Source of the DNA: Clostridiales bacterium | GTDB lineage: Bacteria > Bacillota > Clostridia > Oscillospirales > CAG-272 | Direction of reading: 5' to 3' | NCBI GenBank assembly: GCA_016282315.1 | Contig: JAEEKG010000031.1 | Span: 1 to 61,204 of the forward strand | Length of the DNA: 61,204 bases | Part shown: positions 1 through 61,204 of the stretch, one piece after another | Position numbering within the stretch: the stretch's first letter is position 1 | How the letters are laid out: every line of letters begins with the position of its first letter | The notes under the pieces: generated by a model | Databases searched by the model: none | What the model was told of the DNA's origin: nothing | The model's input: only the letters and a program-made list of their open reading frames with translations | Program-made: the position numbers and the translations under genes

Positions 1-1
1 G

Positions 2-358
2 AATGCGGGACACGAATTCCCAATCATTAAATCGCCGGGCGGTAAATTTGAGATGTTTAAAGACAAACACGGCTTTGTCATAGGCGGAATGGAAGACATA
101 TTATACAAACAATACGAAGTTAAACTTGAAAAAGGTTCCATGCTGTTTATATACACAGACGGTGTTGCTGAAGCAGCAAATTCAAATCAGGAATTGTTCG
201 GAACAGACAGACTCATTGAAGTTCTGAACGGCAGCGATAGTGAAACTCCGGAGCAAGTTCTTAATGCAGTTACTGACGGCCTGAATGAATTTGTAAAGGA
301 TGCGCCGCAGTTTGACGATATAACAATGCTCTGTTTGAAATATAACGGCGAAAAATAA
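2..358 (+). CDS. PP2C-type (SpoIIE/RsbU-like) serine phosphatase, C-terminal fragment; the 5' end lies outside the window
   Basis: The frame is open from the window edge to TAA at 356-358. It carries FIYTDGVAEA, FGTDRL and DDITMLCL motifs typical of the SpoIIE/PP2C C-terminus. Confidence 0.7.
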   Translation, partial: NAGHEFPIIKSPGGKFEMFKDKHGFVIGGMEDILYKQYEVKLEKGSMLFIYTDGVAEAANSNQELFGTDRLIEVLNGSDSETPEQVLNAVTDGLNEFVKDAPQFDDITMLCLKYNGEK

Positions 359-365
359 TATATTG

Positions 366-400
366 CCGCCTCATTCAAATAATCGATGAGGCGGTATTTT
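366..400 (+). terminator. Rho-independent terminator
   Basis: CCGCCTCAT / ATGAGGCGG 9-bp stem followed by TATTTT. Confidence 0.6.
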
Positions 401-416
401 ACTAGTGGGGGGAGTT

Positions 417-1490
417 ATGAATACCATTCCTATTACAAAAGAAACCTGTAACGCTTCGGTTCCGAAAGAACTGGAAGTACAGAACATCAGATTTATAAAC
501 ATAAAAGAGAGTCCGTTCAGAATTCACGGACTGATTTGGGATGATGAAAATGGTTTCATCAGAATGCCACAGAATATTGCTGCCACAGACAAATTGGAGA
601 ATCTCAATCAGATGGGCACGGGCGGAAGGGTTACATTCAGAACAAATTCCAGGTACATAGCAATAAAAGTTCTGTATAACAAAAGCTGCTGGTTTGCTGA
701 AGGGATGTCATCAGTGGGAGCATGCGGTTTTGATCTGTATGAGAAGACAGAAAAGGGTAAATACATCTTCCTGAAGTCGTTTTTGCCTATCAACCGCAAT
801 ACCGAAGGATATTGTACTACAGTTGATTTGTTCAAATCCAAAGAGAGAAATCTCGTTATTAATTTCCCTGTATTTGCCGGTGTTATGGATATGTACATAG
901 GCATAGACGAAAAGGGAACATTGCAGGAAGGCGCTCGCTATACTCATGAAACACCTGTTGTGTTTTATGGGTCATCCATTACACACGGGGCATTTGCCAG
1001 CAGACCCGGTATTACATATCCGTCAATGCTATCAATGAAATACGATTTCGAATATACAAATCTTGGATATTCAGGCGCATGCCGTGGACAGAAAGAAATC
1101 GTAGAATACATTTCAACTCTTGACATGAGTGTTTTTGTTCTGGATTACGACCACAATGCACCATCAGTGGAACATCTTGAAAAAACCCATTATTATGTGT
1201 ATGAAACCATAAGAAATGCTCATCCGGATATACCGATTATAATGGCATCAAGACCCACCTATGACAGGGGAGAGTTCAATGAAAAAAAGCGCAGGAACAT
1301 TATTTGTGCTTCGTATGAAAAAGCTCTCAGAAATGGTGATAATAAAGTGTATTTTGTGGACGGAAGAAAGAAATTCAAGAACTTTTACAGAAATGGCTAT
1401 GTTGTCGATGGCACCCATCCGAACGATGTCGGATTTGATATAATGGCAAGGGCATTTTCCGAGTGCTTTGACGACATTTACAAACAATGA
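417..1490 (+). CDS. SGNH/GDSL-type hydrolase (esterase) with an N-terminal accessory domain
   Basis: ATG at 417 lies 5 nt after GGGGGAG; the track start at 405 is GTG. FYGSSITHG (block I Ser) and DGTHPND (block V Asp-x-x-His) motifs are present. Confidence 0.75.
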   Translation: MNTIPITKETCNASVPKELEVQNIRFINIKESPFRIHGLIWDDENGFIRMPQNIAATDKLENLNQMGTGGRVTFRTNSRYIAIKVLYNKSCWFAEGMSSVGACGFDLYEKTEKGKYIFLKSFLPINRNTEGYCTTVDLFKSKERNLVINFPVFAGVMDMYIGIDEKGTLQEGARYTHETPVVFYGSSITHGAFASRPGITYPSMLSMKYDFEYTNLGYSGACRGQKEIVEYISTLDMSVFVLDYDHNAPSVEHLEKTHYYVYETIRNAHPDIPIIMASRPTYDRGEFNEKKRRNIICASYEKALRNGDNKVYFVDGRKKFKNFYRNGYVVDGTHPNDVGFDIMARAFSECFDDIYKQ

Positions 1491-1523
1491 CCAATACAAA
1501 AGTGTGCATATGCGAGGTCTAAT

Positions 1524-2900
1524 ATGAGATACGAAAAGATAATTGAATCGGCCGGTGAATATGATGTAGTCGTATGTGGAGGAGGATTTGCAGGATTTGG
1601 TGCTGCATGTGCTGCTGCTCGCGAAGGAGCAAATGTCATTCTCATCGAACGCGACGGATGTCTTGGTGGAACCGGTACAAAAGCGATGGTTAATCATATG
1701 CTTGGAGCTCGCAGATTTGAAGGAAACAGCATTTTTACATGTGTGGGAGGGCTGTTTTCGGAACTTGAAAACCGTCTTCTGGAAATAAACGGAGCCGTAG
1801 ATGTTCATAGCGTCAACAGGGATCTTCCCGCTCAGGGCTGGTATCCTCTTCTCGGAGCAGGTCTCGTTTTTGACAATGAAAAAATGAAGCTTGTTCTTGA
1901 AGAAATGGCTTTGAAATACGGTGTTAAGCTTCTGTATATGACAGAAGTGGTTGATGCCTTGTGTAACGATAGACGAATTACAGATGTTGTGATTCACAAC
2001 AAAAGCGGACTTGCCTCAGTATCCGGAAAATATTTTGTCGATGCCACAGGTGATGGTGACATATGCAGGATGTCAGGATGCTCTTTGATTAAAGGTGAAG
2101 AAGGAGGAGGAATGGCCGCAGCATCTCTTGAGATGCATGTTGACGGAGTAGATGCAGAAAAACTGACTGAATACATGAGCAAAACTCACGATGTTCGTTT
2201 CAGAAATCTGATACGTCCGCTAAAAGAAAAAGGAGTCTGGAATTTCCCGTATGAGATTTTCATTTCGGTTCAGATGACTCGTCCCGATGTTTTTATGATA
2301 AACACGATAAGGCAGGTAGGCATAGACGGAACTGATGCAGATTCCTTAACAAAAGGTATAATCGATGGGAGAAAAGAAAGCTTTGATCTGCTTGAGATTA
2401 TGAGGAAGCATTTTCCGGGATTTGCAAATGCGGAGATTCGCCAGATTGCTCCTACAATAGGTATTCGCGAAACATATCGCTTGTCCGGAGAGTACGTGCT
2501 GACGACAGACGATCTCATAACCGGGAAAGATTTTGAAGACGGGATTGCATTGTCAGCATATCATTGGGACATGCCGGATCCTAAACGTCCAAGTGTTCAA
2601 CCATTAAATGGTGTTGAAACTGCATCTCCTTATACACAGGTGCCTTACAGGTGTTTGCTGCCAAAAGAAGTTGACAATCTTATTGTCACAGGTCGTTGCA
2701 TAAGTGCTGAACGTGAAGTATTGGGACCTGTACGTGTTATGGCTCCATGTCTGGCGATAGGAGAAGCTGCCGGTACATCAGCAGCATTGGTATTTCGAGA
2801 TGGAATTGCATTCAAAAATGCAGATGTGGAAATAATACGCCGAAAGATAAAAGCTCATGGCGGAATAGTTGACAGAATTGATGTAAAAGAAGAAAAGTGA
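1524..2900 (+). CDS. FAD-dependent oxidoreductase (FAD_oxidored family)
   Basis: N-terminal dinucleotide-binding motif DVVVCGGGFAGFGAACAAAREGANVILIER. Confidence 0.8.
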   Translation: MRYEKIIESAGEYDVVVCGGGFAGFGAACAAAREGANVILIERDGCLGGTGTKAMVNHMLGARRFEGNSIFTCVGGLFSELENRLLEINGAVDVHSVNRDLPAQGWYPLLGAGLVFDNEKMKLVLEEMALKYGVKLLYMTEVVDALCNDRRITDVVIHNKSGLASVSGKYFVDATGDGDICRMSGCSLIKGEEGGGMAAASLEMHVDGVDAEKLTEYMSKTHDVRFRNLIRPLKEKGVWNFPYEIFISVQMTRPDVFMINTIRQVGIDGTDADSLTKGIIDGRKESFDLLEIMRKHFPGFANAEIRQIAPTIGIRETYRLSGEYVLTTDDLITGKDFEDGIALSAYHWDMPDPKRPSVQPLNGVETASPYTQVPYRCLLPKEVDNLIVTGRCISAEREVLGPVRVMAPCLAIGEAAGTSAALVFRDGIAFKNADVEIIRRKIKAHGGIVDRIDVKEEK

Positions 2901-2968
2901 TTGGTTCAAACGCTCAAGTCACGGGAGTTCTCGTCAATCATAAAAAACTATGCAAATAAATTCTATTG

Positions 2969-3017
2969 AAAAAGTGGCTGTTGCAACCTTATTCAGGAAG
3001 CAACAACCACTTTTTTT
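2969..3017. terminator. Bidirectional terminator between convergent genes
   Basis: GTGGCTGTTGC / GCAACAACCAC stem with an A-run on the 5' side and a T7 run on the 3' side. Confidence 0.6.
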
Positions 3018-3033
3018 GCGAATGGTTATATAT

Positions 3034-4008
3034 CTATTTATTGGTTTCGTTCTCATTTCTCATTGTCTGGATCAAATCAGATAAATAACCTTCCCTGACA
3101 CCAGCACTACTTATGACAATCTTTTCTGCTCCTATGTATTTAATGATGCACTGCATCGCAGAAGCGCCTGCAATTATTGAGTCTTTTCTGTCAGGACAAG
3201 ATTTTAAAATCAATTTATCGTGATTTTTCCCTGTGCTTAATGCTTTAGCAGCCCCAAGGTATTTTGCGCTTAATATGACTCTTGAATCAGTTGTTTTATC
3301 TTTGTCGTCATCAAGAAACAGAGCAGTCCTAGCTATGGCTCTACCAGTGCCTCCGATTATGTATATTGTATTTGCACTCTTTTTGAACTTGAAATTGTGA
3401 TTAAGAACTGCATTTACATACTTGTTAAGTTTATCCAGTTCTTCCTTTGTTGGATAAAGTGGCACTTTAAAATACTTTTTTGAAAGGGCAAGTGAACCAA
3501 TTGGAAGAGAAACAGAAGGACCATTCTTATTTCCAGTAAAGAGTGATAATTCTGTGCTTCCTCCGCCCATGTCTAATACGCAACTAGATGATACTTGAGA
3601 AGTCTCAAATCTTTCTCGTATTGCTGTTCTGTCAAGATTTGCTTCTCTTATTCCGGAAATGATTTCTATTTTGATTCCCAATTCGTTATATATTCTATCC
3701 AGAATCTCTTTTGAATTAGCAAGCCCTCTCAGGCTTGCGGTTGCAAAAGAAACAAACATGTCAACGGGAATGGAGTTTGAAATCGCCAAGAATTCTCTCA
3801 AAACAGTTAATAGTTTTCCATCGCCGTCTTTTGTAAGACAATTATTCTTTCTGTATCCTGCTAATCCCAGAATGCTTCTTGAGTTGTGAACGATAGTGAA
3901 CTCGCCGGTTTGAATATTTACGTCATATATGTTCATTCTGACACTGTTTGCACCAATATCAGCGACAGCTATTTTTTTATACTCAAATTCTTCGTTAAAA
4001 TTAAACAT
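3034..4008 (-). CDS. Ppx/GppA family phosphatase (exopolyphosphatase-like)
   Basis: IAVADIGANSVRMNIY and DMGGGSTEL ASKHA-fold phosphate-binding motifs. Confidence 0.8.
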   Translation of the reverse strand: MFNFNEEFEYKKIAVADIGANSVRMNIYDVNIQTGEFTIVHNSRSILGLAGYRKNNCLTKDGDGKLLTVLREFLAISNSIPVDMFVSFATASLRGLANSKEILDRIYNELGIKIEIISGIREANLDRTAIRERFETSQVSSSCVLDMGGGSTELSLFTGNKNGPSVSLPIGSLALSKKYFKVPLYPTKEELDKLNKYVNAVLNHNFKFKKSANTIYIIGGTGRAIARTALFLDDDKDKTTDSRVILSAKYLGAAKALSTGKNHDKLILKSCPDRKDSIIAGASAMQCIIKYIGAEKIVISSAGVREGYLSDLIQTMRNENETNK

Positions 4009-4342
4009 CTAATTCAAATCCGATGAATCTTGTGCCTTGTATGGTAATAAATCCTATGTCGCCCGGTTGAATGTATTGATAGCAATCTTCAGATATTTGA
4101 TATTCTGCTTTGTCTTTTGTTTCATATTCAAATGTGGCATAGTACATAGGGATTTCTTTTTTTCGCGATAAGGCAAACTCATCCATTCTCTTGCTGTAAA
4201 CTACTGCTTTTGCCCTGATTTTCGGCATCTTGGTATTCTTTTTTATGGCTTTGGTTGCTGTTATCATAGTTACGATGATTATGGCGAGTCCAATAGCAAA
4301 AAAGACCGAGAATATTGTAATTAAAACAGTATAGGTATCCAT
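4001..4342 (-). CDS. DUF2500-like small membrane protein
   Basis: I place the start at the internal ATG (MDTYTVL...). One N-terminal TM helix, then the YYATFE...GD.G....QGTRF pattern. It overlaps the ppx start by 8 nt. Confidence 0.65.
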   Translation of the reverse strand: MDTYTVLITIFSVFFAIGLAIIIVTMITATKAIKKNTKMPKIRAKAVVYSKRMDEFALSRKKEIPMYYATFEYETKDKAEYQISEDCYQYIQPGDIGFITIQGTRFIGFELDV

Positions 4343-4421
4343 GCAAAAGAGCCCTTTCTTCAAATTCAAGGAAATTATACAGTAACGTTGCTTTTCTTGC
4401 AATAACTCTTTAATTAATAGT

Positions 4422-4450
4422 TGACGCACAGCTGAAAATGCTGTGCGTCA
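4422..4450 (-). terminator. Hairpin downstream of malQ
   Basis: TGACGCACAGC / GCTGTGCGTCA 11-bp stem; the U-tract on the minus strand is weak. Confidence 0.4.
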
Positions 4451-4455
4451 TGATA

Positions 4456-5910
4456 CTATCTGTTATATTTTTTGTTGAATTTCTTAATTCGTTCGGCTAG
4501 TTTTTTGTTTGTGTATCCAGAGTATCTTGCACCCCAGTTTCCGACGGAAGTGCCGGGTGAGTTAATCTTTCCCTCGACTCCGCAGCCAAGCCAGTCCGCA
4601 ATCGGAATAACTGCATAGTCTGCTTTTGAAGAATAAACTGCTTTAATAAGAGAATTAACCGGTTGTTTTCTGTTCAACGGGATAAATTGACCGATTATAT
4701 TTCTGTTTTCTTCTGATTGGACGTCCCAGAATGCTTTTGAAGTATCATTGTCATGTGTTGATGTGTAATAAAGTGTGTTGCTTGATATTACCTGCGGCAG
4801 GTGCATGTTGTCATCTTCGCCTGAAAATGCAAATTGAATAACTCTCATACATGGAAATCCTGTTTGTTTCATCAGCATGAGCACTTTTTCACTCATGATT
4901 CCAAGATCTTCAGCAACAAACTTTGTGTGCGGGAGACTCTTGTGAGCATTTTCAAATAGCTCTATGCCCGGACCATCTATCCATTTACCTATTTTTGCAT
5001 CAACAGCATCATTTCTAACCGAATAATAGTTTGCGTAACCTATGAAATGATCGAGTCTGAGAATGTCAAACATTTTTGAGACGAATTTCATTCTTCTGAT
5101 AACAAATTCAAATCCGTTATTTCTCATTGACTCCCAGTCATAAAGCGGATTGCCCCATTTCTGACCTGTTTCAGAGAAGTAGTCCGGAGGAACTGCAGCA
5201 CAATACTCCTGTTGACCTTCTGAATTGAGTTGGAAAGCACTTCTGTTTGCCCATGCATCTGATGAGTCAGGAGCTACATAAATCGGAAGGTCTCCCATTA
5301 TCACTATTTTTTTAGAATGAATATATTTCTTTAATGCATTCCACTGTTCAAAGAACAGGTATTGGCAATACAGATGATAATTGATATCGTTACCCAATTC
5401 TTTTTTTGCATTTTTTAATGCCGTTTCTTCTCTCAAGCGCAAATCTAAAGGAAAATTGTACCAAGGGGTTCCGTTATATTTGTCTTTCAATGCCATAAAT
5501 ACGGCATAATCATATATGTCCGGGTTATTTTTCCCGAAAGATTTCACTTTCTTTTCGATTTTTGAAAAAGAGTAGTTGAACGCTTTTCTCAGCATTTCTT
5601 TTCTGCTGAAATATATGTGTCCGTAATCTATTCTTTCGTCGTGCCTGATTTCAGGAAGATCAGCTTTTTTAAGATAGTGGTCTCTAACCAAAAAATCCGG
5701 ATCTATAAAATAAGTGTTTCCGGCAAATGATGAAAGGCATTGATATGGAGAGTCACCATAACCTGTTGGACCCAATGGGAGCATCTGCCATATTTTTACA
5801 TTTGCAGATATCAAAAAATCAGCAAACTTGTATGCTTCTTTGCCAAGTGTACCTATTCCATATCTTGATTTCAGAGAGAAAATAGGCATTAATATTCCGC
5901 TTTGTTTCAT
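4456..5910 (-). CDS. malQ: 4-alpha-glucanotransferase (amylomaltase, GH77)
   Basis: N-terminus GILMPIFSL.S.YGIGTLG and full-length GH77-like sequence (484 aa). Confidence 0.9.
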   Translation of the reverse strand: MKQSGILMPIFSLKSRYGIGTLGKEAYKFADFLISANVKIWQMLPLGPTGYGDSPYQCLSSFAGNTYFIDPDFLVRDHYLKKADLPEIRHDERIDYGHIYFSRKEMLRKAFNYSFSKIEKKVKSFGKNNPDIYDYAVFMALKDKYNGTPWYNFPLDLRLREETALKNAKKELGNDINYHLYCQYLFFEQWNALKKYIHSKKIVIMGDLPIYVAPDSSDAWANRSAFQLNSEGQQEYCAAVPPDYFSETGQKWGNPLYDWESMRNNGFEFVIRRMKFVSKMFDILRLDHFIGYANYYSVRNDAVDAKIGKWIDGPGIELFENAHKSLPHTKFVAEDLGIMSEKVLMLMKQTGFPCMRVIQFAFSGEDDNMHLPQVISSNTLYYTSTHDNDTSKAFWDVQSEENRNIIGQFIPLNRKQPVNSLIKAVYSSKADYAVIPIADWLGCGVEGKINSPGTSVGNWGARYSGYTNKKLAERIKKFNKKYNR

Positions 5911-5985
5911 TTTCTAACCTCGAGTAAGTTTTTCTCTTGTAATTATACAATAACTCAAGAGTATTTTCTACAATATGTGTTCTGT

Positions 5986-6014
5986 TTGACAAATTCTTGT
6001 TCATGTAATAGAAT
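5986..6014 (+). promoter_or_regulatory. Sigma-A-type promoter for mntP
   Basis: TTGACA (5986-5991), 17 nt spacer, TAGAAT (6009-6014). Confidence 0.45.
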
Positions 6015-6044
6015 ACATCTCACAACAATTTCAGGAGTGTAAAT

Positions 6045-6626
6045 ATGGGAGTAACCGTATTGGAATTAATTCTTATATCCATAGGCGTTGCAGCAGACGC
6101 ATTTGCGGTTGCTGTGTGCAAGGGTCTGTCTTCGGAAAAACCCAGCAAGGGACTTGTTTTCACAACAGGAGGATTTTTTGGGTTCTTTCAGGCAATGATG
6201 CCAGCAATTGGATTTTTGCTCGGATCAACTTTTGCAGGAATAATAGAAGCATACGATCACTGGGTAGCATTTGGTCTGTTGCTATTGGTCGGTGCCAATA
6301 TGATAAGAGAAGCACTCTCGAAAAAAGAAGAGAAGTATACAAGCACATATAAGTTCGGTGAGATGACAATTCTGGCAATTGCAACTTCAATAGATGCTCT
6401 TGCTGTGGGAATTTCATTTGCGTGTCTTGAGTTTACCGTTTTGGGACTTGTAATTTCCGTTTTGGTTATAGGTGTAGTTACTTTTGCATTGTCATGTGTT
6501 GGAGTAGGCATCGGATCTTTAATTGGAAAGAAAGGCGGCAAAGTTGCCTCAATCATAGGAGGAGCGATACTGATTCTTATAGGCACAAAAATATTGCTGG
6601 AACATCTCAATATAATACATTTCTAG
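6045..6626 (+). CDS. mntP: Manganese efflux pump MntP
   Basis: Six-TM protein with the duplicated DAFAV/DALAVG motifs of the MntP/YebN family. Confidence 0.85.
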   Translation: MGVTVLELILISIGVAADAFAVAVCKGLSSEKPSKGLVFTTGGFFGFFQAMMPAIGFLLGSTFAGIIEAYDHWVAFGLLLLVGANMIREALSKKEEKYTSTYKFGEMTILAIATSIDALAVGISFACLEFTVLGLVISVLVIGVVTFALSCVGVGIGSLIGKKGGKVASIIGGAILILIGTKILLEHLNIIHF

Positions 6627-6677
6627 AAAAAAGAACCTGTAAACCGCAGATAATACGGAGTACAGGTTCAATTTTTT
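6627..6677. terminator. Bidirectional terminator (mntP / recO)
   Basis: GAACCTGTA / TACAGGTTC stem flanked by A6 and T6. Confidence 0.6.
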
Positions 6678-7477
6678 ATCATGGACACTACAGAGTGATA
6701 AAAGTCTAAAGATACGAAATTCCTTTCGAGATGACTTAACAAATATTTTTCACATACTGAACAAAAATCTTTTATTGTTTCATCTTTTAGATTAAACGAC
6801 ATTATTCTTTCAGGTTTTGAATAAATCACAAATCTTATGGCTTCAAAAACGGACTTTGATATGGGGACAAGCACGTTATGTTTTCCGTAAATACCGGACA
6901 TTTCATCTACTTTTTCTGTCTCGTATTCAAGTTGGCTGTTCTTGAAACAATCTTCGCAGTAGTAACAACCATCATCTATGTCAAACCACACGTTGTCAAA
7001 GCCGCTTTTTCCGCAAACCTTGCACCCGACCATATCAGGCATAAAGCCCAATATACTGGCGCACCTGAGTTCAAATACTGATTTGATTTGCCAAATTGGT
7101 TTTGTTGAGTCTGAAATACAAAATAGGGAGTTCAATACCAATTGAAGTAATTCTTGCTCAGGTTGTCCTTCGACTGCAACATCGCAGGCTACTTCAGAAA
7201 TATATGAAGCCAATGCTGAACCATCAAGAGTTTTCCCGATTCCGAAAAAACTCTCGATAGGAGCACTTTCCCCTATATATGTCTTCCCGCGAGTTTCTCT
7301 GAATGTCAGTTCAGAATAGGTGTACAGCCTCGATGATGCAAAATTCTTGCTTTTCAAGTTTCTCGCACCATTAGAATATGCAGAAACAACACCTAAATCC
7401 TGAGTAAGTATAGTAAGCATTTTGTCGCTTTCTCCGACATTAACAGCTCGCAATACTATGCCTTTTGTCGACATCAT
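6668..7477 (-). CDS. recO: DNA repair protein RecO
   Basis: N-terminal OB-fold signature GIVLRAVNVGESDKMLTILT, a central Cys4 zinc motif (CKVC...CEDC), and the conserved era-recO order. Confidence 0.9.
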   Translation of the reverse strand: MMSTKGIVLRAVNVGESDKMLTILTQDLGVVSAYSNGARNLKSKNFASSRLYTYSELTFRETRGKTYIGESAPIESFFGIGKTLDGSALASYISEVACDVAVEGQPEQELLQLVLNSLFCISDSTKPIWQIKSVFELRCASILGFMPDMVGCKVCGKSGFDNVWFDIDDGCYYCEDCFKNSQLEYETEKVDEMSGIYGKHNVLVPISKSVFEAIRFVIYSKPERIMSFNLKDETIKDFCSVCEKYLLSHLERNFVSLDFYHSVVSMIKN

Positions 7478-7486
7478 TTCCTCCGG

Positions 7487-8380
7487 TTATTCTTTATCTT
7501 CTTTGTATCCCATGTTGGCAACTGCTATCTCATTTGCTCTCCAGTTTTCCTTAACTTTTACCCACAAATCTAGATAAACTTTTACGCCAAACAGTTTTTC
7601 CATATCTTCTCTTGCCATAGTGCCGATTTTCTTCAGGGTTTCACCATTCTTGCCAATTATAATAGGCTTGTGGCTTGCCCTTTCACAAAAGATTTCTGCT
7701 CTTATGGAAATGAGATCTTCTTTTTCCTCAAATGATTCTATAGATACTGCAACTCCGTGAGGAACTTCTTCACTTGTTAACACCAGAATCTTTTCTCTGA
7801 TCATTTCAGACGCCAGATTTCTCTCGCTTGAGTCGGTGACAAAATCTTCAGGGAAAGGCCATTCTTCTTCAATAGCATATTTGTCTATTTCTTCGAATAC
7901 AATTTCAGTTCCTTTTCCGGTCTTAGCTGACAGAGGAATAACAGAAGCAAAGTCAAATTTTTGTGAAAACTGAAGAATAGTTTCTCCAACTGTTTTTCCG
8001 TCATTTATATCTGTTTTGTTAACAATCAGAATTACAGGCACTTCCATCTCAGAGAATCTTTTTATTATGGATTCTTCAACAGGACCTATCCTGTCGCCTG
8101 CGGATACAACATAAATAATCACATCAAGGTTTTCTGCCAAAGCAGAGTTGGCAGATCTCATCATATATGAACCGAGTTTATCTTTTGGTTTGTGAAGGCC
8201 TGGGGTGTCAAGAAAAATGTACTGGATATCGCCTTTGGTCAGGATTCCACGTATGTTGTTTCTCGTGGTCTGAGGCTTGTTTGAAACAATTGAAATCTTT
8301 ACACCCAAAAGAGTGTTCATCAAAGTGGATTTTCCCGTATTAGCTCTTCCTGTGATTGCTGCAATTAGTGTTTTTCTCAT
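7487..8380 (-). CDS. era: GTPase Era
   Basis: G1 GRANTGKST, G3 DTPG, G4 NKTD and a C-terminal KH domain. Confidence 0.95.
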   Translation of the reverse strand: MRKTLIAAITGRANTGKSTLMNTLLGVKISIVSNKPQTTRNNIRGILTKGDIQYIFLDTPGLHKPKDKLGSYMMRSANSALAENLDVIIYVVSAGDRIGPVEESIIKRFSEMEVPVILIVNKTDINDGKTVGETILQFSQKFDFASVIPLSAKTGKGTEIVFEEIDKYAIEEEWPFPEDFVTDSSERNLASEMIREKILVLTSEEVPHGVAVSIESFEEKEDLISIRAEIFCERASHKPIIIGKNGETLKKIGTMAREDMEKLFGVKVYLDLWVKVKENWRANEIAVANMGYKEDKE

Positions 8381-8871
8381 TTTTGTCCCTTTCTCGGCAG
8401 GCCCATTCCTGCAAGTATTTCTTCTTGCTTGTTATTCATGTAATCATCTTCTTCTTTTGATCTTTCATGGTCATACCCAAGAAGGTGAAGAGTAGAGTGA
8501 ACAGATAAAAAAGCAATTTCTCTATCAACTGAATGACCATATTCCTTGGCCTGTTCATAAGCTTTTTCCGCTGAAATAACTATGTCACCTATAATGATTC
8601 TACCTGTGACAAAATCCTTGTCTCCCACTGAATCATCATCAGAAATAACAGGAAAAGATAAAACATCTGTAGGTCTGTCTACGTCTCTGTATTCTTTGTT
8701 TAATTCATGGATTCTTTCATTGTCCGTTATAACAACAGAAACTTCGGCAGGACCTTCAAATTCTTCTGATTTCAGTGTTCTTGAAATGGCTGAACGAATC
8801 AGCTTTTTTGTTTCTGGGGTAATGACTATTTTATTCTGTTCGTTGGTTATTGCAATACTGTTTCTTCTCAT
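8377..8871 (-). CDS. ybeY: rRNA maturation endoribonuclease YbeY
   Basis: HSTLHLLGYDH zinc motif; 4-nt overlaps with both neighbours. Confidence 0.9.
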   Translation of the reverse strand: MRRNSIAITNEQNKIVITPETKKLIRSAISRTLKSEEFEGPAEVSVVITDNERIHELNKEYRDVDRPTDVLSFPVISDDDSVGDKDFVTGRIIIGDIVISAEKAYEQAKEYGHSVDREIAFLSVHSTLHLLGYDHERSKEEDDYMNNKQEEILAGMGLPRKGQK

Positions 8872-9881
8872 TGACTTGACCTGTTCATTCTGTATGTTTC
8901 TCTGGATTTTTTATTTTCTTTTTCGTACTTGTCATAGGCAAGTATTATTTTTTGAACCAGTTTATGTCTTACTACATCTCTTTCGGTGAATTCGTGAATT
9001 GCTATGCCTTCAATGTTCTTTAAGACTTTTACTGCTTCAGCAAGGCCGGATTTTTTGCCGAAAGGAAGATCCGTTTGTGTTAAGTCTCCTGTGATGATTG
9101 CTTTGGAATTAAAACCGAGTCTTGTTAAAAACATCTTCATTTGTTCAGGGGTAGTGTTCTGGGCTTCATCCAGGATAATGAAAGAATCATCAAGAGTTCT
9201 TCCTCTCATGTATGCTAGAGGCGCAATTTCTATGACTCCTCGCTCTATGTGTTTTTGATAAGTTTCAGCGCCGAACATTTCAAACATTGCATCATACAAT
9301 GGTCTGAGATAAGGATTGATTTTGCTTTGCAAATCACCCGGAAGATAGCCTAGCTTTTCGCCTGCTTCAACAGCAGGTCGAGTTAGAATTATCCTTGAAA
9401 CCTGCTTGTTTCTCAGGGCTGTAGAAGCAGCTGCTACAGCTAAAAATGTTTTGCCTGTGCCGGCCGGGCCCACACCTAAGACTACAGTGTTGTTGTTTAT
9501 TGCATCAATATACTTTTTCTGACCCAGAGTCTTTGCTTTAATAGGTCTTCCTTTTGTTGTAACACAGATGCAATCGTTGCCGAATCTTTCAAGAGTTTCT
9601 CCGTTTTTAACCGTGCTGATGACATAGTCTATGCTTTGTTCGGTCAAATCGGTACCCCTGTCAACGACGTCGTATAAATACTCCATTACTGCATACGCCA
9701 TTGACAGGTTTTCACCATTGTCACTTGAAATGATTACACAGTCTCCTGTGCCTGTCTCATCAGGTCTGTTCGAAATAAGAACGCCGAATGCTTTTTCAAC
9801 CTTTGCTACATTTGTATCAAAATTTCCAAACAAACTGGCTGTTTGTTCAGCATTTTTTGTTTTAATGACTTTTTCTGACAT
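8868..9881 (-). CDS. phoH: PhoH-like ATPase
   Basis: Walker A GPAGTGKT, then IILDEAQN. I place the start at the internal ATG (MSEKV...); the 20-codon upstream extension has no support. Confidence 0.9.
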   Translation of the reverse strand: MSEKVIKTKNAEQTASLFGNFDTNVAKVEKAFGVLISNRPDETGTGDCVIISSDNGENLSMAYAVMEYLYDVVDRGTDLTEQSIDYVISTVKNGETLERFGNDCICVTTKGRPIKAKTLGQKKYIDAINNNTVVLGVGPAGTGKTFLAVAAASTALRNKQVSRIILTRPAVEAGEKLGYLPGDLQSKINPYLRPLYDAMFEMFGAETYQKHIERGVIEIAPLAYMRGRTLDDSFIILDEAQNTTPEQMKMFLTRLGFNSKAIITGDLTQTDLPFGKKSGLAEAVKVLKNIEGIAIHEFTERDVVRHKLVQKIILAYDKYEKENKKSRETYRMNRSSQ

Positions 9882-10072
9882 CAAACACCTCGTTAAACAA
9901 TTTGTCAGATATATTTTAAACAAAAATGACCATCGTATCAATAGTAATCCCTAGTTAATTAACTATTATCCAAAGCATAATTCAAAAGAGTAACACAATT
10001 TGAGTAGAAATTACTATAGAAAAAGTTGCGCGCATGTAATATAATTGAGAATGAAAATCGGAGGGGATAGAC

Positions 10073-10291
10073 ATGGGAACAAAACGTAAAGAGAAAGAAA
10101 TGCGAATTTGTGCTTTGTGTGAACACTCAACTGAAGTTCCTGTCAGCGACAGGGATAATCTTTTTGTCTGCAAAATGAAGGGTCTTGTAGAGGCTCAGCA
10201 TGTTTGCAGACATTTTTCATCTGACCCTTTGAAACGCACACCCAAAAGAAGAGAGGGAATGGCTGATTACGAGCCTGTTAAGATAGATTGA
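10073..10291 (+). CDS. Small Cys/His-rich hypothetical protein (72 aa)
   Basis: GGAGGGGATAGAC then ATG. CALCEH...C...HVCRH suggests a small zinc-binding fold. Its TGA overlaps the mutS2 ATG (TGATG). Confidence 0.5.
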   Translation: MGTKRKEKEMRICALCEHSTEVPVSDRDNLFVCKMKGLVEAQHVCRHFSSDPLKRTPKRREGMADYEPVKID

Positions 10292-12684
10292 TGGACGAAG
10301 ATAGATTCATTAAGGCGGTCAAAACGCTTGAATTTGACAAGATAAGAGAAGAATTGGCTTCTCTTTGCCCTACAAGCGCATCAAAAGAAATGGCTGAAAG
10401 TCTCATGCCTTCAAATATAAGGCTAGTGGTTGAACAAACACTTAAAGAGACTACTGACGCCAAGGCGATGCAAAGAATAAAAGGAATGCCTTCTTTTTCG
10501 GGAATTATCAATGTCAAAGACAGCATGGAAAAAGCTGAAAAGGGAGCCACTTTGACTACAGAGGAGCTTTTGGGAATAGGAAGAGCACTTCAAGCAGCCA
10601 AGAGCGTTAAAGAATATGGCAATACTTCCCATGGAGAAGAAAACTCCCTGACTCAATACTTTGATGGCATACAGCCTGTAGATTCACTTGAAAGCCACAT
10701 AAGAAAATGTATCATTTCAGTAGATATGATTTCTGATGAGGCAAGTGAAAAACTGTATGATATCAGACGTCATATAAGACACGAAAATGAAAGAGTCAAA
10801 AACCTTCTGAAAAAGTATATTAGCAGCCCTCAATACGCTCCATTTTTGATGGAACACATTGTAACAATGAGGGATGGCAGATATGTAATACCAGTTAAAA
10901 GCGAAAACAAAAACGATGTAAAAGGTATTGTTCATGACACTTCATCTTCAGGTTCAACACTATTTATTGAACCCATAGGAGTGGTAGAAGCTAACAACAC
11001 ATTAAGGATTCTTGAAAAGCAGGAACAGGAAGAGATTGAAAGAATACTGTCTATGCTGACATCGGAGTGCTTGGCTGTATCTGATAAATTGACTGTTAAT
11101 TATGACTGCTTGACAATTCTGGCATTCATATTTGCAAAGAGTCAGCTTTCTTATAGAATGGATGGTTGTGCTCCAGTTATCAGCGACAAGTGTGAACTGG
11201 AAATAGTAAGAGGAAAACACCCGCTATTGAATAAAGAGACGGCTGTCCCTATAACAGTCGATTTGGGAAAGAAATTCGACACGTTGGTTATAACAGGACC
11301 GAATACCGGTGGTAAAACAGTTTCGATCAAGACAATCGGTTTGTACCAGATGATGGTACAAGCAGGATTGCACGTTCCTGTTGATGAGAATTCAAAAGCA
11401 TGTGTTTTTGATGATATTTTGGCAGATATAGGTGATGAGCAGAGCATTGAACAGTCTTTGTCAACTTTCTCTTCTCACATGGTCAATGTAGTTGATATAA
11501 TCGACAGAGCAGACAAAGGCACACTGGTACTGCTTGATGAGCTGGGTGCGGGAACTGACCCGGTAGAAGGAGCAGCACTTGCTGTTTCAATCATTGAAAA
11601 GATAAGGGAAAAGGGAGCGCTATGTGCTGCTACAACGCACTATGCTGAGCTTAAATCCTATGCAATATCGACAGACGGAGTTACAAACGCATCTTGTGAG
11701 TTTGATGTCTCAACTTTAAGGCCTACTTACAGGTTGATAATAGGAACACCGGGAAAATCCAATGCATTTGCAATATCAAGCAAACTAGGACTGCCCAAAG
11801 ATGTAATAGACAACGCAGAACGCCTTGTTTCTGGAAATGACAAAAGATTTGAAAATGTCATCGAAAAGCTTGAAATTGCTCGAATTGAAATGGAAAAGGC
11901 AAGGTCAGAAGCATATGATTTGCTGAGCCAGGCCAAGAAGACAAAAGAAGAGAGCGATGCAAAGTTATCAAAACAACTCGAGCAAGCTGAAAAGGAACTT
12001 GAGCGGGCAAGAGTACAAGCCGTTGGAATGGTTGAAGGCGCAAAGGCTTCAAGTGAATTTATCTTTTCTCAGATTGAAAAGGTTAAGAATTCAAAAGAAG
12101 ATGAAAAGAAAGAGCGCGTAAAACAAGCCAGAGAATCATTGCGTCAGTATTTGTCCAAGGCATCGGATAAGTACAATCCTGTTGTTGAAACAGAAAAGGA
12201 TGAAGAATATGTTCTCCCGAGAAAGCTTGTTGTCGGTGACAAAATAATAGTAGTGAATTTGGGTCAGCACGGCGAAGTAGTTTCAGAGTCGGATGAACAG
12301 GGCAATATAGCCGTAAGAGTTGGAAGAGCAATTATGCGAACCAATTTGAAGAACCTTATGCTTGATGAATCCGATTACGTCCCTGAAAAAAAGAAGAATT
12401 ACAGAAAAACCGGAGATTTAGATCTCGGACCCGCTGCAACATTCTCACCGGAACTCAATTTGAGGGGAATGTACGGAGAAGATGCAAAATTATCCATAGA
12501 CAAATATTTGGATGATGCTCAAAGATCAGGAGTAAAAACAGTAACACTTGTTCACGGAAAAGGAACGGGCGCTTTGAGAAAAGCGGTTACTGAGTTTTTG
12601 AGAACAGATAAACGAGTGTCATCATTCAGACTCGGCAATTCCGGAGAAGGGGATACCGGAGTCACAATAGTAAAATTGAAATAG
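10291..12684 (+). CDS. mutS2: Endonuclease MutS2
   Basis: MutS domain V Walker A GPNTGGKT, a coiled-coil linker and a C-terminal Smr domain (LVHGKGTGALR). Confidence 0.95.
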   Translation: MDEDRFIKAVKTLEFDKIREELASLCPTSASKEMAESLMPSNIRLVVEQTLKETTDAKAMQRIKGMPSFSGIINVKDSMEKAEKGATLTTEELLGIGRALQAAKSVKEYGNTSHGEENSLTQYFDGIQPVDSLESHIRKCIISVDMISDEASEKLYDIRRHIRHENERVKNLLKKYISSPQYAPFLMEHIVTMRDGRYVIPVKSENKNDVKGIVHDTSSSGSTLFIEPIGVVEANNTLRILEKQEQEEIERILSMLTSECLAVSDKLTVNYDCLTILAFIFAKSQLSYRMDGCAPVISDKCELEIVRGKHPLLNKETAVPITVDLGKKFDTLVITGPNTGGKTVSIKTIGLYQMMVQAGLHVPVDENSKACVFDDILADIGDEQSIEQSLSTFSSHMVNVVDIIDRADKGTLVLLDELGAGTDPVEGAALAVSIIEKIREKGALCAATTHYAELKSYAISTDGVTNASCEFDVSTLRPTYRLIIGTPGKSNAFAISSKLGLPKDVIDNAERLVSGNDKRFENVIEKLEIARIEMEKARSEAYDLLSQAKKTKEESDAKLSKQLEQAEKELERARVQAVGMVEGAKASSEFIFSQIEKVKNSKEDEKKERVKQARESLRQYLSKASDKYNPVVETEKDEEYVLPRKLVVGDKIIVVNLGQHGEVVSESDEQGNIAVRVGRAIMRTNLKNLMLDESDYVPEKKKNYRKTGDLDLGPAATFSPELNLRGMYGEDAKLSIDKYLDDAQRSGVKTVTLVHGKGTGALRKAVTEFLRTDKRVSSFRLGNSGEGDTGVTIVKLK

Positions 12685-12698
12685 AATCTGGAGGACTT

Positions 12699-14171
12699 AT
12701 GAAAGAACTAAAAATGCTTGCCATTGACCTCGGTGCATCAAGCGGAAGAGGTATCGTAGGCAAATTTGACGGAAACAAAATTACTCTTGAGGAAAATCAC
12801 AGATTTTCAAATGATCCAGTAACCGTAGCAGGCAAATTTACTTGGGATATGTTGAGAATTTGGTTTGAAATCAAAAACTCTATCAGAAATTGTTCTTTGT
12901 CAGATGATAAGGACATAGCATCAATAGGAATCGACACCTGGGGTGTTGACTTTGGTCTTTTGGACAAAAGAGGGCACTTGCTCTATACACCTGTCCACTA
13001 CAGAGACACAAGAACAGTAGGTGTTCCGGAAAAATCATACAAACTTGTTCCTAAGGATGAGCTGTACTCCAAAACAGGTATACAGATTTTGGAATTGAAC
13101 ACATTGTTCCAGTTGTTAGCCATGAAGGAAGAAGCGCCTGAAGTTCTCGAAGCAGCTCAGGACATGTTGTTTGTGCCGGATCTGTTGAACTATTTCTTAA
13201 CAGGCACAAAACAAACTGAGTATACGATTGCATCAACCGGACAACTTCTTGATGCATACAAGAGAACCTGGGACTTTGATCTGATTAAGAAATATGGTCT
13301 TCCTGAGAAGATATTCAATAAGATCGTGATGCCCGGAACAGTATGCGGAAAACTGCTTCCTGAAATTAGAGAAGAAGTAAATGGCATTGATCCTACCGTA
13401 ATCTCTATAGCAGCTCACGATACAGGTTCAGCAGTTGTAGCAGTTCCTTCTCCTAAGGAAAAGTTCATATTCATTAGTTCCGGAACATGGTCAATCATGG
13501 GAACAGAAACAGATAAACCGATAATTAACGAAAAGACAAAAGAATATAACTTCACAAACGAAGGCGGATACGGCGGAACAATCAGATTCTCAAAGAACAT
13601 TACCGGTTTGTGGCTTGAACAGGAATCAAGAAGACAATGGGCAAGAGAAGGCACAAAATACAGCTTCGATGACCTCTCACAAATGGCATTGAATTCTAAG
13701 CCTTTGCAGTTCTTAATTAACCCGGATGATCCTTCATTTGCAACACCCGGCAATCTCCCTCAAAGAATTGTTGAATTTTGCCAAAGGACAGGTCAGGGCA
13801 CACCTTCTAATGTTGGCGAAATTGTACGTTGTATTTTTGACAGTTTGGCATTAAGATATAGATGGGTTGTTGACAGAACAGATGAACTCTGCGGAGAAAA
13901 AATTCCTGTAATTAACATTGTTGGCGGTGGAACAAAAGAAAAGATGCTTTCACAGTTTGCTTCAAACGCTTGTTCCAGACCCGTATACACTGGACCTGTA
14001 GAAGCAACAGCGCTAGGCAACATAGCAGCACAGGCAATTGCATTGGGTGAAATTAAAGACATCGCTCAGGCAAGAGAAGTTATAGCCAACTCAACAGACA
14101 TGGAACAGTTTGACCCTGTAGACACAGCAATGTGGGACGAGGGATACGAAAGATTTCAAAAAATACTTTGA
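12699..14171 (+). CDS. rhaB: Rhamnulokinase
   Basis: FGGY kinase N-terminus LAIDLGASSGR; adjacency to rhaA; GGAGG SD. Confidence 0.85.
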   Translation: MKELKMLAIDLGASSGRGIVGKFDGNKITLEENHRFSNDPVTVAGKFTWDMLRIWFEIKNSIRNCSLSDDKDIASIGIDTWGVDFGLLDKRGHLLYTPVHYRDTRTVGVPEKSYKLVPKDELYSKTGIQILELNTLFQLLAMKEEAPEVLEAAQDMLFVPDLLNYFLTGTKQTEYTIASTGQLLDAYKRTWDFDLIKKYGLPEKIFNKIVMPGTVCGKLLPEIREEVNGIDPTVISIAAHDTGSAVVAVPSPKEKFIFISSGTWSIMGTETDKPIINEKTKEYNFTNEGGYGGTIRFSKNITGLWLEQESRRQWAREGTKYSFDDLSQMALNSKPLQFLINPDDPSFATPGNLPQRIVEFCQRTGQGTPSNVGEIVRCIFDSLALRYRWVVDRTDELCGEKIPVINIVGGGTKEKMLSQFASNACSRPVYTGPVEATALGNIAAQAIALGEIKDIAQAREVIANSTDMEQFDPVDTAMWDEGYERFQKIL

Positions 14172-14194
14172 TACAGATTTTCATGGAGGCACAA

Positions 14195-15442
14195 ATGAAC
14201 GAAGAGTACAAAATCGCTAAAGAAAAATATGCTTCAATAGGAGTAGATACAGAAGCTGCCATTGAGAGAGTGTCTAAGATTCCTGTTTCAATTCATTGCT
14301 GGCAAGGCGATGATGTAAGAGGATTTGAGACACCTGACGGTGACTTGACAGGCGGTATCCAGACAACTGGTAATTTCCCCGGCAGAGCAAGAAATATCGA
14401 TCAACTTCGACAAGATATTGATATGGTATTCTCACTTGTTCCAGGTGTAAACAGACTGAATTTGCATGCCATTTACCTGGATAACGGTGGCAAAAAAGTA
14501 GAAAGAAATGAAATAGAACCAAAACATTTTGCTTCATGGGTGGATTGGGCTAAGTACAACAAAGTTGCACTCGACTTTAACCCTACATGTTTCTCATCAC
14601 CAATGCTCAAGGGCGGACTTTCACTGTCACATCCTGACAAGGCAGTTCGCGATTACTGGATTGAGCACTGCATTGCATCAAGAAAAATAGCTGAATATTT
14701 CGGTAAAGAATTAGGTACTCCTGCAGTTACAAACCTTTGGGTACCTGACGGATTCAAAGACAATCCGATTAACAGATATGAAGCAAGACAGCGCCTCATT
14801 AATTCTATGGATGAAATCTATTCTGTTAAGATTGACAAGAAATACAATCTCGATTCAGCAGAAGGCAAATTGTTCGGAATTGGCGCAGAAAGCTGCACAG
14901 TAGGTCAGCATGAAGTATATCTAGCATATGCGCTTACAAGAGGAATAATGGTAACTCTTGACTCAGGCCACTATCATCCGACCGAAGTTATTTCAGACAA
15001 GATCAGTTCAGTTTTGTCATTTGTACCTGAAATACTGCTTCACGTTTCACGTCCGGTACGTTGGGACAGTGACCACGTAATTGTTCTCGATGACGAACTT
15101 AAGGCAATAGCAGCTGAAATAATCAGAAATAACTTTGAGAACAGAGTACACATAGGACTCGATTATTTTGACGCAAGTATAAACAGAATAGCAGCTTGGA
15201 CAGTAGGCGCAAGAAATATGAAGAAAGCGCTTCTCTTGGCTGCACTTGAACCGACAAAGAAACTCACAAAACTTGAAAGAGAATTTGACTTTACTTCACG
15301 TCTTGAATTGACAGAAGAATACAAGACATATCCATTCGGAGCAGTATGGGACGAATTCTGTGCAAGAAACAAAGTGCCGGTTGGCGAAAAGTGGATTGCA
15401 AAAGTTAAAAAGTATACAAAGGATGTTTTGTCTGAAAGATAA
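14195..15442 (+). CDS. rhaA: L-rhamnose isomerase
   Basis: ATG at 14195 lies 5 nt after GGAGG. Full-length RhaA-like sequence (...HCWQGDDV..., LDSGHYHPTE). Confidence 0.9.
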   Translation: MNEEYKIAKEKYASIGVDTEAAIERVSKIPVSIHCWQGDDVRGFETPDGDLTGGIQTTGNFPGRARNIDQLRQDIDMVFSLVPGVNRLNLHAIYLDNGGKKVERNEIEPKHFASWVDWAKYNKVALDFNPTCFSSPMLKGGLSLSHPDKAVRDYWIEHCIASRKIAEYFGKELGTPAVTNLWVPDGFKDNPINRYEARQRLINSMDEIYSVKIDKKYNLDSAEGKLFGIGAESCTVGQHEVYLAYALTRGIMVTLDSGHYHPTEVISDKISSVLSFVPEILLHVSRPVRWDSDHVIVLDDELKAIAAEIIRNNFENRVHIGLDYFDASINRIAAWTVGARNMKKALLLAALEPTKKLTKLEREFDFTSRLELTEEYKTYPFGAVWDEFCARNKVPVGEKWIAKVKKYTKDVLSER

Positions 15443-15483
15443 TCTGACATAATCCTAGATTATACATTCAAGTTTTTCAGACT

Positions 15484-15519
15484 CGGAGAACTTGAAATAC
15501 AGTTCTCCGATTTTATTTT
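15484..15519 (+). terminator. Rho-independent terminator after rhaA
   Basis: CGGAGAACT / AGTTCTCCG stem followed by ATTTTATTTT. Confidence 0.6.
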
Positions 15520-15564
15520 CAGGGAGGAATGTGCAAGGAAAAGAAATCTTGCACCGCACAATAA

Positions 15565-16857
15565 ATGAATTTTTCAATGTTACACCCTGCCGATCAAATA
15601 GTAATGATAATGAATCGTCTGTATTATTACGGAATGACGACAACGACAGGAGGAAATCTATCCATAAAAGACTCTGAAGGAGTAGTGTGGATAAGTCCTA
15701 GCGGAATAGACAAAGGAAGTCTACGCAGAGACGATATTATGCAGATTATGCCCGATGGGAAAATAGTAGGTATTCACAAACCATCTTCAGAATATCCGTT
15801 CCATTTGGCTATTTACAAAAAAAGACCTGATCTGAAGGCCGTTTTACATGCTCACCCACCGGCTTTGGTTGCCTTCTCTATTGCAAGAGAAGAGCCAGAC
15901 ACATCAATAATTCCTGACGCTGACAGATTGTGCGGAAAAGTCACAACTGCACCATATGCCCTGCCTGGAAGCACAAAACTTGGTGAAAACATAGCAGCTG
16001 AATTTGAAAAGGGAGTCAACACGGTAATGCTCGAAAATCATGGTGTTGTAGTTGGTTCAACTGACCTCTTCTCAGCATTCAAGCAATTTGAAACACTGGA
16101 CTATTGTGCTAGAGTTCAGATTAACGCAAGCATCTTGGGTGGTAGAATCCATGGTTTAACAAAAGTGAACCTGGACAGTTTCAAAACAAAAACTCAACCA
16201 AAGATGCAGACTTTCAAGAAGGATCATTATTCAAGCGAAGAGCTTCAAATCAGAAGAGATATGGTGGACTTGATCCACAGAGCATATGGCAATCAATTGT
16301 TTACAAGTTCAGAAGGAACGTTCTCTTGTAAATTATCTGATGGATCATTTGTAATCACCCCATATGACAAAGACAGGAATTATCTTGAAGAAGAGGATTT
16401 GGTTCAGATAAAAGACGGAAAATGCGAAGAAGGTAAAACACCATCCAGATCCGTTTTAATGCACCAGAAAATCTATGATAGAGATGACAAAATCAAGTCT
16501 ATAATAATCGCACATCCGCCTCATGTCATGGCGTTTGCGGTAACAGACAATGAAATTGACGGAAGACTGATTCCGGAAAGCTACATAGCTTTGAAAACAG
16601 TCAAAAAGTATTCATTCGGATCTACGTATATAGAACCGGACATGTTGGCAAATGAAATTTCTTTGAAAACACCTGTAGCAATTGTTGAAAACGATTGTAT
16701 CATTGCAGTAGGCACAAACCTTCTAAATGCATTTGACAGGCTTGAAGTGCTCGAATACAGCGCAAAATCACTTTGCGAAGTCGCAGGATTAAAAAAGAAA
16801 TTAGTCAGAATATCTGACAGTGAAATAAAAGAAATTGAAGTTGCTTTTAACCTTTAA
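15565..16857 (+). CDS. Tandem class II aldolase/adducin-domain protein (RhaD-like N-half, degenerate C-half)
   Basis: The two halves, about 205 aa each, are recognisably homologous. The N-half has PSSE, HAHPP and ENHG; the C-half has PSRS, IAHPP and ENDC. Confidence 0.75.
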   Translation: MNFSMLHPADQIVMIMNRLYYYGMTTTTGGNLSIKDSEGVVWISPSGIDKGSLRRDDIMQIMPDGKIVGIHKPSSEYPFHLAIYKKRPDLKAVLHAHPPALVAFSIAREEPDTSIIPDADRLCGKVTTAPYALPGSTKLGENIAAEFEKGVNTVMLENHGVVVGSTDLFSAFKQFETLDYCARVQINASILGGRIHGLTKVNLDSFKTKTQPKMQTFKKDHYSSEELQIRRDMVDLIHRAYGNQLFTSSEGTFSCKLSDGSFVITPYDKDRNYLEEEDLVQIKDGKCEEGKTPSRSVLMHQKIYDRDDKIKSIIIAHPPHVMAFAVTDNEIDGRLIPESYIALKTVKKYSFGSTYIEPDMLANEISLKTPVAIVENDCIIAVGTNLLNAFDRLEVLEYSAKSLCEVAGLKKKLVRISDSEIKEIEVAFNL

Positions 16858-16916
16858 TGTCAGCCATCCAGTCATATAGTGCTGGAAAACATAAATAATT
16901 TTAAATGGAGGCTCAA

Positions 16917-18041
16917 ATGGAAAACGAGTATTTTGGAGATCTTGCCTTGATAGGCATGAAAGGAACAGAAAAATTTGTAAACAGAGTTGATGAATACCTT
17001 CGTCAATGGAGAAAAACTGATGACTCTTTTATCATCGGAATTGATTGTCCAAGATTTGGAACCGGAGAAGGAAAAGGTATAATCAGTCAAACGGTAAGAG
17101 GCAAGGATCTCTTTATATATGTAGACTGCTTCAATTACGGGGTTCAGTACAAGATGTTCGGTCAAATGAACAGAATGAGCCCTGATGATCATTTCCAGGA
17201 TTTGAAGAGAATAATCAGTGCATGCGAGAGAAAAACCAGAAGAATCTCTGTGGTTATGCCTATGCTCTATGAAGGAAGACAACATCGCCGTGCAGGAAGA
17301 GAATCACTTGACTGCGCAAGCGCTCTTCAGGAACTGGAAAACATGGGTGTAACAGATATAATTACTTTTGATGCTCATGATTCAAGAGTCCAGAATGCAA
17401 CTCCTGCAAATGGATTTGAAAATGTCAGAACAACTTATCAGATGTTAAAGTCTCTTGTGAGAGAATATCCGGATATCACTTTTGATCCAGATAAAATCAT
17501 GTTTGTTTCCCCTGATGAAGGCGGAATGAACAGAACAATTTACTATGCTTCTGTCTTGGGAGTTGAAGTAGGTACTTTCTACAAGAGAAGAAATTATTCC
17601 GTAATCATAGATGGTCGAAATCCGATTGAAGCTCATGAGTTTCTTGGTCATTCAGTTGAAGGAAGAGATATCATTGTCGTTGATGATATGATTTCCTCAG
17701 GAGATTCAATGCTGGATGTAATGAAAAAACTCAGAGAGCGCGGTGCAAAGAGAATATTCATGTTCTGCTCATTCGGTTTATTTACAGGCGGAATTGAAAA
17801 GTTCGACAAAGCATATGAAGATGGTTTGTTTGACAGAATATTTACTACAAACTTGAACTACAGACCTGAAGAGATTCTCTCAAGACCTTGGTATACTGAA
17901 GTCAGCTTGTGCAAATATGTCGCATATTTGGTTGATTCAGTAAACAGAAACCATACTATAGGCGACTTGCTCGATCCTGTTACAAGAATTCATGCATTGA
18001 TGGATAGAGTAAAGAAAAAACAAGAGGGTGACGAAGAATGA
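16917..18041 (+). CDS. prs: Ribose-phosphate diphosphokinase, long (about 375 aa) type
   Basis: GGAGG 5 nt before the ATG at 16917. ITFDAHDSRVQN and the PRPP-binding loop VVDDMISSGDS are present. Confidence 0.75.
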   Translation: MENEYFGDLALIGMKGTEKFVNRVDEYLRQWRKTDDSFIIGIDCPRFGTGEGKGIISQTVRGKDLFIYVDCFNYGVQYKMFGQMNRMSPDDHFQDLKRIISACERKTRRISVVMPMLYEGRQHRRAGRESLDCASALQELENMGVTDIITFDAHDSRVQNATPANGFENVRTTYQMLKSLVREYPDITFDPDKIMFVSPDEGGMNRTIYYASVLGVEVGTFYKRRNYSVIIDGRNPIEAHEFLGHSVEGRDIIVVDDMISSGDSMLDVMKKLRERGAKRIFMFCSFGLFTGGIEKFDKAYEDGLFDRIFTTNLNYRPEEILSRPWYTEVSLCKYVAYLVDSVNRNHTIGDLLDPVTRIHALMDRVKKKQEGDEE

Positions 18042-19102
18042 GAAAGTATTTACTTCCTCCGACCGGAAGTTTTTTCAAAGCTAATCTCCATTGTCACTCT
18101 GTTTTATCTGATGGAAAATATACTCCCGAACACTTGAAGGAGATATATAAGGCCAGAGGGTATTCCGTTTTATCCATAACCGATCACAACAGACTTATTA
18201 AGCATGATGATTTAAATGATGAAAATTTTCTGTCAATTACAGGATATGAGGCTGATTTGAGTGCATATAAGGAAAGATATGACGGTGATGGCAATCACAC
18301 ACCTTTGGTACATGTAAATTTCTTTTCAAAATACAACAGTGATGCAATGCCTTGTTATGATCCTAAAAGATGGCTTGCAATGCCTGATCAGAATCATGTT
18401 GGAGATAACTACGAACGCAGTTACTACAGAATGAATGAATTCATTAAACAAACCACAAAAGAAGGTTTTTTGTGCACATTCAATCATCCAACTTGGTCTT
18501 GTTCAGATCTTCATGAATATGACGGAATGACAGGATTTTTTGCAATGGAAGTTTGCAATTACGGTTGTTACACAGAAGGATATCAGGAACTGGACGAACA
18601 TGTTCTCGACGATATGCTGAGACGTGGAAACAAAGTCTTTGTGACTGCAACAGATGATAACCATAACAATTTTCCAGAAGATCATCCAAGATGTGACTCA
18701 TTTGGCGGGTTTGACATGATCAAAGCCGAAAAGCTGGAGTATTCAGCAATTATTGATGCACTGGAAAAAGGAAACTTCTATGCATCTATGGGACCTGAAA
18801 TCAAGGATTTGTATATAGAAGACAATTATCTGTACGTCAAGACTTCTCCTGTTGAAAAAATAATTATGAAGAATTTTGGTCGAGGAGTAAGAGTGGCATC
18901 AGGCGACAAAATCGGAGACCTTATTACAGAAGCTCGTTTCAAGATTAACGGGTTGACGGAAAGATATATAAGAGTTGTTCTATACGACGGAAAAGGCAAA
19001 TATGCTTGGTCTCAGCCATATTGGGATCCTCTTGAAATGGAGAATGGCAAATATGGTCCTGAAACATACAGAAGAATTTTCAATGTAGACGAAATAAAGT
19101 AA
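18038..19102 (+). CDS. PHP (polymerase/histidinol phosphatase) domain protein
   Basis: HCHSVLSDG...SITDHN metal-binding motifs; ATGA overlap with prs. Confidence 0.7.
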   Translation: MRKYLLPPTGSFFKANLHCHSVLSDGKYTPEHLKEIYKARGYSVLSITDHNRLIKHDDLNDENFLSITGYEADLSAYKERYDGDGNHTPLVHVNFFSKYNSDAMPCYDPKRWLAMPDQNHVGDNYERSYYRMNEFIKQTTKEGFLCTFNHPTWSCSDLHEYDGMTGFFAMEVCNYGCYTEGYQELDEHVLDDMLRRGNKVFVTATDDNHNNFPEDHPRCDSFGGFDMIKAEKLEYSAIIDALEKGNFYASMGPEIKDLYIEDNYLYVKTSPVEKIIMKNFGRGVRVASGDKIGDLITEARFKINGLTERYIRVVLYDGKGKYAWSQPYWDPLEMENGKYGPETYRRIFNVDEIK

Positions 19103-19113
19103 AAGGGGCAAAC

Positions 19114-20352
19114 ATGAAAAAGAATATAGCAGTTGTACGCGGGGATTATTCAAGCCCTGAAGTAATCGAGCAGACAATAAGAGTCTTGGATGCAATAGCA
19201 GAAAAATATGGTCATGAATTCAATTACATTGAAGCATGTATAGGCGGTGCCGCAGTAGATAAGTTCGGCGAGCCACTTCCTCAGACGGAATTTGACAAAT
19301 GCATAGTGTCAGATGCCATCTTGTTTGGTTCAATTGGCGGTCCGAAATGGAGCGAATTGCCAGAAGATAAAAGACCCGAAACCGGCATCAGAAAAATGTT
19401 TAACGGCATGAGATTGTTTGCCAATATCACACCTACCAGACTTTGGCGTCAAATCTCAATGATGAGCCCGTTAAAAGAAACTCTTGTTGGAAAAGGATTG
19501 GATTTTACAATCATAAGAGATCTTACTGGCGGAATATATTTTGGAAAGCATGAGACTATTCATCTTGAGTCTAATCTTGAATATGCATATGACATAATGC
19601 AATATGACAGCCAGGAAATTGAAAGATTGTGCAAAAAAGCATTTGAAATATCAAACAGACGTAAAAAGAAACTATGTCTTGTAGGAAAACCAATAGATCT
19701 TGATACAAGTAAATTGTGGCAAAGTTCTCTCTACAAAGTCGGACAAGAGTTTCCTGAAGTAATCACTAAAGAAATGACTGTCGATGATTGTGTTTCGGAA
19801 ATGTGCAAGAATCCAGGTCAGTTTGATGTAATTGTTTCCGAAAACATGTTGGGTGAGATACTTGACAGTGAAGCAGGTGCAATAACAGGCTCACTAGGCA
19901 TGTTGCCTAGATGTTGCGTAAATGAAAACTATTTCGGAATTTACGGAATATCTTTGGGAAGTTCACCTGAACAAGCAGGAAAGAATACAGTTAACCCGTT
20001 AGCAGGAGTTTTGTCAGCAGGATTAATGCTTAGATATGCTCTGGGAATGACAAAAGAAGCAGATGATGTCGATCATGCTGTTGACAGAGTTTTGGACAGA
20101 GGTTACAGAACAACAGATATTATGAGCGACGGCTTCATGCTTGTTGGTACTCGTGGTATGGGTGATGCTCTTGTTGCAGAAATAACAGGTGAATCAGAAG
20201 CTAAGACATTCGAAGCATTGAAAGAAGTTGAAAAGATGATGAGCGAAAAGCCAGCTAAAAAGGAACCTGAAACTGAAGCAAAGTCTGAAGAAAAAAACAA
20301 CGCAGAGACACCGGCTGAAGAAAATAAGGAAGAGAATAGCGGTGCTCAGTGA
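19114..20352 (+). CDS. Isocitrate/isopropylmalate dehydrogenase family protein (LeuB-like, divergent) with an acidic/Lys-rich tail
   Basis: Overall LeuB-like. The usual GDGIGPE is GDYSSPE and NLFGDILSD is NMLGEILDS. The last 55 aa or so are low-complexity E/K/A-rich. Confidence 0.65.
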   Translation: MKKNIAVVRGDYSSPEVIEQTIRVLDAIAEKYGHEFNYIEACIGGAAVDKFGEPLPQTEFDKCIVSDAILFGSIGGPKWSELPEDKRPETGIRKMFNGMRLFANITPTRLWRQISMMSPLKETLVGKGLDFTIIRDLTGGIYFGKHETIHLESNLEYAYDIMQYDSQEIERLCKKAFEISNRRKKKLCLVGKPIDLDTSKLWQSSLYKVGQEFPEVITKEMTVDDCVSEMCKNPGQFDVIVSENMLGEILDSEAGAITGSLGMLPRCCVNENYFGIYGISLGSSPEQAGKNTVNPLAGVLSAGLMLRYALGMTKEADDVDHAVDRVLDRGYRTTDIMSDGFMLVGTRGMGDALVAEITGESEAKTFEALKEVEKMMSEKPAKKEPETEAKSEEKNNAETPAEENKEENSGAQ

Positions 20353-20370
20353 TTTGGGTGTAGAAAAATA

Positions 20371-20400
20371 TTGACATATTATGTAAAACTGAGATATAAT
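20371..20400 (+). promoter_or_regulatory. Sigma-A-type promoter of the T-box-controlled operon
   Basis: TTGACA (20371-20376), 18 nt spacer, TATAAT (20395-20400). Confidence 0.55.
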
Positions 20401-20416
20401 CAGTACATAATTAATT

Positions 20417-20642
20417 GGCAGTGACCATGATCCCAGTAGATATTGTCGATTTTCAAAGAGATTTGCCGGTTGGTGCAAGGCAAAATAATTGGTAATATTC
20501 GAATTACAATCATGATAGCCTGAATTCCGGGTGCGACCGTTACATCGCTATAAAGGTCATAATTGAAATATTATGATGAAGCAGAGTGGTACAGCGATAA
20601 TCTCGCCTCTGCGCCTTAGGCGCGGGGGCGAGTATATTTTTT
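20417..20642 (+). promoter_or_regulatory. T-box leader (tRNA-sensing riboswitch), probable Tyr (UAC) specifier, with an intrinsic terminator
   Basis: Stem I has an AGUA S-turn, an AGAGA bulge and a GGUGCAA distal loop. The specifier loop ends ...GAAU-UAC-A (UAC at 20505-20507) just before helix AUCAUG/CAUGAU. The F-box CCGUUA is present. The T-box sequence AGAGUGGUACAGCG is at 20583-20596, with a GCAGAG/CUCUGC antiterminator. The terminator CTCGCCTCTGCGCC/GGCGCGGGGGCGAG plus a T-run spans 20602-20642. Confidence 0.85.
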
Positions 20643-20667
20643 AACAAAAAACAAAGGAGTCTATAAT

Positions 20668-21636
20668 ATGAAAAAAGTTTTATCTATTGTAATTGTAGTC
20701 GCTATGATTGCTACACTTGCATTGGCAGTTTCATCATGCGGCTCAACAGCTAAATACAAAGTTGGTATTATCCAGCTTGCTACACATGATGCGCTTGATG
20801 CAGCAACAGAAGGATTCAAAAAAGCTGTGATTGATGAACTCGGTCAGGCAAACGTAGAATTTATTTATCAGAACGCTGCTGGCGATTCAGCACAATGCGC
20901 AACTATCGTAAACAGTTTTGTTTCAAACAAAGTTGACCTCATTATGGCAAATGCTACAGCAGCTCTTCAGGCAGCAGCAAATGCTACAACAACAATTCCT
21001 GTTTTGGGAACATCTATTACAGACTATGCTTCAGCACTCGGTCTCAAAGATTTTAACGGAACAGTTGGAACAAACGTTTCAGGCACATCAGATCTTGCTC
21101 CTTTGAAAGAGCAGGCTGCTATGGTTGTAGAACTTTGCCCGGATGCTGATACAGTTGGTATCCTCTATTGTTCTGCAGAATCAAACTCAAAATATCAGGC
21201 AGATATCGTTGCAGTTGAACTCAAAGCAAAAGGTGTACAGAATGTTAAAATTTATACATTTGCAGATTCAAACGAAATTGCAACAGTTGTAACAAATGCT
21301 TGCCAGGAATGCGATGCTTTGTACATTCCAACTGACAACACTTGTGCAGAATGTGTTGAAACAATTTTCCCAATAACTGACGAGAAGAAAATACCTGTTG
21401 TTTGCGGCGAAGAGTCAATTTGTAAAGGATGTGGCGTAGCTACACTTTCAATCAGCTACTATAACATTGGTTATAAGACAGGTGTTATGGCTGCTAAGAT
21501 TCTCAAAGGAACATCAAAAGTTTCTGAGATGCCAATAGAATATGACGCGTCTCCCGTCAAGAAGTATATTGAATCAAGAACAAAAGCTTATGGAATTATA
21601 GTTCCAGAAACATATACAGCAATTGTAGAAAAATAA
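20668..21636 (+). CDS. ABC transporter substrate-binding lipoprotein (COG2984 / ABC_sub_bind type)
   Basis: Signal peptide with lipobox LAVSSC; KVGIIQLATHDALDAA...NAAGD pattern of the family. Confidence 0.8.
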   Translation: MKKVLSIVIVVAMIATLALAVSSCGSTAKYKVGIIQLATHDALDAATEGFKKAVIDELGQANVEFIYQNAAGDSAQCATIVNSFVSNKVDLIMANATAALQAAANATTTIPVLGTSITDYASALGLKDFNGTVGTNVSGTSDLAPLKEQAAMVVELCPDADTVGILYCSAESNSKYQADIVAVELKAKGVQNVKIYTFADSNEIATVVTNACQECDALYIPTDNTCAECVETIFPITDEKKIPVVCGEESICKGCGVATLSISYYNIGYKTGVMAAKILKGTSKVSEMPIEYDASPVKKYIESRTKAYGIIVPETYTAIVEK

Positions 21637-21706
21637 GAATTTGAATTACTAATCCGGATGGGCCCGGCTTTCTTGCAGGGCCCTCCAAAGTTTTAGAGGA
21701 ATCAAT

Positions 21707-22645
21707 ATGCCATTTATTAATGCGTTACCCGGAGCCATAGCTCAAGGCCTTGTATGGGCAATTATGGCAATCGGTGTTTACATTACTTTTAGAATATTGG
21801 ATATTGCTGATCTGACAGTTGATGGATCGTTTGCAACCGGTGGTGCTGTTCTTGGCATTTACGTTGTAAACTCAGATGGTAGTGCCGGATCAATAGCGGT
21901 AGGCATGCTCTTAGCGTTGCTTGCCGGTTTAGTTGCGGGTCTTGTTACCGGACTCATTCATACAAAACTGGGAATACCACCAATTTTGGCCGGGATATTG
22001 ACGCAGTTGATATTGTGGTCTGTCAATTTGACAATTATGGGTGGAAGAGCAAATGTAAGTGTAAACGGAAATCTGTATCCTGTATTTATCAGAATCCTGA
22101 ATTCCGGTGATTCTATATGGAAACTGGTTATAGTTGTTGGTCTTATAATTGCTTTATTGTATCTTTTCTTCGGAACAGAACTCGGAAGTTCAATACGCGC
22201 TACCGGAAACAATTTGAAAATGAGCCGTGCGCAAGGTATCAATGTAAATCTCAACAAGGTTATAGGGCTTATGCTCTCAAATGGTCTTGTTGCAGTTTCT
22301 GGCGCTCTTTTAACTCAATATCAGGGATTTGCGGATATCAATATGGGACGAGGTGCAATAGTAATAGGATTGGCTGCAGTCGTTATAGGTGAAGCTATCT
22401 TCTCAAAGATTGTAAAAAATTTCGCTTTGAGATTAATGGCTGTTTCTATAGGTGCTGTTATTTATTACATCGTATATCAATTTGTAATCAGTCTTGGAAT
22501 TAACACAAACCTGATGAAGATGCTTTCAGCTGTTGTTGTTGCAATATTCCTTGGTGTTCCATATTTGAAAAAGACACATCTTGATCCAATTTTAAAAGCT
22601 AGAAAAGAAAAGAAAGATGCTTCGGGAGGTGAAGACAATGCTTGA
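21707..22645 (+). CDS. ABC transporter permease (COG4120 type)
   Basis: Polytopic membrane protein adjacent to the binding protein and the ATPase. Confidence 0.8.
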   Translation: MPFINALPGAIAQGLVWAIMAIGVYITFRILDIADLTVDGSFATGGAVLGIYVVNSDGSAGSIAVGMLLALLAGLVAGLVTGLIHTKLGIPPILAGILTQLILWSVNLTIMGGRANVSVNGNLYPVFIRILNSGDSIWKLVIVVGLIIALLYLFFGTELGSSIRATGNNLKMSRAQGINVNLNKVIGLMLSNGLVAVSGALLTQYQGFADINMGRGAIVIGLAAVVIGEAIFSKIVKNFALRLMAVSIGAVIYYIVYQFVISLGINTNLMKMLSAVVVAIFLGVPYLKKTHLDPILKARKEKKDASGGEDNA

Positions 22646-23429
22646 ATTGCAAAATGTAACTAAAGTATTCAATCCCGGAACAGTCAATGAAAAAGTTGCT
22701 GTTAACAACCTTTCTTTGAAAATGGAAGATGGAGATTTTGTTACTGTAATCGGTAGCAATGGTGCAGGAAAAAGTACCATGTTGAATTTGGTTGCAGGCC
22801 TCTGGAAACCAGATAGTGGTAAAATATTAATAGATGACATAGATGTTACAAAAATGCCTGAACATAAAAGGGCAAAGTACATAGGTCGTGTTTTCCAGGA
22901 TCCTCATGATGGAACTGCAAGCGATATGAATATCGAAGAGAATCTTGCAATTGCAGCCAGGAGAGGAAAAAAACACACTTTAAAGTGGGGAATAAACAAA
23001 ACAGAAAGAGAATTATACAGAGAATTGCTTTCGGGATTAGGCCTTGGACTTGAAGATCGAATGACAAGCAAAGTGGGTTTATTGTCCGGAGGACAAAGAC
23101 AAGCCATTACATTATTGATGGCAAGTCTTGAATCGCCCAAAATTCTGCTTTTGGATGAGCACACAGCTGCTCTTGACCCTAAAACTGCAAAAGTAGTCCT
23201 TGAGTTAACTGATAAGATAGTCAGTCAAAATCACTTGACAACTATGATGGTAACTCACAACATGAAGGATGCAATTGCACATGGAAACAGACTTATAATG
23301 ATGAATAATGGTAGTGTTCTACTTGATATCAAAGGTGAGGAAAAGAAGAACCTGACAATAGAGGATTTGCTTGAAAAATTCAATCAGACATCAGGTCAGG
23401 TATTTGCAAGCGATAAAGCTTTGTTGTAA
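22638..23429 (+). CDS. ABC transporter ATP-binding protein (COG1101 type)
   Basis: ATG at 22638 follows GGGAGGTG. Walker A GSNGAGKST, signature LSGGQRQ, Walker B LLLDEH. Confidence 0.85.
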   Translation: MLELQNVTKVFNPGTVNEKVAVNNLSLKMEDGDFVTVIGSNGAGKSTMLNLVAGLWKPDSGKILIDDIDVTKMPEHKRAKYIGRVFQDPHDGTASDMNIEENLAIAARRGKKHTLKWGINKTERELYRELLSGLGLGLEDRMTSKVGLLSGGQRQAITLLMASLESPKILLLDEHTAALDPKTAKVVLELTDKIVSQNHLTTMMVTHNMKDAIAHGNRLIMMNNGSVLLDIKGEEKKNLTIEDLLEKFNQTSGQVFASDKALL

Positions 23430-23496
23430 AATGTAATTTCCTCCAAGAAAAGTAGGCACTTAAAAACAAAGTGACACAAACTCGGAGGGAAACAGT

Positions 23497-23553
23497 ATGT
23501 ATAACTATTATCGATTTATTTTGAGTACATATTTGCTCTCATCAGAGATGTGA
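23497..23553 (+). CDS. Candidate leader peptide MYNYYRFILSTYLLSSEM (18 aa; 4 Tyr and 1 Phe)
   Basis: GGAGGG SD lies 8 nt upstream of the ATG. It sits between the ABC operon and the aro operon, and a terminator hairpin lies 39 nt downstream of its stop. Confidence 0.35.
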   Translation: MYNYYRFILSTYLLSSEM

Positions 23554-23591
23554 TGTAATTTTTCCTAAACAGGGGTAAATTGGATTAATTG

Positions 23592-23633
23592 TCGCGGGAT
23601 CTGATGAATAGGTCTCGCGATATTTTTATTTTT
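23592..23633 (+). terminator. Rho-independent terminator or attenuator immediately upstream of the aro operon
   Basis: TCGCGGGATC / GGTCTCGCGA 10-bp stem (2 G-U pairs), 9-nt loop, then TATTTTTATTTTT. Confidence 0.65.
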
Positions 23634-23645
23634 ACGGAGAATGAA

Positions 23646-24848
23646 ATGATTTCACAAAAGCATCTTGAATACGGAATTCACAGTTCAGTAATCAGAGAAG
23701 TATTTGAATATGGTGTACAGAGAAAAGCAGAAATAGGAAAAGACAATGTTTTTGATTTCAGCCTGGGTAATCCCAGTATACCTGCACCAAAAAAAGTTAA
23801 TGAAACAATTAAAAAATTACTGAATGATAGTGATCCGACAGAACTTCACGGATATTCTTTGGGACCGGGCGATGAAGGAGTAAGAAAAGCAATTGCCTCA
23901 TACCTGAACGAAAAATATTCAGTTAATGAAAGTTACAAGAGGATTTATATGACCTGCGGAGCAGCAGCTTCTCTCAGTATATCTTTAAATGCGCTGTTGA
24001 ATGAAGATGATGAAGTTATTGTTCTCACGCCGTATTTTCCAGAGTACAGAGTCTTTGTCGAGCATACAGGTGCTAAAGTGGTTGAAGTACAATGCGATGA
24101 AAACACCATGCAGCCCGATGTTTCAAGAATTGAATCTGCTATCAATGAAAAAACTAAAGCGATAATTATCAACAGTCCGAATAACCCGACAGGTGCTATT
24201 TATTCAAGTATGGTGTTGGCAGAAATCGCCGGTGTTGTTTCAGATAAAGAAATACAATATTCTCATCCGATATATGTTTTGTCCGACGAACCATACAGAG
24301 AATTGGCATACGAAGTTAGCGTTCCATATATTGCTAAATATTTCAAAAATGCAATCATTTGCTATTCATTTAGCAAGGCTCTTTCAATTCCAGGAGAAAG
24401 AATAGGATATATATGTGTTTGCGAACGTTGCGAAGATGGTGACATTGTTTTCAAAGCGATTTGCGGAGCGGGTAGAGCTATGGGTTATGTATGTGCCCCT
24501 GTATTGTTCCAGAAAATGTTACCGGAACTTCTCGGAATCACTTCAAACATAGAAGATTATGATAAAAACAGAAGAGAAATTAAGAGAATACTGGATGAAT
24601 GTGGTTTTAAATATATAGATCCTCAAGGTGCATTTTATATTTTCATCAAATCACCCTCGGGAAGTGCGCTGGATTTTTGCGAAGAAGCTAAAAAATGTGA
24701 AATACTGCTTGTCAGAGGCAATGAATTCGGTGCACCATCTTATGCGAGAGCAGCGTATTGTGTCTCTTACAAGATGATAAAAGATTCAGAAAATGCTTGG
24801 AAAAAGCTTGCTGAGCAATACGGAATGAAAGGCAAAGACAATGATTAA
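23646..24848 (+). CDS. Class I/II PLP-dependent aminotransferase (aromatic/aspartate type)
   Basis: ATG at 23646 follows GGAG. The SFSKALSIPGERIG PLP-lysine motif is present. The track start at 23589 is TTG and would run through the terminator. Confidence 0.85.
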   Translation: MISQKHLEYGIHSSVIREVFEYGVQRKAEIGKDNVFDFSLGNPSIPAPKKVNETIKKLLNDSDPTELHGYSLGPGDEGVRKAIASYLNEKYSVNESYKRIYMTCGAAASLSISLNALLNEDDEVIVLTPYFPEYRVFVEHTGAKVVEVQCDENTMQPDVSRIESAINEKTKAIIINSPNNPTGAIYSSMVLAEIAGVVSDKEIQYSHPIYVLSDEPYRELAYEVSVPYIAKYFKNAIICYSFSKALSIPGERIGYICVCERCEDGDIVFKAICGAGRAMGYVCAPVLFQKMLPELLGITSNIEDYDKNRREIKRILDECGFKYIDPQGAFYIFIKSPSGSALDFCEEAKKCEILLVRGNEFGAPSYARAAYCVSYKMIKDSENAWKKLAEQYGMKGKDND

Positions 24849-25935
24849 AGAAGAAAAATTGACTGAAGCAAGAAAACAAATCAATCAGATTGATGATGAG
24901 ATGGCAAAACTCTTTGAAAAGAGAATGGAAGTTACAAAGAATATTGCTGACTATAAAAAAGAACATGGTCTTCCTATAAAAGACAAAAGACGTGAAAATG
25001 AAGTGGTTGAAAGACTGTTGTCTAACATTGCTGATGAAACAATCAGGCAGTATTATGTGCGCTTTATACGCAACACAATAGACATTTCATGTGATTATCA
25101 ATATGCTTTGTCTGAAGGATCAAAAGTGGCTTATTGCGGCGAAAAAGGTGCTTTTGCATACTTTGCTTTAAAACATATTTTCCCATACAGCAAAGAATGC
25201 AGATACGACAATTTTCAAGATGCTTATGAAGCTGTTTTAAATGGTGAATGCGATTATGCAGTGCTTCCAATGGAAAACAGTGCTTCAGGCGAAGTAGGAC
25301 AAGTAACAGACATGCTTTTTTCAGGACCTCTTTTTGTCACTGCGATGTATGATATGCCTATCAATCAGTCATTGATCGGAATTAACGGATCAATGCTTAA
25401 AGATATAAAGAAAGTATACAGTCATCCACAGGCATTGTCTCAATGTGCAAAGTATTTGCAAAGACATAACATAGAAGTAATTGAAACTTCCAGCACATCA
25501 GCTGCTGTTAAATATGTGTCTGAATTGAATGACAAAACAGTTGCAGCCATAGGATGCGGTCAAGCGGCTGACATGTATGGCTTAAACGTAATTGATCCTA
25601 TAATCAATGAACAAAGGGCAAATACAACAAGATTCGGTGTCTTTTCAAGGGCTTTGTCTGACACAGCCGGCAAGAACCCGGGAGACAATTTTATCCTAAC
25701 CTTCACTGTTAAAAATGAAGCAGGTGCACTTGCTGAAGCAGTAGGCATCATATCTTCATATGAATTCAACATGAGAACATTGAGAAGCAGACCGATGAAA
25801 GATTTGCTTTGGAACTATTATTTCTTCGTTGAAGCTGAAGGCGACATAATGAGTGAATCAGGAAAAGCAATGATGAGAGCGCTCTCTTGTTGTTGTGACA
25901 AACTGAAAGTGGCAGGTATTTATCAATACAAGTAA
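24841..25935 (+). CDS. pheA: Bifunctional chorismate mutase / prephenate dehydratase (P-protein)
   Basis: N-terminal CM_2 helix bundle (IDDEMAKLFEKRMEV), a PDT domain (TRFGVF) and a C-terminal ACT domain. Confidence 0.9.
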   Translation: MIKEEKLTEARKQINQIDDEMAKLFEKRMEVTKNIADYKKEHGLPIKDKRRENEVVERLLSNIADETIRQYYVRFIRNTIDISCDYQYALSEGSKVAYCGEKGAFAYFALKHIFPYSKECRYDNFQDAYEAVLNGECDYAVLPMENSASGEVGQVTDMLFSGPLFVTAMYDMPINQSLIGINGSMLKDIKKVYSHPQALSQCAKYLQRHNIEVIETSSTSAAVKYVSELNDKTVAAIGCGQAADMYGLNVIDPIINEQRANTTRFGVFSRALSDTAGKNPGDNFILTFTVKNEAGALAEAVGIISSYEFNMRTLRSRPMKDLLWNYYFFVEAEGDIMSESGKAMMRALSCCCDKLKVAGIYQYK

Positions 25936-25944
25936 GGTGATTGC

Positions 25945-26961
25945 ATGGAAATAAGAGTGAATTTGGCAGAAAACAGTTACAGTATTACCATTCAGAATGG
26001 TGCATTGAAAAACTGCGGAGATTTATTGTCAAAATACAATAGAGTATTAATAGTAACAGATTCAAAAGTGCCGAAAGAGTATTCTGAAGCACTATCTGGT
26101 TGCGCAGGAAAAAAAGCTGTCGTTTATGTAATGCCATCAGGAGAAGAGAACAAAAACTTTGACACTCTTACTAAGATATGCAGTTTTATGTTGAAAAACA
26201 ATTTTACAAGAAAAGATTGCGTATGCGCAGTTGGAGGAGGAGTTGTAGGTGATACAGCTGCGTTTGCAGCCTCCATTTACATGAGAGGAATAGACTTCTA
26301 TAACTTTCCAACAACACTTTTATCCATGGTGGATTCTTCTTCGGGAGGAAAAACAGGAATTGATCTGGATGACGTAAAAAATGCTGTAGGTACATTTTAT
26401 CAGCCAAAAAGTGTTGTTATAGATCCTACTGTACTAAAAACATTGGATAAAAGACAAATTAATTGCGGACTATCTGAAGCATTGAAGATGGCAGCTACTT
26501 TTGATGAACAACTTTTTGATTTCATTTCTAATTCTAATTTTAGTGATGAAGATATGACATATATCATTCAGAGAAGTGTTGAACTCAAAAAGAGCATAGT
26601 AGAACAGGATGAAAAAGAGAAGAATGTACGCAAATCTTTGAATTTCGGTCATACAATAGGCCATGGAATTGAAGAGTCAGCTAATGAATCATTGCTTCAT
26701 GGAGAATGTGTTGCAATTGGTATGGTTGCAATGAGCGACAAAAAAGCAAAACAAAAGATAACAAAAGCTTTGAATAGAATAGGATTACCAACTAGTGCTT
26801 CTTTTGATGAAAGAAGTGTGATTGAGACAATCATGCATGACAAAAAGTCAACAGGTGACGGGAAAGTAAGCGTTGTATTGGTTGAAGAGATAGGTCAATA
26901 CAAATTTGTAGATATGACAAAAGAAGAATTGCTGAACAGATTGTCAGCAGTAAAAAGATAA
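25945..26961 (+). CDS. aroB: 3-dehydroquinate synthase
   Basis: GGGVVGDTAAFAA, DSSSGGKTGI and HGECVAIGM motifs. Confidence 0.9.
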   Translation: MEIRVNLAENSYSITIQNGALKNCGDLLSKYNRVLIVTDSKVPKEYSEALSGCAGKKAVVYVMPSGEENKNFDTLTKICSFMLKNNFTRKDCVCAVGGGVVGDTAAFAASIYMRGIDFYNFPTTLLSMVDSSSGGKTGIDLDDVKNAVGTFYQPKSVVIDPTVLKTLDKRQINCGLSEALKMAATFDEQLFDFISNSNFSDEDMTYIIQRSVELKKSIVEQDEKEKNVRKSLNFGHTIGHGIEESANESLLHGECVAIGMVAMSDKKAKQKITKALNRIGLPTSASFDERSVIETIMHDKKSTGDGKVSVVLVEEIGQYKFVDMTKEELLNRLSAVKR

Positions 26962-26972
26962 GGAGGGCGGCA

Positions 26973-28085
26973 ATGAAGAATACAATCGGCAACAGTGTTT
27001 CGGTTACGCTTTTTGGAGAGAGTCACGGAAAAAGCATTGGGGCAGTAATAGACGGTATGGCTCCCGGCATAAAAGTCAGTGATGAAATGATAGAAAAAGC
27101 ACTTCTAAAAAGACGCCCGAAGGGAAACATTTCGACATCAAGAAAAGAAAAAGACAAATTTGAAATTGTAAGCGGTGTGTTCAATGGCTATACAACAGGA
27201 ACCCCTATTTGCATTGTCATTCCAAACGAGGATGTTGATGATTCCGTGTATGAGAAAATGAATGGTAAAGTCAGACCTTCTCACGCTGATTATACTGCTC
27301 ATCTTAAATATAATGGTTTTGAAGATTACAGGGGCGGCGGACATTTCTCCGGAAGACTCACAGCTGCCATAGTAGCAGCAGGAGCAATTGCCAAAGCAGC
27401 TCTTGATGAAGTTAATATAAAAATCGGAACACATTTGAAAAAATGTGCCGGTGTCAGTGACAGACAATTAGGCGATTATACTAAAGATATAGAATTGCTT
27501 GATAGCAAAGATTTTCCTGTTTTGTGCGAAAAAGCAGAAGCAGAGATGAAAAGTGCAGTTGAGAAAGCCAAACAAGAACAGGATTCTGTAGGTGGTGTTG
27601 TTGAGACAGTTATTCTCAATGTTCCGTGTGGCGTTGGAGAGCCATTCTTTGATTCTGTTGAAAGTCAATTGGCTCACGCAATGTTTTCAATACCAGCAGT
27701 CAAAGGCGTCGAATTCGGAGCCGGTTTTGGCATTTCGGATATGCTCGGAAGCAGTGCAAATGATGAATTTGAAGTAGCTGGCGGAAAAGTGGTTACCAAA
27801 ACAAACAATAATGGTGGAATAAACGGAGGCATATCAAACGGAATGCCTATTCTGTTCAGTGTAGCAATTAAACCAACACCATCCATCGGAAAAACACAGA
27901 ATACAATTGATATAAAAACATGTGAAAATACAGAAATAACCATAAACGGCAGACATGATCCATGCATTGCGCACAGAGCATGCCCTGTTGTTGAAGCATT
28001 AGCAGCAATCACTTTATGTGATTTGCTATCACAAAAATATGGAACAGATTTTCCCAGAACTATTAAAAGCGGAGACAAAAAATGA
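26973..28085 (+). CDS. aroC: Chorismate synthase
   Basis: FGESHG, RPSHADY and GGGHFSGR signatures. Confidence 0.95.
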   Translation: MKNTIGNSVSVTLFGESHGKSIGAVIDGMAPGIKVSDEMIEKALLKRRPKGNISTSRKEKDKFEIVSGVFNGYTTGTPICIVIPNEDVDDSVYEKMNGKVRPSHADYTAHLKYNGFEDYRGGGHFSGRLTAAIVAAGAIAKAALDEVNIKIGTHLKKCAGVSDRQLGDYTKDIELLDSKDFPVLCEKAEAEMKSAVEKAKQEQDSVGGVVETVILNVPCGVGEPFFDSVESQLAHAMFSIPAVKGVEFGAGFGISDMLGSSANDEFEVAGGKVVTKTNNNGGINGGISNGMPILFSVAIKPTPSIGKTQNTIDIKTCENTEITINGRHDPCIAHRACPVVEALAAITLCDLLSQKYGTDFPRTIKSGDKK

Positions 28086-29314
28086 AATATGGATTAATAG
28101 GGGAAAAGCTAGGTCATAGTTTTTCAAAAGAAATTCACGAGATGCTCGGAAACAAAGAGTATGAGATTGTAGAAGTACCTAGTGACGAACTTGATGATTT
28201 TATCCTCAAAAAAGATTATGTAGGTATAAACGTTACAATTCCATACAAAGAAAGAGTTATGCCTCATCTCGATTACATCAGCCCTGAAGCCAAACAAATC
28301 GGATCAGTTAATACAATTGTAAATAGAGATGGCAAATTGTATGGGTACAATACAGATTTCTTTGGCTTAAAAGACCTCATATTGTCTCAGAACATGAGTC
28401 TTACAGGAAGAAAAGTCCTCATACTTGGAACCGGCGGAACAAGTAAGACAGCTGAATGCGTGGCAAAAAGCCTTGGAGCATCTAAAGTTATCAAGGTCAG
28501 CAGAACCGGAAAAGAAGGTTCACTAACATATGACCAAAAAGATGCATACAAAGATTCTGATTACATTATAAACACTACTCCTGTAGGTATGTATCCGAAA
28601 ACGGATGATTTGCCAATAGATCCGGGAATGTTTATGAAACTCAGAGGAGTAATAGATGTAGTATATAACCCTCTTAAGACTAAAATGGTAATCTGGACAA
28701 CCAAACTTGGAGTCAATGCTTGTAACGGATTGTATATGCTGGTATCTCAGGCAGTGAAGAGTTCAGAATTGTTTTTGAACAAGAATTATCCTTACGGCAC
28801 AACTCAAAAACTATACAGAGCAGTTTACATGGATAAACTCAATGTTGTTCTGACAGGAATGCCAGGCAGTGGAAAAACCACAATAGGAAAAATAGTTGCA
28901 GAAAGGCTTAATAAAGAATTCATAGACCTGGATGACTATTTCGAAGAAAAGAACGGCATGTCAGCCGGAGATTACATAAAAAAATACGGCGAAAAAGAAT
29001 TCAGAGAAGCTGAATCTGTTGTCGTAGCTGAAACTTCAAAAAAAACAGGATGCGTTATTGCAACTGGTGGCGGAGCAGTGTTAAGAGCTGAAAACGTTGA
29101 AAAAATGAAGATTAACGGGCGCATATATTTTCTTAATCGCTCGCTTGAAAAAATACAACCAACAAGTGACAGACCATTGTCTGCTTCATACGAATCATTA
29201 AAAATGAGATATGATGAAAGGATTGCTATATACCGTTCAACTGCTGACAGCATAATAGCTGATGATGGCTCAGTTGAGGATGCGGTAGATAGAATAATTG
29301 TTTTGGCAAAATGA
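28082..29314 (+). CDS. Fused shikimate dehydrogenase (N) / shikimate kinase (C)
   Basis: The N-half has GLIGEKLGHSFS, NVTIPYK and GTGG. The C-half, from about residue 255, has the P-loop GMPGSGKTTIG and GGGAV. Confidence 0.85.
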   Translation: MKYGLIGEKLGHSFSKEIHEMLGNKEYEIVEVPSDELDDFILKKDYVGINVTIPYKERVMPHLDYISPEAKQIGSVNTIVNRDGKLYGYNTDFFGLKDLILSQNMSLTGRKVLILGTGGTSKTAECVAKSLGASKVIKVSRTGKEGSLTYDQKDAYKDSDYIINTTPVGMYPKTDDLPIDPGMFMKLRGVIDVVYNPLKTKMVIWTTKLGVNACNGLYMLVSQAVKSSELFLNKNYPYGTTQKLYRAVYMDKLNVVLTGMPGSGKTTIGKIVAERLNKEFIDLDDYFEEKNGMSAGDYIKKYGEKEFREAESVVVAETSKKTGCVIATGGGAVLRAENVEKMKINGRIYFLNRSLEKIQPTSDRPLSASYESLKMRYDERIAIYRSTADSIIADDGSVEDAVDRIIVLAK

Positions 29315-29754
29315 AAATACTTGTTATAAACGGACCTAATCTGAATATGCTTGGAATCAGAGAACCGGATATTTATGGTAAAGAGACATACGAATCTCTG
29401 GTTGAAAAACTTCACTCATATTGCAAAGAAAAAGGTGTAGAAGTGAAGACATATCAATCTAACCATGAAGGAGATATTGTTGACACTATTCAATCAGCAT
29501 ATAAAAGATTCGATGGCATAGTTATTAATCCCGGTGCATATACTCACACCAGTATAGCTATTCTTGATGCATTGAAGGCAGTTGGACTGCCTGCTGTTGA
29601 AGTGCATATTTCTGATGTTGATTCTAGAGAACCATTCAGACAAATCAGCTATGTTGGGCTCTATTGTTTTAAAACTATCAAGGGACACGGAACAAATGGA
29701 TATTTTGAAGCTATAGACGCACTACTCAATACAAATGGAGAAAGCAAATGCTGA
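29311..29754 (+). CDS. aroQ: Type II 3-dehydroquinate dehydratase
   Basis: ILVINGPNLNMLGIREP..YG and NPGAYTHTS motifs. Confidence 0.9.
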   Translation: MKILVINGPNLNMLGIREPDIYGKETYESLVEKLHSYCKEKGVEVKTYQSNHEGDIVDTIQSAYKRFDGIVINPGAYTHTSIAILDALKAVGLPAVEVHISDVDSREPFRQISYVGLYCFKTIKGHGTNGYFEAIDALLNTNGESKC

Positions 29755-30959
29755 CAAGAATTACATCAGGTAAAGCAAAAGGGGTATTTGTGGCTCCGCC
29801 TTCTAAAAGCATGGCTCACAGACTCCTCATATGTGCCGGATTATCTGAGGGCGAAAGCAAAATAGATAACGTCTCTTTTTCCGAAGACATTGAAGCAACC
29901 ATTAATTGTCTTGTTTCATTGGGAGTCAGTGTAAAAAGAAAAGATAATTCTTTGATTATCAAAGGGCAAAAAGAATATAGAATTAACAATGTTTTGAAGT
30001 GTAACGAGAGCGGAAGCACATTGAGATTCTTTATTCCGGTCAGCCTTGCTGTTGCAGGTGGATCAAGTTTTACCGGGACGGAAAAACTGTTGTCCAGACC
30101 TTTAGATGAATATAAGAAGATTTGTTGTGAACAAGGTATATCTTTTGATCGCAAAGACAATGAATTGGTTGTTAGCGGTCACTTGAAAGCGGGAAAATAC
30201 GAAATATCATCTGAAGTCAGCTCACAATTTGCTAGCGGCTTACTGTTTGCTCTACCTCTACTAAAAAACGATAGTGAGATAGTATTTGTTGGAAAAGTAA
30301 ACAGTAAATCATATATAGACATGACAATAAGTGCGCTGAAACAATTCGGAGTAAAAGCGGACTGGAAATCAGAGACCAGCATTTTTATCCGAGGCAATCA
30401 AAAATATGTCGCAAATAATTGCGTTGTTGAAGGAGATTATTCAAATGCTGCCTTCTTTGATGCATTGAATTTCTTGGGTTCTGACATTCAGATCAAAGGC
30501 TTGAACGAAAATAGCCTACAAGGCGACAAAGTGTGTCAAGAGTTTTTTGAAAAAATGTCAGAAGGGTATTGCGAACTGGATATTTCAAATTGTCCCGATT
30601 TGGCACCTATCCTTATGGCTATGGGCGGCGTTTTAAACGGAGTCAAATTGCTTGGAACATCACGGCTCAAAGCTAAAGAGAGTGACAGAGGGGAAGTAAT
30701 GAAAAAGGAACTTGGGAAGTTCGGAATTACTTGCAATGTTTTTGATAATGAGATTGAAGTAAAAAAATCTTCAATACATACACCAAGCGAGCTTATTGAT
30801 TCACATAATGACCACAGAATTGCGATGGCAGCTGCTGTATTGATGACAAAGACAAGCGGAGAAATAAAAAATGCTCAGGCAGTTAACAAAAGCTTTCCTT
30901 CGTTTTTTGAAGAACTGAAGAGATTGGGAATAGGAGTTGAGTCTTTTGAAACTAACTAA
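29748..30959 (+). CDS. aroA: 3-phosphoshikimate 1-carboxyvinyltransferase (EPSP synthase)
   Basis: PPSKSMAHR, GSTLRF and DHRIAMA motifs. Confidence 0.9.
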   Translation: MLTRITSGKAKGVFVAPPSKSMAHRLLICAGLSEGESKIDNVSFSEDIEATINCLVSLGVSVKRKDNSLIIKGQKEYRINNVLKCNESGSTLRFFIPVSLAVAGGSSFTGTEKLLSRPLDEYKKICCEQGISFDRKDNELVVSGHLKAGKYEISSEVSSQFASGLLFALPLLKNDSEIVFVGKVNSKSYIDMTISALKQFGVKADWKSETSIFIRGNQKYVANNCVVEGDYSNAAFFDALNFLGSDIQIKGLNENSLQGDKVCQEFFEKMSEGYCELDISNCPDLAPILMAMGGVLNGVKLLGTSRLKAKESDRGEVMKKELGKFGITCNVFDNEIEVKKSSIHTPSELIDSHNDHRIAMAAAVLMTKTSGEIKNAQAVNKSFPSFFEELKRLGIGVESFETN

Positions 30960-31818
30960 AGATAAGAAGATTCTTATAGTAGGCCTTGGAGTAATTGGGG
31001 CAGCATATGCAGATGCTCTGACTGAAAAAGGCTATTGTGTTCTCGCTATAACAAGAAGTGAAGAAACGCTTGAAATAGCAAGAAATAGAGGCATTATATA
31101 CAAAGGTATAAATAAGCCCGAAAAAGCATTTGTTGAACAAGCGGACGTAATCGTATTTGCTCTCTATCCGCATGTGTTTGAAGAGTGGATTGAGAATTAT
31201 CAGTGGATGATAAAAAGCGGAGCAGTAATTACTGATGTTACAGGTGTCAAGTCTTGCATTGTATATAAGATCCAGGACATGTTAAGAGAAGACATAGAAT
31301 TTGTTCCCGCTCACCCGATGGCCGGTCGTGAGAGCAAAGGAATCAAGTACGCAGATAAAAATGTTTTCAAGAATGCTAACTACATTGTTACCCCGACAGA
31401 TAAGAATACAGAAGAAGCTGTAGAATTGTGTGAGGATCTCGGAAGAGTCTTGGGATTTTTGAAAATATCCAGATTGACTCCTGAAAAACATGATTACATG
31501 ATAGCTTTTCTTTCTCAGCTGACTCACGTTATAGCTGTGTCACTTATGACTGCAGGAGAAGATGATTCGCTATATGACTATTCAGGCGACTCATTCAGAG
31601 ATTTGACTAGAATTGCAAACATAAATGATGAGATGTGGAGTGAATTGTTCACACTGAACAGAGAAGCACTTTTAAAAGAGATAAATAAGTTTGAAATACA
31701 ATTGGATAAAATGAAACAATATATAGATACTGCCGACAAAAACGGCATGCGAGACATGATGAAGCAATCTACTAAAAACAAGCTTGCTTTTGACGAAAAA
31801 TATCGCAAGAAATCGTAA
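30937..31818 (+). CDS. tyrA: Prephenate dehydrogenase
   Basis: Rossmann motif ILIVGLGVIGAAY and HPMAGRE. There is no in-frame ATG near the 5' end. The start is TTG at 30937, or more likely TTG at 30946, 9 nt after AGGAG. Confidence 0.85.
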   Translation: MSLLKLTKDKKILIVGLGVIGAAYADALTEKGYCVLAITRSEETLEIARNRGIIYKGINKPEKAFVEQADVIVFALYPHVFEEWIENYQWMIKSGAVITDVTGVKSCIVYKIQDMLREDIEFVPAHPMAGRESKGIKYADKNVFKNANYIVTPTDKNTEEAVELCEDLGRVLGFLKISRLTPEKHDYMIAFLSQLTHVIAVSLMTAGEDDSLYDYSGDSFRDLTRIANINDEMWSELFTLNREALLKEINKFEIQLDKMKQYIDTADKNGMRDMMKQSTKNKLAFDEKYRKKS

Positions 31819-31832
31819 GGGGGAACTGAGTT

Positions 31833-32861
31833 ATGAATATGGAATTTATAAGAAAACTGCCAATACCTAAGGAGATAAAGGCGCAATACCCCCTCCCTGA
31901 AGAATTTGTGCATTTAAAAGAAGAAAGAGACAAAGAGATTAAAGAAGTCTTTGAAGGAAAAAGCAACAAGATGATTTTGGTCATTGGACCATGTTCAGCC
32001 GATTCCGAAGCTCCTGTACTTGATTACATTAACAGGCTCGCTAAAGTAAACGAAAAAGTCAAAAACAAATTAATTCTCATTCCAAGAATATATACAGGAA
32101 AACCGAGAACAACAGGAACTGGATATAAAGGCCTGCTGCATCAACCTGACCCGTCAGGCAAGCCGAATGCTTTAAAAGGTCTTATTGCTATGAGACAGCT
32201 TCATATGAAAGCAATCACAGAGACTGGTTTGACTTGCGCAGATGAAATGCTGTATCCGGAAAACCACAGATATTTGTCAGATCTTCTCTCATATGTTGCA
32301 GTCGGAGCTCGTTCAGTTGAAGACCAACACCACAGACTCACTTCAAGCGGACTTGATTTGCCTGTAGGAATGAAGAATCCTACAAGCGGAGATTTATCCG
32401 TTATGCTTAATTCGGTAGTTGCTGCCCAGAGTCCTCAGGAATTCATTTACAGAGGATGGGAAGTTAAGACTCATGGTAATCCATATACTCATTGCATTTT
32501 GAGAGGATATGTAAACAAGCACGGAGAATCACATCCAAACTATCACTACGAAGATTTAATGCTTTTATTTGAATTGTATAGCAAGAGAGATTTAATGAAT
32601 CCTGCTGTTATTGTAGACACAAACCACTCTAACTCAGGAAAAAAATATGAAGAGCAGATAAGGATATCCAAAGAAGTGCTGCACAGCTGCAAACTTTCAA
32701 GTGATATACGAAAACTCGTCAAAGGTTTCATGATTGAAAGCTATATTGAAGACGGCTGTCAGAAAATAGGTGAAGGTGTTTACGGAAAATCTATCACAGA
32801 TCCATGCTTAGGATGGGAAAAGAGTGAAAAACTGATTTATGACATCGCAGACTCAATCTAA
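31833..32861 (+). CDS. 3-deoxy-7-phosphoheptulonate (DAHP) synthase, class I
   Basis: IGPCS, KPRTT and GLLHQPD motifs; last gene of the aro cluster. Confidence 0.9.
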   Translation: MNMEFIRKLPIPKEIKAQYPLPEEFVHLKEERDKEIKEVFEGKSNKMILVIGPCSADSEAPVLDYINRLAKVNEKVKNKLILIPRIYTGKPRTTGTGYKGLLHQPDPSGKPNALKGLIAMRQLHMKAITETGLTCADEMLYPENHRYLSDLLSYVAVGARSVEDQHHRLTSSGLDLPVGMKNPTSGDLSVMLNSVVAAQSPQEFIYRGWEVKTHGNPYTHCILRGYVNKHGESHPNYHYEDLMLLFELYSKRDLMNPAVIVDTNHSNSGKKYEEQIRISKEVLHSCKLSSDIRKLVKGFMIESYIEDGCQKIGEGVYGKSITDPCLGWEKSEKLIYDIADSI

Positions 32862-33774
32862 TTCAGAAAACAAAAGCTACGGGTTTATTGCTTCCGTACT
32901 TTTGGTTTTATTGTGCAGTGTTATCTGGGGAGTTGCACCTATATTCTGGAAACAATTGACAACCAGAATAGTCGATTCCTGGTACACATTCTGCACAAGA
33001 GCAGTTTTTTCTTGCTTCTGGAGTTTTTTGCTTGTATTGGTTACAGGTAAAATGGCGGAAGTCAAGAGATTGTTCAAATCGAAAAAAGAAATACTGATTA
33101 TTGCTCTTGGCGGAGTTATGACAGCTGCCAACTGGGCTTTGTACATATTGACAGTTGCTACGGATAGGATCAAAGAGGGAAGCCTTGCTTATTTTATCGG
33201 TCCAATTCTATTTGTTGTCACAGGTTTATTCATGTTCAAGGAGAAACCGACAATAGCTCAATGGATTGCAGTTGTAACGGCAGTTGCAGGTGTAGCTATT
33301 GCAGTAGTTGCTGGTGGAGATTTCCCGTATTTGGCAATACTGATAGCTATCGCATACATTATCTACAGTTCAGTAATGAAATTTGTCAAAGCAGATCCGG
33401 CTGTTCTTCTGTTTTTGGAAACACTTACAGTATTGCCCTTTACGCTCGGGTACATAATCTTTGATGAAATAAACGGCAAAGGTGCACTTGCAAACTTGTC
33501 GGGTTTTCAATTCCTACTGCTTCCGGGAGCAGGTCTGATGACTCTTGTGCCTCTGCTTTGTCTTGCAAAAGGAATAAAGGGCATAAGCTATTCGTTATCC
33601 GGAATGATAGGATATGTCAATCCGACTTTACAAATGATTGTTGCAGTATTTATCTATCAAGAAGTGATTGACAAAACAGATTTAATCACGTACATATTCG
33701 TTTGGATTGCTGTCGTTATATTCGTTGTTGATTCATTCATACAGAATAAAAAACAACAAAAGCTAAGTACATAA
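32839..33774 (+). CDS. rarD: EamA/RarD-family (drug/metabolite transporter) permease
   Basis: Ten predicted TM helices. The N-terminus ...VIWGVAPIFWKQL is typical of RarD. It overlaps the DAHP synthase end by 23 nt. Confidence 0.7.
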   Translation: MTSQTQSNSENKSYGFIASVLLVLLCSVIWGVAPIFWKQLTTRIVDSWYTFCTRAVFSCFWSFLLVLVTGKMAEVKRLFKSKKEILIIALGGVMTAANWALYILTVATDRIKEGSLAYFIGPILFVVTGLFMFKEKPTIAQWIAVVTAVAGVAIAVVAGGDFPYLAILIAIAYIIYSSVMKFVKADPAVLLFLETLTVLPFTLGYIIFDEINGKGALANLSGFQFLLLPGAGLMTLVPLLCLAKGIKGISYSLSGMIGYVNPTLQMIVAVFIYQEVIDKTDLITYIFVWIAVVIFVVDSFIQNKKQQKLST

Positions 33775-33776
33775 TT

Positions 33777-33810
33777 AAGGATGCTCACTTTTCAGGGGCA
33801 TCCTTTTTTT
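33777..33810 (+). terminator. Rho-independent terminator ending the aro/rarD transcription unit
   Basis: AAGGATGC / GCATCCTT stem followed by a T-run. Confidence 0.7.
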
Positions 33811-33818
33811 GGCAAATC

Positions 33819-33847
33819 TTGAAAAATCGCGCGCATATATATATAAT
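33819..33847 (+). promoter_or_regulatory. Sigma-A-type promoter for hprK
   Basis: TTGAAA, 17 nt spacer, TATAAT. Confidence 0.45.
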
Positions 33848-33879
33848 TATAGTGGAAAAATATCGACTAGGAGACATAT

Positions 33880-34848
33880 ATGGCAGATTTCATGGAGAGT
33901 TCCGTCGTAGGTTACGAAGAAAAACTGGGTGTAATTATTGATGGACAGAAGTTAGAAGTAATCTGGGGCCCTGAGAATATTCGCGATTGCAGAGTTAAGA
34001 GTTCTGATGTTAACAGACCGGGACTTGCTTTGAACGGCTTTTTTGACTGCTTTGATGCAAACAGAATTCAATTGTTGGGAAATGCTGAGTTTGCCTTTTT
34101 GAATTCTTGTACATCGAGCCAGCGACAGGAAAAGTTTGATGCATTGTGCTCACAGGGCATACCTGCAATCATTATTACTCGCGACCTTCCTCCTTTCGAA
34201 GAATTGTTAAGAGCTGCGGAAAAATATAATGTTCCTGTATTGAGAACGAAAGAACATACTTCCAGATTCCAAGCGGGATTGATAGCTGATCTCAACGTCA
34301 GATTGGCACCGAGAATTACAAGACACGGTGTTCTTGTTGATGTTTATGGTGTCGGTATTTTGATTATGGGAGAATCCGGAATAGGTAAGAGTGAAACTGC
34401 TATAGAACTAGTCAAGAGAGGACATAGGCTAATTGCGGATGACGCAGTAGAAATAAAGAGAGTTTCCGAAAAAACATTGGTAGGTTCAGCGCCTGACATT
34501 ATCAAACACTATATCGAACTAAGAGGTATCGGAATTGTAGATATCCAGAGATTGTTTGGTGTTGGTGCTGTTGAAGATACGGAAAAAATAGACCTGGTTA
34601 TTAAACTCGAAGCATGGGATAGAGAAAGGTCATATGACAGACTCGGAGACGAGGATGAAAGAACAGATATCCTCGGAATTGAGGTGCCTACTATCACAAT
34701 ACCGATAAGACCCGGCCGTAACTTAGCTATCATTTTGGAAATTGCTGCAATGGAGAGCAGACAAAAAGCAAATGGTTACAACACCATAGAAGAATTCAAC
34801 AAAAGACTTGAAGAGCATATAAAAGCAGAACAGGACAATAATAAATGA
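33880..34848 (+). CDS. hprK: HPr kinase/phosphorylase
   Basis: GESGIGKSETAIEL P-loop and IELRGIGIVD signature. Confidence 0.95.
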   Translation: MADFMESSVVGYEEKLGVIIDGQKLEVIWGPENIRDCRVKSSDVNRPGLALNGFFDCFDANRIQLLGNAEFAFLNSCTSSQRQEKFDALCSQGIPAIIITRDLPPFEELLRAAEKYNVPVLRTKEHTSRFQAGLIADLNVRLAPRITRHGVLVDVYGVGILIMGESGIGKSETAIELVKRGHRLIADDAVEIKRVSEKTLVGSAPDIIKHYIELRGIGIVDIQRLFGVGAVEDTEKIDLVIKLEAWDRERSYDRLGDEDERTDILGIEVPTITIPIRPGRNLAIILEIAAMESRQKANGYNTIEEFNKRLEEHIKAEQDNNK

Positions 34849-35960
34849 ACGAAGATTTAGAAACGAAAAAAGAGTTTAATCCAATGCCTCTGATTTCATC
34901 AGCGGTTGTATTGTTGTGCTCAACTTTAGCTTCTTTCATTTTTTCAACCACTTGGTTATTGATTGGCATTGTTCCGCTGATGATTGCAGCATCTGAGTTT
35001 TCAAAGTTGATAATTACAAAACAGACAGTTTTCAGTTTGATTGTAAGTCCGTTATCTATAGCTCTGATGGCTTTGATACAGGTATTTGTCAAATCCGGAA
35101 TGTATCCTGTTGTTATGGCAGGTTCATTCATTGTGGCAGGAGCTGTTTTGGCAATTGCAGCTGAGCACAATCTGGGTAGACTAGCCACAAATATTATCAT
35201 AGCTTCTATATATGGAGTGTTTTTCATAGGAGCTGCTTTCCTGGCTTACGTAAATGCGGGATTGGAAGTTTCAATTGATGGTTTTAAAGATTTCTTTAAC
35301 ACTACCATGAATCAGGTTCAGACAAATTTAAAAGACTCTTTATACAATCTCTTCAGCAATAATCCTTACACTGCAAGTATCAGTAACTTAGATGAGTATG
35401 TTACCGAAATGACTACTTCTTTAGTATTTACATTCAAAGCAGTTTTCGTTGTTGTATTTATCGCTATACTGGAGTTCATGGGTCATTTTACAGCTGGTTT
35501 TTATGTATTTACTGCTAAGAGAACCGGGCTTGAGATAATTGTTCCTCTTGGAGGATGGTTGATTGAAATGTCTCACATTTCAGCAATTGTATTCTTTATT
35601 TCCGAAGCTGCTTACTTTGTTTTCTATCTGTTGGGATTTTTTGGGGCAGCAGTGGACATACCTTACATAATTGCCATAAACTTTATCATTGTTCTGATGC
35701 CAAACCTTATATTCTTGGGACTGCAAAGAATGTTCATAAGAAGACCTGGTCAGAACAAAAGAAGAATTCCAATTTGGATTTTCATCATTTTGTTGTTCAT
35801 AGCTCCATTCCTGTTGCTTATTTTCCTTGCGTCAATCGGTGCTCTGAGCATCTACAATGACTACAGAAAGAAAAAACTCGAAGAAATGAAAAATGATGAA
35901 GATCATTTTGATGATTTTAATGACAACAACGACAATAACGACAATAACGATTATCAATGA
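34845..35960 (+). CDS. YybS-like (DUF2232) polytopic membrane protein
   Basis: Multi-TM protein directly upstream of gdpP, as yybS is in Bacillus; ATGA overlap with hprK. Confidence 0.6.
   Translation: MNEDLETKKEFNPMPLISSAVVLLCSTLASFIFSTTWLLIGIVPLMIAASEFSKLIITKQTVFSLIVSPLSIALMALIQVFVKSGMYPVVMAGSFIVAGAVLAIAAEHNLGRLATNIIIASIYGVFFIGAAFLAYVNAGLEVSIDGFKDFFNTTMNQVQTNLKDSLYNLFSNNPYTASISNLDEYVTEMTTSLVFTFKAVFVVVFIAILEFMGHFTAGFYVFTAKRTGLEIIVPLGGWLIEMSHISAIVFFISEAAYFVFYLLGFFGAAVDIPYIIAINFIIVLMPNLIFLGLQRMFIRRPGQNKRRIPIWIFIILLFIAPFLLLIFLASIGALSIYNDYRKKKLEEMKNDEDHFDDFNDNNDNNDNNDYQ
35922..35948 (+). repeat. In-frame 9-nt tandem repeat (GACAAYAAC x3) encoding DNN-DNN-DNN
   Basis: Read directly: gacaacaac gacaataac gacaataac. 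Confidence 0.85.
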
Positions 35961-36010
35961 ATCGAAAATAATATAAGGAGAAAAGAACGCTATTCGTTCT
36001 TTGCAAATTG

Positions 36011-38083
36011 ATGAAAGAAAGCAATAGAAAACGAGCAAAGATGACTCGACATCAAATTGACTCACTAGTAATAAAAATAGTGGCAGCAGTTCTTTTGCTG
36101 GTTGATTTGGCGTTTGTCTATTTCAAATTTTACCCTCTCAATGTTGTAATCCTATCCATAATTGTCTATGCGATTGTGGTATTGATTATTTTTATAAAGA
36201 ATGTATCTTTCAAAAAAACAATGAGGGGTGTGGCAGAACAAAGAAATTCTGCTTTTGAAAATTTAACACTTGAGTGCATCAGACATTTGTATATGCCTGT
36301 AATAATTTGTTCTAGTGATGAAAAAGTTATTTGGCATAACGAAGTTATGTCAAAACTGAGAAAGAATCAGACTCCTGCATATGGACAATTTTTGGATACG
36401 TTTTGTGATACCACGCTTGAAAGAATCATGATTGGTGACAAGACAGTTGAAGGAGAGGCTCCTAACGAAGACGGAGTAGTGGTTCATTTCACTGATTCAA
36501 CAAATGCTGAATATCACCTTGGAAGAACATATAAGGCAAAAGGTTATTCTGTTAGAACAGAAGATGATGAAATCTTTATGGTTGTGTTCAGAGATATTAC
36601 AGACATAATCAATCTCGGAAAAGAGATGGATGACAGAGATGTTGTTGTAGCATATGTTGTAATAGATAACGTTGAAGAAATCCAAAAGCTGGAGCAATCC
36701 GTTGACAGCACAGCTACAATAGAAATCAACAGCATATTAAGACGTGTATTTGAAGATGAGCTTGATGGCGTCATTAAAGAAAATGGTAAGTACAGATATA
36801 TTTGTGTTTTCGACAGAGAAAACATGAAAAAACTTACAGATTCCAAGTTTGCTGTTCTTGATGATGTAAAATCCATTTCCAATTCAAGTTCCAGCGTTCC
36901 TCTGACTATATCAATCGGTGTCGGAGCATGTGAAGGAACTTTAGCTGAAAAAGAAACATTTGCACAATCAGCTCTTGACCTTGCATTGCAAAGAGGCGGA
37001 GATCAGGCTGTTATCAAGACTCAGGAAGAGACATCATATTTCGGCGGAAGAGCAAAAACTTCACCGAAGGGAAGCAGCGTAAGATCCAGAGTAATTGCAA
37101 TGGAATTTGAACAACTCATTAAGAAGAGTTCAAATGTACTTGTAATGGGACATAAAAATGCAGATTATGATGCATTGGGTTCTTGTCTTGCCGTTTCCAG
37201 AATTGCAAAATACCTTGGTGTTAAGGTTAACATTGTTGCCAATGTCAATGATGAAAACTTAGCTCCTGCATTTTCAAAGTTGGATGGAGAAGAGTACGAC
37301 AACTTGTTTGTAGATGCAGTTGAGGCTCAGGATTTGCTCAAGAGTGAAACCCTGACTGTCTTGGTAGACGTAAACAACCTTGCAATTTGTGAAGCACCTG
37401 ATGTTGTATCCAATTCAAGCAACTTCGTCATTATAGACCACCACAGAAAAGTTGCTGAATATGATGTTAAACCGAGTATCCAGTACATAGAGCCAACAGC
37501 TTCTTCAGCCGCTGAATTAATGTCGGAATTCTTGCAGCAGTTGTTGCCGCCTAATGAGCTTCCTAAGGTTGAAGCAGATATTCTGTTAGCAGGTATAGTT
37601 CTTGATACAAAACGTTTCTCACATAATACAGGTATTAGAACATTTAATGCCGCTCTTTACTTGAGAAGCCAAAATGCTGATCCTAGCGATGTAAATGAAA
37701 TGTTCAAGACAGATATCAAAGATTTGATTAGAGAAGCTAAGTATGAAAACAGTGTAGTCATTTACAAATCTGTAACGGCTATTGCTCTGAATGAAAACGA
37801 AGATAACTCACCGCTTGCCAGAATCAGTGCTGCAAAAGCAGCTGACAGGTTGCTTACAGTTAACGGCGTTCAAGCTTCATTTGCTTTGTGTAAGACAAAT
37901 GATACAGTATTTATAAGCGCAAGATCTCAAGGATATATCAATGTTCAGTTGATTCTTGAAAAAATGGGCGGCGGAGGCCATTACGATGCTGCCGGTGCAC
38001 AGGTTACTGCAACTTCAACGAACACTGTATTGAGAAAACTTAAAGAAGCCATTGATGAATATTTAAACGAAAATAGTTTGTAA
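36011..38083 (+). CDS. gdpP: Cyclic-di-AMP phosphodiesterase GdpP (2 TM, PAS-like, degenerate GGDEF, DHH/DHHA1)
   Basis: Two N-terminal TM helices, then MGHKNADYDALGS, IIDHHRK and the C-terminal GGGGH of DHHA1. The first ATG is at 36011; the track start at 36008 is TTG. Confidence 0.85.
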   Translation: MKESNRKRAKMTRHQIDSLVIKIVAAVLLLVDLAFVYFKFYPLNVVILSIIVYAIVVLIIFIKNVSFKKTMRGVAEQRNSAFENLTLECIRHLYMPVIICSSDEKVIWHNEVMSKLRKNQTPAYGQFLDTFCDTTLERIMIGDKTVEGEAPNEDGVVVHFTDSTNAEYHLGRTYKAKGYSVRTEDDEIFMVVFRDITDIINLGKEMDDRDVVVAYVVIDNVEEIQKLEQSVDSTATIEINSILRRVFEDELDGVIKENGKYRYICVFDRENMKKLTDSKFAVLDDVKSISNSSSSVPLTISIGVGACEGTLAEKETFAQSALDLALQRGGDQAVIKTQEETSYFGGRAKTSPKGSSVRSRVIAMEFEQLIKKSSNVLVMGHKNADYDALGSCLAVSRIAKYLGVKVNIVANVNDENLAPAFSKLDGEEYDNLFVDAVEAQDLLKSETLTVLVDVNNLAICEAPDVVSNSSNFVIIDHHRKVAEYDVKPSIQYIEPTASSAAELMSEFLQQLLPPNELPKVEADILLAGIVLDTKRFSHNTGIRTFNAALYLRSQNADPSDVNEMFKTDIKDLIREAKYENSVVIYKSVTAIALNENEDNSPLARISAAKAADRLLTVNGVQASFALCKTNDTVFISARSQGYINVQLILEKMGGGGHYDAAGAQVTATSTNTVLRKLKEAIDEYLNENSL

Positions 38084-38099
38084 AAAAGTGGGGGTTAGC

Positions 38100-38195
38100 A
38101 TGAAATTCAAAATCATATTTATTATTGTGGGATTGATACTCGCTGTAGCTTCGTTTGCGCTTCTCGAGTATCTTCATGCCAAGGGATATTTTTGA
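38100..38195 (+). CDS. Possible 31-aa hydrophobic peptide MKFKIIFIIVGLILAVASFALLEYLHAKGYF
   Basis: GTGGGGG SD-like sequence 5 nt before the ATG, and a single TM helix. It is below the ORF-track threshold and has no other support. Confidence 0.3.
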   Translation: MKFKIIFIIVGLILAVASFALLEYLHAKGYF

Positions 38196-38243
38196 TAACA
38201 ATTATTCTCTAATCATATTTGTTCACCAATATAATTGGTGCTC

Positions 38244-38272
38244 TTGACATAAACATACTAAAATGGTATGAT
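38244..38272 (+). promoter_or_regulatory. Orphan near-consensus promoter with an extended -10
   Basis: TTGACA (38244-38249), 17 nt spacer, TGgTATGAT (-10 at 38267-38272). No ORF follows. Confidence 0.4.
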
Positions 38273-38287
38273 TATAGACAAAGAAAA

Positions 38288-38341
38288 GGAGCTGTCTAAA
38301 AACCTAAATTTTTTTAGGTGGACAAACAGCTCCCACTTTTT
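38288..38341. terminator. Bidirectional terminator (nested hairpin)
   Basis: The outer stem is GGAGCTGT / ACAGCTCC and the inner stem is CCTAAA / TTTAGG. T-runs follow on both strands. Confidence 0.6.
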
Positions 38342-38348
38342 ACCCTTC

Positions 38349-38388
38349 AACAGATGTTTTTTTCTTTGATTAAATCATCTGTTTTTTT
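38349..38388 (+). terminator. Second hairpin plus T7
   Basis: AACAGATG / CATCTGTT stem followed by TTTTT. Confidence 0.5.
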
Positions 38389-38424
38389 GTTCAATTTGGG
38401 TTTTTAAACAGCCCCTAATATTTT

Positions 38425-39273
38425 CTATAGAATTGTTATTGTCGATTTCATTGAATACTCTTTTCCTTTATCAATTTTGATAATACCTTTTTTGTTTTCA
38501 AGTTCAGAACAAGAAAACCTTTCGATTGAACCGGTCCACGGTTCTATGCACACATATGGAGCATTTGAAATTGACCATATCCATATCACACCTTGTTTTC
38601 CGAAAGTGTGCTTAAGGAATGGTTTTTTATTTTTGTCATATAAAATGACAGAACCGGAATTCGGACCTTCTATAGATATTGTTTTATCGCCGTCAAAAGT
38701 ATTTTTTGAAATATCCAGATATCTATTTTCGCGAAAATACATTTTTGATTCAGTGTCTGTTATAGCTGTTTCTCCGCTGTAATAAATAATATCAGGTTCT
38801 TCTTTTTCAAACTCAACCATTCCGCCTATATCGATATTATACCCAGGATGAAATCCTATTGAAGAGTACATTGGAGTGTCACCCATATTTTTAATGCTGA
38901 AACTGATACTCAGACTGCTTTCAAATATAGAAAAGACAATTGATAATGAATAATCAAAAGGATACATGCTTTTTGTTTCATCATCCTGAATAAGAGTCAA
39001 TTCTACGCTTGATGAAGAAATATATCTGCTTGAAAACATTTTTTTGCTGGCAAATCCGTGTTTTGGCATTTTATATTCTTTTCCATCAAACACATACTTG
39101 TCCTGATACACTCTTCCGACTGCTGGGAAAAGCACCGGTGCATGGCCTCCCCAATGATATGGTTTGTCTTGCCAAATAAACTCTCTTCCCGTCTTAATAT
39201 CTACTAATGATGTCAGTTCTGCGCCTAACTCATTAATCATGACGGATATATTGTTGTTTGACATGACTAACAT
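38425..39273 (-). CDS. Aldose 1-epimerase family protein
   Basis: Mutarotase-like pattern (...HWGGHAPVLFPAVGR..., GFHPGYN, EPWTG); GGAGG 8 nt before the ATG. Confidence 0.8.
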   Translation of the reverse strand: MLVMSNNNISVMINELGAELTSLVDIKTGREFIWQDKPYHWGGHAPVLFPAVGRVYQDKYVFDGKEYKMPKHGFASKKMFSSRYISSSSVELTLIQDDETKSMYPFDYSLSIVFSIFESSLSISFSIKNMGDTPMYSSIGFHPGYNIDIGGMVEFEKEEPDIIYYSGETAITDTESKMYFRENRYLDISKNTFDGDKTISIEGPNSGSVILYDKNKKPFLKHTFGKQGVIWIWSISNAPYVCIEPWTGSIERFSCSELENKKGIIKIDKGKEYSMKSTITIL

Positions 39274-39276
39274 AAG

Positions 39277-41772
39277 TTAATCCTCCACAAGATTTGTTTC
39301 TTTCACAGTTTTTTCTGTCGGATTCAGTTTAAGTGTTTTAACTTCACATGGACCTAAAACATAGTTTCCTGATATGCCCAAAGTCGGCAATTCAAGGGTT
39401 ACTTCTTTGTCTTTAAATGTTGAGTTGAACAATCTGATAATAAAGAATTCGCCTCTCTCAGCTTTCTTGAACACCGGCATTGTAACACTTTCACCCTTGA
39501 GCACTGCAAAAGGTTTTATTGTGTTTTCTTTGTCTTTTTCACAACCGATAGGGAAGAATGACATAGCTGAAGGTGGTTCAGCAAATACTGAAGAACTTCT
39601 TTCAATATTGTCTTCAATATATTCTCTGTTGCCTGCTTTTAATACGAATTCAAAAGTGTGTTCTCCCTGATCAATAAGATCTGAATATCTATCTTGTTCC
39701 ATTATATATGGCTTTCTGACTGAGAAATCACTCTTTCCTGCTGAATACCCGGGAGCTCTGAGCATTGTGATTCTGATCTCTCCGTCAAGATAGTCTGAAC
39801 CATATGTTCCGTTATTTATAACTGCAAAGGCATTTTCTCTGTCAGCAGCCATAACCCACTTTTGAGCAACCATTTCTTCGCCGTTTGAAAGCAATGATTC
39901 GGTTGAATATGCTGTTTGGCCAAGATATTCGCCATCAACAGTTGTAGGGATTGACAGCTTGAGCATCTTCATCTTTTCGTTCCAGAATACTTTTTCAGTG
40001 ATTTTGATTTCAGAACTGTATTTGTCCAGGTAATATCTTCTTACAATTACGCTGCGATTGTATTTGAAAATAGCTTCAACAATAGTTCTGACATCGCCAT
40101 CTTCGATGACTCTTACAGGGGACAATTCTTTTGTTTGTTGGATGCCGCAGAAATCTGCTGCTTCTTCAGCAGTCATTAATTCAAATCTGCCTACAACATC
40201 TCTGAATGCTCTCTCCTTGAAAGCCCATGAGTTTTCATCGTCGTGAACAACAATCGGTCTTAAAGAATCGTTTGAGACGTATTCTTTTCCGTCCACAACA
40301 AAGCTTGTTAACAAGCCTGTTTTATTGCTGATTTTTGCCGACATCTTTTCGTTTTTGAAAACAAATTCATCACTGTTGTCAGGCTTTCTGTCAGCAGGTG
40401 TAGGAATAAGCTCTATTCTTACGTCGTATCTTTGCATTGATGTTGCAGGAAAAGTAGCTTTGAATACGCTCTTTATACGCCAGTCAACATTGAAGTTTGA
40501 TACCTCATGCTCTCTTTGAGATACCACTTTTTCACCGTTGTGTGTTATTACGGGCATTGCATAAAGATCTCTGTTCTTGTTCTGGTCTGGCAATTGATAT
40601 TCTACTTCTATTGTTTCTGTAACAGGATACGGATGCGGGTTATATACAAATACAGGGATAGTTCCTTCTTCTGCCTTTTTCTGGTCTGAACACAGAGACA
40701 GGAATGCGTGTATTCTTGTGTCCTTTAATTCTTTTAGTCCGTGGCCGGCAACAGCTGTTGCATATTGTTCAACAGGCTTGATTGCAGATCCCGGAAGAAT
40801 GTCATGGAATTCATCGAGCAATAAGTCTTTTGTGACTTTTTTCATTGTCTCGGCAGGGTAGGTCATCAAGTTTGAAAAACTTGCGTGAGCAGCCATTTTT
40901 TCCGTTTTGAACAATTCGTTTTCCAGTTGTCTGTGAAGCATCTTTATTCTGCTCTGAGTTGTATAACAACCTGTGTATCTTGGGTTCAGAATACCTCTGT
41001 ACTCAGGGATATTATTCTCTTTTTCGAGCAATTCGGAAAAATATGCTTCGGGGTTGGAATGAATTATGTTATATGCTTCTGTATTTTCATTCAATTCTTT
41101 AATCTTTTGATAGTCAACTCTTGATGGACCGCCGCCATGGTTTCCGATTCCCCACAATACAAGTCCAACTTTTGCGTTTGGATTTTTGTCCATCCAACCT
41201 TTGATTTTTAAATCTGCTTCACCTCTGTGAGATTCATATGAGTTATATGCTCTGTGGCAGAGAATCTTTGAACCATCCGGTCCAACCCAATAGAAATCTT
41301 CTGCAGGAAGATTGAGCATGTCAGGCTCCGGTCTGCAGAACAAATATGACTTATATCCGGATTTTGCCAATATTTGTACTAAGCCTCTGGAGTGACCGAA
41401 AGAGTCAAAGTTCATGGCATCTGTCGGAACTACTCCGAATTTTTCTTTGAAATAGTATCTTCCTTCAAGTATCTGACGAACAAAGCTTTCTCCTGATGGC
41501 ATGTTTGCATCGGGTTGTAGATACCAACCACCCATAATGTGCCATTTTCCCTCTTTGACCAGTTTTTGAATTCTGGCAAAGAGCACAGGGTCATATTCTT
41601 CAACCCATTGATATAAGATTGCTTCATTGTGACAAAAAACAAAACCATCGTAATTGTCACAGAAATCTGCTGCTACTCTATATGTAGATAAAGTCTCTGC
41701 TACACCTTCTTCAATGTTCCAAAGCCATACTACGTCTATATGTGCGTTGCATACTAAATGTAAATTGTTCAT
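39277..41772 (-). CDS. Alpha-mannosidase, glycoside hydrolase family 38
   Basis: N-terminus HLVCNAHIDVVWLW and the GNHGGGP motif; 831 aa. Confidence 0.9.
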   Translation of the reverse strand: MNNLHLVCNAHIDVVWLWNIEEGVAETLSTYRVAADFCDNYDGFVFCHNEAILYQWVEEYDPVLFARIQKLVKEGKWHIMGGWYLQPDANMPSGESFVRQILEGRYYFKEKFGVVPTDAMNFDSFGHSRGLVQILAKSGYKSYLFCRPEPDMLNLPAEDFYWVGPDGSKILCHRAYNSYESHRGEADLKIKGWMDKNPNAKVGLVLWGIGNHGGGPSRVDYQKIKELNENTEAYNIIHSNPEAYFSELLEKENNIPEYRGILNPRYTGCYTTQSRIKMLHRQLENELFKTEKMAAHASFSNLMTYPAETMKKVTKDLLLDEFHDILPGSAIKPVEQYATAVAGHGLKELKDTRIHAFLSLCSDQKKAEEGTIPVFVYNPHPYPVTETIEVEYQLPDQNKNRDLYAMPVITHNGEKVVSQREHEVSNFNVDWRIKSVFKATFPATSMQRYDVRIELIPTPADRKPDNSDEFVFKNEKMSAKISNKTGLLTSFVVDGKEYVSNDSLRPIVVHDDENSWAFKERAFRDVVGRFELMTAEEAADFCGIQQTKELSPVRVIEDGDVRTIVEAIFKYNRSVIVRRYYLDKYSSEIKITEKVFWNEKMKMLKLSIPTTVDGEYLGQTAYSTESLLSNGEEMVAQKWVMAADRENAFAVINNGTYGSDYLDGEIRITMLRAPGYSAGKSDFSVRKPYIMEQDRYSDLIDQGEHTFEFVLKAGNREYIEDNIERSSSVFAEPPSAMSFFPIGCEKDKENTIKPFAVLKGESVTMPVFKKAERGEFFIIRLFNSTFKDKEVTLELPTLGISGNYVLGPCEVKTLKLNPTEKTVKETNLVED

Positions 41773-41955
41773 ACTCTAAACCTCACATAAAAATTGCAAA
41801 TTAATTATATCATTCAAGCTACACCAAAACAACAAAAAGACAAAAAGACAAATATGAAATAACGGAAAAACATGCAAGTTTGAAAATTATTCTTGATAAT
41901 GCAACAAATTTTGTTACAATATACTTTGCAATGACAAAACTATGGGAGGAGAAAT

Positions 41956-42543
41956 ATGGCTTGGCTTATTACGGATAAATCTGACGTTAAGATATTTATC
42001 CTTTATTTACTTATGCGCATTGATCGTCCCGTGGATTTTATTACGCTGAATGATATAGCGGTTCAAGATGGCTATGTAAGTCAATTTGATTTTATGGATG
42101 GATTCCATGAACTTAAGGCTACTTCTGCAATTGAGTCATTTAAAAATGATGACGGGGAAGAAATGTGGCAAATAACACCAGCAGGTGTAACAGCTGCTCA
42201 AACCCTTAAATCAAGTATAATGACTGAAATTATGGAAAAGGCTGCAAGATCAGCTCTTGCGCTCATATCGTTCAAACATCGTGATACAAAAGTCAGCAGC
42301 TCAATTACAAAAGATAAAAATGGCAAATATGTTGTAAACATGGTAGCTAAAGATAAAGAACAAGAGTTTATGAACATATCCCTTTCTTTTGATTCTCAAC
42401 ACACAGCGGAAGCTATGAAGAGCAGTTTTGACAGATCACCTGAACTTGTGTACAGAGGTTTGCTTGGTATTTTGTCCGGTGACATAAATTACCTGGCCGA
42501 TGCGTGGAACAGTGGACCGGTGGAGGAAATCAACAATGTCTGA
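41956..42543 (+). CDS. DUF4364-like protein
   Basis: Weak family recognition from the N-terminal winged-helix-like pattern (DKSDVKIFILYLL...). Confidence 0.5.
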   Translation: MAWLITDKSDVKIFILYLLMRIDRPVDFITLNDIAVQDGYVSQFDFMDGFHELKATSAIESFKNDDGEEMWQITPAGVTAAQTLKSSIMTEIMEKAARSALALISFKHRDTKVSSSITKDKNGKYVVNMVAKDKEQEFMNISLSFDSQHTAEAMKSSFDRSPELVYRGLLGILSGDINYLADAWNSGPVEEINNV

Positions 42544-43561
42544 AGAAAAGAAAAAACGCCACAATCTGTATGATTTTCTGACAGGCGGTAATAAAAACAG
42601 AGCTGATGTTGATTTGAGAAGCCAGATAAAAGGTTTCAACACAAAAAACATGTTCAGGCTGTACTTTAGAAGATTCAGACAAATAACAACAGTAAATGTA
42701 ATGATTATCTTGTCTAATTTTCCATTGGTATTCCTAATAATTGCAATCAGCGGTGTTGTCAGCCATACGACAACAGCACCGGTACATCCTTTGTACTCAG
42801 TGGCTTATGGTATAACAACAATTTCCGGAACGACCCCGGCGACAGTATTTATGTCCGGATTGTTTATGGAAACGAGTGTAATGTATTATCCGAGTGTATG
42901 GACATATGTCTTCTATGCTTTGGGTTGTCTTGAATTTCTGACCATAGGACTCAGTAACGTAGGAATTATGTATGTGATGAGAAACCTTGTTAGGGGCGAA
43001 CCTTTATTCCTTCCAAGCGATTTCTTCAGTTCAATCAAGACCAATTACAAACAGGGAATTGCAGCAGGAATAATTGACAGCATTTTGCTTGTGTTGTGCG
43101 GTTTTTCAGTCTATTCTTACTGGGTAAATTACGGCAACTATTACATTTTGTTTTATGCGTCAATATTGATGATGGTCCTTTACCTGATGCTCAGGACATT
43201 CATTTACTTAATGATAGTCACATTTGATCTGAAATTCAGGCATGTCATCAAAAATTCATTGTCTTTTACGATACTTGCATTTGGCAGACATTTCTTGGCG
43301 CTTTTAGGCGGATTGTTGCTTTGCCTGTTGTTCTATGCCTTGTCTGTAACGGTATTTATTCCAATAGGCGTGATAGCATTCCTTGTGTTCATACCGGCAA
43401 CTGTAATGTATTTTACAACTTATGTGTCTTACTGGAGAGTTAATGATATAATGATTGAACCATATTATCAAAAACATCCAAATGAAAGGCCAAAAATTGA
43501 ATCCGAAGGGGAAGTGTACACGGGAGAAACGGATGACCCTGGCGATGAGCCTCTAGAATAA
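42536..43561 (+). CDS. DUF624 (YesL-like) membrane protein
   Basis: I place the start at the ATG at 42536, which overlaps the upstream stop. Polytopic membrane protein. Confidence 0.5.
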   Translation: MSEEKKKRHNLYDFLTGGNKNRADVDLRSQIKGFNTKNMFRLYFRRFRQITTVNVMIILSNFPLVFLIIAISGVVSHTTTAPVHPLYSVAYGITTISGTTPATVFMSGLFMETSVMYYPSVWTYVFYALGCLEFLTIGLSNVGIMYVMRNLVRGEPLFLPSDFFSSIKTNYKQGIAAGIIDSILLVLCGFSVYSYWVNYGNYYILFYASILMMVLYLMLRTFIYLMIVTFDLKFRHVIKNSLSFTILAFGRHFLALLGGLLLCLLFYALSVTVFIPIGVIAFLVFIPATVMYFTTYVSYWRVNDIMIEPYYQKHPNERPKIESEGEVYTGETDDPGDEPLE

Positions 43562-43569
43562 TAAATTTG

Positions 43570-43598
43570 GGATGATTCTAACGAGTCATCCTTTTTTT
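43570..43598 (+). terminator. Rho-independent terminator
   Basis: GGATGA / TCATCC stem followed by T7. Confidence 0.6.
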
Positions 43599-43602
43599 GT
43601 GC

Positions 43603-43633
43603 AAAAAAAGTGCACACCGTTATCGATGTGCAC
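43603..43633 (-). terminator. Rho-independent terminator of the PrsA-like gene
   Basis: GTGCACA / TGTGCAC stem; T7 on the minus strand. Confidence 0.6.
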
Positions 43634-43645
43634 CATGAAACTATA

Positions 43646-45124
43646 TTAATATTTTCCGCTTATGTCGTTCAACACTTTTCTGTTTTCGTTAACTCCGATG
43701 TCACTTAGCTTTTCTACCATCTGGTCGAAATCTTCTTTAAACAGTACTTTGTAAACATCACCTTTGTATGCCGGCAAACCTTCATCTTCAAAGTAAACTA
43801 TATGGTATCCGTATGATGATGTAATAACATCCGCATCACCGTGTTTTCTTTCATCACTGAAAGTCCAGTTGTTGAATCCTGCCACAAGTTCTTTTTCTTT
43901 TACATAAGGATACAAACCACCTCTTGAAATAGAACCCGGGTCTGAAGAATAAGCACAGACAAGTTGAGTGAAATATTCAAGTGTTGGGTTGCTTTTGAAT
44001 TTTTCCATTACGGAATTTGCCATTTTTTCAGCTTTTTCATCTGAACCATAAGTGTTTGCATCAAACAAAATATGTCTTACAGTTCTTGTCTTTGATGTAT
44101 CTGGAGCAATATCTGAAACAATATAATATACTGTCAAAGTTCCTTTTGTTTCATCATCGGATTGTGTGGTGTTAACAACTCGGCTTGAGTACTTTTCAGA
44201 TGTGAACAGCCAATCAATCAAATCATCAGTAAGTTCATTGTCATTCTTTGTCACAGTGAATGTATGTTCATCAATTGATTGATCGGGATTTGAGTCATTG
44301 TCTTCTTTGAGGAATTGTTTATATACAACCAAAAACAATCTGTAGTCTTCAGCCTCTGAGAGAGAAGTGATTCTTTGATTTATCTGTTCAAATGTCTGAG
44401 AGTCGTAAGAGTAAGAAACTCTCATGTATTTGATTTGATCGTAATCATCTCTGTGTTGTTCGTAATACTCGTCAATTTCTTCCTCTGTGACTTCAATTCC
44501 GGAAGTTATTTTTGTCATGTATTTACTTGCAAGAGTTTGCAGTTTCAGACAATTTGCAACATCGTCAGTATTTACACCGTGACCTATTTTAGATAAATCC
44601 GTTTCTTTTGCCCTGATGTTTACCGCGTATAGATCTTCATCACTTAACGTTATACCGTTCTTTAAAGCAAGTTCGCAGGATCTCAGCAAAGATTTTGCAG
44701 TGTTTTCCGCATCATCTTCGAAATAGTCAAACCAGGTTTTGTTACCGGTTCCCATTGATTCTGTTGCATAAGAACATTGCTGATCCTTCAGGTCCTTTGT
44801 CGTATCAACAGGCAGATATTCACCGAAATATTCCTTAAATGAGTTATAGCTGTCATACACTAAATATGACATCATTGTTCCATCTACTGAAAAGTTATCT
44901 GTTTTCAGGAAAACCTGGCTGCGCAATTTAACACCGGAGTTTTCAATTATAGTTAGTGCAATGAATACTAACGCTAATACAAGACAAACTGCAATCAGAG
45001 CAATTACGGAAATCTTTAAAATCTTCTTGTTTCTTGCCTTCTTCTGAAGTGATTGCTGATATTCCTGCTCTCTGCGCTTTTTCTTTTCGGCAGCTGCCTG
45101 TTTATTTCTGACTTTATTTGGCAT
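43646..45124 (-). CDS. Membrane-anchored PpiC/parvulin-type peptidyl-prolyl isomerase (PrsA-like foldase)
   Basis: N-terminal TM anchor and a C-terminal rotamase domain (VRHILF...GGLYPYV...GYHIVY). I prefer the ATG at 45124 after AGAGGAA. Confidence 0.8.
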   Translation of the reverse strand: MPNKVRNKQAAAEKKKRREQEYQQSLQKKARNKKILKISVIALIAVCLVLALVFIALTIIENSGVKLRSQVFLKTDNFSVDGTMMSYLVYDSYNSFKEYFGEYLPVDTTKDLKDQQCSYATESMGTGNKTWFDYFEDDAENTAKSLLRSCELALKNGITLSDEDLYAVNIRAKETDLSKIGHGVNTDDVANCLKLQTLASKYMTKITSGIEVTEEEIDEYYEQHRDDYDQIKYMRVSYSYDSQTFEQINQRITSLSEAEDYRLFLVVYKQFLKEDNDSNPDQSIDEHTFTVTKNDNELTDDLIDWLFTSEKYSSRVVNTTQSDDETKGTLTVYYIVSDIAPDTSKTRTVRHILFDANTYGSDEKAEKMANSVMEKFKSNPTLEYFTQLVCAYSSDPGSISRGGLYPYVKEKELVAGFNNWTFSDERKHGDADVITSSYGYHIVYFEDEGLPAYKGDVYKVLFKEDFDQMVEKLSDIGVNENRKVLNDISGKY

Positions 45125-45176
45125 AATCAATTCCTCTATGAATTAGAAATCCCAGATTTTTATCTGGGAATATCTA

Positions 45177-45662
45177 TTATTCAGCTTCTTTTTCTGTTGT
45201 TTCTTCCGTTGAAGTTTCTTCTGTTGAAGGTTCTTCAGATTGTTCGCTTGAACAGCAACAGCAGGATTCTTTATTTTCTTCCTGCTCGCCTGAACAACAA
45301 CATGATTCCTGATTGTCTTCTTTGCAGCAGCAATCATCGTCCTTGCAGCAGCAACATTCATCGTCTTTACAACAACAAGTATTGCCACCAACTTTGGAAA
45401 TAACATTCTTTACGCAGCTGACACCTTTCTGAACAGCGCTTGTAACATTTTCTTTAAGTGTTGCTAAGTCGCTCTGTGAGGGCAAACCTGCGAAGTTGGC
45501 ATTGAATTGTTTGTTTACTGTGCCGTCCTCGTTTGTGGTTTTCTTGAAAGTATATTTAAATAAAACTGAACGATACACAGTTTCATCATTTGTTTCATTT
45601 GTTTTTGAACAGAATGGGGTTAACAAAAGTGCTGCAGCAGCGGCAACTACTAATCCTTTCAT
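45177..45662 (-). CDS. Secreted or lipid-anchored protein with five CCC/CCCC runs (function unknown)
   Basis: Strong SD (GGGAGGA, 7 nt spacing). Signal peptide MKGLVVAAAAALLLTPFC. Residues 96-137 read CCCKDDECCCCKDDDCCCKEDNQESCCCSGEQEENKESCCCC, followed by an acidic S/T/E tail. Confidence 0.7.
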   Translation of the reverse strand: MKGLVVAAAAALLLTPFCSKTNETNDETVYRSVLFKYTFKKTTNEDGTVNKQFNANFAGLPSQSDLATLKENVTSAVQKGVSCVKNVISKVGGNTCCCKDDECCCCKDDDCCCKEDNQESCCCSGEQEENKESCCCCSSEQSEEPSTEETSTEETTEKEAE

Positions 45663-45804
45663 TTTTACATCCTCCCTGATAAATTAGTTGTAATGAAATT
45701 ATACTATAAATATAAGAAAAATCAAGAGTAAACAAATCGAATTGGTTTGAAGCTGTATTGTAAAGAAGGCGGTTGTGTGGTAAGATTGTTGCGAAAAGAA
45801 GGTG

Positions 45805-46506
45805 ATGAATTTGATTATTTCAGGAGTGCAAAAACTGACCTTACTGGACTATCCAGGCCACACTGCATGTACAGTTTTCTTTTCCGGTTGCAATTTCAGA
45901 TGTCCATTTTGTCACAATGCAATATTAGTTGAAAGGCCTAATGAGACTATAAGAATTCCGGAAGAAGAATTCTTTTCTTTTTTGAACAAGAGAAAAGGGC
46001 TGCTTGATGGTGTTGCCATAACGGGCGGCGAGCCTACGCTCAACAAAGATTTGCCCGAATTCATGTCAAAAATAAAAGAACTCGGTTATGCAGTCAAACT
46101 CGATTCCAATGGTACAAACCCGGAAATGCTCAAAAGAATCATTGATGAAAAACTTGTTGACTACATAGCTATGGATATAAAGAATTCAAAAGAGAAGTAC
46201 CCTATTACATCAGGGGTTGATGAAAGATTCATGCCAAAAGTGGAAGAGTCAGTTGAATTGCTTATGCAAGGAAGAGTCGATTTTGAATTCAGAACCACAA
46301 TAGTAAAAGAATTCCATACAATTGAAGATATGGTGAAAATAAGCGAATGGATCAAGGGGGATGAAAAATACTTCCTTCAGGCATTCAAGGATTCGGGTGA
46401 CCTAATAAACCCTGATTTGCAGGGAATAGAGTACTCTGAATATGAAAAATATCTTCAAGCTGTAAAACCATTGCTTCCCAATTCTGCATTAAGGGGAGTG
46501 TCATAG
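45805..46506 (+). CDS. nrdG: Anaerobic ribonucleoside-triphosphate reductase activating protein (radical SAM)
   Basis: CNFRCPFCHN cluster motif with the preceding LLDYPG; GGEPT. Confidence 0.9.
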   Translation: MNLIISGVQKLTLLDYPGHTACTVFFSGCNFRCPFCHNAILVERPNETIRIPEEEFFSFLNKRKGLLDGVAITGGEPTLNKDLPEFMSKIKELGYAVKLDSNGTNPEMLKRIIDEKLVDYIAMDIKNSKEKYPITSGVDERFMPKVEESVELLMQGRVDFEFRTTIVKEFHTIEDMVKISEWIKGDEKYFLQAFKDSGDLINPDLQGIEYSEYEKYLQAVKPLLPNSALRGVS

Positions 46507-46513
46507 AAAAAGT

Positions 46514-46554
46514 GCAATGCTTTGGTCATTTGAGTCTGAAGCATTGCTTTTTTT
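46514..46554 (+). terminator. Rho-independent terminator after nrdG
   Basis: GCAATGCTT / AAGCATTGC stem followed by T7. Confidence 0.7.
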
Positions 46555-46573
46555 ACATATTGTATCACACCAC

Positions 46574-46589
46574 ACACAATATATAGATG
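46574..46589 (+). promoter_or_regulatory. Possible distal NrdR box
   Basis: ACACAATATATAGATG matches the left two thirds of the NrdR-box consensus (acaCwAtATaTwGtgt); the right arm is degenerate. Confidence 0.3.
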
Positions 46590-46668
46590 TGCACCAATTA
46601 CACCCCAAAAATAGCTGATTATATAGCAGATATATAGACAAATTGCCATTTGTTACACAAAAGTATAT

Positions 46669-46684
46669 CAACAACATATTGTGC
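46669..46684 (+). promoter_or_regulatory. NrdR box 1
   Basis: CAACAACATATTGTGC is identical at 13 of 16 positions to the reverse complement of box 2. Confidence 0.55.
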
Positions 46685-46710
46685 AAAAGACCCAAAATGT
46701 CCCATAAAAA

Positions 46711-46726
46711 ACACAATATGTTGTGT
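46711..46726 (+). promoter_or_regulatory. NrdR box 2
   Basis: ACACAATATGTTGTGT is a close match to the NrdR-box consensus. It lies 42 nt from box 1 and abuts the -35 element. Confidence 0.7.
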
Positions 46727-46734
46727 TTTAGCCC

Positions 46735-46763
46735 TTGACAGTATAATTGCTATATGTTATATT
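46735..46763 (+). promoter_or_regulatory. nrdD promoter
   Basis: TTGACA, 17 nt spacer, TATATT. An alternative is TTGTGT (inside box 2), 15 nt spacer, TATAAT at 46742-46747. Confidence 0.5.
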
Positions 46764-46805
46764 TGTATGCGTTAAGGAATTTTTGGAGATTGGAAGGGGA
46801 AAATT

Positions 46806-49172
46806 ATGTACAGAGTAATCAAGAGAGACGGAAAAGTTACCGAATTTGATCTTGTTAAAATTAACGAAGCGATAAAGAAAGCTTTTGAAGCAACAAAAAC
46901 AAATTATACTGATCAAATCATCGATTTCATCTCTTTGAAAGTAACAGCAGACTTCAACAAAAAGATTAAAAATGATCAGATCTCAGTTGAAGATATCCAG
47001 GACAGCGTTGAAAAGGTTCTTGGAGAAGCAGGATATGGAGATGTAGCAAAAGCTTACATTCTCTACAGAAAGAACAGAGAAAAGATACGTAACATGAATG
47101 CTACCTACCTTGACTACAAAGCATTGGTAGACAGCTATGTTAAAGCGACAGACTGGCGTGTTAAAGAGAACTCAACAGTTACCTACTCAGTAGGCGGTCT
47201 TATTCTTTCTAACTCAGGCGCAATAACAGCAAACTATTGGTTGTCTGAAATATATGACCAGGAAATTGCAGACGCACACAGAAACGGCGATATACACATC
47301 CATGACCTCAGCATGCTCACAGGTTATTGTGCAGGTTGGTCATTAAGACAGCTCATCAAAGAAGGTCTTGGCGGAGTAGCAGGAAAGATTTCAAGCTCAC
47401 CAGCTAGCCACCTTGCAACACTTTGTAACCAGATGGTTAACTTCCTCGGAATCATGCAGAATGAATGGGCTGGTGCTCAGGCATTCTCATCATTCGATAC
47501 ATATCTTGCACCATTTGTTCGCGAAGATAAACTTGATTATCAGCAAGTTAAAAAATGTATTGAATCATTTATATATGGCGTTAATACTCCATCAAGATGG
47601 GGTACACAGGCTCCGTTCTCAAATATTACACTCGACTGGAAAGTTCCGGCTGACCTTGCTGAACAACCATGTATAGTCGGCGGCAAAGAAATGAGCTACA
47701 CATACGCTGATTGTAAAAAAGAAATGGATATGGTTAACAAAGCATTCATCGAAGTCATGATAGAAGGCGATGCAAATGGCAGAGGATTCCAGTACCCAAT
47801 TCCAACATACTCAATCACAAGAGACTTTGATTGGTCTGAAACAGAGAACAACAAACTTCTCTTTGAAATGGCAAGTAAATACGGTACACCATACTTTTCT
47901 AACTATGTAAACTCAGATATGGAGCCAAGCGATGTTCGTAGTATGTGCTGCAGACTGAGACTTGACTTGAGAGAACTCCGTAAGAAATCCGGTGGTTTCT
48001 TTGGAAGCGGCGAATCAACAGGTTCAGTTGGTGTTGTTACAATCAACATGCCAAGAATAGCATACCTGTCCAAAACAGAAGAAGAATTCTATCAGAGACT
48101 TGATAGAATGATGGATATTTCAGCTCGTTCCTTGAAGACAAAACGTACTGTTATAACAAAACTCTTGGATGAAGGTTTGTATCCATACACAAAGAGATAT
48201 CTCGGAACATTTAATAACCACTTCTCAACAATAGGTCTTGTCGGTATGAACGAAGCAGGCCTCAACGCTTGCTGGATCAAGAAAGATATGACTCATCCCG
48301 AGACACAGCAGTTCACAATCAACGTCCTCAATCACATGCGTGAAAGACTCATGGATTACCAGGAAAAATACGGTGATTTGTACAACCTTGAAGCAACTCC
48401 TGCTGAAGCAACATCATACAGACTTGCTAAACATGACAAGGCAAAATATCCGGATATTATCACAGCAAGCATGAGTGAAACACCATACTATACTAACTCA
48501 AGCCATCTTCCGGTTGGATACACAGACGATATATTCACAGCTCTGGATATCCAGGATGAATTGCAGACATTGTACACATCAGGTACTGTATTCCATGCAT
48601 TCCTCGGAGAAAAGCTCCCTGACTGGAAAGCAGCAGCTGATCTTGTAAGAAAGATTTCTGAAAATTACAGACTTCCTTATTACACATTGTCACCAACATA
48701 TTCAATCTGTACTGATCACGGATATCTCGCAGGTGAACAATATACTTGCCCGATATGCGGTAAAAAGACAGAAGTAAACAGCCGTATTACAGGTTACTAT
48801 CGTCCTGTTCAGAACTGGAACGACGGAAAAGCTCAAGAGTTCAAACAGCGTAAAGAATATGTCATTGCTACATCTAAATTGACACACAAAGGTGTCCTCC
48901 AGAATGCAAGTGACTGTCCTCCAGTAACAAAAGAGCAAATCAACGAAGTATCAGATGAACTCAAATTGTTTACTACAAAAACATGCCCGAACTGTAAGAT
49001 AGCTAAACAAATGCTCGAAAAAGCAGGTATTTCTTACACAAATCTCTATGCAGATGAACATAAAGAAGAAGCTATCAATTTGGGAATCAACCAAGCACCA
49101 ACACTTGTTGTAGGCGGCAATAAGTACAAAGGTGTTCCGGAAATCAAGAAATACATAGAATCACTTTCATAA
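46806..49172 (+). CDS. nrdD: Anaerobic (class III) ribonucleoside-triphosphate reductase with an N-terminal ATP-cone and a C-terminal fused thioredoxin-fold (CPNC) domain
   Basis: ATP-cone at the start (MYRVIKRDGKV.EFD), the finger-loop SMCCRL, the Zn ribbon CTDHG...CPICG and the glycyl-radical motif SRITGYYRPV. About 70 extra residues follow: LKLFTTKTCPNCKIAK...APTLVVGG. Confidence 0.93.
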   Translation: MYRVIKRDGKVTEFDLVKINEAIKKAFEATKTNYTDQIIDFISLKVTADFNKKIKNDQISVEDIQDSVEKVLGEAGYGDVAKAYILYRKNREKIRNMNATYLDYKALVDSYVKATDWRVKENSTVTYSVGGLILSNSGAITANYWLSEIYDQEIADAHRNGDIHIHDLSMLTGYCAGWSLRQLIKEGLGGVAGKISSSPASHLATLCNQMVNFLGIMQNEWAGAQAFSSFDTYLAPFVREDKLDYQQVKKCIESFIYGVNTPSRWGTQAPFSNITLDWKVPADLAEQPCIVGGKEMSYTYADCKKEMDMVNKAFIEVMIEGDANGRGFQYPIPTYSITRDFDWSETENNKLLFEMASKYGTPYFSNYVNSDMEPSDVRSMCCRLRLDLRELRKKSGGFFGSGESTGSVGVVTINMPRIAYLSKTEEEFYQRLDRMMDISARSLKTKRTVITKLLDEGLYPYTKRYLGTFNNHFSTIGLVGMNEAGLNACWIKKDMTHPETQQFTINVLNHMRERLMDYQEKYGDLYNLEATPAEATSYRLAKHDKAKYPDIITASMSETPYYTNSSHLPVGYTDDIFTALDIQDELQTLYTSGTVFHAFLGEKLPDWKAAADLVRKISENYRLPYYTLSPTYSICTDHGYLAGEQYTCPICGKKTEVNSRITGYYRPVQNWNDGKAQEFKQRKEYVIATSKLTHKGVLQNASDCPPVTKEQINEVSDELKLFTTKTCPNCKIAKQMLEKAGISYTNLYADEHKEEAINLGINQAPTLVVGGNKYKGVPEIKKYIESLS

Positions 49173-49176
49173 CAAT

Positions 49177-50088
49177 ATGTACGATATTATAGTTATCGGC
49201 TCAGGGCCCGCAGGTTTAACTGCGGCTCTGTATGCCAGAAGAGCAGGAAAAAGCGTTCTCGTAATCGAAAAAGCTTCTTTTGGGGGACAAGTTAATTATT
49301 CTCCGAAAATTGAAAACTATCCGGGATCAAAACAGATAAGCGGTTCTGAATTTGCCGACAAGTTTGTTGATCAGGTTATGGGACACGGAGCTGAATTTGA
49401 TTTCGGAGAAGTTGTCGATGTTGTTGACAATGGTCAGACCAAAACAGTAAAAACTGATTCTTCTGAATATGAATCAAAAACCGTTATCATAGCAGCCGGT
49501 GTAAAGCACAGACATCTGGGTGTTCCGGGAGAAGAAAAATTCTCGGGCGAAGGAGTCTCCTATTGTGCCATCTGTGACGGTGACTTCTTTGCCGGAAGAG
49601 ATGTAGTTGTAGTTGGTGGAGGAAACAGTGCTTTCCAGGATGCAATATTGCTTTCTGAAAAATGTAAATCCGTGACCATGGTACAGGATCTTCCGTACTT
49701 TACCGGAGAAGCATCTTCACTCGAAGTATTAAAGTCAAGAAGCAATGTAAAGTTCATGACTTCATCCGGGGTTTTAGAATTCAAAGGTGAAGACAAACTG
49801 GAGTCAGTTGTAGTCAAACATAAAGATACTGACACAGTCGAAGAATTAAGAACTGACGGAGCTTTTGTTGCTATAGGTCTTGTGCCTGACAACAAAGCGT
49901 TTGCAAAAGTAGCTGAACTTGATGAAAGAGGATACATTTCCTCAGATGAAAAGTGTATGACTAAGACTCCGGGCGTATATGTTGCCGGAGACTGCAGGAC
50001 CAAGAGCATCAGACAGATTACAACTGCAGTTGCAGATGGATCTGTTGCTGCATTGGCAGCGGTCAATTACATTGACAAAAATCGTTAA
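49177..50088 (+). CDS. trxB: Thioredoxin-disulfide reductase
   Basis: GSGPAG FAD motif, redox CAICDG, GGGNSA NADPH motif; starts 4 nt after nrdD. Confidence 0.9.
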   Translation: MYDIIVIGSGPAGLTAALYARRAGKSVLVIEKASFGGQVNYSPKIENYPGSKQISGSEFADKFVDQVMGHGAEFDFGEVVDVVDNGQTKTVKTDSSEYESKTVIIAAGVKHRHLGVPGEEKFSGEGVSYCAICDGDFFAGRDVVVVGGGNSAFQDAILLSEKCKSVTMVQDLPYFTGEASSLEVLKSRSNVKFMTSSGVLEFKGEDKLESVVVKHKDTDTVEELRTDGAFVAIGLVPDNKAFAKVAELDERGYISSDEKCMTKTPGVYVAGDCRTKSIRQITTAVADGSVAALAAVNYIDKNR

Positions 50089-50102
50089 CTAAATAACAGT
50101 AT

Positions 50103-50141
50103 GGGGACAGCTGTAACAAAAGCAGCTGTCCCCATTTTTTT
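50103..50141. terminator. Terminator between convergent trxB and the HipA-like gene
   Basis: GGGGACAGCTG / CAGCTGTCCCC 11-bp stem followed by ATTTTTTT. Confidence 0.75.
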
Positions 50142-50164
50142 CGGTATAAATAGTGATTTTTGTC

Positions 50165-51322
50165 TTAATTATTCTTTTGCATGGATGCGCATTCTTCAAT
50201 GTTCTTTTTGAGCATGTCTATAACTGCAGTTATTCTAGGAATATTCATAGTTTTTTTGGACATGCTGTATGTGTTATTAGCAAATATTTCAATCGATTCA
50301 AGTCTATCAAAATTGTATTTCGGCATATTGTTCAGCAAAAACAATCTTTCATAAGAAGTCTTTGCAAAAGGTGTTCCACCCCATTTTGTTTTTGGATTTG
50401 CTATGTCTTTTATAGGCAGGTAATAACCGAGAGAGTTACCGCATCCGAAAAGAGGGGCATGTTTTAAATATTTCAACGTATTTGAATCTCTCAAAAGCCC
50501 AAAGTCAGAATAATTTCTGTCATCATTGTTCATAATTCTGTCTATAGTGAACATCTGACTTAAAAAAGAGAATGTGTCCGTTATTCCGAGTTTCTCACAA
50601 CAATTCACATAGTGTTGTAAATCAGAAACATTTTTTTCTTTATTGAACAACCTCATAATAGCAGATGCGGGAATGAATTCTATATCAGTACTTGTGAAAC
50701 AATCGCATTTGCTGAATGGTAAATCTTTGTCCATGTAAACATCGTAATGAACATAATCGAATTCAAGTCTCTTGCAGATTTCAGAGAAAACTGCGTCGTT
50801 CAAAGGTTGTTGTCTGTATGGAGAATTTCCGGTCTTGATCAATGTTATTTGTCCATTGTTATAATTCCAGTATTTTTTTGTGTAACCGGCTGTTGTGTTC
50901 TCGGGAGATCTCAAGTCAAATCCATAGGCATCAAATTTCATCCCGTAAAGAATACTGGACACATCGTTAGAAAACTCATTTTCAAAGAAGTTGACACTTT
51001 TCCACTTCAAATCCACGTCGCTTTTTCTCATCCAGTAACAATCCTGAAGACTTAATGCCATTCCCTTGAGTTTGAGCTGGGATATGTTTTTAAGGCATAT
51101 GCAACTGAGCAGGTAATCTACCCCTGCTTTATCTTTGGGCATTGAACGTTCATTCCACCAGACTTCAAATGATTTTTTTGTGCAAGTCCCATCAATGTTC
51201 ATAGACCCGGGCGGCATCAATTCTTTTGAGTAAACAGTGATAATCTTTTTTAATCCGGATCTTTTTTCATCAAAATCAAATTCTGCTACGGGATCATCTT
51301 TATGCATTAGTGTGTATTTCAT
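50165..51322 (-). CDS. HipA-like (kinase-fold) domain protein with a non-canonical catalytic motif
   Basis: The layout resembles Firmicute HipA-like proteins (...SLQDCYWMR..., NFFENEFS). The loop that is usually N.DRH..NFG reads NDDRNYSDFG. Confidence 0.45.
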   Translation of the reverse strand: MKYTLMHKDDPVAEFDFDEKRSGLKKIITVYSKELMPPGSMNIDGTCTKKSFEVWWNERSMPKDKAGVDYLLSCICLKNISQLKLKGMALSLQDCYWMRKSDVDLKWKSVNFFENEFSNDVSSILYGMKFDAYGFDLRSPENTTAGYTKKYWNYNNGQITLIKTGNSPYRQQPLNDAVFSEICKRLEFDYVHYDVYMDKDLPFSKCDCFTSTDIEFIPASAIMRLFNKEKNVSDLQHYVNCCEKLGITDTFSFLSQMFTIDRIMNNDDRNYSDFGLLRDSNTLKYLKHAPLFGCGNSLGYYLPIKDIANPKTKWGGTPFAKTSYERLFLLNNMPKYNFDRLESIEIFANNTYSMSKKTMNIPRITAVIDMLKKNIEECASMQKNN

Positions 51323-51372
51323 ATTAGCACCTTCTAAAAAAGTGGCAAATAATTGCCACCCTTTTTGAAAAA

Positions 51373-51930
51373 TTAATCTGTGAATCCAAAAATTGAATTT
51401 ATTTTGCGCACTAAGTTTTTAATATTTGCCTCATGGTTTTCATATACTTCTAAAATTGTGTAATCAACATTGCCGCCTGCCGGTAAATATTTTCCATTTT
51501 TGTCAACCTTTATGTAGTGAAGAGAAGTCGACACTTTGCCTGCCTGGATCTTTGTGATGCTGATATCTGCAGTGTACTCAACTGCTTTTCCACCAACAAT
51601 CTTGACATTTACACCATCCGGAGAAATGGAATAACCATCAACCCCCACTTCTCCCGGCATGCTTATAGCAATAAAACCTGTCCAAGACAACCAATTCGGT
51701 CTTGCAATATAATACTGGTATCTTGTGGTGTCAAAACCGGAAGAATAAGAAATTGTATCCTTCCAACTCTCAGTTCCTCTTGACTTAACCATGTCGACAT
51801 ATTTGTTGTATGGGATGTATGATGTGAAAACCCAAATAACGGTTAGAATTACCAACAGTGCAAGAAGAGCTACACAAACTATGATGGCTATTTTTTTTGC
51901 ATTGCTCTTTTTTTCAACCTTTGCTGCCAT
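51373..51930 (-). CDS. Hypothetical N-terminally anchored membrane protein
   Basis: AAGAGGA SD and one TM helix (IAIIVCVALLALLVILTVIWVF). I recognise no motif. Confidence 0.5.
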   Translation of the reverse strand: MAAKVEKKSNAKKIAIIVCVALLALLVILTVIWVFTSYIPYNKYVDMVKSRGTESWKDTISYSSGFDTTRYQYYIARPNWLSWTGFIAISMPGEVGVDGYSISPDGVNVKIVGGKAVEYTADISITKIQAGKVSTSLHYIKVDKNGKYLPAGGNVDYTILEVYENHEANIKNLVRKINSIFGFTD

Positions 51931-52123
51931 TTTGTTGTCCTCTTATCTCTATTTTACGCAATAATGATACAACATTTTCAAAACAAAAACAATAATAGGA
52001 GAGTTGTTTGCTGTTTTTTGCTATTATTTTATGCAAATTACTTTTGGTAATGATATAATTAAGTGATATCAGTAAGAAACAGTGTCAATTGACCGAAAAA
52101 TAAGATAACCGAGGCGAATAACT

Positions 52124-52867
52124 ATGTACAAGTTCGACGTTGAAGATGTAACTAAAAAATGCATTGAATGGATAAGACAATGGTTTGAAGAAAACGGAAA
52201 AGGTTGTAATGCGGTAGTCGGAATATCTGGAGGTAAAGATAGTTCTGTCGTGGCCGCACTCTGTTGCAGAGCATTGGGCAAACAAAGGGTTATTGGAGTT
52301 TTAATGCCTCAGGGCGTTCAGGAAGATATAGATTACGCTTACGGAATATGTGAACACCTAGGAATCAAACACTACGTTATTAACATCAAAGATGCTGTGG
52401 ATGCGGTTAAACTCCAAGTGCTTAAATCTATAGAATTAACTCAACAGGCGTCTCAGAATTTGCCTGCAAGAATCAGAATGTCCTCTTTGTATGCTGTTTC
52501 ACAATGTGTGAACGGAAGAGTTGCAAACACTTGCAACTTGTCAGAGGATTGGGTTGGTTATGCAACAAGATATGGTGACGGAGCAGGAGATTTTTCACCA
52601 ATTTCAAAACTCACCGTCACTGAAGTCAAGGCTATGGGAAGATATTTGGGATTGCCCGAAAAATATGTTGAGAAACCGCCAATTGACGGATTGAGCGGAA
52701 AAACAGATGAAGATAACCTTGGATTTAAATATTCGACTTTAGACAAATACATAAGAGAAGGAATTGAACCCGAGGAACAAGTAAAGAACAGAATAGATTC
52801 TCTTCACAAAGCCAATTTGTTTAAAATCAAATATATGCCTTGTTTCGAATACGGTGTAGACGATTAA
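52124..52867 (+). CDS. nadE: Ammonia-dependent NAD+ synthetase
   Basis: PP-loop VVGISGGKDSS. Confidence 0.9.
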   Translation: MYKFDVEDVTKKCIEWIRQWFEENGKGCNAVVGISGGKDSSVVAALCCRALGKQRVIGVLMPQGVQEDIDYAYGICEHLGIKHYVINIKDAVDAVKLQVLKSIELTQQASQNLPARIRMSSLYAVSQCVNGRVANTCNLSEDWVGYATRYGDGAGDFSPISKLTVTEVKAMGRYLGLPEKYVEKPPIDGLSGKTDEDNLGFKYSTLDKYIREGIEPEEQVKNRIDSLHKANLFKIKYMPCFEYGVDD

Positions 52868-52889
52868 CCAGAAACTGACGGAGGAAAAA

Positions 52890-53522
52890 ATGTTAGTAGA
52901 AACACTCAGCAAAATAGGTATAGTCTCTGTTGTTGTACTTGACAGAGTTGATGATGCTGTTCCGGTTGCAAGAGCTCTGATGAACGGAGGGCTTAAATGT
53001 GCCGAAATCACATTCAGAACAGACGCTGCGCAAGAATCGATCAAAAGAATAACAAAGGAATTTCCGGATATGCTTGTTGGAGCGGGTACTGTTCTGACAA
53101 TAGATCAAGCAGACAGGGCAATAGACGCGGGTGCCAAGTTTATAGTTGCTCCGGGTCTCAATCCCAAAGTAGTAAAGCATGTTCAATCAAGAGGAATAGA
53201 AATGTGTCCGGGAGTTAATACTCCAAGTGAAATAGAGAGCGCTTTGGAACTGGGATTAAACGCTTTGAAATTCTTCCCGGCAGAACCATCCGGAGGGTTA
53301 AAGATGCTAAAAGCACTGGGCTCAGCATATGTTAATGTTAAGTTCATGCCAACAGGAGGCATTAATGCAGACAATGTAAGGGAGTATCTGTCCTATAACA
53401 AAATATTTGCCTGCGGTGGAAGTTGGATGGTAAAAGGCGATTTAATCAAAGAAGGAAAATTCGAAGAAATTGAAAGACTGACAAAAGAAGCAGTTAAAAT
53501 TGTCAAGGAAGTCAGAGGATAA
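52890..53522 (+). CDS. eda: KDPG / 4-hydroxy-2-oxoglutarate aldolase
   Basis: ...VVVLD...A.AL..GGL...EITFRT..., GAGTVL and KFFPAE motifs. Confidence 0.9.
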   Translation: MLVETLSKIGIVSVVVLDRVDDAVPVARALMNGGLKCAEITFRTDAAQESIKRITKEFPDMLVGAGTVLTIDQADRAIDAGAKFIVAPGLNPKVVKHVQSRGIEMCPGVNTPSEIESALELGLNALKFFPAEPSGGLKMLKALGSAYVNVKFMPTGGINADNVREYLSYNKIFACGGSWMVKGDLIKEGKFEEIERLTKEAVKIVKEVRG

Positions 53523-53523
53523 T

Positions 53524-54621
53524 ATGTTACTTAACTTAAAAGACAAAAAAGAGTGTTTGTTTGATGCTGTTTCAATCGGGGAAATAATGTTGAGACTTGA
53601 CCCGGGTGAGGGAAGAATAAGAACAACCAGAAGTTTCAAAGTATGGGAAGGCGGCGGAGAATACAATGTTGTTCGAGGTCTCAGAAAATGCTTTGGAATG
53701 AAAACTTCTGTCATTACTGCATTTGCAGATAATGAAGTAGGTAAATTACTCGAAGATTTGATACTTCAAGGCGGAGTTGATACGTCCCTGATCAAATGGG
53801 TGAAGACCGATGGTATCGGAAGAGTATGCAGAAATGGATTGAATTTTACAGAAAGAGGTTTTGGTGTCAGGGGAGCATTAGGCTGTTCTGACAGAGCTAA
53901 TACCGCCATATCCAAAATGACTGCAGATGACTTTGACTTTGAATATATATTCGGAAAATTGGGCGTAAGATGGCTTCATACAGGAGGAATATACGCGGCT
54001 CTTTCCGAACAATCTTCTGAAACAATCGTTAAAGCAATAAAAACAGCCAAAAAGTATGGAACAATTGTTTCATATGACTTGAATTACAGACCATCGATGT
54101 GGAGTGCTATCGGAGGCATAGAAAAAGCAAGACAGGTAAATAAAGAACTTGCTAAATATGTAGATGTAATGATAGGTAATGAAGAAGACTTCACAGCTTG
54201 TCTTGGCTTTGAAATAAAAGGAAATGACAAGGATTTGAAATCATTGAACGTAGACGGATACAAAGAAATGATCGATGAAGTTGCAAAGGCATATCCGAAT
54301 CTGAAGGTGGTTGCGACAACATTGAGAACAGTTAAAACAGCTACTGTCAATGACTGGAGTGCTCTCTGCTGGGCAGATGGGAAAATATACAAATCAAAAG
54401 ATTACAAAAATCTTGAAATACTCGATAGAGTCGGCGGCGGGGATTCATTTGCGTCAGGCCTGATTTACGGATTAATGACAACAGGTAATCCGGAAACTGC
54501 TGTAAACTACGGAGCAGCCCACGGCGCTCTGGCAATGACTACACCCGGAGATACTTCTATGGCAAACATAAAAGAAGTTGAGTCTCTTATGGGCGGAGCA
54601 GGCGCCAGAGTTAACAGATAG
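53524..54621 (+). CDS. kdgK: 2-dehydro-3-deoxygluconokinase (PfkB family)
   Basis: ATG at 53524; the GEIMLRL N-terminus and the DRVGGGDSF PfkB signature; adjacency to eda. Confidence 0.85.
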   Translation: MLLNLKDKKECLFDAVSIGEIMLRLDPGEGRIRTTRSFKVWEGGGEYNVVRGLRKCFGMKTSVITAFADNEVGKLLEDLILQGGVDTSLIKWVKTDGIGRVCRNGLNFTERGFGVRGALGCSDRANTAISKMTADDFDFEYIFGKLGVRWLHTGGIYAALSEQSSETIVKAIKTAKKYGTIVSYDLNYRPSMWSAIGGIEKARQVNKELAKYVDVMIGNEEDFTACLGFEIKGNDKDLKSLNVDGYKEMIDEVAKAYPNLKVVATTLRTVKTATVNDWSALCWADGKIYKSKDYKNLEILDRVGGGDSFASGLIYGLMTTGNPETAVNYGAAHGALAMTTPGDTSMANIKEVESLMGGAGARVNR

Positions 54622-54624
54622 AAT

Positions 54625-55452
54625 ATGGGAAAGAAAACAATTGATTTAACAAACAGAGTAACTGAACTCGATGTTATAAGAGGTTTGTGCATATTGGGAA
54701 TGGCTGTAGACCATGCTTTTGCAATGGTCGTGTTCATGTTGCCAAGCATTTTTCAAAATAGCACATCAACTTACAACATCTACACGTTTGGCATAGAGTA
54801 TTGGAACAGCACATTCCGCATGATTATTCATATGCTTGGACTAAGCCTGTTTTTGTTACTCACAGGAGTTTGTTGTTCGTTTAGTAGAAGCAATATTAAA
54901 AGAGGAGCAAGATTATTTGCCGTTTCGATAGCATTTACGCTAGTGACTGTTGTTTTCATGAATATCATTGACGAAAAAGACAACATGGTATTCTTCGGAG
55001 TGCTTCATTGTATTGCTGTTTCTCTTTTGATAATAGGCTTACTGGAAAAAATAAAAACGAACAAATGGATCTATCTTGCTATCGGAATTGTCATGGTAGC
55101 AGTAGGCATAATATTTGTTAATGTTGTAAACGAGTTCGGAGACAACACAGTAAGTGTTTCTTCTGAAAGTTTGTGGACCCTTATACCTAAATGTGTTATA
55201 GGACTGGCTTATACCGGGGCGGATTGCGAACCTCTTTTCCCATACGGAGGAATCATATTCATAGGTGTTTTCCTTGGTAAGATGATTTACAAAGACAAGA
55301 AGTCTTTGATTTTTAAGAAATATCACAATAATTTTCTTACTTTTGTCGGAAGACATACTTTGATTTTCTATTTAGTGCATCTACTTGTAATTGTCCCGAT
55401 TTGGGTTGTTGTGTACCTAATCTTGGGAGCAAAACTCACCATTTTCGGATAA
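54625..55452 (+). CDS. DUF1624 (heparan-alpha-glucosaminide N-acetyltransferase-like) membrane protein
   Basis: N-terminal ELDVIRGLCILGMAVDH pattern; polytopic. Confidence 0.6.
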   Translation: MGKKTIDLTNRVTELDVIRGLCILGMAVDHAFAMVVFMLPSIFQNSTSTYNIYTFGIEYWNSTFRMIIHMLGLSLFLLLTGVCCSFSRSNIKRGARLFAVSIAFTLVTVVFMNIIDEKDNMVFFGVLHCIAVSLLIIGLLEKIKTNKWIYLAIGIVMVAVGIIFVNVVNEFGDNTVSVSSESLWTLIPKCVIGLAYTGADCEPLFPYGGIIFIGVFLGKMIYKDKKSLIFKKYHNNFLTFVGRHTLIFYLVHLLVIVPIWVVVYLILGAKLTIFG

Positions 55453-55484
55453 AAAAATGACATCTTGCTTTTGACAAGATGTCA
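55451..55484 (-). terminator. Terminator downstream of tRNA-Arg
   Basis: TGACATCTTG / CAAGATGTCA stem; T7 on the minus strand. Confidence 0.6.
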
Positions 55485-55495
55485 CAATGAATATA

Positions 55496-55571
55496 TGGCG
55501 CGCCCGGAGGGATTCGAACCCACGACCTACCGGTTCGTAGCCGGGCACTCTATCCACTGAGCTACGGGCGC
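55496..55571 (-). tRNA. tRNA-Arg (anticodon ACG), CCA encoded
   Basis: The reverse complement folds as a cloverleaf. The acceptor stem is GCGCCCG/CGGGCGC, the anticodon loop is CU-ACG-AA, the T-loop is TTCGAAT, and the length is 76 nt. There is one U-U mismatch in the T-stem. Confidence 0.9.
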
Positions 55572-55587
55572 TTATTCACAGAGCACT

Positions 55588-55616
55588 ATTCTATCACAAG
55601 AGAGCAGTAGTGTCAA
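55588..55616 (-). promoter_or_regulatory. tRNA-Arg promoter
   Basis: On the minus strand: TTGACA, 17 nt spacer, TAGAAT, about 16 nt before the tRNA 5' end. Confidence 0.55.
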
Positions 55617-55671
55617 CACAAAAAAGCAACAAGATATAAACACAATAATTACACTATTTGTTTTATTTGTA

Positions 55672-55700
55672 TTGAACAAAAAACGCGTATTTGTTAAAAT
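55672..55700 (+). promoter_or_regulatory. Promoter of the RCC1-repeat gene
   Basis: TTGAAC, 17 nt spacer, TAAAAT. Confidence 0.5.
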
Positions 55701-55739
55701 GTGTTTGCAATTGCATTAACTAAGAGGAGAGAGATTCTT

Positions 55740-57170
55740 ATGTTGGATTTGAGTAAAAAAATCAAATGGATTGGTACAGCAGTATGCATGGTTTTATCCG
55801 CTGTTGGCGTAGTTTTTGCTGTAAGATCATTTGGCGCGTCTGATCTTGTCAGTGGAATTGCTTGGTCAGTGATAGCTCTATTTGCTCTTGTATCAATTTA
55901 TGTTGTTTTTGCAGTTGCAAAAATGGCATCTGAGTATTCAGAATACCAAAAGAAATTGCGCATGGTGGTTGAAAAAGCGGCCAGACTTGAAAAAAAGATT
56001 AATAGCATGCAGAGTTCCGGGGTTGATAAGTATTCTCCTGTAAACGGAACAATGACATTTGGACCAACAGAACACTCAGGAGATACTATGGGTGTAACAA
56101 CTGCTATGAGAAAAGCAATTGGTGAAGATTATACTAAGGAAGCACCTCAAAATGGCTCGGTAGTAATAAACGCTCAAACATCCCAGGTAGGTTCAATGAC
56201 CAGCGTATTTTCTACACAAGCAACAAGAGTTAATACTACTTTGAATGACAACGCAAGAAACTCTTTGATAGATGCTTTTAACACTACAAGTACAGACACA
56301 TATCATGTAAATGTTAGAACCAACTCAGCAACGAAATACTTTTCCCGCAAGAACACCACAATTGCTGCAGGTGGTCTTCATACAGTTGCTATATCAAATA
56401 ATGGTAGCGTACAAGCATATGGATTTAATGAGTACGGACAGATAGAAGTATCTGGATGGAGTGATTTAATTCAAATTGCTGCAGGTGCTTATCACACAGT
56501 CGGACTTAAAGAAAATGGAACGGTATTAGCAACTGGTTACAACGGATATGGACAGTGCAATGTCAATGGATGGAGAAACATTTGTTCTATTGCAGCAGGC
56601 TCAGGACACACTGTTGGATTGAAAGCAGATGGAACATGTGTGGCAGTCGGTGATGGCACATACGGACAAACAGATGTAAGTGAATGGACAGATATAATTG
56701 CAATATCAGCTGGAAATAACTACACAGCCGGATTGAAAGCCGATGGCACTGTTGTTGGAGTAGGCGCAAATACTGATGGTAATTGGGGAGCTACAAAGTG
56801 GGGTAGTATAACAGCAATAGCAGCAGGAGGAATACACATTCTTGGTTTGAAAGTTGATGGTACTTGTGCTGCTGTTGGTAATAATTCAAACGGACAGTGT
56901 GAAGTTTCTTCATGGAGAAATGTGATATCAATAGCCGCAGGCAACTATCATTCTGTAGGATTGCTAGCAAGTGGAAAAGTGGTTGCAGCCGGTTATAATG
57001 GCTATAAACAATGTGACGTATCACAATGGAGTGATATAATAGCAATTGCTGCTGGAAGAAATCATACGGTTGGCTTAACAAAATATGGAACACTCGTAGC
57101 CGCAGGCGACAACCAAAAGGGACAATGTTCAGTTCTTGCAAGTCAGAATTTGAGAACAAAAGAACAATAA
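55740..57170 (+). CDS. Membrane-anchored RCC1-like repeat (7-bladed beta-propeller) protein
   Basis: ATG at 55740 follows AGGAGAG. The protein has two TM segments, a coiled-coil, an S/T/N-rich linker and then seven 38-aa repeats of IAAG..HTVGLK.DGTV.A.G.N..GQC.V..W. Confidence 0.8.
   Translation: MLDLSKKIKWIGTAVCMVLSAVGVVFAVRSFGASDLVSGIAWSVIALFALVSIYVVFAVAKMASEYSEYQKKLRMVVEKAARLEKKINSMQSSGVDKYSPVNGTMTFGPTEHSGDTMGVTTAMRKAIGEDYTKEAPQNGSVVINAQTSQVGSMTSVFSTQATRVNTTLNDNARNSLIDAFNTTSTDTYHVNVRTNSATKYFSRKNTTIAAGGLHTVAISNNGSVQAYGFNEYGQIEVSGWSDLIQIAAGAYHTVGLKENGTVLATGYNGYGQCNVNGWRNICSIAAGSGHTVGLKADGTCVAVGDGTYGQTDVSEWTDIIAISAGNNYTAGLKADGTVVGVGANTDGNWGATKWGSITAIAAGGIHILGLKVDGTCAAVGNNSNGQCEVSSWRNVISIAAGNYHSVGLLASGKVVAAGYNGYKQCDVSQWSDIIAIAAGRNHTVGLTKYGTLVAAGDNQKGQCSVLASQNLRTKEQ
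56361..57158 (+). repeat. Seven in-frame 114-nt tandem repeats (RCC1-like blades)
   Basis: Periodicity read from the translated sequence; the DNA copies are diverged. Confidence 0.75.
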
Positions 57171-57204
57171 TACTACGGATTGGTATTGTTTTGAAAAATT
57201 GGTA

Positions 57205-57233
57205 TTGATTTTTTATTTTGAAACAATTATAAT
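57205..57233 (+). promoter_or_regulatory. tRNA-Leu promoter
   Basis: TTGATT, 17 nt spacer, TATAAT, ending 10 nt before the tRNA. Confidence 0.55.
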
Positions 57234-57243
57234 TCAATGGCAT

Positions 57244-57330
57244 GCCGGTGTGTTGGAATGGCAGACGAGGTGGACTCAAAATCCATTGGGCTCAAAACCC
57301 GTGCGGGTTCAAGTCCCGCCACCGGCACCA
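57244..57330 (+). tRNA. tRNA-Leu (anticodon CAA), long variable arm, CCA encoded
   Basis: The acceptor stem is GCCGGTG/CACCGGC, the anticodon loop is CU-CAA-AA, and the variable stem-loop is GGGCTCAAAACCC. Length 87 nt. Confidence 0.92.
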
Positions 57331-57344
57331 TTAATGAACTACAG

Positions 57345-57374
57345 GATTGATACAAAAATTATCAATCTTTTTTT
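57345..57374 (+). terminator. Terminator after tRNA-Leu
   Basis: GATTGATA / TATCAATC stem followed by T7. Confidence 0.65.
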
Positions 57375-57475
57375 CATTATATAGGGCTAATTTGTTTGTT
57401 TTATTATTTAAGTAGTCATAAGTGAAAAAACGATTACTATAACCTTTCGTTTCTTTAACCCATTCATATTTGTAC

Positions 57476-57505
57476 CGCCACTGACAGCAATGTTAGTGGT
57501 TTTTT
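57476..57505 (+). terminator. Orphan terminator-like hairpin
   Basis: GCCACCTGACA-GCAA-TGTTAGTGGT (11 bp, 2 G-U pairs, GNRA loop) followed by T5. I see no gene upstream of it. Confidence 0.45.
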
Positions 57506-57519
57506 ATAGAATTCAATTA

Positions 57520-57545
57520 TCTAAAAATGCGTCCATACGCAAAAA
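57520..57545 (+). repeat. 26-nt direct repeat, copy 1 (operator-like; core TGCGT-CCAT-ACGCA)
   Basis: TCTAAAAATGCGTCCATACGCAAAAA, identical to copy 2; lies 15 nt upstream of a -35 element. Confidence 0.85.
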
Positions 57546-57560
57546 TAGTTGCTAACACTC

Positions 57561-57589
57561 TTGATTTTTTTAAATATAAAAGATAAAAT
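57561..57589 (+). promoter_or_regulatory. Promoter of the AAA ATPase gene
   Basis: TTGATT, 17 nt spacer, TAAAAT, located between the two 26-nt repeats. Confidence 0.5.
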
Positions 57590-57596
57590 ATCAGTG

Positions 57597-57622
57597 TCTA
57601 AAAATGCGTCCATACGCAAAAA
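57597..57622 (+). repeat. 26-nt direct repeat, copy 2
   Basis: TCTAAAAATGCGTCCATACGCAAAAA; starts about 8 nt after the -10 element and ends 20 nt before the ATG. Confidence 0.85.
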
Positions 57623-57642
57623 CAATCATTTGAGGCTTTGAT

Positions 57643-58899
57643 ATGTTAATAAAACGAGATGAATATTTAAATAAGCTAATATCAAAAAAATGGAATGGAA
57701 TGATTAAAGTTATTACGGGCATTAGAAGATGCGGTAAATCATATCTATTATTTGAATTGTTCAAAAAACATTTAATCGATAACGGAGTAGAAGATAATCA
57801 AATTATAGAAATTTCACTTGATTCAGTTGAATTTGAAGATTTACAAGACAAAAGAAAACTAAATGACTACATCAAATCAAAAATAAGAAATGATAAAAAT
57901 TATTATATTCTCTTAGATGAGATACAATTGGTTGATGGATTTGAGTTATTGCTTAATGGACTTTTAAAGCATGAAAATATAGATGTTTATGTTACTGGTT
58001 CTAATTCAAAATTTTTGTCAAGTGATATAATTACTGAATTTAGAGGAAGAGGAGATGAGGTTAGAGTTCACCCTCTTTCATTTAAAGAGTTTTATGATTC
58101 ATATAAAGGCGATAAGCATAATGCTTACTCTGAATATTCCATTTATGGTGGAATGCCTGCTTTAGTAGCAATGGATTCACATGAAGCAAAAAGTTCATAT
58201 TTATCTAATCTGGTCGAAAATGTATATTTGACCGATATAATTGATAGAAACGATTTAAAAAAAGATAAGGATGTATTAGGTGAATTATTAGATATTATTT
58301 CATCTGCGATTGGATCACTTACCAATCCAACCAAACTTGTTAATGTTTATGAGTCAGTTAAACATATTAAAATTAACAGGATGACTATATCACATTATTT
58401 AGATTGTTTTATGGACGCATTCCTAATAAGCAAGGTTCAAAGATACGATATAAAAGGTAAGGCGTATATTGATTCTCCATATAAATATTATTTTGAAGAT
58501 ATTGGATTAAGAAACGCCAGAATTAATTATAGACAAAATGAGCCAACTCATACTATGGAAAACATTATTTATAATGAACTTATTATTCGAGGATATTCTG
58601 TTGATGTTGGTATAGTAGAAGTTAATTATAAAGATGAATACAAAAAGAGTCAAAGAAAACAATATGAAGTTGATTTTGTATGTAATAAAGGAAATGCAAA
58701 GTATTATATTCAATCTGCATACGCTTTGGAAAATCAAGATAAAATTAATCAAGAAACTCGTGGCTTAAATAAAATAATGGATTCATTTAAGAAAATAGTG
58801 GTTGTTAAGGATTGTTATGTTCCATGGTACGATGAAAAAGGTGTTTTGTATATTGGACTCGAGGATTTCTTGCTTAATCCTAGTAGTATGGATATTTAA
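57643..58899 (+). CDS. AAA-family ATPase (AAA_14 plus DUF4143 type)
   Basis: Walker A GIRRCGKSYL, Walker B ILLDEIQ, and the characteristic C-terminal DUF4143-like region. The gene is visibly AT-richer than its surroundings. Confidence 0.75.
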   Translation: MLIKRDEYLNKLISKKWNGMIKVITGIRRCGKSYLLFELFKKHLIDNGVEDNQIIEISLDSVEFEDLQDKRKLNDYIKSKIRNDKNYYILLDEIQLVDGFELLLNGLLKHENIDVYVTGSNSKFLSSDIITEFRGRGDEVRVHPLSFKEFYDSYKGDKHNAYSEYSIYGGMPALVAMDSHEAKSSYLSNLVENVYLTDIIDRNDLKKDKDVLGELLDIISSAIGSLTNPTKLVNVYESVKHIKINRMTISHYLDCFMDAFLISKVQRYDIKGKAYIDSPYKYYFEDIGLRNARINYRQNEPTHTMENIIYNELIIRGYSVDVGIVEVNYKDEYKKSQRKQYEVDFVCNKGNAKYYIQSAYALENQDKINQETRGLNKIMDSFKKIVVVKDCYVPWYDEKGVLYIGLEDFLLNPSSMDI

Positions 58900-58934
58900 A
58901 TTATCCAAATTATAGTTATTGTCACAATTGATAG

Positions 58935-59040
58935 TATGATGTAATTGTTCATAAAGTAAAATATGATAGAAAAGAAATAATATCTGTTTCCTTTAAGGGA
59001 TCCAATAAGCCATATGCTTATAAGGGAGCATTTTACATTC
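58935..59040 (+). pseudogene. Remnant of an AlbA_2 (Schlafen-like) domain gene
   Basis: A frame without a start encodes ...DVIVHKVKYDRKEIISVSFKGSNKPYAYKGAFYIRV..., resembling the end of AlbA_2 DNA-binding domains. A stop lies immediately upstream. Confidence 0.3.
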
Positions 59041-59060
59041 GCGTCAAAGTAATAACGAAT

Positions 59061-59123
59061 GTGATATGTTATGTGTACGAACTATTATCTGATATATTAT
59101 CGCACATCAATGTGCAATCCACA
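59061..59123 (+). repeat. 63-nt segment A, homologous to segment B (60893-60955)
   Basis: My ungapped hand alignment gives about 47 of 63 identities. The core is ATATTATCGCACATCAATGTGCAAT versus ATATTCTCGCACGTCAATATGCAAT. Segment A contains the hairpin GCACAT-CA-ATGTGC. Confidence 0.7.
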
Positions 59124-59143
59124 GAAAGGAAAAGACAAATTTC

Positions 59144-60541
59144 GTGTATTACAGACTAAATAAAGACATCGCCCTAAGAAAATGGAGATATGTCGATCGG
59201 GCAATATATGTAAAGGGAGTGGATCATGCGCTTGGGGTTAGCGAAGAAGAATTCAAAACACTGCTTTTGTGCGATGGAAGTACAAATATAGATAAGAGCA
59301 GTGTCACAGAAGACTTGATTGCAAAAGGATACATTTCCGAGTGCAAAAAGGGTGATAACGTGTACGACTGGTCAAAACTGAAAGTTTATGACAACATGTA
59401 CTTTCCCAGAATGAATCTAATGATTACCGGAAAATGCAACCTTAACTGTTTACACTGTTTCAACGCAAAAGACAATGCTCCATTGAATAGCGAACTGAAA
59501 TATGAAGAGATAGTTAGATTACTGGATGAAGCTAAAAACATAGGTGTTCATGCTTTCACAATAACAGGAGGAGAACCGCTTGTTCACCCGAGATTTTTAG
59601 ACATAATAAAAAGCATATACAAGAGGGATATGTATGTATTCGAACTGAATACAAACGGAGTCCTGATAACCCCAAAGATACTCGAAGAATTCAAAAAAAT
59701 CGGATGCTTTCCTCTCATAAAAATCTCATTTGACGGAATTGGCTACCACAATTGGATGAGGCAGAATCCAAAAGCCGAGGAAAAAACGATTAGTGCTATC
59801 AAGCTCTGTGTTGAAAATGGTTTCAGGGTCAAAGCACAGACACAAGTGAACAAGAAAAATATAAGTGTTATGCTTGACACTGCAAAGTTTTTGAATGAAC
59901 TTGGCGTTGACGAAATGCGTATAATAAGAACAACAGAGGCACCAAGGTGGGAAGAGAATTGTCCGGACTCAACAATCCCGATTGAAGAATACTACGAAAA
60001 AATGTTGGATTTTGCCAAGGAATACAAAGATTCAGGCATGAAAATGACTATAGACATCTGGCAGTTAATGACACTATTTCCCAGAGACAAATCATACTCA
60101 TTGAAAACTATAAAGACAAACAAGAAAGAATTTAATATCAGAATTCCGATGTGCAAGGGAAACAGGGGAATGATTGCAGTAAGCAGCAGCGGAGAAGTTG
60201 TGCCGTGTCTTCAGATGTCAGGATACCTTATGGAAAAGGGGATCAGTCTATCTAATGTAAAGGAAAAGTCTCTTAGAGAAATTATAACCAAAAGTGACTA
60301 CTGCGACATAGCAACTGCTCCAATATTGTCACTAATTTTAAAAAATGACAAGTGCTCGAGTTGCAAATACATAAAGGCTTGCGCAGGAGGATGTCCGGCT
60401 CTCGGTTTGCTGTATTCAAATCCCGCGGGAAACATGTTTCATGAAGATATAACAAAGTGCGTTTTCTTTGAAAACGGATGGTATGACAGGGTACTTAGTG
60501 CCATGGATGACTGGAAAGTCACTAACCCATTGAATATTTAA
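59144..60541 (+). CDS. Radical SAM / SPASM-domain peptide maturase with an N-terminal RRE-like extension
   Basis: CX3CX2C is at C98/C102/C105 (CNLNCLHC), followed by GGEPL. The C-terminal auxiliary-cluster motifs are CKGNRGMIAVSSSGEVVPC and CSSCKYIKACAGGC (CX2CX5CX3C). The start is GTG, and there is no in-frame ATG before residue 85. Confidence 0.85.
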   Translation: MYYRLNKDIALRKWRYVDRAIYVKGVDHALGVSEEEFKTLLLCDGSTNIDKSSVTEDLIAKGYISECKKGDNVYDWSKLKVYDNMYFPRMNLMITGKCNLNCLHCFNAKDNAPLNSELKYEEIVRLLDEAKNIGVHAFTITGGEPLVHPRFLDIIKSIYKRDMYVFELNTNGVLITPKILEEFKKIGCFPLIKISFDGIGYHNWMRQNPKAEEKTISAIKLCVENGFRVKAQTQVNKKNISVMLDTAKFLNELGVDEMRIIRTTEAPRWEENCPDSTIPIEEYYEKMLDFAKEYKDSGMKMTIDIWQLMTLFPRDKSYSLKTIKTNKKEFNIRIPMCKGNRGMIAVSSSGEVVPCLQMSGYLMEKGISLSNVKEKSLREIITKSDYCDIATAPILSLILKNDKCSSCKYIKACAGGCPALGLLYSNPAGNMFHEDITKCVFFENGWYDRVLSAMDDWKVTNPLNI

Positions 60542-60593
60542 TAGATATTTGCTAAAATATAAATGGTTATATGGTTTTTAAGGAGAAATAGTC

Positions 60594-60806
60594 ATGACAA
60601 GAGAAGATCTGCTTAAAGGACTCACCAAAGAGCAAAAAGAAAAACTGGAAAACTGCAAAACCACAGAAGAATTGATTAATGTCGCCAAAAAAGAAGGAAT
60701 TGAACTCACAGATGAACAACTAGAAGCAGTAACCGGCGGATTTTGTGACAGCGAAGAGGATAATACCAAGAAAAAAGACGATGGTAAAAGGATTAAGGAG
60801 AAATGA
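60594..60806 (+). CDS. Nif11-like GG-leader RiPP precursor (70 aa); predicted core FCDSEEDNTKKKDDGKRIKEK
   Basis: AAGGAG lies 8 nt before the ATG. The helical leader ...LTKEQKEKLENCKTTEELINVAKKEGIELTDEQLEAVTGG ends in a double-Gly motif. The gene is 52 nt downstream of the rSAM gene. Confidence 0.7.
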   Translation: MTREDLLKGLTKEQKEKLENCKTTEELINVAKKEGIELTDEQLEAVTGGFCDSEEDNTKKKDDGKRIKEK

Positions 60807-60892
60807 AAAATTAGGATGAACGACGCCTAATCCTCGATAATTCAATTACCGAGATACAGGCGCCCCTATATATTTACAGGTAATATAAGAGT

Positions 60893-60955
60893 GCGTTATA
60901 CTATGGGTATGAAGTATAATCCAACATATTCTCGCACGTCAATATGCAATATACA
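60893..60955 (+). repeat. 63-nt segment B, homologous to segment A; possibly the left-end region of the TnpB element
   Basis: See segment A. It lies 78 nt upstream of the TnpB-like ATG. Confidence 0.7.
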
Positions 60956-61032
60956 TTGTCATATGGTATGGTTTGAAAGTATCAGGATAATATACTTCGA
61001 TACATACATAATCAATCAAAAGGAAGCTAAGT

Positions 61033-61204
61033 ATGCTACTATCCAAAGAGACGACAATAAAAGTTAATTCAACACAATCGAATATCATAAACCACTTGGG
61101 ATATGCAGCAAGTAAACTGTGGAACGTATGTAACTACGAACGTAAGCACTATGATTCAACAGCTGGACAATCATATCCTGATTGGTACAAACAAAAAGCA
61201 TCTC
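61033..61204 (+). mobile_element. tnpB: TnpB-like (IS200/IS605-family OrfB / RNA-guided nuclease) gene, 5' part only; continues beyond the window
   Basis: AAGGAAG SD. The N-terminus ...LGYAASKLWNVCNYERKHY...PDWYKQK resembles the ...A.LWN..NYER... N-termini of IS1341-group TnpB proteins. Only 57 codons are visible. Confidence 0.5.

Follow-up and report, generated by a model that had tools for sequence, protein, structure and literature searches.

We found that a gene of an uncultured Clostridiales bacterium, located on a 61,204-nt contig whose entire length is called the window in the following, encodes a 161-aa protein in which 17 cysteines are packed into five uninterrupted runs of three or four residues. 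It is a real coding gene that is transcribed in vivo, and its cysteine modules are conserved among close relatives, modular in construction and recurrent within a protein family that has apparently no known kin. The pattern of the sequence and its likeness to known metal-binding tails suggest that the protein may be membrane-tethered or exported and may bind thiophilic metals through the CCC modules of its acidic tail; we consider this reading possible and place it somewhat short of an even chance.

The features of the locus are collected in Table 1. A script count gave a total of 19 Cys in the protein and agreed exactly with the first-pass annotation, which had been made from the letters alone and had assigned 17 of them to five CCC or CCCC runs within 42 residues (CCC at 96–98, CCCC at 103–106, CCC at 111–113, CCC at 121–123 and CCCC at 134–137); the two outside the runs are C18 and C83. 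The hydrophobic N-terminus and the acidic Ser/Thr/Glu tail that it had described are likewise present in the sequence. Over aa 96–161 Cys makes up 26% of all residues (17 of 66), every one of them in a CCC or CCCC run, there are no aromatic residues, and within each run the Cys codons are a mixture of TGT and TGC. For comparison, 1.6% of the residues in the long ORFs of the window are Cys, which gives an expected CCC frequency of about 4e-6 per position, and in 142 kb comprising the window and related loci the presence of several CCC runs in one protein is confined to the Cys-run gene family. The second CCC-bearing ORF of the window encodes a prephenate dehydratase (24841..25935) with a lone chance triplet. 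Two overlapping ORFs that had been regarded as spurious by-products of the codon runs do exist (45143..45406 on the minus and 45053..45403 on the plus strand) and are without homologue support.

Table 1. Features of the Cys-run locus, with positions counted from the first nucleotide of the window.
Feature	Position	Strand	Basis or description
Predicted sigma-70-type promoter of the Cys-run gene	45698..45725	-	TTGATT, 16 nt spacer, TATAAT; consensus match 10/12
Shine-Dalgarno GGGAGG	45671..45676	-	8 nt ahead of ATG; read from sequence
Coding sequence, 161 aa + stop	45177..45662	-	ORF list, homologues in frame, RNA contigs
N-terminal hydrophobic segment, aa 3-17, GLVVAAAAALLLTPF	45612..45656	-	Signal-peptide-like or signal anchor
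Conserved, apparently orphan domain, aa 18-92	45387..45611	-	Four beta-strands, then a long helix (predicted)
Cys-run segment, aa 96-137	45252..45377	-	Five CCC/CCCC runs with K/D/E-rich spacers between
Acidic S/T/E-rich C-terminal tail, aa 138-161	45180..45251	-	Composition
Conserved stem-loop, putative terminator or attenuator	45150..45169	-	Between the Cys-run and parvulin genes
Parvulin-type PPIase (PrsA/PpiD-like), N-terminally TM-anchored	43646..45124	-	Rotamase_3 E 5e-14, Rotamase E 9e-13 (Pfam)
nrdG, anaerobic RNR activase	45802..46506	+	228 bits vs TIGR02495 NrdG2, cut-off 131

Transcription is documented by RNA contigs on the Cys-run ORF in six ruminant-gut metatranscriptome assemblies from several studies (X14, X18, X25–X28), with identities of 95–99% or more to the ORF, and the organism itself was detected in DNA runs of bovine, sheep and goat gut metagenomes. 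The RNA coverage is centred on the ORF and the rest of the 10-kb neighbourhood is mostly empty, with the exception of the highly conserved nrdD; this unevenness argues against carry-over of DNA. None of the contigs in the six assemblies extends upstream of position 45678, which is consistent with the predicted promoter, whose -35 and -10 hexamers are kept in all four sister loci, there with an additional extended -10 TG. The Shine-Dalgarno sequence, described earlier as strong, deserves that description, and the sister loci conserve AGGAGG in its place. Together with a terminator hairpin of the gene's own, these conserved signals also speak for its expression.

The domain following the hydrophobic segment is the only part of the protein conserved across the entire family. 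A sequence search of 5.8 billion proteins returned three homologues with 53–60% identity, an exhaustive profile search returned ten and no more among 1.84 billion cluster representatives, and scans of genome contigs and of metagenome contigs added one locus each. Once cluster members are counted, a domain-profile search raises the number to about 35 homologues, all of them from one narrow lineage of uncultured Clostridia. All members share the same architecture, namely a hydrophobic N-terminal segment with the pattern M-[KG]-K-G-F-G…AAAAALL-[TV]-P-[YF], a domain of about 75 aa with the pattern RSLLLKxKxK…EDG…FAGxPTKEDxExxKxNV…, and a variable acidic tail with a D/E content of 26–43%. AF2 models, which are of low confidence (mean pLDDT 56 for the full-length protein and 60 for the domain only), predict a short N-terminal helix, strands at 18–57 (pLDDT about 80) and a helix at 63–92, followed by a disordered tail with pLDDT below 50 over the Cys-run segment.

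The impression of the first-pass annotation that the protein could not be assigned to a known domain was borne out by the searches. Pfam and NCBIfam scans of the Cys-run protein gave no match at E ≤1, the domain profile, when compared to PDB sequences, gave E-values above 1, and Foldseek found nothing in the PDB for either AF2 model at E ≤0.05 and TM >0.4; a likeness of the AF2 model to Pur-alpha (ββββα) falls short of significance. When 13 + 6 family members were scanned against Pfam, only sub-threshold noise from YtxH, apolipoprotein and DUF2730 models appeared. YtxH-like proteins (PF12732) do resemble the family in having a Gly/Ala-rich hydrophobic N-terminal segment that ends in Pro and is followed by helical or charged regions, but they lack the four-strand β-domain, and membership was rejected, as three distant members scored 15–18 bits against a cut-off of 37.5 in the helical region only and the query did not score. 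One family member, P0012, bears the precomputed Pfam accession PF28479.1. A profile of the tail only returned nothing from the 5.8 billion proteins and missed even the family itself, hence it is uninformative on the occurrence of CCC cassettes elsewhere. The carrier domain is, as far as these sequence and model comparisons reach, an orphan.

The conservation of the Cys runs, proposed earlier as a check, turned out to be divided: close homologues keep the runs and change in length only in frame, whereas distant homologues are without them. In the query clade all 12 sequences, representing about five species-level groups, retain 2–5 aligned CCC runs, which are the best-conserved element of the tail, with the spacers diverging, and the positions of the runs are maintained across species at 57–63% identity. 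In the codon alignment of this clade every indel is in-frame, the Cys codons change synonymously between TGT and TGC from species to species, and one variant has CSC where its sister has CCC. The synonymous changes and the mixed codons within runs argue against recent slippage, and these alignments provide evidence that the runs are under selection in the query clade. At the population level, five metagenome assemblies spanning the Cys-run segment and six RNA assemblies contain no indels in the ORF and about eight point variants, none of them at a Cys codon, including N117D, E102D, E126K, E148K and two synonymous changes. A single 14-aa unit, CCCHHSEETEEHER, sets apart two proteins that are otherwise near-identical, from which it follows that the tail evolves through gain and loss of cassettes. 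The consensus of the Cys module in the family is [D/E/G]-CCC-[H/K]. The modules of the sister species read [E/G]-CCC-His, and their tails contain 4–7 His without being His-dominated; in the window species Lys, Ser or a fourth Cys takes the place of the module His, and the number of His residues in the tail is zero.

When the domain sequences are arranged in a neighbour-joining tree, Cys-rich tails turn up in at least four places (the query clade, P0008, P0009 and P0016/P0017) that are separated by Cys-free relatives. The tail of P0008 has 18 Cys arranged as CC, CCC and CxC, that of P0009 has four classical CxC motifs, and two CCC runs are present in P0016 and one in P0017, with none in the near-identical P0013 and P0015. 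The Cys-free tails in several sub-clades bear other short motifs, such as GDFCTDEE…F and EEDFENIFDDEPE. As the runs are absent from distant homologues, we regard them as a lineage-specific addition to an acidic tail that is itself hypervariable. The same variability could mean that the tail is a disordered acidic linker that evolves fast and has a generic role, if any (e.g. charge, spacing or hard-cation binding), and that the Cys runs are a near-neutral by-product of (TGY)n expansion. Consistent with this, length, motifs and Cys content differ by sub-clade and about half of the sub-clades are without Cys, the copy number of repeat units varies, the tail is disordered in the AF2 models, and proteins that are otherwise near-identical differ by 0, 1 or 2 CCC runs (P0013/P0015 versus P0017 and P0016). 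However, Cys belongs to the rarest class of residues at 1.6%, runs of exactly three turn up independently time and again, invariably in the same acidic context and mostly with His or Lys after them, their positions persist across species at 57–63% identity despite synonymous codon turnover, polymorphic indels are lacking in the populations sampled, and no other gene in the 142 kb has multiple runs. We therefore consider a neutral origin of the runs unlikely.

The first-pass annotation had also set the protein apart from metallothioneins on the ground that these do not use such runs, which proved too strong, since CCC makes up about 32% of the Cys clusters in the Cd-metallothioneins of Tetrahymena (MT family 7a, PMC4862169). 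These proteins resemble the Cys-run tail further in their modular repeats, in their evolution by copy number and in their Cys content of 24–30%, compared to 26% in the tail (PMC4862169). They differ in being eukaryotic, cytosolic and stand-alone, with strict CCC/CC/CxC submodules and Lys-rich spacers, whereas the modules described here form the tail of a bacterial protein that also has a signal-like N-terminus and a folded domain, are separated by strongly acidic spacers and have no sequence homology to the ciliate proteins. The tail (aa 96–161) has the composition by which metallothioneins are operationally recognized, with Cys above 15–20%, clustered motifs and no aromatics. A second group for comparison are H. 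pylori Hpn and Hpn-like proteins and the metal-binding, Cys/His-rich tails of Ni chaperones of the SlyD, HypB and UreE type, which share acidic-Gly-CC-His motifs (EEGCCH in Hpn) within a disordered low-complexity region; the (H)EGCCCH modules of the sister species are similar to EEGCCH of Hpn. Hpn is, however, His-dominated and cytoplasmic, whereas the query tail has no His and has runs of 3–4 Cys, so that it falls outside the Hpn-like proteins as defined by a His-rich sequence with EEGCC-type motifs. In the loci examined no nickel enzyme or nickel maturation genes were linked to the family. Finally, SmtA/BmtA/PmtA and MymT are small bacterial Cys-rich metal-thiolate proteins as well, and PmtA is reported to occur at the cell surface (PMC11237414). 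In contrast to the Cys-run protein, with its consecutive Cys, predicted disorder and lack of a Pfam match, SmtA-type proteins hold a Zn4Cys9His2 cluster in a zinc-finger-like fold and match Pfam Metallothio_Pro, a model that matched neither the query nor any family member scanned. By analogy, the tail seems most like that of a metallothionein or an Hpn-type protein; as sequence models fail and the carrier domain appears to be an orphan, the protein as a whole belongs to no known family.

With regard to the location of the protein, the N-terminus shows the n-region and h-region pattern of a Sec signal throughout the family (a charge of +1 or +2, then 16–20 uncharged residues up to an invariant Pro), which supports the earlier call of a signal peptide in part; but a conserved signal-peptidase site does not follow. 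No small-x-small (-3,-1) site for SPase I was found after the h-region family-wide, the single SPase I candidate (S-K-T↓N) being clade-specific, and no conserved SPase II site was found in the family. The hydrophobicity of the segments is moderate (KD19 of 0.9–2.1, compared to 3.25 in the TM helix of the parvulin). The suggestion of a lipid modification could not be upheld: LTPF-C18 is not a lipobox, every sister species has Lys in place of Cys18, and the family at large lacks this Cys. With no match to [LVI][ASTVI][GAS]-C and no conservation of Cys18, a bacterial lipoprotein processed by SPase II was rejected. Judging from its sequence the signal-like segment may remain uncleaved as a membrane anchor, export of the protein is plausible, and the tail is rather more probably outside the cell than inside; alternatively, the segment could pack against the β-sheet of a soluble protein. 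The residues flanking the hydrophobic segment leave the orientation ambiguous in some family members. We favour a location at the envelope on account of the signal-like N-terminus and of the envelope proteins encoded next to the gene, which differ by sub-clade: one has a TM-anchored parvulin, others have a CPBP intramembrane protease.

The parvulin gene had been described as lying 46 nt downstream in an apparent operon with the Cys-run gene. This distance applies to a TTG start at 45130, whereas with the ATG at 45124, which aligns with the start codons of the homologues, the gap is 52 nt. As for the operon, the linkage is found in the query clade, where in 5/5 loci the Cys-run gene is flanked by a divergent nrdG and the parvulin gene, and one RNA contig bridges the two genes; but the linkage is clade-specific (kept in L001, L002, L004 and L005, missing from L006–L010), and a conserved hairpin lies in between. 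Across five loci the stem of this hairpin does not change and its loop varies; the folding energies range from -14 to -17 kcal/mol and the z-scores from -3.1 to -3.7. The four sister loci continue with a UUGUUUUUU tract, which makes the hairpin there a canonical intrinsic terminator; in the window copy the U-tract is degenerate, and the bridging contig (45038–45199) reads through. With the conserved terminator hairpin ahead of the parvulin gene, the Cys-run gene is thus probably transcribed for the most part as a unit of its own, with some read-through, and not as part of a tight operon. A strong terminator follows the parvulin gene at 43634..43609.

On the other side, divergent nrdG, part of an nrdG-nrdD-trxB cluster, is the sole neighbour that is syntenic in every locus examined. 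Downstream of the family gene, distant loci have infC or a SIS-domain gene, and in two sub-clades a CPBP/Rce1-like intramembrane protease gene is located 20 nt upstream, between nrdG and the family gene; a homologue of this protease was not found in the window. The constant neighbourhood, which persists even at 30% identity of the domain, would fit a cytoplasm-facing partner of the anaerobic ribonucleotide reductase system (the [4Fe-4S] activase NrdG, NrdD, which has a Zn ribbon and a glutaredoxin-like domain fused to it, and a TrxB-like reductase), with the Cys tail storing Zn or Fe-S or providing sacrificial thiols to buffer oxygen, and the ambiguous orientation of the hydrophobic segment in some members is compatible with such a role. 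On the other hand, the family belongs to one narrow lineage. Identities across the loci are 80–95% for NrdD, 56–75% for NrdG and 30–73% for the domain of the small protein, and since all family genomes are this close, the synteny of nrdG may be inherited gene order rather than functional. Moreover, in two sub-clades the CPBP gene separates nrdG from the family gene, the Cys residues are not conserved across the family, and the n-region and h-region are Sec-signal-like. NrdR-box-like sites occur only upstream of nrdD (46574 and 46711) and not in the shared intergenic region; with two matches compared to 1.1 expected, co-regulation of the Cys-run gene by NrdR was rejected. A role in ribonucleotide reduction thus appears quite unlikely to us. 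In none of the loci examined did we find a linked metal-homeostasis gene (transporter, regulator or chaperone). Real and unusual as the gene is, its genomic context provides no functional anchor, and a metal function is something that we infer.

The cysteines could also undergo covalent chemistry, be it intermolecular disulfide cross-linking as in an envelope or spore coat, S-acylation of a ‘cysteine string’, or the formation of ranthipeptide-like thioethers from Cys to Asp/Glu by a radical SAM/SPASM enzyme whose gene lies elsewhere. Asp or Glu stands beside the Cys residues throughout, a Cys-Asp/Glu pairing that is used by ranthipeptide maturases (PapB-type CX3D chemistry), and Firmicutes have Cys-rich coat and exosporium proteins. 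The window also encodes a radical SAM/SPASM protein together with a Nif11-like GG-leader precursor; the core of this precursor, GGFCDSEE, is similar to the tail motif GDFCTDEE of some family members. Housekeeping genes and a distance of 13.5 kb, however, separate this cassette from the Cys-run gene, the cassette has a precursor of its own, the radical SAM enzyme adjacent to the Cys-run gene is a bona fide NrdG, and the Cys-run protein has a folded conserved domain and no recognizable leader. Disulfide cross-linking is unlikely in the reducing milieu of the rumen, and S-acylation of Cys strings is not established for bacteria. We hold covalent chemistry of any of these kinds to be very improbable. 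A RiPP precursor of the ranthipeptide, SCIFF or sactipeptide type was rejected, given that the adjacent radical SAM protein scores as NrdG equivalog (228 vs 131 bits) and that the product has 161 aa with a folded domain.

Metal binding by the CCC modules, the reading we prefer, would proceed as follows. The signal-like N-terminal segment would target or tether the protein to the cytoplasmic membrane, with the remainder most likely outside, and the four-strand-plus-helix domain would bear a long disordered acidic tail projecting away from it. The five [acidic]-CCC(C)-[K/S] modules in the tail of the window species, and the CCC-His modules of its sisters, would act as thiolate ligand clusters for divalent or monovalent thiophilic metals (Zn, Ni, Co, Cd, Cu or Fe), so that the protein could buffer or capture metals in the manner of a metallothionein; the rumen is sulfidic and strongly reducing, and thiols exported into it would stay reduced. 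The number of modules would be tuned by gain and loss of repeat units in frame. High-affinity binding of Zn(II) and Ni(II) is known for peptides with adjacent Cys, including EEGCCH of Hpn (PMC10221980), and CCC clusters are typical of the Cd/Zn-type metallothioneins of ciliates (PMC4862169). The sister modules pair three Cys with one His, giving four potential ligands per module, and both these and the CxC tail of P0009 seem consistent with a metal-thiolate logic. Three consecutive Cys do not easily chelate one ion together, which makes any stoichiometry speculative. Pfam, NCBIfam and PDB-sequence searches revealed no homology to metallothionein, Hpn or metallochaperone families, and as many members have no Cys in the tail, the core function of the family is not thiol-dependent. 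Going one step further, the family might represent an undescribed prokaryotic metallothionein-like class, in which an orphan domain, tethered in strict anaerobes on the outer side of the membrane, carries evolvable CCC(H/K) cassettes on its disordered acidic tail that capture Ni, Co, Zn or Cu from the sulfide-rich rumen, with a capacity set by copy number; this bolder proposal we regard as doubtful.

Even if the tail were neutral, the family would document how poly-Cys low complexity recurs in a bacterial protein of the secreted type. If the CCC cassettes bind metals, the protein would be a rare bacterial metallothionein-like protein based on runs of consecutive Cys, possibly extracytoplasmic, in uncultured rumen Clostridia, as well as a clean natural case of ligand-cassette gain and loss in a disordered tail, and short CCC-acidic modules would be potentially useful as metal-binding tags. 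It would then bear on the uptake or detoxification of thiophilic trace metals by gut anaerobes under sulfide-limited availability; in ruminants, Cu, Zn, Co and Ni are all subject to nutritional management.

Outside the Cys-run gene, which encodes the acidic tail with five CCC/CCCC runs, only one in-frame CCC was found in the window's long ORFs, a single triplet near the C-terminus of a chorismate mutase/prephenate dehydratase-like protein that is probably there by chance. The hairpin between the Cys-run gene and the parvulin gene was compared with those of the sister loci L001, L002, L004 and L005, and has lost the terminator U-tract in the window's species (UUUCUAAUUC versus UUGUUUUUU in the sisters), so that transcription in this lineage may run on into the parvulin gene more often.

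On the divergent side, NrdD carries a glutaredoxin-like domain fused to its C-terminus and is followed by the gene for a TrxB-like flavoprotein, an arrangement kept in all related loci, which suggests that the class III RNR has a thiol reductant system of its own. Upstream of nrdD there are two NrdR-box-like palindromes, one of which has only 1 mismatch. The 385-aa and 185-aa proteins encoded by two neighbouring genes beside the nrd cluster have no Pfam or NCBIfam match and their genes keep their position in L001; they therefore make up a further orphan pair. Towards the window's end, a 465-aa radical SAM/SPASM protein matched many peptide maturases, all below threshold, and the 70-aa ORF after it shows a Nif11-like leader with a double-glycine end (…EAVTGG/FCDSEEDNTKKKDDGKRIKEK). 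The two together are probably an unannotated, ranthipeptide-like RiPP cassette. The core of the 70-aa ORF (GGFCDSEE) has a loose similarity to GDFCTDEE, a motif in the tails of some Cys-poor members of the orphan family.

Coordinates of features in the window and in distant loci of the orphan family
Feature	Location	Strand	Remark
Chorismate mutase/prephenate dehydratase-like gene	window 24841..25935	+	one CCC, aa 349-351
Hairpin	window 45150..45169	-	terminator or attenuator
NrdR-box-like palindromes	window 46574-46589, 46711-46726		upstream of nrdD
NrdD gene, then TrxB-like gene	window 46806..50088	+	
385-aa protein gene	window 50165..51322	-	
185-aa protein gene	window 51373..51930	-	
Radical SAM/SPASM gene and 70-aa ORF	window 59144..60806	+	sub-threshold maturase matches; leader motif
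CPBP/Rce1-like intramembrane protease gene	L006 3596-4981		
CPBP/Rce1-like intramembrane protease gene	L008 3876-4979		
CPBP/Rce1-like intramembrane protease gene	L009 2026-3129		

Part of the family may already be covered by a very recent Pfam entry, as a precomputed accession, PF28479.1, is attached to the family protein P0012; the entry is absent from the Pfam copy used here. Cys-free family tails close with conserved short linear motifs, GDFCTDEE[AE]xxF-COOH and EEDFENIFDDEPE…SEAL (proteins P0012, P0013, P0015-P0018; P0010, P0019-P0023), the latter faintly reminiscent of the acidic tail that serves for recognition at the C-terminus of AgrD-type peptides. Such conserved ends suggest docking of the tail to a partner in the lineages concerned. 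No CPBP/Rce1-like protease homologue is present in the window. In two distant sub-clades the family gene starts about 20 nt past the end of a CPBP/Rce1-like gene, and the two are therefore likely co-transcribed; this neighbour may indicate that family members are processed by proteolysis, in the N-terminal segment or in the tail.

Follow-up and report, generated by a model that had tools for sequence, protein, structure and literature searches.

A predicted radical SAM/SPASM maturase and its adjacent double-glycine precursor from an apparently uncharacterised RiPP family of rumen and gut Firmicutes

Results

A radical SAM/SPASM gene followed by a small ORF

The window, i.e. the whole 61,204-nt stretch of DNA that was analysed, is an entire contig; its last position lies within a TnpB-like gene, 398 nt past a small precursor ORF. 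The features at this end of the window are as follows.

59144..60541, plus strand: predicted peptide maturase of the radical SAM/SPASM type, 465 aa from a GTG start, intact, every family-invariant residue present
59144..59398, plus strand: N-terminal ~85-aa beta/alpha domain of the maturase, candidate leader-binding (RRE-like), with invariant C43 and C67; confident AF2 models
59435..59458, plus strand: radical SAM cluster motif CX3CX2C (C98, C102, C105)
60152..60460, plus strand: SPASM region, whose seven invariant Cys are C337, C355, C404, C407, C413, C417 and C439
60580..60585, plus strand: Shine-Dalgarno sequence AAGGAG, 8 nt before the precursor ATG, read directly from the sequence
60594..60740, plus strand: leader (precursor residues 1-49), a divergent Nif11-like sequence with the double-glycine motif LEAVTGG at its end
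60741..60806, plus strand: core peptide FCDSEEDNTKKKDDGKRIKEK and stop codon, with Cys51 in the family-wide G-x-C junction motif
61033..61204, plus strand: TnpB-like (IS200/IS605 accessory) ORF, 5' end only, truncated by the end of the contig and 34.5% identical (E 6e-8) to an annotated TnpB; regarded as context outside the cassette and as marking the break in the assembly

The maturase is a member of the radical SAM/SPASM superfamily. Its CNLNCLHC segment supplies C98, C102 and C105, all three invariant among homologues, and the protein matched Pfam Radical_SAM (PF04055) with an E value of 1.4e-23 and 84.3 bits against a gathering score of 29.5. The match to Pfam SPASM (PF13186) also exceeded its gathering score (E 1.1e-7, 32.5 bits versus 21.5), and the SPASM residues, arranged as C337, G350-x4-C355, C404-x2-C407-x5-C413-x3-C417 and C439, were conserved throughout 79 non-identical homologues of 48 to 87% identity. 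Both the radical SAM triad and the full SPASM signature proposed in the sequence-only reading were thus recovered. Homologues begin with MYYR or MFYR at the position of the GTG codon, supporting this start.

The extension of about 85 aa that precedes the radical SAM core had been said to fit, by size and position, a PqqD-like RiPP recognition element (RRE). A search of residues 1-90 with Pfam PqqD (PF05402) gave no match at E<=10, and what stood of the proposal was a weak likeness in fold: the AF2 model of the isolated domain (pLDDT 86) matched only SuiB, LynD and TigE at TM>=0.45 (TM 0.45-0.52), all non-significant (E>=0.7), while the RRE-bearing SuiB aligned with the full-length maturase model from end to end. 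These models are at most suggestive of an RRE.

The 70-aa ORF (60594-60806, ATG at 60594) starts after a gap of 52 nt behind a strong Shine-Dalgarno sequence, as described before. Its leader terminates in ...LTDEQLEAVTGG, and the 21-aa core, FCDSEEDNTKKKDDGKRIKEK, carries a single Cys and 14 charged residues out of 21, which reproduces the earlier count; the tail of the core is related to the ...KKKDDGHRKIDS class. Positions -4, -7 and -12 of the leader are hydrophobic, in agreement with the double-glycine consensus, and G48/G49 are invariant in 60 homologues. Taken alone, the window precursor scored under the cut-offs of TIGR03798 (22.4 versus 32.3 bits) and of Pfam Nif11, PF07862 (18.1 versus 23.8 bits), and it did not match TIGR03973, the model of the six-Cys-in-45 SCIFF precursor. 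In the leader family, 59 of the 60 members matched TIGR03798 at E<=0.01 (best 3.9e-6), 44 of the 60 matched PF07862, and one homologue (L001) matched TIGR01847 bacteriocin_sig; homologues of the leader numbered 432 in all. The Nif11-type leader claimed previously therefore holds at the level of the family and not for the window sequence by itself, and by these scores the window leader appears to be a divergent relative of Nif11-like leaders rather than a member by curated threshold.

The same small ORF follows a radical SAM gene in two further contigs, indicating that it is more than a chance reading frame. One (L086) is identical; in the other (L098) the C-terminus of the radical SAM protein is 87% identical to that of the window, and the core, which keeps its length and stop codon, differs by 6 synonymous changes and by 5 that are non-synonymous but conservative. 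Comparison of the window with its nearest relative (L085, 85% identity) revealed DNA homology up to the leader GG codons and divergence thereafter. We considered whether the small ORF is a frameshift remnant of a long core and rejected this, given that the core is maintained in L098 and that short cores form a recurrent class.

Homologous loci place the pair in a probable RiPP operon

Among species-representative genomes, rumen and gut Firmicutes carry at least 80 full-length loci of the family, and its metagenomic proteins number in the thousands. A literature search, which included leader sequence strings, found no description of it, and no curated NCBIfam model or equivalog reached its cut-off on the maturase, in keeping with the earlier view that the family is undescribed. 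Synteny was counted in 37 close-clade loci with sufficient flank. In 34 of these, the maturase is accompanied by an accessory gene, a C39-peptidase ABC exporter (PCAT), a second ABC gene and a STAS gene. The order in close relatives is short-core precursor, radical SAM gene, ~130-aa membrane protein, C39-peptidase ABC exporter, second ABC and STAS; one locus (L028) has the order of the window, with radical SAM gene, precursor, accessory gene and PCAT. A leader-bearing precursor lies within 10 kb of the maturase in 25 of the 37 loci (within 400 nt in 18), and 12 have none within 10 kb. The accessory protein of ~130 aa has a single TM segment and no family match. The exporter pair of the relatives scored 777 bits with TIGR03796 (cut-off 853) and 658 bits with TIGR03797 (cut-off 709), two models that together describe the Nif11/NHLP export cassette (Haft et al. 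2010, PMC2887384). STAS, SpoIIE and HATPase_c_2 partner-switching genes are linked to the operon, and no histidine kinase/response regulator pair was seen.

Since homologous maturases adjoin leader-bearing precursors and C39-peptidase exporters, the window pair is best read from these comparisons as a RiPP maturase and its precursor, not as an anSME- or heme-type SPASM enzyme. A SPASM enzyme of heme, sulfatase or cofactor maturation with a coincidental small ORF beside it would agree with the top NCBIfam scores of the maturase, which belong to the heme-pathway models AhbD (109 bits, cut-off 500) and NirJ (NirJ1, 104 bits, cut-off 650). These scores are 4- to 6-fold under cut-off, and the synteny with precursors and peptide exporters is consistent across at least 80 loci; we regard such an enzyme as extremely improbable, and the synteny appears to have effectively refuted it already. 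Two of the observations that could have spoken against the sequence-only reading, a small ORF that is not conserved beside homologous maturases and a grouping of the maturase with anSME or other non-RiPP enzymes, were not found: the ORF recurs in L086 and L098, short cores adjoin the maturase in the close clade, and the non-RiPP models stay under cut-off.

Many RiPP maturase models scored about as low as AhbD and NirJ (60-109 bits against cut-offs of 340-650), among them StsB (88 versus 625) and PapB (NF047865, 66.1 versus 340), as did anSME (TIGR03942, 67 versus 349), and the SCIFF maturase model TIGR03974 was absent from the best 25 NCBIfam matches. The best PDB match by sequence was SkfB (E 2.5e-9); to SkfB as to StsB, the similarity is weak. 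The AF2 model of the maturase (pLDDT 77, pTM 0.80) found SuiB, SkfB, PqqE, anSME and CteB as its best fold matches, CteB at mid-rank and SuiB best overall (E 3e-15, TM 0.62/0.65, 488 columns including the N-terminal region). SuiB is the streptide Lys-Trp crosslinking radical SAM/SPASM enzyme and carries an RRE. It shares only 16% identity with the maturase, and because the window-family cores have no conserved Lys/Trp pair, C-C crosslinking of the SuiB type is unlikely. Given that the NCBIfam scores are all similarly low, sequence has no power here to tell the reactions apart. Reaction predictions for uncharacterised radical SAM enzymes are unreliable unless identity to a known example is very high (PMC10288494).

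A G-x-C junction is the common element of otherwise variable cores

Comparison of 252 unique cores revealed the first Cys at core position 1 or 2 in 220 (87%) and a Gly at -2 from the core Cys that is 96-97% conserved. Eight of the 252 have no Cys, one of them adjoining a distant-clade maturase (L063). Downstream of the Cys, no position carried more than 1.9 bits of information and no conserved acceptor residue was found. What follows G-x-C ranges from 13-aa charged tails to zinc-ribbon-like domains of ~50-90 aa, the latter standing behind the same leader in many paralogous precursors. The alignments thus point to the G-x-C motif at the leader/core junction as the sole family-wide constraint on the core.

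In support of a thioether, the sequence-only reading had also invoked PapB-type enzymes, which act on Cys-X3-Asp/Glu. The window core does contain C2-X3-E6; in the short cores, however, Asp or Glu at Cys +4 occurs in only ~39%, and the PapB model scores low (66 versus 340 bits), so that the rationale does not hold for the family. Aromatic C-C or C-O crosslinks of the streptide, darobactin or triceptide type were rejected as the cores have no conserved aromatic residue, and spliceotide chemistry was rejected as they have no XYG motif.

A short, charged core with one Cys had also seemed unusual. In the close clade, such cores lie directly upstream of the maturase in 21 unique cases, often overlapping it or a few nt away, and the short charged peptides share a conserved C-terminal motif, ...(H/K)R(K)I(D/E)x. 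Short, charged cores with one Cys are therefore the canonical class of cognate substrate in this clade and no oddity. The close adjacency bears as well on whether the short peptide stays unmodified, as a double-glycine pheromone or bacteriocin with only the exporter in common, the true substrates of the radical SAM enzyme being the multi-Cys zinc-ribbon-like precursors. Long Cys-rich cores, with many Cys on offer, do outnumber short ones (188 versus 64), and in L085, the nearest relative, a long core takes the position of the window core. Yet the short cores have the same G-x-C junction as the long ones, and, with 21 unique cases directly beside the maturase, we consider an unmodified short peptide very unlikely.

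The exporter and the end of the contig

No exporter is visible in the window, and the sequence-only reading had described a two-gene cassette. Searched by tblastn for PCAT, accessory, ABC2 and STAS genes, the 59 kb upstream gave nothing but a generic ABC ATPase at 22.6 kb. Absence from the window thus holds, yet it does not make the cassette one of two genes: given that the window is the whole contig and that exporter genes lie directly downstream in 34 of the 37 close relatives, including L085, the missing exporter is best explained as an effect of the contig edge. A scan of metagenomes for sequence beyond 61204 gave, among the matches listed, leader relatives only and none with the window core. 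Terminator and promoter scans around the cassette showed no convincing plus-strand terminator past the precursor, and the promoter-like sites were weak.

The accessory context reported earlier was confirmed. A tRNA-Leu lies at 57244-57330, the cassette region follows two tRNA genes and includes accessory-type genes, and the TnpB-like 5' fragment starts 227 nt past the precursor stop codon. The operon in the window genome may be interrupted by this TnpB element. This neighbourhood, the end of the contig in the TnpB-like ORF and the lack of PCAT, accessory or STAS homologues upstream would all agree with an orphaned remnant, in which an IS/TnpB insertion or rearrangement split the pair from its exporter and no product is secreted. 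Against such a remnant, neither ORF is disrupted or lacks a family-invariant residue, and the core is maintained relative to L098. Moreover, the contigs of L086 and L098 likewise stop directly past the precursor, a pattern more in line with an assembly broken by a repeat than with loss of genes. L085, which shares an upstream AAA_14/DUF4143 gene with the window, has the downstream order precursor, AbiEii, accessory gene, PCAT and ABC, and so tolerates an insert between precursor and exporter with the exporter still downstream. We therefore hold an orphaned remnant to be quite unlikely. As the contig ends 398 nt past the precursor, the export gene set of the window genome is predicted from its relatives only, and in the explanation that we favour as a whole, with somewhat more than even confidence, the window genes would be the visible 5' part of a longer RiPP operon.

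Discussion

On balance, we propose that the window genes are part of a RiPP operon of an uncharacterised rumen and gut Firmicutes family that acts by leader-guided Cys modification, cleavage after GG and NHLP/Nif11-type export. The 70-aa precursor would be bound via its Nif11-like leader, probably by the N-terminal ~85-aa domain of the enzyme, and the radical SAM/SPASM enzyme would modify the core at or beside the Cys two residues past the near-invariant Gly. The likeliest reaction would be a single intramolecular thioether of the sacti or ranthi type, from this Cys to a nearby residue. The leader would be cut after GG and the product exported by an NHLP/Nif11-type ABC pair, one member with a C39 peptidase domain, together with the ~130-aa membrane accessory protein. 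As far as the sequences go, some Cys-centred radical SAM modification is quite probable, and a thioether specifically would have a little under an even chance.

Thioethers are the usual product of characterised SPASM enzymes with Cys-bearing RiPP substrates, which weighs against a Cys-directed reaction of another kind, such as a thiooxazole formed with the preceding carbonyl (SbtM-like), a formylglycine (anSME-like) or some other change at the junction by which the N-terminus of any core is tagged. For such a reaction speak the conservation of G-x-C only, with free sequence downstream, the presence of anSME among the good fold matches, and the example of SbtM, a SPASM enzyme that converts a single Cys and needs no second partner residue (PMC11002830). 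However, the sulfatase-like CxPxR motif is absent, and the anSME and SbtM models are both under cut-off; we rate a Cys-directed reaction other than a thioether as unlikely.

With the maturases of sactipeptides and ranthipeptides (SkfB, CteB/SCIFF, PapB, StsB) the window family shares the radical SAM core and seven-Cys SPASM domain, an extension at the N-terminus where the RRE would lie and a Cys-bearing precursor that adjoins the enzyme. It differs in that the donor is a single Cys, fixed at the junction, for which no acceptor is conserved, and the models of those families score far under cut-off on the window maturase. Unlike SCIFF ranthipeptides it has no SCIFF-type precursor, and unlike PapB-type ranthipeptides its cores do not conserve Cys-X3-Asp/Glu. 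The window family resembles the Nif11-derived peptide (N11P)/NHLP systems, e.g. prochlorosins (PMC2887384), in its long, conserved leader of Nif11-like type with GG at the end, in its large paralogous sets of hypervariable cores, part of them encoded in trans, and, as seen in relatives of the window, in a two-ABC export cassette of which one member has a C39 peptidase. In the window family, however, the maturase is a SPASM radical SAM enzyme and not LanM or a TOMM cyclodehydratase, the ~130-aa single-TM protein replaces the HlyD-like TIGR03794 component, the hosts are Gram-positive rumen bacteria, and leader and exporter scores fall slightly under curated cut-offs. By analogy only, class II bacteriocin loci with a double-glycine induction peptide also combine a short GG-leader peptide, a C39 exporter and multiple GG-leader effectors; the window family differs from these in its radical SAM enzyme and in having STAS/SpoIIE/HATPase_c_2 genes in place of a histidine kinase and response regulator.

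That the short charged product is more signal-like than a pore-forming bacteriocin is speculative. A wider view, which we consider rather unlikely, is that of a new RiPP class in which the SPASM radical SAM enzyme modifies the fixed G-x-C junction after a Nif11-like leader whatever follows. This would amount to N-terminal tagging of secreted peptides and mini-proteins, with cargo from 13-25-aa charged tails to folded zinc-ribbon mini-proteins in tandem arrays, and the short peptide would be a pheromone read via STAS/SpoIIE/HATPase partner-switching.

Radical SAM RiPPs are already known as a kind, and this family is apparently unstudied. The curated family models tried are blind to it. The antiSMASH ranthipeptide rule rests on TIGR03973 (quoted in PMC13289728), so that, with no SCIFF-type precursor, the family would not be labelled a ranthipeptide. 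The window holds a genuine, intact maturase-precursor pair suited to heterologous co-expression, and little should be read into the apparent absence of an exporter. Should the inference hold, rumen and gut Firmicutes carry an abundant, apparently uncharacterised radical SAM RiPP family. Its substrate logic of one leader-proximal Cys with hypervariable cargo, including zinc-ribbon-like mini-proteins, is unlike that of sacti- and ranthipeptides known so far and might lead to new enzyme chemistry or leader-guided modification of small proteins. In that case, its link to STAS partner-switching genes would suggest a part in signalling within a community relevant to ruminant digestion.

The maturase and its leader-bearing partner

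The radical SAM/SPASM ORF and the small ORF behind it almost certainly form a RiPP cassette, made up of the following elements (ORFs from the ORF listing and the raw sequence, ribosome-binding site from the raw sequence):

59144-60541, + strand: maturase ORF, 465 aa, GTG start
60580-60585: Shine-Dalgarno AAGGAG
60594-60806: precursor ORF, 70 aa

The rSAM triad and SPASM signature described in the sequence-only reading were both found in the large ORF, which matches Radical_SAM (E 1.4e-23), SPASM (E 1.1e-7) and Fer4_12 of Pfam above the gathering scores. The CX3CX2C triad (C98/C102/C105) and seven SPASM cysteines (C337, C355, C404, C407, C413, C417 and C439) showed no variation in 79 non-identical homologues (48-87% identity), and the homologue N-termini agree with the GTG start. 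Because the SPASM region conserves only seven cysteines, one ligand of an auxiliary cluster may be supplied by the substrate or from elsewhere. Besides these ligands, C43, C67, C188 and C222 are near-invariant in the same homologues, and two of the four belong to the putative leader-binding domain at the N-terminus, an uncommon trait among RRE domains.

None of the NCBIfam models came near its cut-off with the maturase (bits/cut-off: AhbD 109/500, NirJ1 104/650, ScmE 95/400, StsB 88/625, anSME 67/349, PapB 66/340), and the system falls below the curated thresholds of all named rSAM-RiPP subfamilies tested. In sequence, SkfB (E 2.5e-9) and SuiB (E 2e-8) come nearest among solved structures. By fold, the AF2 model (pLDDT 77, pTM 0.80) is matched best by SuiB (E 3e-15, TM 0.62/0.65, 488 aligned columns), followed by SkfB, PqqE, anSME, CteB and ChlB. 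The RRE-bearing SuiB aligns with the full-length model; the isolated N-terminal domain gave TM of at least 0.45 only for SuiB, LynD and TigE, none of them significant, and had no match to Pfam PqqD.

Database relatives of the maturase number more than 2,300; the best 120 are all 464-469 aa long with 99-100% coverage and 65-85% identity. Scanning a single genome for each species gave 377 stretches confirmed by tblastn; since one of the two search patterns used was generic for rSAM enzymes, the family itself comprises between 80 and 377 species-level matches. The best 80 of the 377 stretches are 48-68% identical and nearly all full-length, contig ends cutting three, and their hosts are almost exclusively rumen and gut Firmicutes (Erysipelotrichaceae/'Bacilli' MAGs, Lachnospiraceae, Ruminococcus and Oscillospiraceae). 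In L039 (JAFUHJ010000089.1; L-numbers denote other loci with a homologous maturase or precursor), a contig assigned to the MAG of a Methanomethylophilaceae archaeon, the operon is of the usual bacterial type, with a 65% identical maturase, precursor, C39-peptidase ABC exporter (PCAT), second ABC transporter and STAS gene; the contig was probably misbinned, not carried by an archaeon.

A conserved leader precedes hypervariable cores

As the sequence-only reading had it, the small ORF lies 52 nt downstream of the maturase behind a Shine-Dalgarno sequence, and its core has a single Cys and 14 charged residues out of 21, with a net charge of 0 (leader MTREDLLKGLTKEQKEKLENCKTTEELINVAKKEGIELTDEQLEAVTGG, core FCDSEEDNTKKKDDGKRIKEK). 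The small ORF has 432 relatives, with the leader consensus LLKGL.EEQ...K.C....E.L.LAKEEGIELTDEQLEAVSGG and 17 invariant columns in 60 sequences. The proposed Nif11-type leader stands at the level of the family, although the window peptide taken singly scores below the curated Nif11 cut-offs: 59 of 60 members match TIGR03798 at E<=0.01 and 44 match Pfam Nif11, hence the leader is of the Nif11 class, though divergent, and has a canonical double-glycine end. Leader Cys21 (60654-60656; K-A-C-K) is invariant in the 60 database homologues, and in several short-core precursors next to the operon (L007, L010, L013, L021 and L033) Phe stands in its place.

Behind this leader the cores are hypervariable, and their sole universal feature is a junction G-x-C motif: 220 of 252 unique cores (87%) have their first Cys at position 1 or 2, and in Cys-aligned cores Gly at -2 is conserved at 96-97%. 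Downstream of the junction Cys no position exceeds about 1.9 bits, +1 to +5 being merely rich in S/T/G/D/E. Short cores (<=30 aa; 64 unique, 54 of them with exactly one Cys) are strongly charged and frequently end in K-[KH]-R-K-[IFY]-[DE]-[SNDK]; the window tail ...KKKDDGKRIKEK is a variant of ...KKKDDGHRKIDS. The 188 unique long cores have a modal count of five Cys, the junction Cys plus CPxC...CxxC, match many zinc-ribbon families and are encoded by genes that lie in tandem, up to about eight in a row. Arrays with 3 to 8 precursor genes (L010:485-2106, L088:935-2807, L065:19624-21360, L046:846-4095 and others) combine a common leader with differing CPxC...CxxC zinc-ribbon-like cores (5-6 Cys; many Zn-ribbon Pfam families), a pattern that points to secreted zinc-ribbon mini-proteins as putative RiPP substrates. 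A few distant-clade precursors have Cys-free cores (L060:17757-17990 and L063:11419-11616, the latter, ...VGG-KKLSDEVLEKLIQDLFMPDENK, directly 3' of its maturase); in this clade the chemistry may differ or Cys may not be obligatory.

The small ORF is kept beside a homologous maturase in L098. There the rSAM C-terminus is identical to that of the window at 150 of 172 positions and is followed by the same 70-aa gene, whose 21-codon core differs by 6 synonymous and 5 conservative non-synonymous changes with the same length and stop position. Because this core is maintained and belongs to a recurrent class, a random frameshift product is ruled out.

The operon in relatives and the end of the contig

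The close clade was defined by a maturase identity of at least 63% and comprised 37 loci with at least 1.5 kb upstream and at least 5 kb downstream. A single-TM protein of ~130 aa, which received no family assignment, PCAT, the second ABC transporter and STAS were found in 34 of the 37, and a leader-bearing precursor lay within 400 nt of the maturase in 18 and within 10 kb in 25. The transporters match TIGR03796 (777 bits; cut-off 853) and TIGR03797 (658; cut-off 709), the two models of Haft's NHLP/Nif11 export cassette (PMC2887384). Immediately 5' of the maturase, the loci of this clade nearly always encode a short-core precursor (21 unique cases), whose gene often overlaps that of the maturase or lies within a few nt of it. 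L028 has the window order too, the short-core precursor coming after the maturase, and continues with the ~130-aa accessory gene, PCAT, the second ABC, STAS and STAS-kinase genes. In the nearest relative, L085 (maturase 85% identical), precursor, AbiEii, accessory gene, PCAT and ABC follow in this order; its DNA aligns with the window through the leader to the GG codons and then diverges fully, the core at that site being zinc-ribbon-type and frameshifted in that assembly.

57643-58899, + strand (L085:1945-3285): AAA_14/DUF4143 ATPase upstream of the maturase, common to both

In L085 the gene of a DUF4379 protein also separates this ATPase gene from the maturase, and the AbiEii gene is inserted between precursor and accessory gene; the surroundings of the cassette are a hotspot of accessory and defence-type genes.

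The STAS gene, often a STAS-APH-like kinase fusion, lies 3' of the second ABC in the same 34 loci. Among L001-L044, examples of STAS/partner-switching genes are L002:1927-7856, L001:14161-14460 and L028:8182-9665, and some loci also have SpoIIE-HATPase_c_2 and MatE-HATPase_c_2 genes upstream. A partner-switching module is thus consistently linked to the RiPP operon; we know of no description of such a linkage.

The window is the entire contig of 61,204 nt and ends 398 nt past the precursor, within a TnpB-like ORF. The tRNA-Leu and TnpB-like neighbours named in the sequence-only reading were both borne out:

57244-57330: tRNA-Leu
61033-61204: TnpB-like 5' fragment, 34.5% identity (E 6e-8) to an annotated IS200/IS605 TnpB

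The 59 kb upstream of the cassette hold no PCAT, accessory or STAS homologue, and a metagenome scan gave no extension of the locus among the matches listed. That no exporter is visible therefore holds for the window but not for the system, 34 of 37 close loci carrying one. Since the contig ends at the TnpB-like ORF, and those of L086 and L098, whose precursors are the same or similar, likewise stop right after the precursor gene, the missing exporter reflects the contig edge, or at most an IS insertion, and is not a property of the system; these breaks fit a repeat that disrupts assemblies. The window is a genuine but partial copy of a RiPP operon.

Up to the tRNA genes, the upstream 59 kb are an ordinary anaerobe chromosome, with NrdD/NrdG, a pyridine-nucleotide disulphide oxidoreductase, NAD synthase, KDPG aldolase and PfkB kinase among its genes. 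Side observations upstream of the cassette:

45802-46506: small rSAM activase, upstream of NrdD
46806-49172, + strand: NrdD, anaerobic ribonucleotide reductase, N-terminal ATP-cone and fused C-terminal glutaredoxin domain
49177-50088: pyridine-nucleotide disulphide oxidoreductase, 3' of NrdD
50165-51322, - strand: 385-aa ORF, no Pfam match
55701-57170, + strand: 489-aa protein, hydrophobic segment at the N-terminus, seven RCC1_2 repeats (E 5e-54)

The RCC1_2-repeat protein is sited between tRNA-Arg and tRNA-Leu. The 385-aa ORF is 24% identical (E 6e-20) to a 400-aa protein of L001 (6522-7724), whose gene directly precedes that of the precursor and which shows a faint HipA_C-like signal; the ORF may be one of the recurring neighbours of the system, or its presence may be due to chance.

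Proposed reaction and relation to known systems

The analysis establishes that the radical SAM/SPASM enzyme is intact and that synteny with a C39 exporter extends through the family. We propose that the N-terminal domain of the maturase would bind the leader, that radical modification would take place at the junction Cys or beside it, and that cleavage after GG and export would follow; as an overall explanation we hold this to be somewhat favoured. A Cys-centred modification by the maturase is likely, and thioether formation specifically is a tentative assignment. SPASM enzymes with Cys-bearing RiPP substrates are usually thioether makers, and for this reason, together with SkfB as top sequence match, a single thioether is ranked first, with less than even confidence. 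Three points weaken this ranking. The PapB-type CX3[DE] argument of the sequence-only reading found no family-level support, as no position downstream of the Cys is conserved; the maturase may instead carry out another Cys-directed reaction, for instance a thiooxazole formation of the SbtM type, a SPASM precedent (PMC11002830), or an anSME-type oxidation; and the field itself deems reaction prediction unreliable where close characterised relatives are lacking (PMC10288494). Overall, the earlier observation is confirmed and its interpretation partly supported.

Like Nif11/NHLP-class RiPP systems, the family has a conserved leader, hypervariable and partly trans-encoded cores and a two-ABC export cassette; unlike them it uses a SPASM radical SAM maturase instead of LanM or TOMM enzymes. 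The antiSMASH ranthipeptide rule quoted in the 2026 Hungate1000 survey (PMC13289728) is keyed on SCIFF precursors (TIGR03973), and the family would therefore not be flagged as ranthipeptide. We found no paper describing this maturase/precursor family within a limited coverage of the literature, which agrees, as do the NCBIfam scores, with its having been called undescribed. For specialists, the interest lies in a fixed junction Cys with free cargo, in zinc-ribbon-like cores as apparent RiPP substrates and in the conserved STAS/partner-switching linkage.
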